Positions 1 to 15,184 of a stretch of DNA of 15,184 bases are shown here, piece after piece. The DNA lies in contig CAXTKV010000065.1 in the NCBI GenBank assembly GCA_964244895.1, forward strand, positions 7,955 to 23,138, read 5' to 3'. Every line of letters starts with the position of its first letter. Positions within the stretch are counted from its first letter, which is position 1. The position numbers and the translations under genes are program-made. The notes beneath the pieces are model-generated. The model ran no database searches. It was not told where the DNA came from and saw only the letters and a list, made by a program, of their open reading frames with translations. This stretch comes from an uncultured Deinococcales bacterium (GTDB taxonomy: Bacteria > Deinococcota > Deinococci > Deinococcales > JAAFIG01).

Positions 1-14
1 CTCGAGCGAGACTG

Positions 15-20
15 TACGCT
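15..20 (+). promoter_or_regulatory. Putative -10 element, leaderless promoter
   Basis: TACGCT-N6-GTG(27); no Shine-Dalgarno (SD). Confidence 0.55.
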
Positions 21-26
21 GCTCGC

Positions 27-521
27 GTGGATCGAATCCTGATCACGGGCATGTCGGGCACGGGCAAAACGTCCGTGATCGAGGAACTGACGAAACGCGG
101 CTTGACCGCCATCGACACGGATTCCGAGGAATGGTGCGAGTGGACGCTCGAGCCATCGGGTGACGGGCCTTCGGAACCCGACTGGATCTGGCGCGAGGGC
201 AGGATGCTGCAACTCCTGACGGCATCTCGAGACGGACCTCTGTTCGTGAGTGGGTGCAAATCCAACCAGGGCCAGTTCTACCGGTATTTTGACCGGATCG
301 TGCTGCTCAGTGCGCCGCTCGAGGTCATGCTCGAGCGAATTGCACGGCGCACCAACAACCCCTACGGCAAAAGCGCGGAAGAACGGGATCAGATCATCCG
401 AAACACGCGGGAGATCGAACCGCTCTTGCGGCGCGGTGCGAGCGTCGAGTTCGACACGTCCACGATGACGGTTCCCGAGATCGCGGATCGGCTGATTGCC
501 TTGGCTGAGTCCCAAGCCTGA
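27..521 (+). CDS. P-loop nucleoside/nucleotide kinase-like protein (AAA_17/AAA_18-type)
   Basis: 164 aa; N-terminal Walker A GMSGTGKT followed by IDTD; lid-like ERIARRTNNPYGK; GTG start 6 nt after TACGCT. Confidence 0.8.
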   Translation: MDRILITGMSGTGKTSVIEELTKRGLTAIDTDSEEWCEWTLEPSGDGPSEPDWIWREGRMLQLLTASRDGPLFVSGCKSNQGQFYRYFDRIVLLSAPLEVMLERIARRTNNPYGKSAEERDQIIRNTREIEPLLRRGASVEFDTSTMTVPEIADRLIALAESQA

Positions 522-564
522 GGATTCGATGGAGACATCGAATTGAGCGCCTGTGACTCCCGAG

Positions 565-620
565 AAGACCGTCCAGCGCGGTGTTCTCTGAACCTCGAGA
601 ATTGCGTCCTGGACGGTCTT
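565..620. repeat. Palindromic intergenic repeat, copy 1 (long-spacer variant)
   Basis: AAGACCGTCCAG (565-576) ... CTGGACGGTCTT (609-620); CTCGAG within the spacer. Confidence 0.85.
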
Positions 621-646
621 ACTTGTATGCTCGAGAGCGAGAGATT

Positions 647-670
647 CGTCTGGGACAGACGTTTTTTGTT
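647..670 (+). terminator. Putative intrinsic terminator
   Basis: CGTCTG-GGA-CAGACG hairpin followed by TTTTTTGTT. Confidence 0.6.
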
Positions 671-673
671 TCT

Positions 674-682
674 TGGTAGACT
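674..682 (+). promoter_or_regulatory. Extended -10 element, leaderless promoter
   Basis: TGG-TAGACT-N6-GTG(689). Confidence 0.65.
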
Positions 683-688
683 GAAGGC

Positions 689-1273
689 GTGAAGGTCGGG
701 ATTCTGCTGTATCACGACGTGCTGGAACTGGACGCGGCGGGGCCGCTGACGGTCTTCCGCACCGCCGCGCGGTATACCGACGAAGCGCTCGAGGTCTTCA
801 CGTTGGGGCGCACGCGCTCCAGCGTCAAGGGCGCGAGTGGGCTGGTCATGACCCCGGAATACCCGATCGTGGGCAGCGCCCCCGACATGGACGCCCTGAT
901 CGTTCCCGGCGGCCCCGGCGCGGAAAAAGCCGGGCGAGACGCCAGCATCGGCGCGTTCCTGCGGGATCGCGTGCCCGGATTGCGCGCGGTGGGGTGCGTC
1001 TCGACGGGCGCGATGGTACTCGGTGAGGCGGGGTTGCTCGAGGGATTGACGGTCACGACCTGGCCGCCCTTGCTGGAAAAACTCTGGGCGTACAAACCTG
1101 CCGATGTCGTGCGGGATCGGGTCGTGCGCAACCCGAACCAGCGCTATTTTGCGGGCGAGATCGCGGCTGGTATCGACCTCGGCCTTCAGATCGTGGCGGA
1201 TTCATTGAGCCTTGAAGTGGCGCGCTCCACGGCGGAACACCTGGGGTACGCCTGGACGCCGCTCGAGCCGTAG
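689..1273 (+). CDS. DJ-1/PfpI family protein
   Basis: 194 aa; ELDAAGP, DALIVPGGPG, TGAMVLGEAGLL, AGIDLGL motifs of the class I glutamine amidotransferase-like fold. Confidence 0.9.
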   Translation: MKVGILLYHDVLELDAAGPLTVFRTAARYTDEALEVFTLGRTRSSVKGASGLVMTPEYPIVGSAPDMDALIVPGGPGAEKAGRDASIGAFLRDRVPGLRAVGCVSTGAMVLGEAGLLEGLTVTTWPPLLEKLWAYKPADVVRDRVVRNPNQRYFAGEIAAGIDLGLQIVADSLSLEVARSTAEHLGYAWTPLEP

Positions 1274-1281
1274 CGGGTCGT

Positions 1282-1304
1282 TCGAGAAGACCGTCCAGAA
1301 CGCA
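1282..1304. repeat. Palindromic repeat, copy 2 (left arm only)
   Basis: TCGAGAAGACCGTCCAGAACGCA matches the left arm; no right arm. Confidence 0.7.
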
Positions 1305-1314
1305 CCCGCCGGAG

Positions 1315-1342
1315 TTGCCAAGCGCGTGTGGCGGCGTAGAAT
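1315..1342 (+). promoter_or_regulatory. Sigma70-type promoter, leaderless
   Basis: TTGCCA-N16-TAGAAT-N6-ATG(1349). Confidence 0.7.
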
Positions 1343-1348
1343 CGGGCC

Positions 1349-2392
1349 ATGCTGGATTCTTTTGAACGCTACGAACTGGACACGACCTGGTTGGCGCGCG
1401 CGCTGGAAGCCCTGCCCGGCAGTTACGATGGCCCCGTCAGGGCGCTCCAGGCGCCTTACGGCGTGGTCGGTTTCGGCGAGGGCGCGTGGCCCGCAGAGTT
1501 CGCCCGGAGCTGGATTGACGCGGCCCTGGTGACGCAGGGCACGCAGTTCGTGCTGATGGGTGGTTTCGATTTCGGCGAGGCTGAAGCGGCCAGCATCATC
1601 GCGGAGGCGAGCGGTTCGACCGTGTACCGCATCGGTCTGGCGCAGCGTTCCAGGCGCGCCAGGCTCGAGGCTCGAGCCAGAAACCGACGCGCGGACCTGG
1701 AGGATGCGGACGGATATCCACTCGGCGCCGACGATGACGAACCTGACCCGGACGCCCTCGAGACGATCTCGACGCTGGACTTGAGCGCAGACGAGGTGCT
1801 CGAGGAGGCCGGGGTCGAGTACCCGGTGGCATCGTCCCCATTTTCCGCGTACCACTACCTTCAGGCGCTCAGTTACGCCACGGGTCGCGGCTCGAGCGCC
1901 GAGGCCGCAGACCGTCTGCTGCTGGTTCTGCGCGACCTCTACCGCACGGACATCCCCACCGACGAGAACCCCGCCAAGCGCCTGGCCTGGTCGCTGTGGA
2001 CGCGCACGCCACTGCTGATGGCCAACCAGAGCCACCTGCCGCAAGTCTGGGCCTGGCACGCGCACATCTCCCGGCTGGGCAAATCCATGAGCATCCCGCT
2101 CGAGCGCACGCCGTTGAGCGTCCTGGCGAGCAGCTTCGAGGCGCGCCACGAAACTGGCGACGCGCTGGTGACGCTGATGCTCGGCGGCGAGGACGAAGCC
2201 CTGCGTCTGGCCCGAGAAATTCTCGAGACGCGCATCGACGAGGTCATCGCCGTGCCCGCGCCCGAAGCCGAACCCTACGCGGCGGGCTTGGGCTTGTGGT
2301 ACCTCGGCGCGTGGGTCGGCTTCTACCTGGCGATGCTCTACGGCATCGACCCGAAGGATTCGACCGCGCTGGATCGGTTGCGCGACCTGTGA
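1349..2392 (+). CDS. SIS domain-containing protein (resembles the bifunctional PGI/PMI C-terminal domain)
   Basis: 347 aa; ENPAKRLAWSLWTRTP motif and C-terminal GFYLAMLYGIDP typical of SIS/PGI-PMI-like proteins; activity not established. Confidence 0.7.
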   Translation: MLDSFERYELDTTWLARALEALPGSYDGPVRALQAPYGVVGFGEGAWPAEFARSWIDAALVTQGTQFVLMGGFDFGEAEAASIIAEASGSTVYRIGLAQRSRRARLEARARNRRADLEDADGYPLGADDDEPDPDALETISTLDLSADEVLEEAGVEYPVASSPFSAYHYLQALSYATGRGSSAEAADRLLLVLRDLYRTDIPTDENPAKRLAWSLWTRTPLLMANQSHLPQVWAWHAHISRLGKSMSIPLERTPLSVLASSFEARHETGDALVTLMLGGEDEALRLAREILETRIDEVIAVPAPEAEPYAAGLGLWYLGAWVGFYLAMLYGIDPKDSTALDRLRDL

Positions 2393-2410
2393 GCCGTTTA
2401 GGATGCCCCG

Positions 2411-2454
2411 ACACCGTCCAGGACGCGTATTCAATCTCGCGTCCTGGACGGTGT
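2411..2454. repeat. Palindromic repeat, copy 3
   Basis: Perfect 17-bp stem ACACCGTCCAGGACGCG / CGCGTCCTGGACGGTGT, 10-nt loop, followed by TTTCTCGAG. Confidence 0.95.
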
Positions 2455-2471
2455 TTTCTCGAGGTGTGCGC

Positions 2472-3479
2472 GTGAATGCTCGCGTGGCTGCGCTGGTTGG
2501 GCTGGTGGCGTTGATCGTCGGTGGAGCCCTGGGCTTCGGCCTGGGTTCTCGAGCCTCGAGCCAGACTGCGCCAACCCCCAGCTTGGACGCCAGCGCGATC
2601 TACGCCGCCGCCAAGGACGCTATTCTGACGGTGCGAACGGACGCCGTGCGGCTCGACAACGGCGATTTGCGCGGCCTGGGCACGGCTTTTCACGTCGGGG
2701 ACGGCTACTACGTCACCAGCGCGCACGTCGTCGAGAACGCCCGCAAGGTTTATCTGGATTCCTCCGACCGACCGCTCGCCAGAATAGACGTACCCCGAGA
2801 CGACGGCCTGACCTTCGAGGCGCGCATCGTCGCGATGGACAAAATCGGTGATATCGCGCTGCTGAAAGGCAAACCCGTCAGCGCCAAGCTCCTCTGGGCC
2901 GACACCGCGCCCGCCATCGGCGCGAGCGTTTACGCCATTGGCAACCCGCGCGGCGATTCGGCGCGGTCGCTCTCGAGCGGCGTGATTTCCGGACTGAACC
3001 GTTTCGTCAACGGCGGCGACCGGCAACTCGAGGGCTTGCTGCAGACGGACACCGCCATGAACCCCGGCAACTCCGGCGGGCCGCTCCTGGACGCGTCCGG
3101 GCGGATCGTCGGGCTGAACGCCGCGATCCTGTCCTCGACGGGCAATTTTGCGGGCATCGCCTACAGCGTCCCGGCAGCCCGCGTGCGGGTCGTGACTGAA
3201 GCCATGCGCGACGGACGCAAACTCGAGCGACCCAGCCTGGGCGCGACCGGAGACCCCGCCGAACCCGCCAAACTGAGCGCCATTTTGCCCGGTTCCGCCG
3301 CCGAACGCGCCGGATTGAAACCCGGCGATCTGGTGCTGAGCGCCGACGGCCAGGACATCATGACCTTCGCCGAACTGACCGCGCTGATCGGGAATCGAGC
3401 GCCCGATTCCAGCCTGAAATTGCTGATCGAGCGCCAGAAGAAACTTCAGACCCTCGAAGTTCAACTCAAAGCGCCGTAA
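2472..3479 (+). CDS. HtrA/DegP-like S1C serine protease with N-terminal membrane anchor and one PDZ domain
   Basis: TSAHVV (His), GDIALL (Asp), GNSGGP (Ser); PDZ segment GSAAERAGLKPGDLVL; GTG at 2472 after GAGGTG preferred over ORF-track start 2403, which runs through the repeat. Confidence 0.9.
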   Translation: MNARVAALVGLVALIVGGALGFGLGSRASSQTAPTPSLDASAIYAAAKDAILTVRTDAVRLDNGDLRGLGTAFHVGDGYYVTSAHVVENARKVYLDSSDRPLARIDVPRDDGLTFEARIVAMDKIGDIALLKGKPVSAKLLWADTAPAIGASVYAIGNPRGDSARSLSSGVISGLNRFVNGGDRQLEGLLQTDTAMNPGNSGGPLLDASGRIVGLNAAILSSTGNFAGIAYSVPAARVRVVTEAMRDGRKLERPSLGATGDPAEPAKLSAILPGSAAERAGLKPGDLVLSADGQDIMTFAELTALIGNRAPDSSLKLLIERQKKLQTLEVQLKAP

Positions 3480-3482
3480 GAT
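3477..3482 (+). promoter_or_regulatory. Putative -10 element overlapping the protease stop codon, leaderless promoter
   Basis: TAAGAT-N6-ATG(3489). Confidence 0.55.
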
Positions 3483-3488
3483 TCAGTC

Positions 3489-3869
3489 ATGAACCCCGAA
3501 GAAATCAAATTGCTGATCGAGGACGCCGTGCGCCGCACCGTGCGACCGCTCGAGGACGAGCTTCACAGCTTGCGCCTCGAGGTGGCGCGGTTGAAAGGAT
3601 CGTCCCAGACGGTTTCGAGCGGACAGATTCTCGCCGAGCCGAACGCTGAGACCTCGAGCCCGATTCCTGAGCCCGAGACGCCCTTGAATCCTGTCGTCTC
3701 GAGCCAAGCCGCTGCGCCCGAATTGCCCGTCGAGGTTCCGCCCGAACGCACGGACTTCGCGCGGTTCCTTCAGCGCGGCTTGCAGCAGGAAGCCGAGGAG
3801 TACACCGAGGACAAGATGAAAGATGCTGATGCGAAGAAAAAACCCGGCTGGAACCCGTTCAAACGCTGA
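3489..3869 (+). CDS. Hypothetical protein (N-terminal coiled coil, Pro/Glu-rich linker, basic C-terminus)
   Basis: 126 aa; fills the gap co-directionally; heptad-like LEDELHSLRLEVARLK; ends KKKPGWNPFKR. Confidence 0.75.
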   Translation: MNPEEIKLLIEDAVRRTVRPLEDELHSLRLEVARLKGSSQTVSSGQILAEPNAETSSPIPEPETPLNPVVSSQAAAPELPVEVPPERTDFARFLQRGLQQEAEEYTEDKMKDADAKKKPGWNPFKR

Positions 3870-3899
3870 ATCTGCGCGCAGTCATCGAAGGGGTGTCGG

Positions 3900-4883
3900 A
3901 TGGAATTCACGAAGCTCGGAAGCACCGGAATGGATGTTTCTCGAATCTGTCTGGGCTGCATGGGATTCGGCGATGCGGAACGTTGGGTTCACAAATGGGT
4001 GCTGAACGAGGACAACAGCCGTCCGGTGATCAAGAAAGCCCTGGATCTGGGAATCAATTTCTTCGATACCGCCAACATCTATTCCATCGGCAAGAGCGAG
4101 GAAATCCTCGGGCGCGCATTAAAGGACTTCGCGCGTCGGGACGAGGTCGTGATTGCCACCAAGGTTCACGGCATCATGCGCGAAGGCCCCAATGGAGGCG
4201 GGCTCTCTCGCAAGGCGATCCTGAGCGAGATTGACCACAGCCTGAAGCGCCTCGAGACGGATTACGTCGATCTCTATCAGATTCACCGCTGGGACTACGA
4301 AACCCCGATAGAGGAAACCATGGAAGCCCTGCACGACGTGGTCAGGGCTGGCAAGGCCCGTTACATCGGCGCTTCCGCCATGTTCGCTTGGCAGTTTCAG
4401 AAGGCGCTCTTCGTCGCGGAAAAACACGGCTGGACGCGCTTCGTCTCGATGCAGGATCACCTGAACCTGATCTACCGCGAGGAAGAGCGCGAGATGCTGC
4501 CGCTCTGCCGCGAGGAGGGGATCGGCGTGATCCCCTACAGCCCGCTCGCGTCTGGAAGGTTGACGCGCGAGTGGTCGTCGCAGAGCACGCTCCGTTCCGA
4601 AACCGACAACATCGCCAAATTCAAGTACGACGCGACCGCCGAAACCGATCAACACGTCGTGAGGCGCGTCGCGGAAATCGCCGAAAAGCACGGGGTTCCT
4701 CGAGCTCACATCGCGCTGGCTTGGTTGTTGCAAAAGCAGCCGGTGGCCGCACCGATCATCGGGGCGACCAAGATCGCGCACCTGGAAGATGCCGTCGGTG
4801 CGCTGGCCGTGCGACTGACCCAGGAAGAGGTCGCGTACCTGGAAGCGCCCTATGTGCCCCACATCATCGTCGGTCATCGGTGA
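3900..4883 (+). CDS. Aldo/keto reductase (YajO-like)
   Basis: 327 aa; LGCMGFG, FFDTANIY, IATK, DYVDLYQIHRWD, IPYSPLASG, PIIGATK; SD-like GAAGGGG upstream. Confidence 0.95.
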   Translation: MEFTKLGSTGMDVSRICLGCMGFGDAERWVHKWVLNEDNSRPVIKKALDLGINFFDTANIYSIGKSEEILGRALKDFARRDEVVIATKVHGIMREGPNGGGLSRKAILSEIDHSLKRLETDYVDLYQIHRWDYETPIEETMEALHDVVRAGKARYIGASAMFAWQFQKALFVAEKHGWTRFVSMQDHLNLIYREEEREMLPLCREEGIGVIPYSPLASGRLTREWSSQSTLRSETDNIAKFKYDATAETDQHVVRRVAEIAEKHGVPRAHIALAWLLQKQPVAAPIIGATKIAHLEDAVGALAVRLTQEEVAYLEAPYVPHIIVGHR

Positions 4884-4894
4884 ACTCGAACCAG

Positions 4895-4934
4895 ACCGTC
4901 CAGCATGCACTCGGGAATCTACGTGCTGGACGGT
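4895..4934. repeat. Palindromic repeat, copy 4
   Basis: ACCGTCCAGCATGCA-N10-TACGTGCTGGACGGT, starting 12 nt after the reductase stop. Confidence 0.9.
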
Positions 4935-5089
4935 GCTCTTGGCATTCAAATCGGTCCGAGATCACCTTGCGGCGTAAACTGACCCGACCACCGACCGATT
5001 GAACACGTTCGCGTTTTAGAAACCTGCATCGCCCGTGACTCGAGCCGCGTGCTCGAGTGGTACGGCTTTGAGTTCAAGAAAAGGAGCAC

Positions 5090-5608
5090 ATGGAGATTCC
5101 CGTTTTTTACGATTACCTGATGCGCGCCCGCCGCGACCTGTGGGCGTTCCTGACGACCGTGCCGGACGAAGTTCTCTCAAAATCTGTCATCCCCGGCGAG
5201 CGCTTTCATTCGATCAAAGACTTGGTCTTGCACGTTCCCGTGATCGAGGATTCCTGGGTTCACGAGGACATCCTGCGCGACACACCGGTATGGGAATCTC
5301 TTGATGGGTTTCCAGACGTGATGGAAAGGCCGTACCACGATGACAAATCCCTCGCGTGGATGCTGGCGTACTGGCGCGACGTGGAAGCCTCGAGCCTGGA
5401 GTATTTCAAGGAGCTCGACCCTGCGGAACTCGCTCGAGCCGTCCTGATGGACGATGGCGGGCGCTTCACCGTTGAAGGCGTCCTCTGGCATGTCATGCAG
5501 CACGAGGTTCGGCACACCGCCCAGATCGCGCTGTTGTGTCGGCTCCAGGGGTACGGGCCACCTCAACTCGATCTGAACCGTTACATCCGAGTCTCGAGTC
5601 CAACCTGA
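5090..5608 (+). CDS. DinB/YfiT family protein
   Basis: 172 aa; SIKDLVLH...E and HVMQHEVRHTAQI metal-binding His pattern; SD AAAGGAG upstream. Confidence 0.9.
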   Translation: MEIPVFYDYLMRARRDLWAFLTTVPDEVLSKSVIPGERFHSIKDLVLHVPVIEDSWVHEDILRDTPVWESLDGFPDVMERPYHDDKSLAWMLAYWRDVEASSLEYFKELDPAELARAVLMDDGGRFTVEGVLWHVMQHEVRHTAQIALLCRLQGYGPPQLDLNRYIRVSSPT

Positions 5609-5716
5609 ATCTCGAGAACGTTCGTACCGTCATATCGTTTGACTGAATTTTTGTGTCGGCTGATGACCCTACACGCTTGAGGTTCCCCGGCGTCAAATGC
5701 GATTCCAGATCACCAC

Positions 5717-5764
5717 GAACACCGTCCAGCACGGGAATCCCGAAATGCGTGCTGGACGGTGTTC
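5717..5764. repeat. Palindromic repeat, copy 5
   Basis: Perfect 17-bp stem GAACACCGTCCAGCACG / CGTGCTGGACGGTGTTC. Confidence 0.95.
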
Positions 5765-5979
5765 CTTGGAACCTGAGCTTTTATGAAGTGCGACCCCTCA
5801 CTGGATGGGCTCGGGTGCAAGCCAGCCAAACGTATCACTTCAGAACCGCGGGAATTGCGTGCAGGAAGCAAAAAAGAAGCCGTTTCACCCAAAAGACCTG
5901 CACCGCAGTACCATTGTGGAACCCGTGACAATCGCGGGGTTCGGAACCGGCGCGAAACGATCTTCTCGGGGGTGAGACG

Positions 5980-7995
5980 ATGATACGTAGCGGGTGGATT
6001 TCCATTGCGGCATTGTTCGTGTGTGGCACGCTGGTCGGTCTGGTTCGGGCCGCTCAACCACCAACTCGAGTACCTCCTGTCGGCCCTCTGCCCGTCATCG
6101 CGTCCACGGACGCGGCACCGCTCGACGGTTCCGTGGCCCTGGGGGTCTGCGCCGATTTCAAACTCAACCTGGGGGTCACGACGGTTGATCTGCCCGAGAT
6201 CGTGAGCAAGGGCGGCGATCCGGGATGGATATGGGTTCAAAAAGCTGTTCCTTCCGCCGCACGCTACCGGTCGGTGGTCGGCACGGTCACGAAAAGCCAA
6301 GTGACGTACGAGGATTTTCCCGCGTTGCACGATTCGCACGACATGAATGTGATCGTAAAGGTTGACCCGGCATATCGCGATCTGCTTTCCGATTCGAACG
6401 AACCGAACGAAGCCGATGAGGACGCTGTCCTTCCGGCCACATCAATCGAAACCGAATGGGAGATCGGAACCTTCCCCAACGAACACGCCAAGAACTCGCC
6501 GGAACGCTTCATGCCCAAGTGGACCTGGCCGAGCATCGGGGATCGCGTCTGGATCGAAGGCAACTGGATTTTCGATTGCGGTCACCCGAAGCTCATCGGC
6601 GGCAAAAAGCACTACCGCACCGAAATCCATCCGCCTCGAGCCATCGCGACCATGCACCAGCAGGTTCGCCGCATGGCGGCGGCCAACGCTTTCGTGCCCG
6701 TGACTGCGACCAATTTGTACATCCACGGTCGCGGCGGGTACATCACGGACACGCTCAACTGCGGGGCGAAACTGATCGTGTCCTCCAACCCGAATTCCTG
6801 CCCGACCAAGACCACGCCGATCAACGACCGGTACGAGTTCGACATCCTGGCTCCACCCAGAACCAGCCCGAGCGCCAGCCTGATCACGGAAATCGTGACC
6901 GGGCCGGGCAACAACGTTTCCATCGCTCCGATACTCGAGGCGCACCCGGAGAACAACCCGCCGAGCGTCCACGTCACGGTTCCGCTGAAGGGAACCGGCG
7001 TGCAACCGACCGACACCTACGCCCGCCGGATTTACGTCGGCTGGAACGTGCCATCCCGCCGGAACGTGCTGCATCTGCGCACGACCCTCAGCAAGATGGA
7101 TTTGCACGAGGATCAGGATCTCGATCCGGGCGATTGCGAATGCACGTTCTTCTGGATGAACATCAACAAGGCCGAGAACGCCTGGATTCGCCTGTCCGAT
7201 TTCGCGCAGGGCAACATGAACGACTACGACGACGATGGCGGCCTGGGGAATGGCGAAATGAGTTTCCGGGGGGCCACATTCGATTTTTACCTGCTGGACG
7301 GGGACACGTTCACCGTGCGAGCGAACGGTTACGATCAGGATTGCTTCGATAATCTGTTCGGCAACCACAAGTTCACGGTCTCGTCCTTCGCCAACTGCTA
7401 CATTGGCACGGGCGCGTTCAAAGCAGAACCTGGCGACAACGACCCGTTTGCGGCACTCGAGAAGAATTACGGCGCGCCGTCCTACGGAACCGGTAAACAG
7501 GACGTGACGGCCAAGGGCGAGTACGAACTCGAGTTCACCACCACGCTGCTTGAAACCATCCCGCCACCACCCGACCCGACCAAGACCAAGATCGGTGAGC
7601 GCGCCCGCGTCAAGATCAACTACATCACCATCGTCGACGATTGCGACGGTTTCGGCGCGGGTGACGGAGACATGTACGGCGAGCTTCGCGTCAACGGGCA
7701 GCTGCTGTGGTCGGTGCCCGAAAGTCAGAACATCAAGCGCGGCGATGGCGACCGGATCGAGATCAACCGATTCGTGGATCAGAACTTCCTGAATGCCTCC
7801 GGCGGTGGTTTTCAAATCACGGGTTTCGTCAACGACAGCGACAGCGGCCTGACGGGCAAAGACGACAAGGTCGGCGTCTGGAACCTGACCGAAAACTTCC
7901 CGTTCAATTACGGCAACCGCGACGTTCGCAGCAAACCCGACTGCGAATCGCGCCTGAATTACACCGTCGAAAAAGTCAACGATATCGTTCAGTAA
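5980..7995 (+). CDS. Secreted multidomain protein of unknown function
   Basis: 671 aa; signal-peptide-like N-terminus ending VRA; GGGGGTGA SD; GC3-biased codons; WIEGNWIFDCGH...TEIHP motif; two Asp-rich beta domains separated by PPPPDP. Confidence 0.8.
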   Translation: MIRSGWISIAALFVCGTLVGLVRAAQPPTRVPPVGPLPVIASTDAAPLDGSVALGVCADFKLNLGVTTVDLPEIVSKGGDPGWIWVQKAVPSAARYRSVVGTVTKSQVTYEDFPALHDSHDMNVIVKVDPAYRDLLSDSNEPNEADEDAVLPATSIETEWEIGTFPNEHAKNSPERFMPKWTWPSIGDRVWIEGNWIFDCGHPKLIGGKKHYRTEIHPPRAIATMHQQVRRMAAANAFVPVTATNLYIHGRGGYITDTLNCGAKLIVSSNPNSCPTKTTPINDRYEFDILAPPRTSPSASLITEIVTGPGNNVSIAPILEAHPENNPPSVHVTVPLKGTGVQPTDTYARRIYVGWNVPSRRNVLHLRTTLSKMDLHEDQDLDPGDCECTFFWMNINKAENAWIRLSDFAQGNMNDYDDDGGLGNGEMSFRGATFDFYLLDGDTFTVRANGYDQDCFDNLFGNHKFTVSSFANCYIGTGAFKAEPGDNDPFAALEKNYGAPSYGTGKQDVTAKGEYELEFTTTLLETIPPPPDPTKTKIGERARVKINYITIVDDCDGFGAGDGDMYGELRVNGQLLWSVPESQNIKRGDGDRIEINRFVDQNFLNASGGGFQITGFVNDSDSGLTGKDDKVGVWNLTENFPFNYGNRDVRSKPDCESRLNYTVEKVNDIVQ

Positions 7996-8003
7996 GCCCG
8001 ATA

Positions 8004-8055
8004 TTCTCGAGAACACCGTCCAGCACGCGAATCCTGAATGCGTGCTGGACGGTGT
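8004..8055. repeat. Palindromic repeat, copy 6, between convergent stop codons
   Basis: TTCTCGAGA followed by 16-bp stem ACACCGTCCAGCACGC / GCGTGCTGGACGGTGT; fills most of the 64-nt gap. Confidence 0.95.
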
Positions 8056-8059
8056 CGGC

Positions 8060-9505
<1,446 letters not shown>

Positions 9506-9518
9506 GGTGAACCTCATT

Positions 9519-9550
9519 CAAAGACGCCCGAGCCAGTCTGGACTCGAGCG
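9519..9550 (-). promoter_or_regulatory. Hairpin in cysS leader (candidate attenuator)
   Basis: Minus strand CGCTCGAGTC-CAGACT-GGCTCGGGCG (10 bp, 2 G.U) followed by TCTTTG, just before the cysS SD. Confidence 0.4.
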
Positions 9551-9591
9551 GGAAAGGGCGTGTCAGGAAACCGGACAGGCGTGAAAGCCGC

Positions 9592-9672
9592 TCAGGGACA
9601 GCAACAACACACCACGCGAGCATCGGCTCGAGCGGCGCGGTCGGTGTTCACATGAAGGTCGCGTCGTGTCAT
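9592..9672 (-). CDS. Putative poly-Cys leader peptide of cysS, MTRRDLHVNTDRAARADARVVCCCCP
   Basis: Hand translation: ATG(9672)...GTG GTG TGT TGT TGC TGT CCC TGA(9592); 86 nt upstream of cysS; TATACT 8 nt before the ATG. Confidence 0.75.
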   Translation of the reverse strand: MTRRDLHVNTDRAARADARVVCCCCP

Positions 9673-9680
9673 TTGAGACG

Positions 9681-9686
9681 AGTATA
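9681..9686 (-). promoter_or_regulatory. -10 element for the leader peptide/cysS transcript
   Basis: TATACT-N8-ATG(9672) on the minus strand; no SD. Confidence 0.6.
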
Positions 9687-9732
9687 CACAAGCCGATTTG
9701 TGGGACGGGTCGCCTGGGGTACGGGAGCCAAG

Positions 9733-9785
9733 GAACACCGTCCTGGACGCTTCTCGAGAAGGCTGTCACCGACGGTATTCTCGAG
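9733..9785. repeat. Palindromic repeat, copy 7 (degenerate)
   Basis: GAACACCGTCCTGGACGC-TTCTCGAGAA-GGCTGTCACC-GACGGTATTCTCGAG. Confidence 0.75.
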
Positions 9786-9839
9786 CGGCACACATCGGTG
9801 TGTGGGTGCTGTCGGCGGGAAACGCGCAGCTTCTCGAGA

Positions 9840-10400
9840 TCAACGTTTTGTGACCCTGCCCAGCACGATCAACGCGCGGCGAAGGTCATCCATCGTGAAT
9901 CTCGAGGCCAACTTGCGACCTTCGGCCATCAAGGTCTGCGACCATTCGGCTTTGGCCTCGTCGGACATGGGCGGCAGGTCGCCGCGTTGGGCGCGGAAGT
10001 ACCGTTCCGCCAGGTGACCCAGCGTGTACGTGTTGGCGTACATCAGCGGTGCGTTCAGCAATCCGCCCAGCACGGGCATGGCGATCTTCAGGATGCCGCG
10101 CGTGACCTGCCGGGCAGCCCAGGCGTAGGCAAGCGTCCCGCCGAGTTCCAGCACGACCTGACGGGCGCGCTCGGTGCTCATGCTGAACCCGTGAACAGCG
10201 CCGATGTCCAGCACCAGCTTGACCTGCAACGGCACGATGGCCACCAAGTCCACCCACGGCAGGGGTTCGGCTGAAATCGCGGCGGTCAACAAGGCCGCGC
10301 TCTGCGTCAGTTGCGCGCTCCGTTCGCGCTCGAGATCGCCCGTGGGCGTCTCGATGGTCGTCAAATCCGGGGCGTTGTAGACCTGCAACTCGAGGCTCAC
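9840..10400 (-). CDS. DUF697/YcjF-like protein
   Basis: 186 aa; EPLPWVDLVAIVPLQVKLVLDIGAVHG and ANTYTLGHLAERYF segments typical of DUF697. Confidence 0.75.
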   Translation of the reverse strand: MSLELQVYNAPDLTTIETPTGDLERERSAQLTQSAALLTAAISAEPLPWVDLVAIVPLQVKLVLDIGAVHGFSMSTERARQVVLELGGTLAYAWAARQVTRGILKIAMPVLGGLLNAPLMYANTYTLGHLAERYFRAQRGDLPPMSDEAKAEWSQTLMAEGRKLASRFTMDDLRRALIVLGRVTKR

Positions 10401-10406
10401 GGGTGC

Positions 10407-10412
10407 AGTCTA
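10407..10412 (-). promoter_or_regulatory. -10 element, leaderless promoter
   Basis: TAGACT-N6-GTG(10400) on the minus strand. Confidence 0.65.
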
Positions 10413-10512
10413 GGGGCAGGTGAGGCCCGCAATGGTGAGCGGTTCAATGGTGTGCGGTTCATGGGCTGGAATACGAGATCTCGAGCCGGATGGTTCCGGG
10501 AGGTTGTGTTTG

Positions 10513-10564
10513 CTCGAGAACGCCGTCCAGGACACTGTTCAGGGATCGCGCGCTGAGCGGTTTC
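10513..10564. repeat. Palindromic repeat, copy 8 (degenerate)
   Basis: CTCGAGAACGCCGTCCAGGACAC left arm; decayed right arm GCGCGCTGAGCGGTTTC. Confidence 0.6.
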
Positions 10565-10598
10565 ATCTGATGAATGGTCTGGCATCAGATGAAACCGC
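10557..10598. repeat. Perfect 16-bp inverted repeat overlapping the Nudix 3' end
   Basis: GCGGTTTCATCTGATG-N10-CATCAGATGAAACCGC. Confidence 0.9.
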
Positions 10599-11030
10599 GT
10601 CCAGCACCATCTGGCGGTCGTTCAAGCGAATCTGCGGCAATTCGTCGGGCGCGAAGAACCGAATCTCGAGCGCTTCACCGTCCAGCGCCGCGACCTGCCC
10701 CAGGACTCGAGCCTCGAAGACGACGCTGACGAATTCCGCCTGATCGCCGTTCGGGTACGTCCAGCGCATGTGATCCGGGTTGGAGTACACGCCCAGCAAA
10801 CCCGTCACTTCGACCTCGTACCCGGATTCTTCCAGGCACTCGCGCTTGGCGGCCTCGAGCGCGCCCTCGCCCGGCGACATCCAGCCGCCCACGATGCCCC
10901 ACGTGCCGTCATCGCGCCGCCTGACCAGCATGATCCGATCCCGGTCGTCCCTGGCGATGATGCCCGCCGCCGGAGCCTTGATCAGCGCGTGCCCGAGCTT
11001 CGAGCGCAGAAACCGCAAGTACGCATCCAT
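10563..11030 (-). CDS. Nudix hydrolase
   Basis: 155 aa; Nudix box GWMSPGEGALEAAKRECLEESGY; YPNGDQ; GAGAAT-N6-ATG upstream. Confidence 0.95.
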   Translation of the reverse strand: MDAYLRFLRSKLGHALIKAPAAGIIARDDRDRIMLVRRRDDGTWGIVGGWMSPGEGALEAAKRECLEESGYEVEVTGLLGVYSNPDHMRWTYPNGDQAEFVSVVFEARVLGQVAALDGEALEIRFFAPDELPQIRLNDRQMVLDAVSSDARPFIR

Positions 11031-11072
11031 GCCGTCATTCTCGCGCCCTCGCGCCCCATTCTCAAGTTCAGG

Positions 11073-11104
11073 CTCGAGAACCCCGCCCAGGACGGTATCT
11101 CGAG
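11073..11104. repeat. Palindromic repeat, copy 9 (internally collapsed)
   Basis: CTCGAGAACCCCGCCCAGGACGGTATCTCGAG: both outer ends retained, CTCGAG on each side. Confidence 0.55.
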
Positions 11105-11221
11105 CCTTGTCCTCCTCTGCTTCGTTGAGGGAGGGGTCGGTCTACAGCCACTCCTCCGTAGTGATCATCACAACATCGGTGATTCTCTATCCAGCTCGCC
11201 TGTACGTAGTCGAGGGATGAA

Positions 11222-11267
11222 GAACACCGTCCAGCACGCATATTTGTGGACGCATGCTGGACGGTGT
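11222..11267. repeat. Palindromic repeat, copy 10
   Basis: GAACACCGTCCAGCACGC...GCATGCTGGACGGTGT, 9 nt downstream of the peptidase stop. Confidence 0.95.
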
Positions 11268-11276
11268 ATCTGCGCT

Positions 11277-14200
11277 TTAGATCGCGGCGACCTCGAACAC
11301 GTCGTTCATTTCCGTGTTCGCCTGCGCGATCTTCTCGTCGTTGCTGATGACGGCCATCGCACCATTTTGCGTCAGGTACGTCTCGGCGACGCGGCGCAGA
11401 TCGTCCGCCGTGACCTGCAACAACCGCTTCTTGAACGCGATGCGTTTGTCCAGCGTGAATCCGGCGGCGTCGTTGAAGAACCGGCTTCGGCCCTTACTGT
11501 CGGGTGAACTCAAGGGGTCAACGTCGCCGCAGGCGCTCAGTACGGCTTCCTTGACGGCCTCGGCGTCTATCGGGTTTTCGGTCACGAATTGCGCGGCGTC
11601 CCTGAACACGCCGAAGGTGCGCACGATGTGCGGGTCGCGGTAGGAAATCATGGCGAAGCTTCCGTTCTCGCGGTCGGTGGTGGCGAACCCGCCGTAAGCG
11701 CCGCCTTTCTCGCGGACTTCGGGGTGCGTGTAGCGCGATCGGATGTATTCGGCCAGCGCCATCAGCACGGGCGCGTCCGGGTGCGTGTAGGGCACGGTCG
11801 GGACGACCAGCGCGTCGTAGGCGACGGGCACGGCGGTCGTGCGGGCGCGGGCGCGCAACGACAGGGATTCGCCGGTGCTGCCCGCGATCTGCGCCGTGCC
11901 GGACGGCAGTTTCTCGAGGAGCGCGACCAGTTCGGACTTTAGCTTCTCGAGCACGGATGCCTCAGCCGTCAGGCAGGCGCGTAGGTTCGCGTTGCGGAAT
12001 AACGCGTCCCGAATGGCCTCGAGATCGTTGATCAGGTCATCCAGCCCGTCGTCCTCGAGCGCCGCGAGCTTCTTGGCGACCCCAACTTGCGTGACGCCCT
12101 CGAGCCGTTCCCTGAGCGCGCCCGCCGCCGAAAGTTGCGCCTCGGCCAGCTTGCGCGCGAAGACGTGACCCGCGCCGACGACCCTGGATTCCAGGCTGGC
12201 GCGGTACTGCCCGAGCAGGTTCTTGAGGTGCGCGCGCTCAAATTTGAGGTCGGTCATCAGGTCGCTCAGAATCTCGAAGAAAGCCGTCAGGTTGCGCGTC
12301 AATGCTTTGCCGGAAACCGTGAAGTTCTGCGAGAACCGCGTCAGGTCGTCGGGCGATCCGCGCAATCCCGCGCCCATGCCGATGCCGCCCGTGTTCGCCT
12401 CGATTCTGGACGCCATCTCGAGGTACGTGCTCCGGCCCGCGCCCATCTTCGGCGCGAGGTACGCGAACACGGGCAGCAAGTCCTTCAGGCGTTCCGGTAG
12501 CTCGGAGAAATCGACTTGAAGATCGGCGTAGACCAGTCCGTTGGTGGGTTGCGGGAACAATCCGAGACGCGCGCCGGTCGTTCCCGGCGCGGCGTGAGAC
12601 CCGGTCGTTCCCGGCGCGGTCTGAGATGCTGCGCTGTGGATGGTTTCGAGGGTGTGCGGCACGTCCTCGAAGTTCATCGGTACGTCGGTCAATTCCAGCG
12701 TCGGCAGCACCGAAAGATCCTGCGGCGTGTCCTGAAGGGTGCGCAGCGTCCGGGCTTCCTCAAGGATCCTCGAGACTTCCGCTGGCGTGAGCTGAGCCTT
12801 GATCTTGGCCAGATGCTCGATCTCGGCGGCCTCGGCGCGTTCGGTCATGTTCTGGTCGGGGCGCAGTACGATCCGGGCGCGGTGCGGGTTGTTCAGGAGG
12901 TACTTCTCGATCAAGCCCTCGAAGTACCGTCCCGCCGCGCGCGCCTCTGCCAGCCGTTCCAGGTCATCCTCGAGTTGCAATGCCTTGTACGGATCGCCGC
13001 CGTGCTGGTACGCGCCCTCCAGCGTGAACGCGACCTTGAGGGCGTAGGGTTGGCCCGCGTTGCTGACCTCGCGCGAATCGATCTCGAGCTGGTGGACGGC
13101 GGCATCCACCATGTCGGCGGGAACGCCGTCCCTGGCCAGGGTTTTGAGCGTCTCCAGGATCAGCGTTTCGACCCGCTCGACGTTCTCGGGGCGCACGCCC
13201 TTCAAGCCCGCCGCGAAGACCATCTCGCGGTAGCTGGGCACCAGACCGTTGATGTCGGCCAGCGCGGAACCCAGTCCCGATTCGACCAGCGCCTTGCGCA
13301 ACGGTGACGCGGCGTTGGCCAGCACCACGCTCGAGAGTACGTCCAGCGCGAGCTTCTCCAGGCCATCCCCGACGAAGGCCGTCTTCCAGGCGATCACCAC
13401 CTGCGTCTGCGCGTCCAGCGATTCCGTCCTGGCCAGCGGGTACGGAATCTCGATGGTCACGGGCGCGCTGAAATTCGGCTGGTTCGGAATGCGCGTGTCG
13501 ATCTCGATGCGCTCGAAGCGCGACATGACGTGCGCTTCGATGGCTGCCAGGGTCGGTTCCAGGGGCAGGTTGCCGTAAGTGTAAAAGTACGCGTTCGACG
13601 GGTGGTAGTGCCGCGCGTGAAAGGCCCGAAGCTCCTCGTGCGTCAGGTCGGGAATGTTCAACGGATCGCCGCCCGAATTCCAGCGGTACGTCAGATCGGG
13701 GAACAGCGCCGCCCCCAATCCGCGGTAGTACAGCACGTACATCGGCGTGGCCATGCCGCCCTTCATCTCGTTGAAGACGACCCCCTTGTACTTGAGGGGC
13801 GTATCCGGGTTCTCGCCGTCCTCGAACTCGAAGCGCCAGCCTTCCTGGAGGAAGGTTTCACGGGTGATGCGCGGAAAAAACGTCGCGTCCAGGTACACGC
13901 CCAGCAAGTTGAAGTAATCCTTCTGGTTGCGCGTGCTGAACGGGTAGGACGTGCTGTCCTGCCCGGTCATGGCGTTCATGAAGGTGCTCAGGCTTCGCGG
14001 AATCATCGAGAAGAACGGGTCGCGCACCGGGTATTTTTCTGACCCGGCCAGCACGACGTGCTCTAAGATGTGCGCCACACCGGTCGAATCCTGCGGCACC
14101 GTCGGGAACATCACGTTGAACGCGTTGTTCTCGTCGGCGCAGGCGATGTGAATGTGGCGGCTGCCCAGGCGTTCGTGCAGCAATTCCACGTACTGCCCCT

Positions 14201-14282
14201 GCAAGTTCTCCATGGGCAGGACGCGCTCGATGCGGTAATCACCGATTTTTGTTCCCTCTGTGTAGATCGTGCTGTTGTTCAT
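11277..14282 (-). CDS. M16C (insulinase family, PreP/Cym1-like) zinc metallopeptidase
   Basis: About 1000 aa; HILEH inverted zincin motif, GSEKYPVRDPFF, FMNAMT, KGVVFNEMKG, VREKGGAYGG, SYRDP; start 14282 preferred, 14312 possible. Confidence 0.95.
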   Translation of the reverse strand: MNNSTIYTEGTKIGDYRIERVLPMENLQGQYVELLHERLGSRHIHIACADENNAFNVMFPTVPQDSTGVAHILEHVVLAGSEKYPVRDPFFSMIPRSLSTFMNAMTGQDSTSYPFSTRNQKDYFNLLGVYLDATFFPRITRETFLQEGWRFEFEDGENPDTPLKYKGVVFNEMKGGMATPMYVLYYRGLGAALFPDLTYRWNSGGDPLNIPDLTHEELRAFHARHYHPSNAYFYTYGNLPLEPTLAAIEAHVMSRFERIEIDTRIPNQPNFSAPVTIEIPYPLARTESLDAQTQVVIAWKTAFVGDGLEKLALDVLSSVVLANAASPLRKALVESGLGSALADINGLVPSYREMVFAAGLKGVRPENVERVETLILETLKTLARDGVPADMVDAAVHQLEIDSREVSNAGQPYALKVAFTLEGAYQHGGDPYKALQLEDDLERLAEARAAGRYFEGLIEKYLLNNPHRARIVLRPDQNMTERAEAAEIEHLAKIKAQLTPAEVSRILEEARTLRTLQDTPQDLSVLPTLELTDVPMNFEDVPHTLETIHSAASQTAPGTTGSHAAPGTTGARLGLFPQPTNGLVYADLQVDFSELPERLKDLLPVFAYLAPKMGAGRSTYLEMASRIEANTGGIGMGAGLRGSPDDLTRFSQNFTVSGKALTRNLTAFFEILSDLMTDLKFERAHLKNLLGQYRASLESRVVGAGHVFARKLAEAQLSAAGALRERLEGVTQVGVAKKLAALEDDGLDDLINDLEAIRDALFRNANLRACLTAEASVLEKLKSELVALLEKLPSGTAQIAGSTGESLSLRARARTTAVPVAYDALVVPTVPYTHPDAPVLMALAEYIRSRYTHPEVREKGGAYGGFATTDRENGSFAMISYRDPHIVRTFGVFRDAAQFVTENPIDAEAVKEAVLSACGDVDPLSSPDSKGRSRFFNDAAGFTLDKRIAFKKRLLQVTADDLRRVAETYLTQNGAMAVISNDEKIAQANTEMNDVFEVAAI
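12574..12627. repeat. In-frame 27-bp tandem duplication within the M16C gene
   Basis: CCGGTCGTTCCCGGCGCGGCGTGAGAC / CCGGTCGTTCCCGGCGCGGTCTGAGAT (24/27 identical); encodes SQTAPGTTG-SHAAPGTTG. Confidence 0.9.
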
Positions 14283-14498
14283 GCCCGTTCGTACCACGTG
14301 TACCTGTGGCATTCAATGAACCAACGAACGCTGCTGCATACGCGCTTTGGCTTACGGGTAGCGCAAAACCGCGTCAGCGACGGCATATCTGACTTGAGCA
14401 GATGCGCGAAATCGGTGCGTCTCGAGAAGGTGGCCTCGAGAAATGGAGAAGCCCAGGCCATCCATCGCACGCACGATTTCTGATGCCCGATCAAACAA

Positions 14499-14546
14499 GA
14501 ACACCGTCCAGCACGCATTTCGCAATTTGCGTCGGGGACGGTGTTC
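14499..14546. repeat. Palindromic repeat, copy 11
   Basis: GAACACCGTCCAGCACGCA-N10-TGCGTCGGGGACGGTGTTC. Confidence 0.9.
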
Positions 14547-14653
14547 CCCAGTCCTGAACCCTTCGAGCGGTCAGGTTCTTTCGAGGGTGAGCGCGTCGTA
14601 CATTGCACGCGCGGGCGCGACGTTCGCCCTGCAAGCCGAACGACGCCCGAGCG

Positions 14654-15184
14654 TCAGCCCGAGTGCGTCATGTCCATCGGCACGACCCACTTCGTAAATT
14701 CTTCGTCGGTCACGAAACCCAGCGCCAGCGCGGCCTCGCGCAAGGTCGTGCCGTCGTGGTGGGCTTTCTTGGCGATCTTGGCGGCCTTGTCGTAACCGAT
14801 GTGGCGGTTCAAGGCGGTGACCTGCATCAAATTCTTGCCCAGGTTCTCTGCGATGCGCGCCACGTTCGGCTCGAGCCCGACGGCGCAGTTGTCGTTGAAG
14901 GACATGCAGGCGTCACCGATCAGGGAAATGCTTTCCAGGACGTTGTGCACCATCACCGGTTTGTAGACGTTCAACTGAAAGTTCCCCTGACTGCCCGCGA
15001 AGGCGACCGCCGCGTCGTTGCCGAACACCTGCACGGCCACCATGGTGAGCGCCTCCGATTGCGTCGGGTTGACCTTGCCCGGCATGATCGAGGAACCGGG
15101 TTCGTTCTCTGGAATCGTGATTTCACCGATGCCGTTGCGCGGCCCGGACGCCAGCCAGCGCACGTCGTTGGACACCTTCATCAG
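14654..15184 (-). CDS. fumC: Class II fumarate hydratase, 3' part (5' end outside the window)
   Basis: Signature [47 protein letters not shown]. Confidence 0.95.

Follow-up and report, generated by a model that had tools for sequence, protein, structure and literature searches.

A conserved leader with tandem cysteine codons upstream of cysS in an uncultured Deinococcales bacterium, a probable transcription attenuator

How an uncultured Deinococcales bacterium adjusts the synthesis of its only cysteine--tRNA ligase is the question raised by a stretch of its DNA of 15,184 nucleotides (the window, to whose positions the coordinates below refer). The gene concerned, cysS (8060..9505, minus strand), encodes a protein of 481 aa that scores 465.8 bits for the family TIGR00435 (cut-off, 340), and a genome-wide search returned it as the single match for a cysteinyl-tRNA synthetase (CysRS) in the source genome. 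Upstream of cysS lies a short open reading frame (ORF) with a run of Cys codons, which an initial annotation of this DNA had put forward as a candidate cysteine-sensing attenuator. On the other side, a gene converging on cysS (5980-7995, plus strand) encodes a protein of 671 aa with a signal-peptide-like N-terminus and no NCBIfam match.

The -10 promoter box TATACT (9681..9686, minus strand) is followed, after 8 nt, by the ATG at 9672, and the transcription start site would be expected at 9672-9674. This ATG opens a leader ORF of 26 aa, MTRRDLHVNTDRAARADARVVCCCCP and then a stop (9592..9672, minus strand), in which the four putative Cys control codons TGT TGT TGC TGT occupy positions 9598..9609 of the same strand. 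The 3' end of the ORF reads TGT TGT TGC TGT CCC TGA (9609-9592), the peptide ending in CCCCP, and the cysS ATG at 9505 follows the TGA after 86 nt. The -10 box, its spacing, the 26-codon ORF, the four Cys codons and the 86-nt gap had all been given by the initial annotation, and every one of them is exact in the sequence. It was also right in claiming that the leader ORF has no Shine-Dalgarno sequence, while cysS itself has the Shine-Dalgarno-like GAGGT at 9511..9515 (minus strand, read 9515-9511). The -10 box and homology suggest that the leader ORF is leaderless. Its frame stays open 5' of the ATG, up to a GTG at 9738, and a two-hexamer promoter scan, which demands a -35 box, gave no sites. 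In length, this leader ORF is the longest of the source-genome family, jointly with that of one relative (L003).

A gene of 186 aa (9840-10400, minus strand), with only a weak match to the slr1306 family, adjoins the cysS promoter upstream. Because a terminator scan demanding five T found no terminator between this gene and the leader, read-through from it into the cysS leader is possible. One arm of a REP-like inverted repeat, CCGTCC...ACGC...GCGT...GGACGG followed by TGTT, seems to lie just 5' of the cysS promoter (9747-9733 and nearby); the repeat recurs in many intergenic regions of the source genome.

The frequency of such ORFs was estimated from a null set of all ORFs encoding 4-45 aa whose start lies 5-9 nt 3' of a TANNNT in the whole 5.1-Mb assembly (n = 1,257). 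Among these -10-led short ORFs, Cys was encoded in 435, CC in 27, and CCC or more in only one, which is the cysS leader; no second CCC leader was found in the source genome by the same scan. One of the 27 CC-containing ORFs (C19) was considered as a member of a Cys regulon and rejected, its gene encoding a low-complexity protein with no NCBIfam match. The Cys codons of the leader also differ from those of genes, as TGT accounts for three of the four in the leader and for only one of 34 (the other 33 being TGC) in 11 genes of the same genome. Across the 18 family leaders compared (L001-L018), the TGT/TGC counts were 40/11, against 5/34 in the family CysS genes. Both tRNA-Cys genes of the source genome have the anticodon GCA; TGT, read by wobble, would sharpen the response to low charged tRNA, and pairing needs of the RNA could also account for the TGT preference of the leader.

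Conservation among relatives, on which the initial annotation had made its reading depend, was evident at two levels. A -10-led uORF containing Cys precedes cysS in 36 of the 41 Deinococcales genomes (30/30 loci of a first set and 6/11 of a second). Within the source-genome family, the Cys leader is present in 19 of 19 genomes, 18 of which have adjacent Cys codons, and in all 19 a -10 box (TATACT, TACACT or TATAAT) lies 6-9 nt 5' of the leader start. Leaders of the family and the order vary in length (6-30 aa) and in sequence, and beyond the Cys run the peptide is unconserved. Elsewhere in the order, Cys leaders were found in 6/6 Deinococcus-type loci and in 5/6, 4/5 and 2/5 loci of the remaining three families, one of the last two leaders (L030) being ambiguous, as it is a 30-codon ORF that overlaps the cysS start. 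The leaders of those three families mostly have one Cys, after Arg, and single-Cys leaders of distant relatives are weak evidence singly, since 435 of the 1,257 random ORFs hold a Cys. In four of the five genomes with no Cys leader (L113, L114, L115 and L118), the -10 box is 7 nt from the start of cysS, whose message would be leaderless and unattenuated in these relatives. Locus L058 has kept the promoter and the leader region with no Cys ORF, and L111 has no -10-led ORF.

A further 80 loci consisted of 7 leaders repeated from the sets above, 2 loci with no upstream DNA, 23 of the Deinococcota clade, 44 of other phyla and 4 of Polyangiaceae. The Cys leader was found in 22 of the 23 Deinococcota-clade loci; the 44 cysS loci from other phyla (neither Deinococcota nor Polyangiaceae) included three with a single-Cys ORF and none with a CC leader. 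The cysS leader is real, conserved and very probably functional. The Meiothermus-type leaders (n = 9) are of a different build, having 6-7 codons, an end of the form R-C-stop and a strong terminator 11-12 nt further on. The antiterminator described below was absent from the folding model in 9/9 of them, and their switch may act at the Arg codon or through another geometry.

Between the leader ORF and cysS, a terminator hairpin and a competing antiterminator are predicted, both of which the initial annotation had missed. The terminator hairpin (3:4, 10 bp; 9525..9550, minus strand) has a predicted energy of -15.7 kcal/mol (z -3.4), and one of 200 shuffled sequences was as good. Its arms are built on CTCGAG, the 3' arm here being CTCGGG, and it is followed by the U-tract TCTTTGAA (9517..9524, minus strand). 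Among the 19 family leaders, none has a weaker U-tract than this one, with 4 T of 8 against 6-8 T of 8 in each of the 18 others. A terminator consensus scan, which demands five T, missed the hairpin at 9550-9525 and gave no sites. In each of the 19 family leaders, a T-run follows an arm of the CTCGAG type. CTCGAG is also the commonest 6-mer of the source genome, where its 21,883 copies (4.27 per kb) are 12.7-fold the number expected from base composition. Per kb, it occurs 5-7 times in loci of the family, 1-5 times in those of the Thermaceae type and 0-0.2 times in those of the Deinococcus type, in a HIP-like manner. A literature search on this abundance returned nothing on point, the available text of PMC4390886 mentioning neither CTCGAG nor Deinococcota.

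The 5' strand of the antiterminator, segment 2 (TGAGCGG, 9588..9594, minus strand), overlaps the leader stop codon and would pair with segment 3 (CCGCTCG, 9545..9551, minus strand), which by folding is common to the antiterminator and the terminator. With its inner stem, the antiterminator has an energy of -18.4 kcal/mol, which was equalled by 13 of 200 shuffles (5 of 100 in another run), and among 16 family leaders only 9 had an antiterminator that 10 or fewer of 100 shuffles equalled. GAGYGG or GAGCGT occurs 10-19 nt past the start of the last Cys run in 18 family loci (L001-L018), and segment 2 starts in that same interval in all 31 anchored loci (33 tried). At one position of the stem, 13 family loci have T-A and a further 13, nearly all of the Deinococcus type, have G-C; this amounts to one event, in column counts that are rough, because regex anchoring lost L047 and L054 and segment 3 was mis-anchored in L015-L018 and probably in L039 and L045. 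The stem columns are mostly invariant, and covariation is therefore thin. In the MAFFT alignment of the leaders, one genus has its segment 2 displaced by 6 columns. Two other structures are predicted within the leader. A strong in-ORF hairpin containing CTCGAG (9608..9639, minus strand; -20.8 kcal/mol, z -4.1) was not equalled by any of 200 shuffles, and the leaders of most relatives are too short to contain one; a possible 1:2 hairpin (9587..9605, minus strand; -5.4 kcal/mol), for which 19 of 200 shuffles were as good, would join the Cys codons to the segment after the stop.

The behavior of these segments was modeled by folding only the RNA 3' of the ribosome, as far as the terminator loop, with all 5' RNA blocked. 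This blocking was chosen after a model that allowed upstream pairing gave no switch. For a footprint of 9 nt, segment 3 was tied up with a probability of 1.0 when the ribosome stood on the first or second Cys codon, 0.6 on the third, 0.13 on the fourth and 0.04 at the stop. The contrast between the first Cys codon and Pro or the stop was strongest for footprints of 6-11 nt, and at 12-15 nt the probability that segment 3 is tied up at the stop rose again to about half (0.47-0.55). Once pairing of the upstream RNA was permitted, no state left segment 3 free (tied up at 0.86-0.99) and the switch was gone, so that the modeled switch needs the RNA behind the ribosome to be unavailable. With the ribosome on the first Cys codon and the terminator complete, the antiterminated (-25.2) and terminated (-25.3) folds were about equal; without a ribosome, the fold was ambiguous, with no clean path from 1:2 to 3:4. 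Minimum-energy folds of the whole leader contained the terminator in both states, and no switch was seen in them. A contrast above 0.2 was obtained for 14 of the 18 scored family-group loci, 6 of the 13 Deinococcus-type and 0 of the 9 Meiothermus-type, the automatic pick of terminators having found none for L003 and L045 and the wrong stem for L007, L025 and L047.

The reading that we consider most likely is ribosome-mediated transcription attenuation of the classical kind, with the cysS leader sensing charged Cys-tRNA(Cys) and controlling cysS. The sequence, its conservation, the codon bias and the hairpin energies are the observations from which we infer the start site, translation, termination and the response to cysteine. 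Transcription would start at the AUG at 9672 or 1-2 nt before it, and the ribosome would load without a Shine-Dalgarno sequence, as shown for the orthologue of Deinococcus deserti. When Cys-tRNA is ample, the modeled ribosome would reach the stop and cover segment 2, segment 3 would pair with segment 4, and the 3:4 hairpin with its U-tract would bring RNA polymerase to a halt some 12-20 nt short of cysS. When Cys-tRNA is scarce, the ribosome would wait at the first Cys codons with segment 2 free, the 2:3 stem would form first and occupy segment 3, and the polymerase would read into cysS. The part of the initial annotation that read the leader as an attenuator is supported, and the anatomy of terminator and antiterminator suggests an output at the level of transcription more than the translational one of the mycobacterial poly-Cys ORFs.

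The terminator is also where doubt about this output arises, since the same sensor could act here through a decayed terminator, with a translational (by occlusion of the Shine-Dalgarno sequence), Rho-dependent or mixed output. Having the weakest U-tract of the family, the longest leader and the extra hairpin of -20.8 kcal/mol, this locus would suit such a change, and with the ribosome placed at the stop codon the predicted fold has a small hairpin covering the Shine-Dalgarno sequence; the mycobacterial Ms5788A offers a precedent, as far as the available text goes (10.1101/834739). However, the 3:4 hairpin stops 10 nt short of the Shine-Dalgarno sequence, with which it forms no pairs, that site is paired in the stalled-state fold too and hence does not discriminate, and 6-8 T were retained in 18/18 other family leaders; we consider this alternative unlikely. 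A role without any Cys-tRNA sensing, in which the uORF merely raises cysS translation by reinitiation or its peptide binds a metal or a thiol, is very improbable. A CCCC peptide could bind metal, but beyond the Cys run neither sequence nor length is conserved, and the preference for TGT over TGC would be invisible to a peptide. Reinitiation has been proposed at short leader genes of Deinococcus-Thermus (PMC4833913); the peak given in the available text of that study is, however, at about 10-13 nt in most groups, as compared with a gap of 86 nt containing a hairpin upstream of cysS.

Attributing the ORF to chance in GC-rich intergenic DNA, and the hairpins to the sheer abundance of CTCGAG, is scarcely credible. 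With one CTCGAG every 234 nt, hairpins of this sequence do arise easily, and a single Cys is common among random -10-led ORFs (435/1,257). Nevertheless, the lone CCC ORF of the 1,257 stands before cysS, 18/19 family leaders have adjacent Cys, and the Deinococcus-type loci, nearly devoid of CTCGAG, keep at the same site a hairpin with a U-tract made of other letters; conservation in the compared loci has already largely refuted this reading. Firmicutes control cysS by a T-box, and two sub-threshold T-box matches were found elsewhere in the source genome, yet a T-box or metabolite riboswitch to which the Cys codons are incidental can hardly be upheld here. Both T-box-like matches precede other synthetase-like frames (glycine and valine), and an Rfam search of positions 9300-10000 with E up to 1 gave only a chance miRNA match (E 0.74) outside the element. 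The view already taken, that a T-box is not what controls this cysS, agrees with the finding of no RF00230 match at the leader and of two elsewhere in the genome.

The initial annotation knew of no description of such a leader for cysS in Deinococcota. In fact, Deide_16409 of D. deserti was published in 2014 (de Groot et al., PMC4007540). As described in the available parts of that work, the D. deserti cysS message opens with a leaderless 10-codon, two-Cys ORF, MTALCCPSTR (Fig. 6 of that paper), whose start site was mapped on the AUG, at -121 from cysS, with TACACT 13 nt from the mapped start, and which is among 14 leader peptides predicted to attenuate transcription (PMC4007540). The row of the 33-nt leader in Table S2 of the same source reads 1317, 4930, 903 and 4402, and that of the 1,476-nt cysS reads 378, 30, 236 and 32, in unlabelled columns that we took as sense reads and with a 5'-end enrichment that confounds the leader/cysS ratio. 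The leader studied here is like Deide_16409 in its -10 box, its AUG-first cysS message, its adjacent Cys followed by Pro and the attenuation proposed, and the tree and the shared stem make it likely that the two are orthologous. They differ in size, with 26 codons, four Cys and a message leader of about 167 nt here against 10, two and 121 nt there, and in the terminator, which is based on CTCGAG here, with a weak U-tract and an extra in-ORF hairpin, and on CCGCGC/GCGCGG in the Deinococcus-type loci examined. The start site was measured for D. deserti and is predicted here, and the available text of PMC4007540 contains neither an antiterminator nor a cysteine test. An experimental test of a Deinococcota cysS leader was not found in the literature search, from which subscription papers were mostly absent.

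Leader-peptide attenuators with an aminoacyl-tRNA synthetase as target are exemplified by pheM-pheST. The cysS leader resembles pheM and the E. coli leader trpL in its control codons, its predicted overlapping 2:3 and 3:4 stems and its U-tract (with only 4/8 T here), whereas those leaders start from a Shine-Dalgarno sequence and the cysS leader appears leaderless. In the available text of two of our sources, trpL is the classical attenuator of this type (PMC4007540, 10.1101/834739). Also upstream of cysS, the uORFC-8-2 motif of Rhodobacterales has a tandem-Cys uORF, stems and a U-run, according to the accessible part of its description (PMC8632094). The mechanism proposed for it is the same, but it belongs to another phylum and its Cys codons are dominated by TGC instead of TGT (PMC8632094); no Rfam match links it to the leader described here, and we infer that the two probably have independent origins. 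In mycobacteria, leaderless poly-Cys sORFs such as Ms5788A, of the "Cys ribulon," were shown experimentally to sense Cys-tRNA (10.1101/834739, available text). Like the cysS leader, Ms5788A is a short leaderless ORF whose Cys codons form a run close to the end; it differs in its output, which is occlusion of the Shine-Dalgarno sequence, and in its targets, which are cysteine-metabolism operons, with no mention of cysS in the portion available (10.1101/834739). The corresponding pairing of Cys codons with the Shine-Dalgarno region was not seen here, since the partners of the Cys codons in the minimum-energy fold are local, within the 1:2 and in-ORF hairpins, and do not include 9515-9511. This kind of leader is already known from cysS of the same order.

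Other leaders of the source genome were sought by a blind scan for short -10-led ORFs that have a terminator and, beyond it, a further frame. It yielded 74, with the cysS leader outside them because the scan demanded five T. Twelve of them were chosen by eye and 11 were annotated. Nine leaders precede tyrS, leuA, proS, leuS, metG, trpE, aspS (non-discriminating), asd and a homocitrate synthase gene, and several have fitting codons, such as WWW before trpE and an N/D-rich stretch before aspS; M-rich, PP and KK leaders were also seen. This list mirrors that of D. deserti, except that proS and homocitrate synthase are missing from Table S9 in the available material (PMC4007540). The two T-box-like elements, both below the Rfam cut-off, lie before a glycine-tRNA-ligase-like frame (L165:1501-1697, minus strand) and a valine-tRNA-ligase-like frame (L166:1501-1750, plus strand), each named by eye, and in the second case a PIN-like frame stands between the element and its synthetase.

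About 150 nt to the left of window position 1, another leader ORF (L133:1794-1907, minus strand) has the core W-Q-x-[DE]-(L)-A-I-P-P-P (WQxDAIPPP). The gene behind it encodes a GabT-like aminotransferase, whose best NCBIfam matches are just under the cut-off and which is divergent from cysS in six family loci. IPPP is found in 18/18 family loci (WQ in 17) and in one further locus, and is absent in 4 of the 23 examined; the start is -10-led in 15/18 family loci. As synonymous codons vary in this leader, the peptide itself seems to matter, which makes it a candidate arrest-peptide or EF-P-dependent sensor. A literature search on it returned nothing on point, and it is possibly more novel than the cysS leader.

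The CysRS trees placed four Polyangiaceae proteins with the source-genome family inside Deinococcales (SH-aLRT 99 and 98 in two trees), and Deinococcota as one clade was rejected (p-AU 0.0009), in quick trees where the grouping was named after the tree had been seen and no other Myxococcota CysRS was among the sequences. The first tree included 85 of 112 full-length proteins, with 7 repeated and 2 incomplete loci omitted. Each of the four Polyangiaceae genomes has a second, distant CysRS, which lacks a Cys leader in 4/4. About 310 nt upstream of the Deinococcales-type gene lies a -10-led poly-Cys leader that is rich in TGT and ends in RR; it was found in 2/4 at the first settings and in 4/4 with a wider span and spacer. 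The stems of these leaders differ from the Deinococcales ones and are much longer. It is conceivable, and we put it forward tentatively, with somewhat more doubt than confidence, that CysRS and the Cys-tRNA sensor moved together as a module from the source-genome family to Polyangiaceae (Myxococcota), the terminator of the donor family having been rebuilt from the hyper-iterated CTCGAG palindrome. Against this, Cys leaders arose independently before cysS elsewhere, in Rhodobacterales, and the basis for co-transfer is the nesting of CysRS, not leader homology. Nothing on point was found on the Polyangiaceae CysRS in the literature search. If true, a ribosome-based Cys-tRNA sensor would have been exported across phyla as a module.

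The significance of the cysS leader itself is modest, as it is no new kind of system, and the side leads are more surprising. What the analysis adds is that the predicted attenuator would extend to an uncultured family and to most of the order, and that a concrete pairing of antiterminator and terminator, together with the TGT bias, makes the 2014 prediction for D. deserti directly testable in a laboratory Deinococcus.
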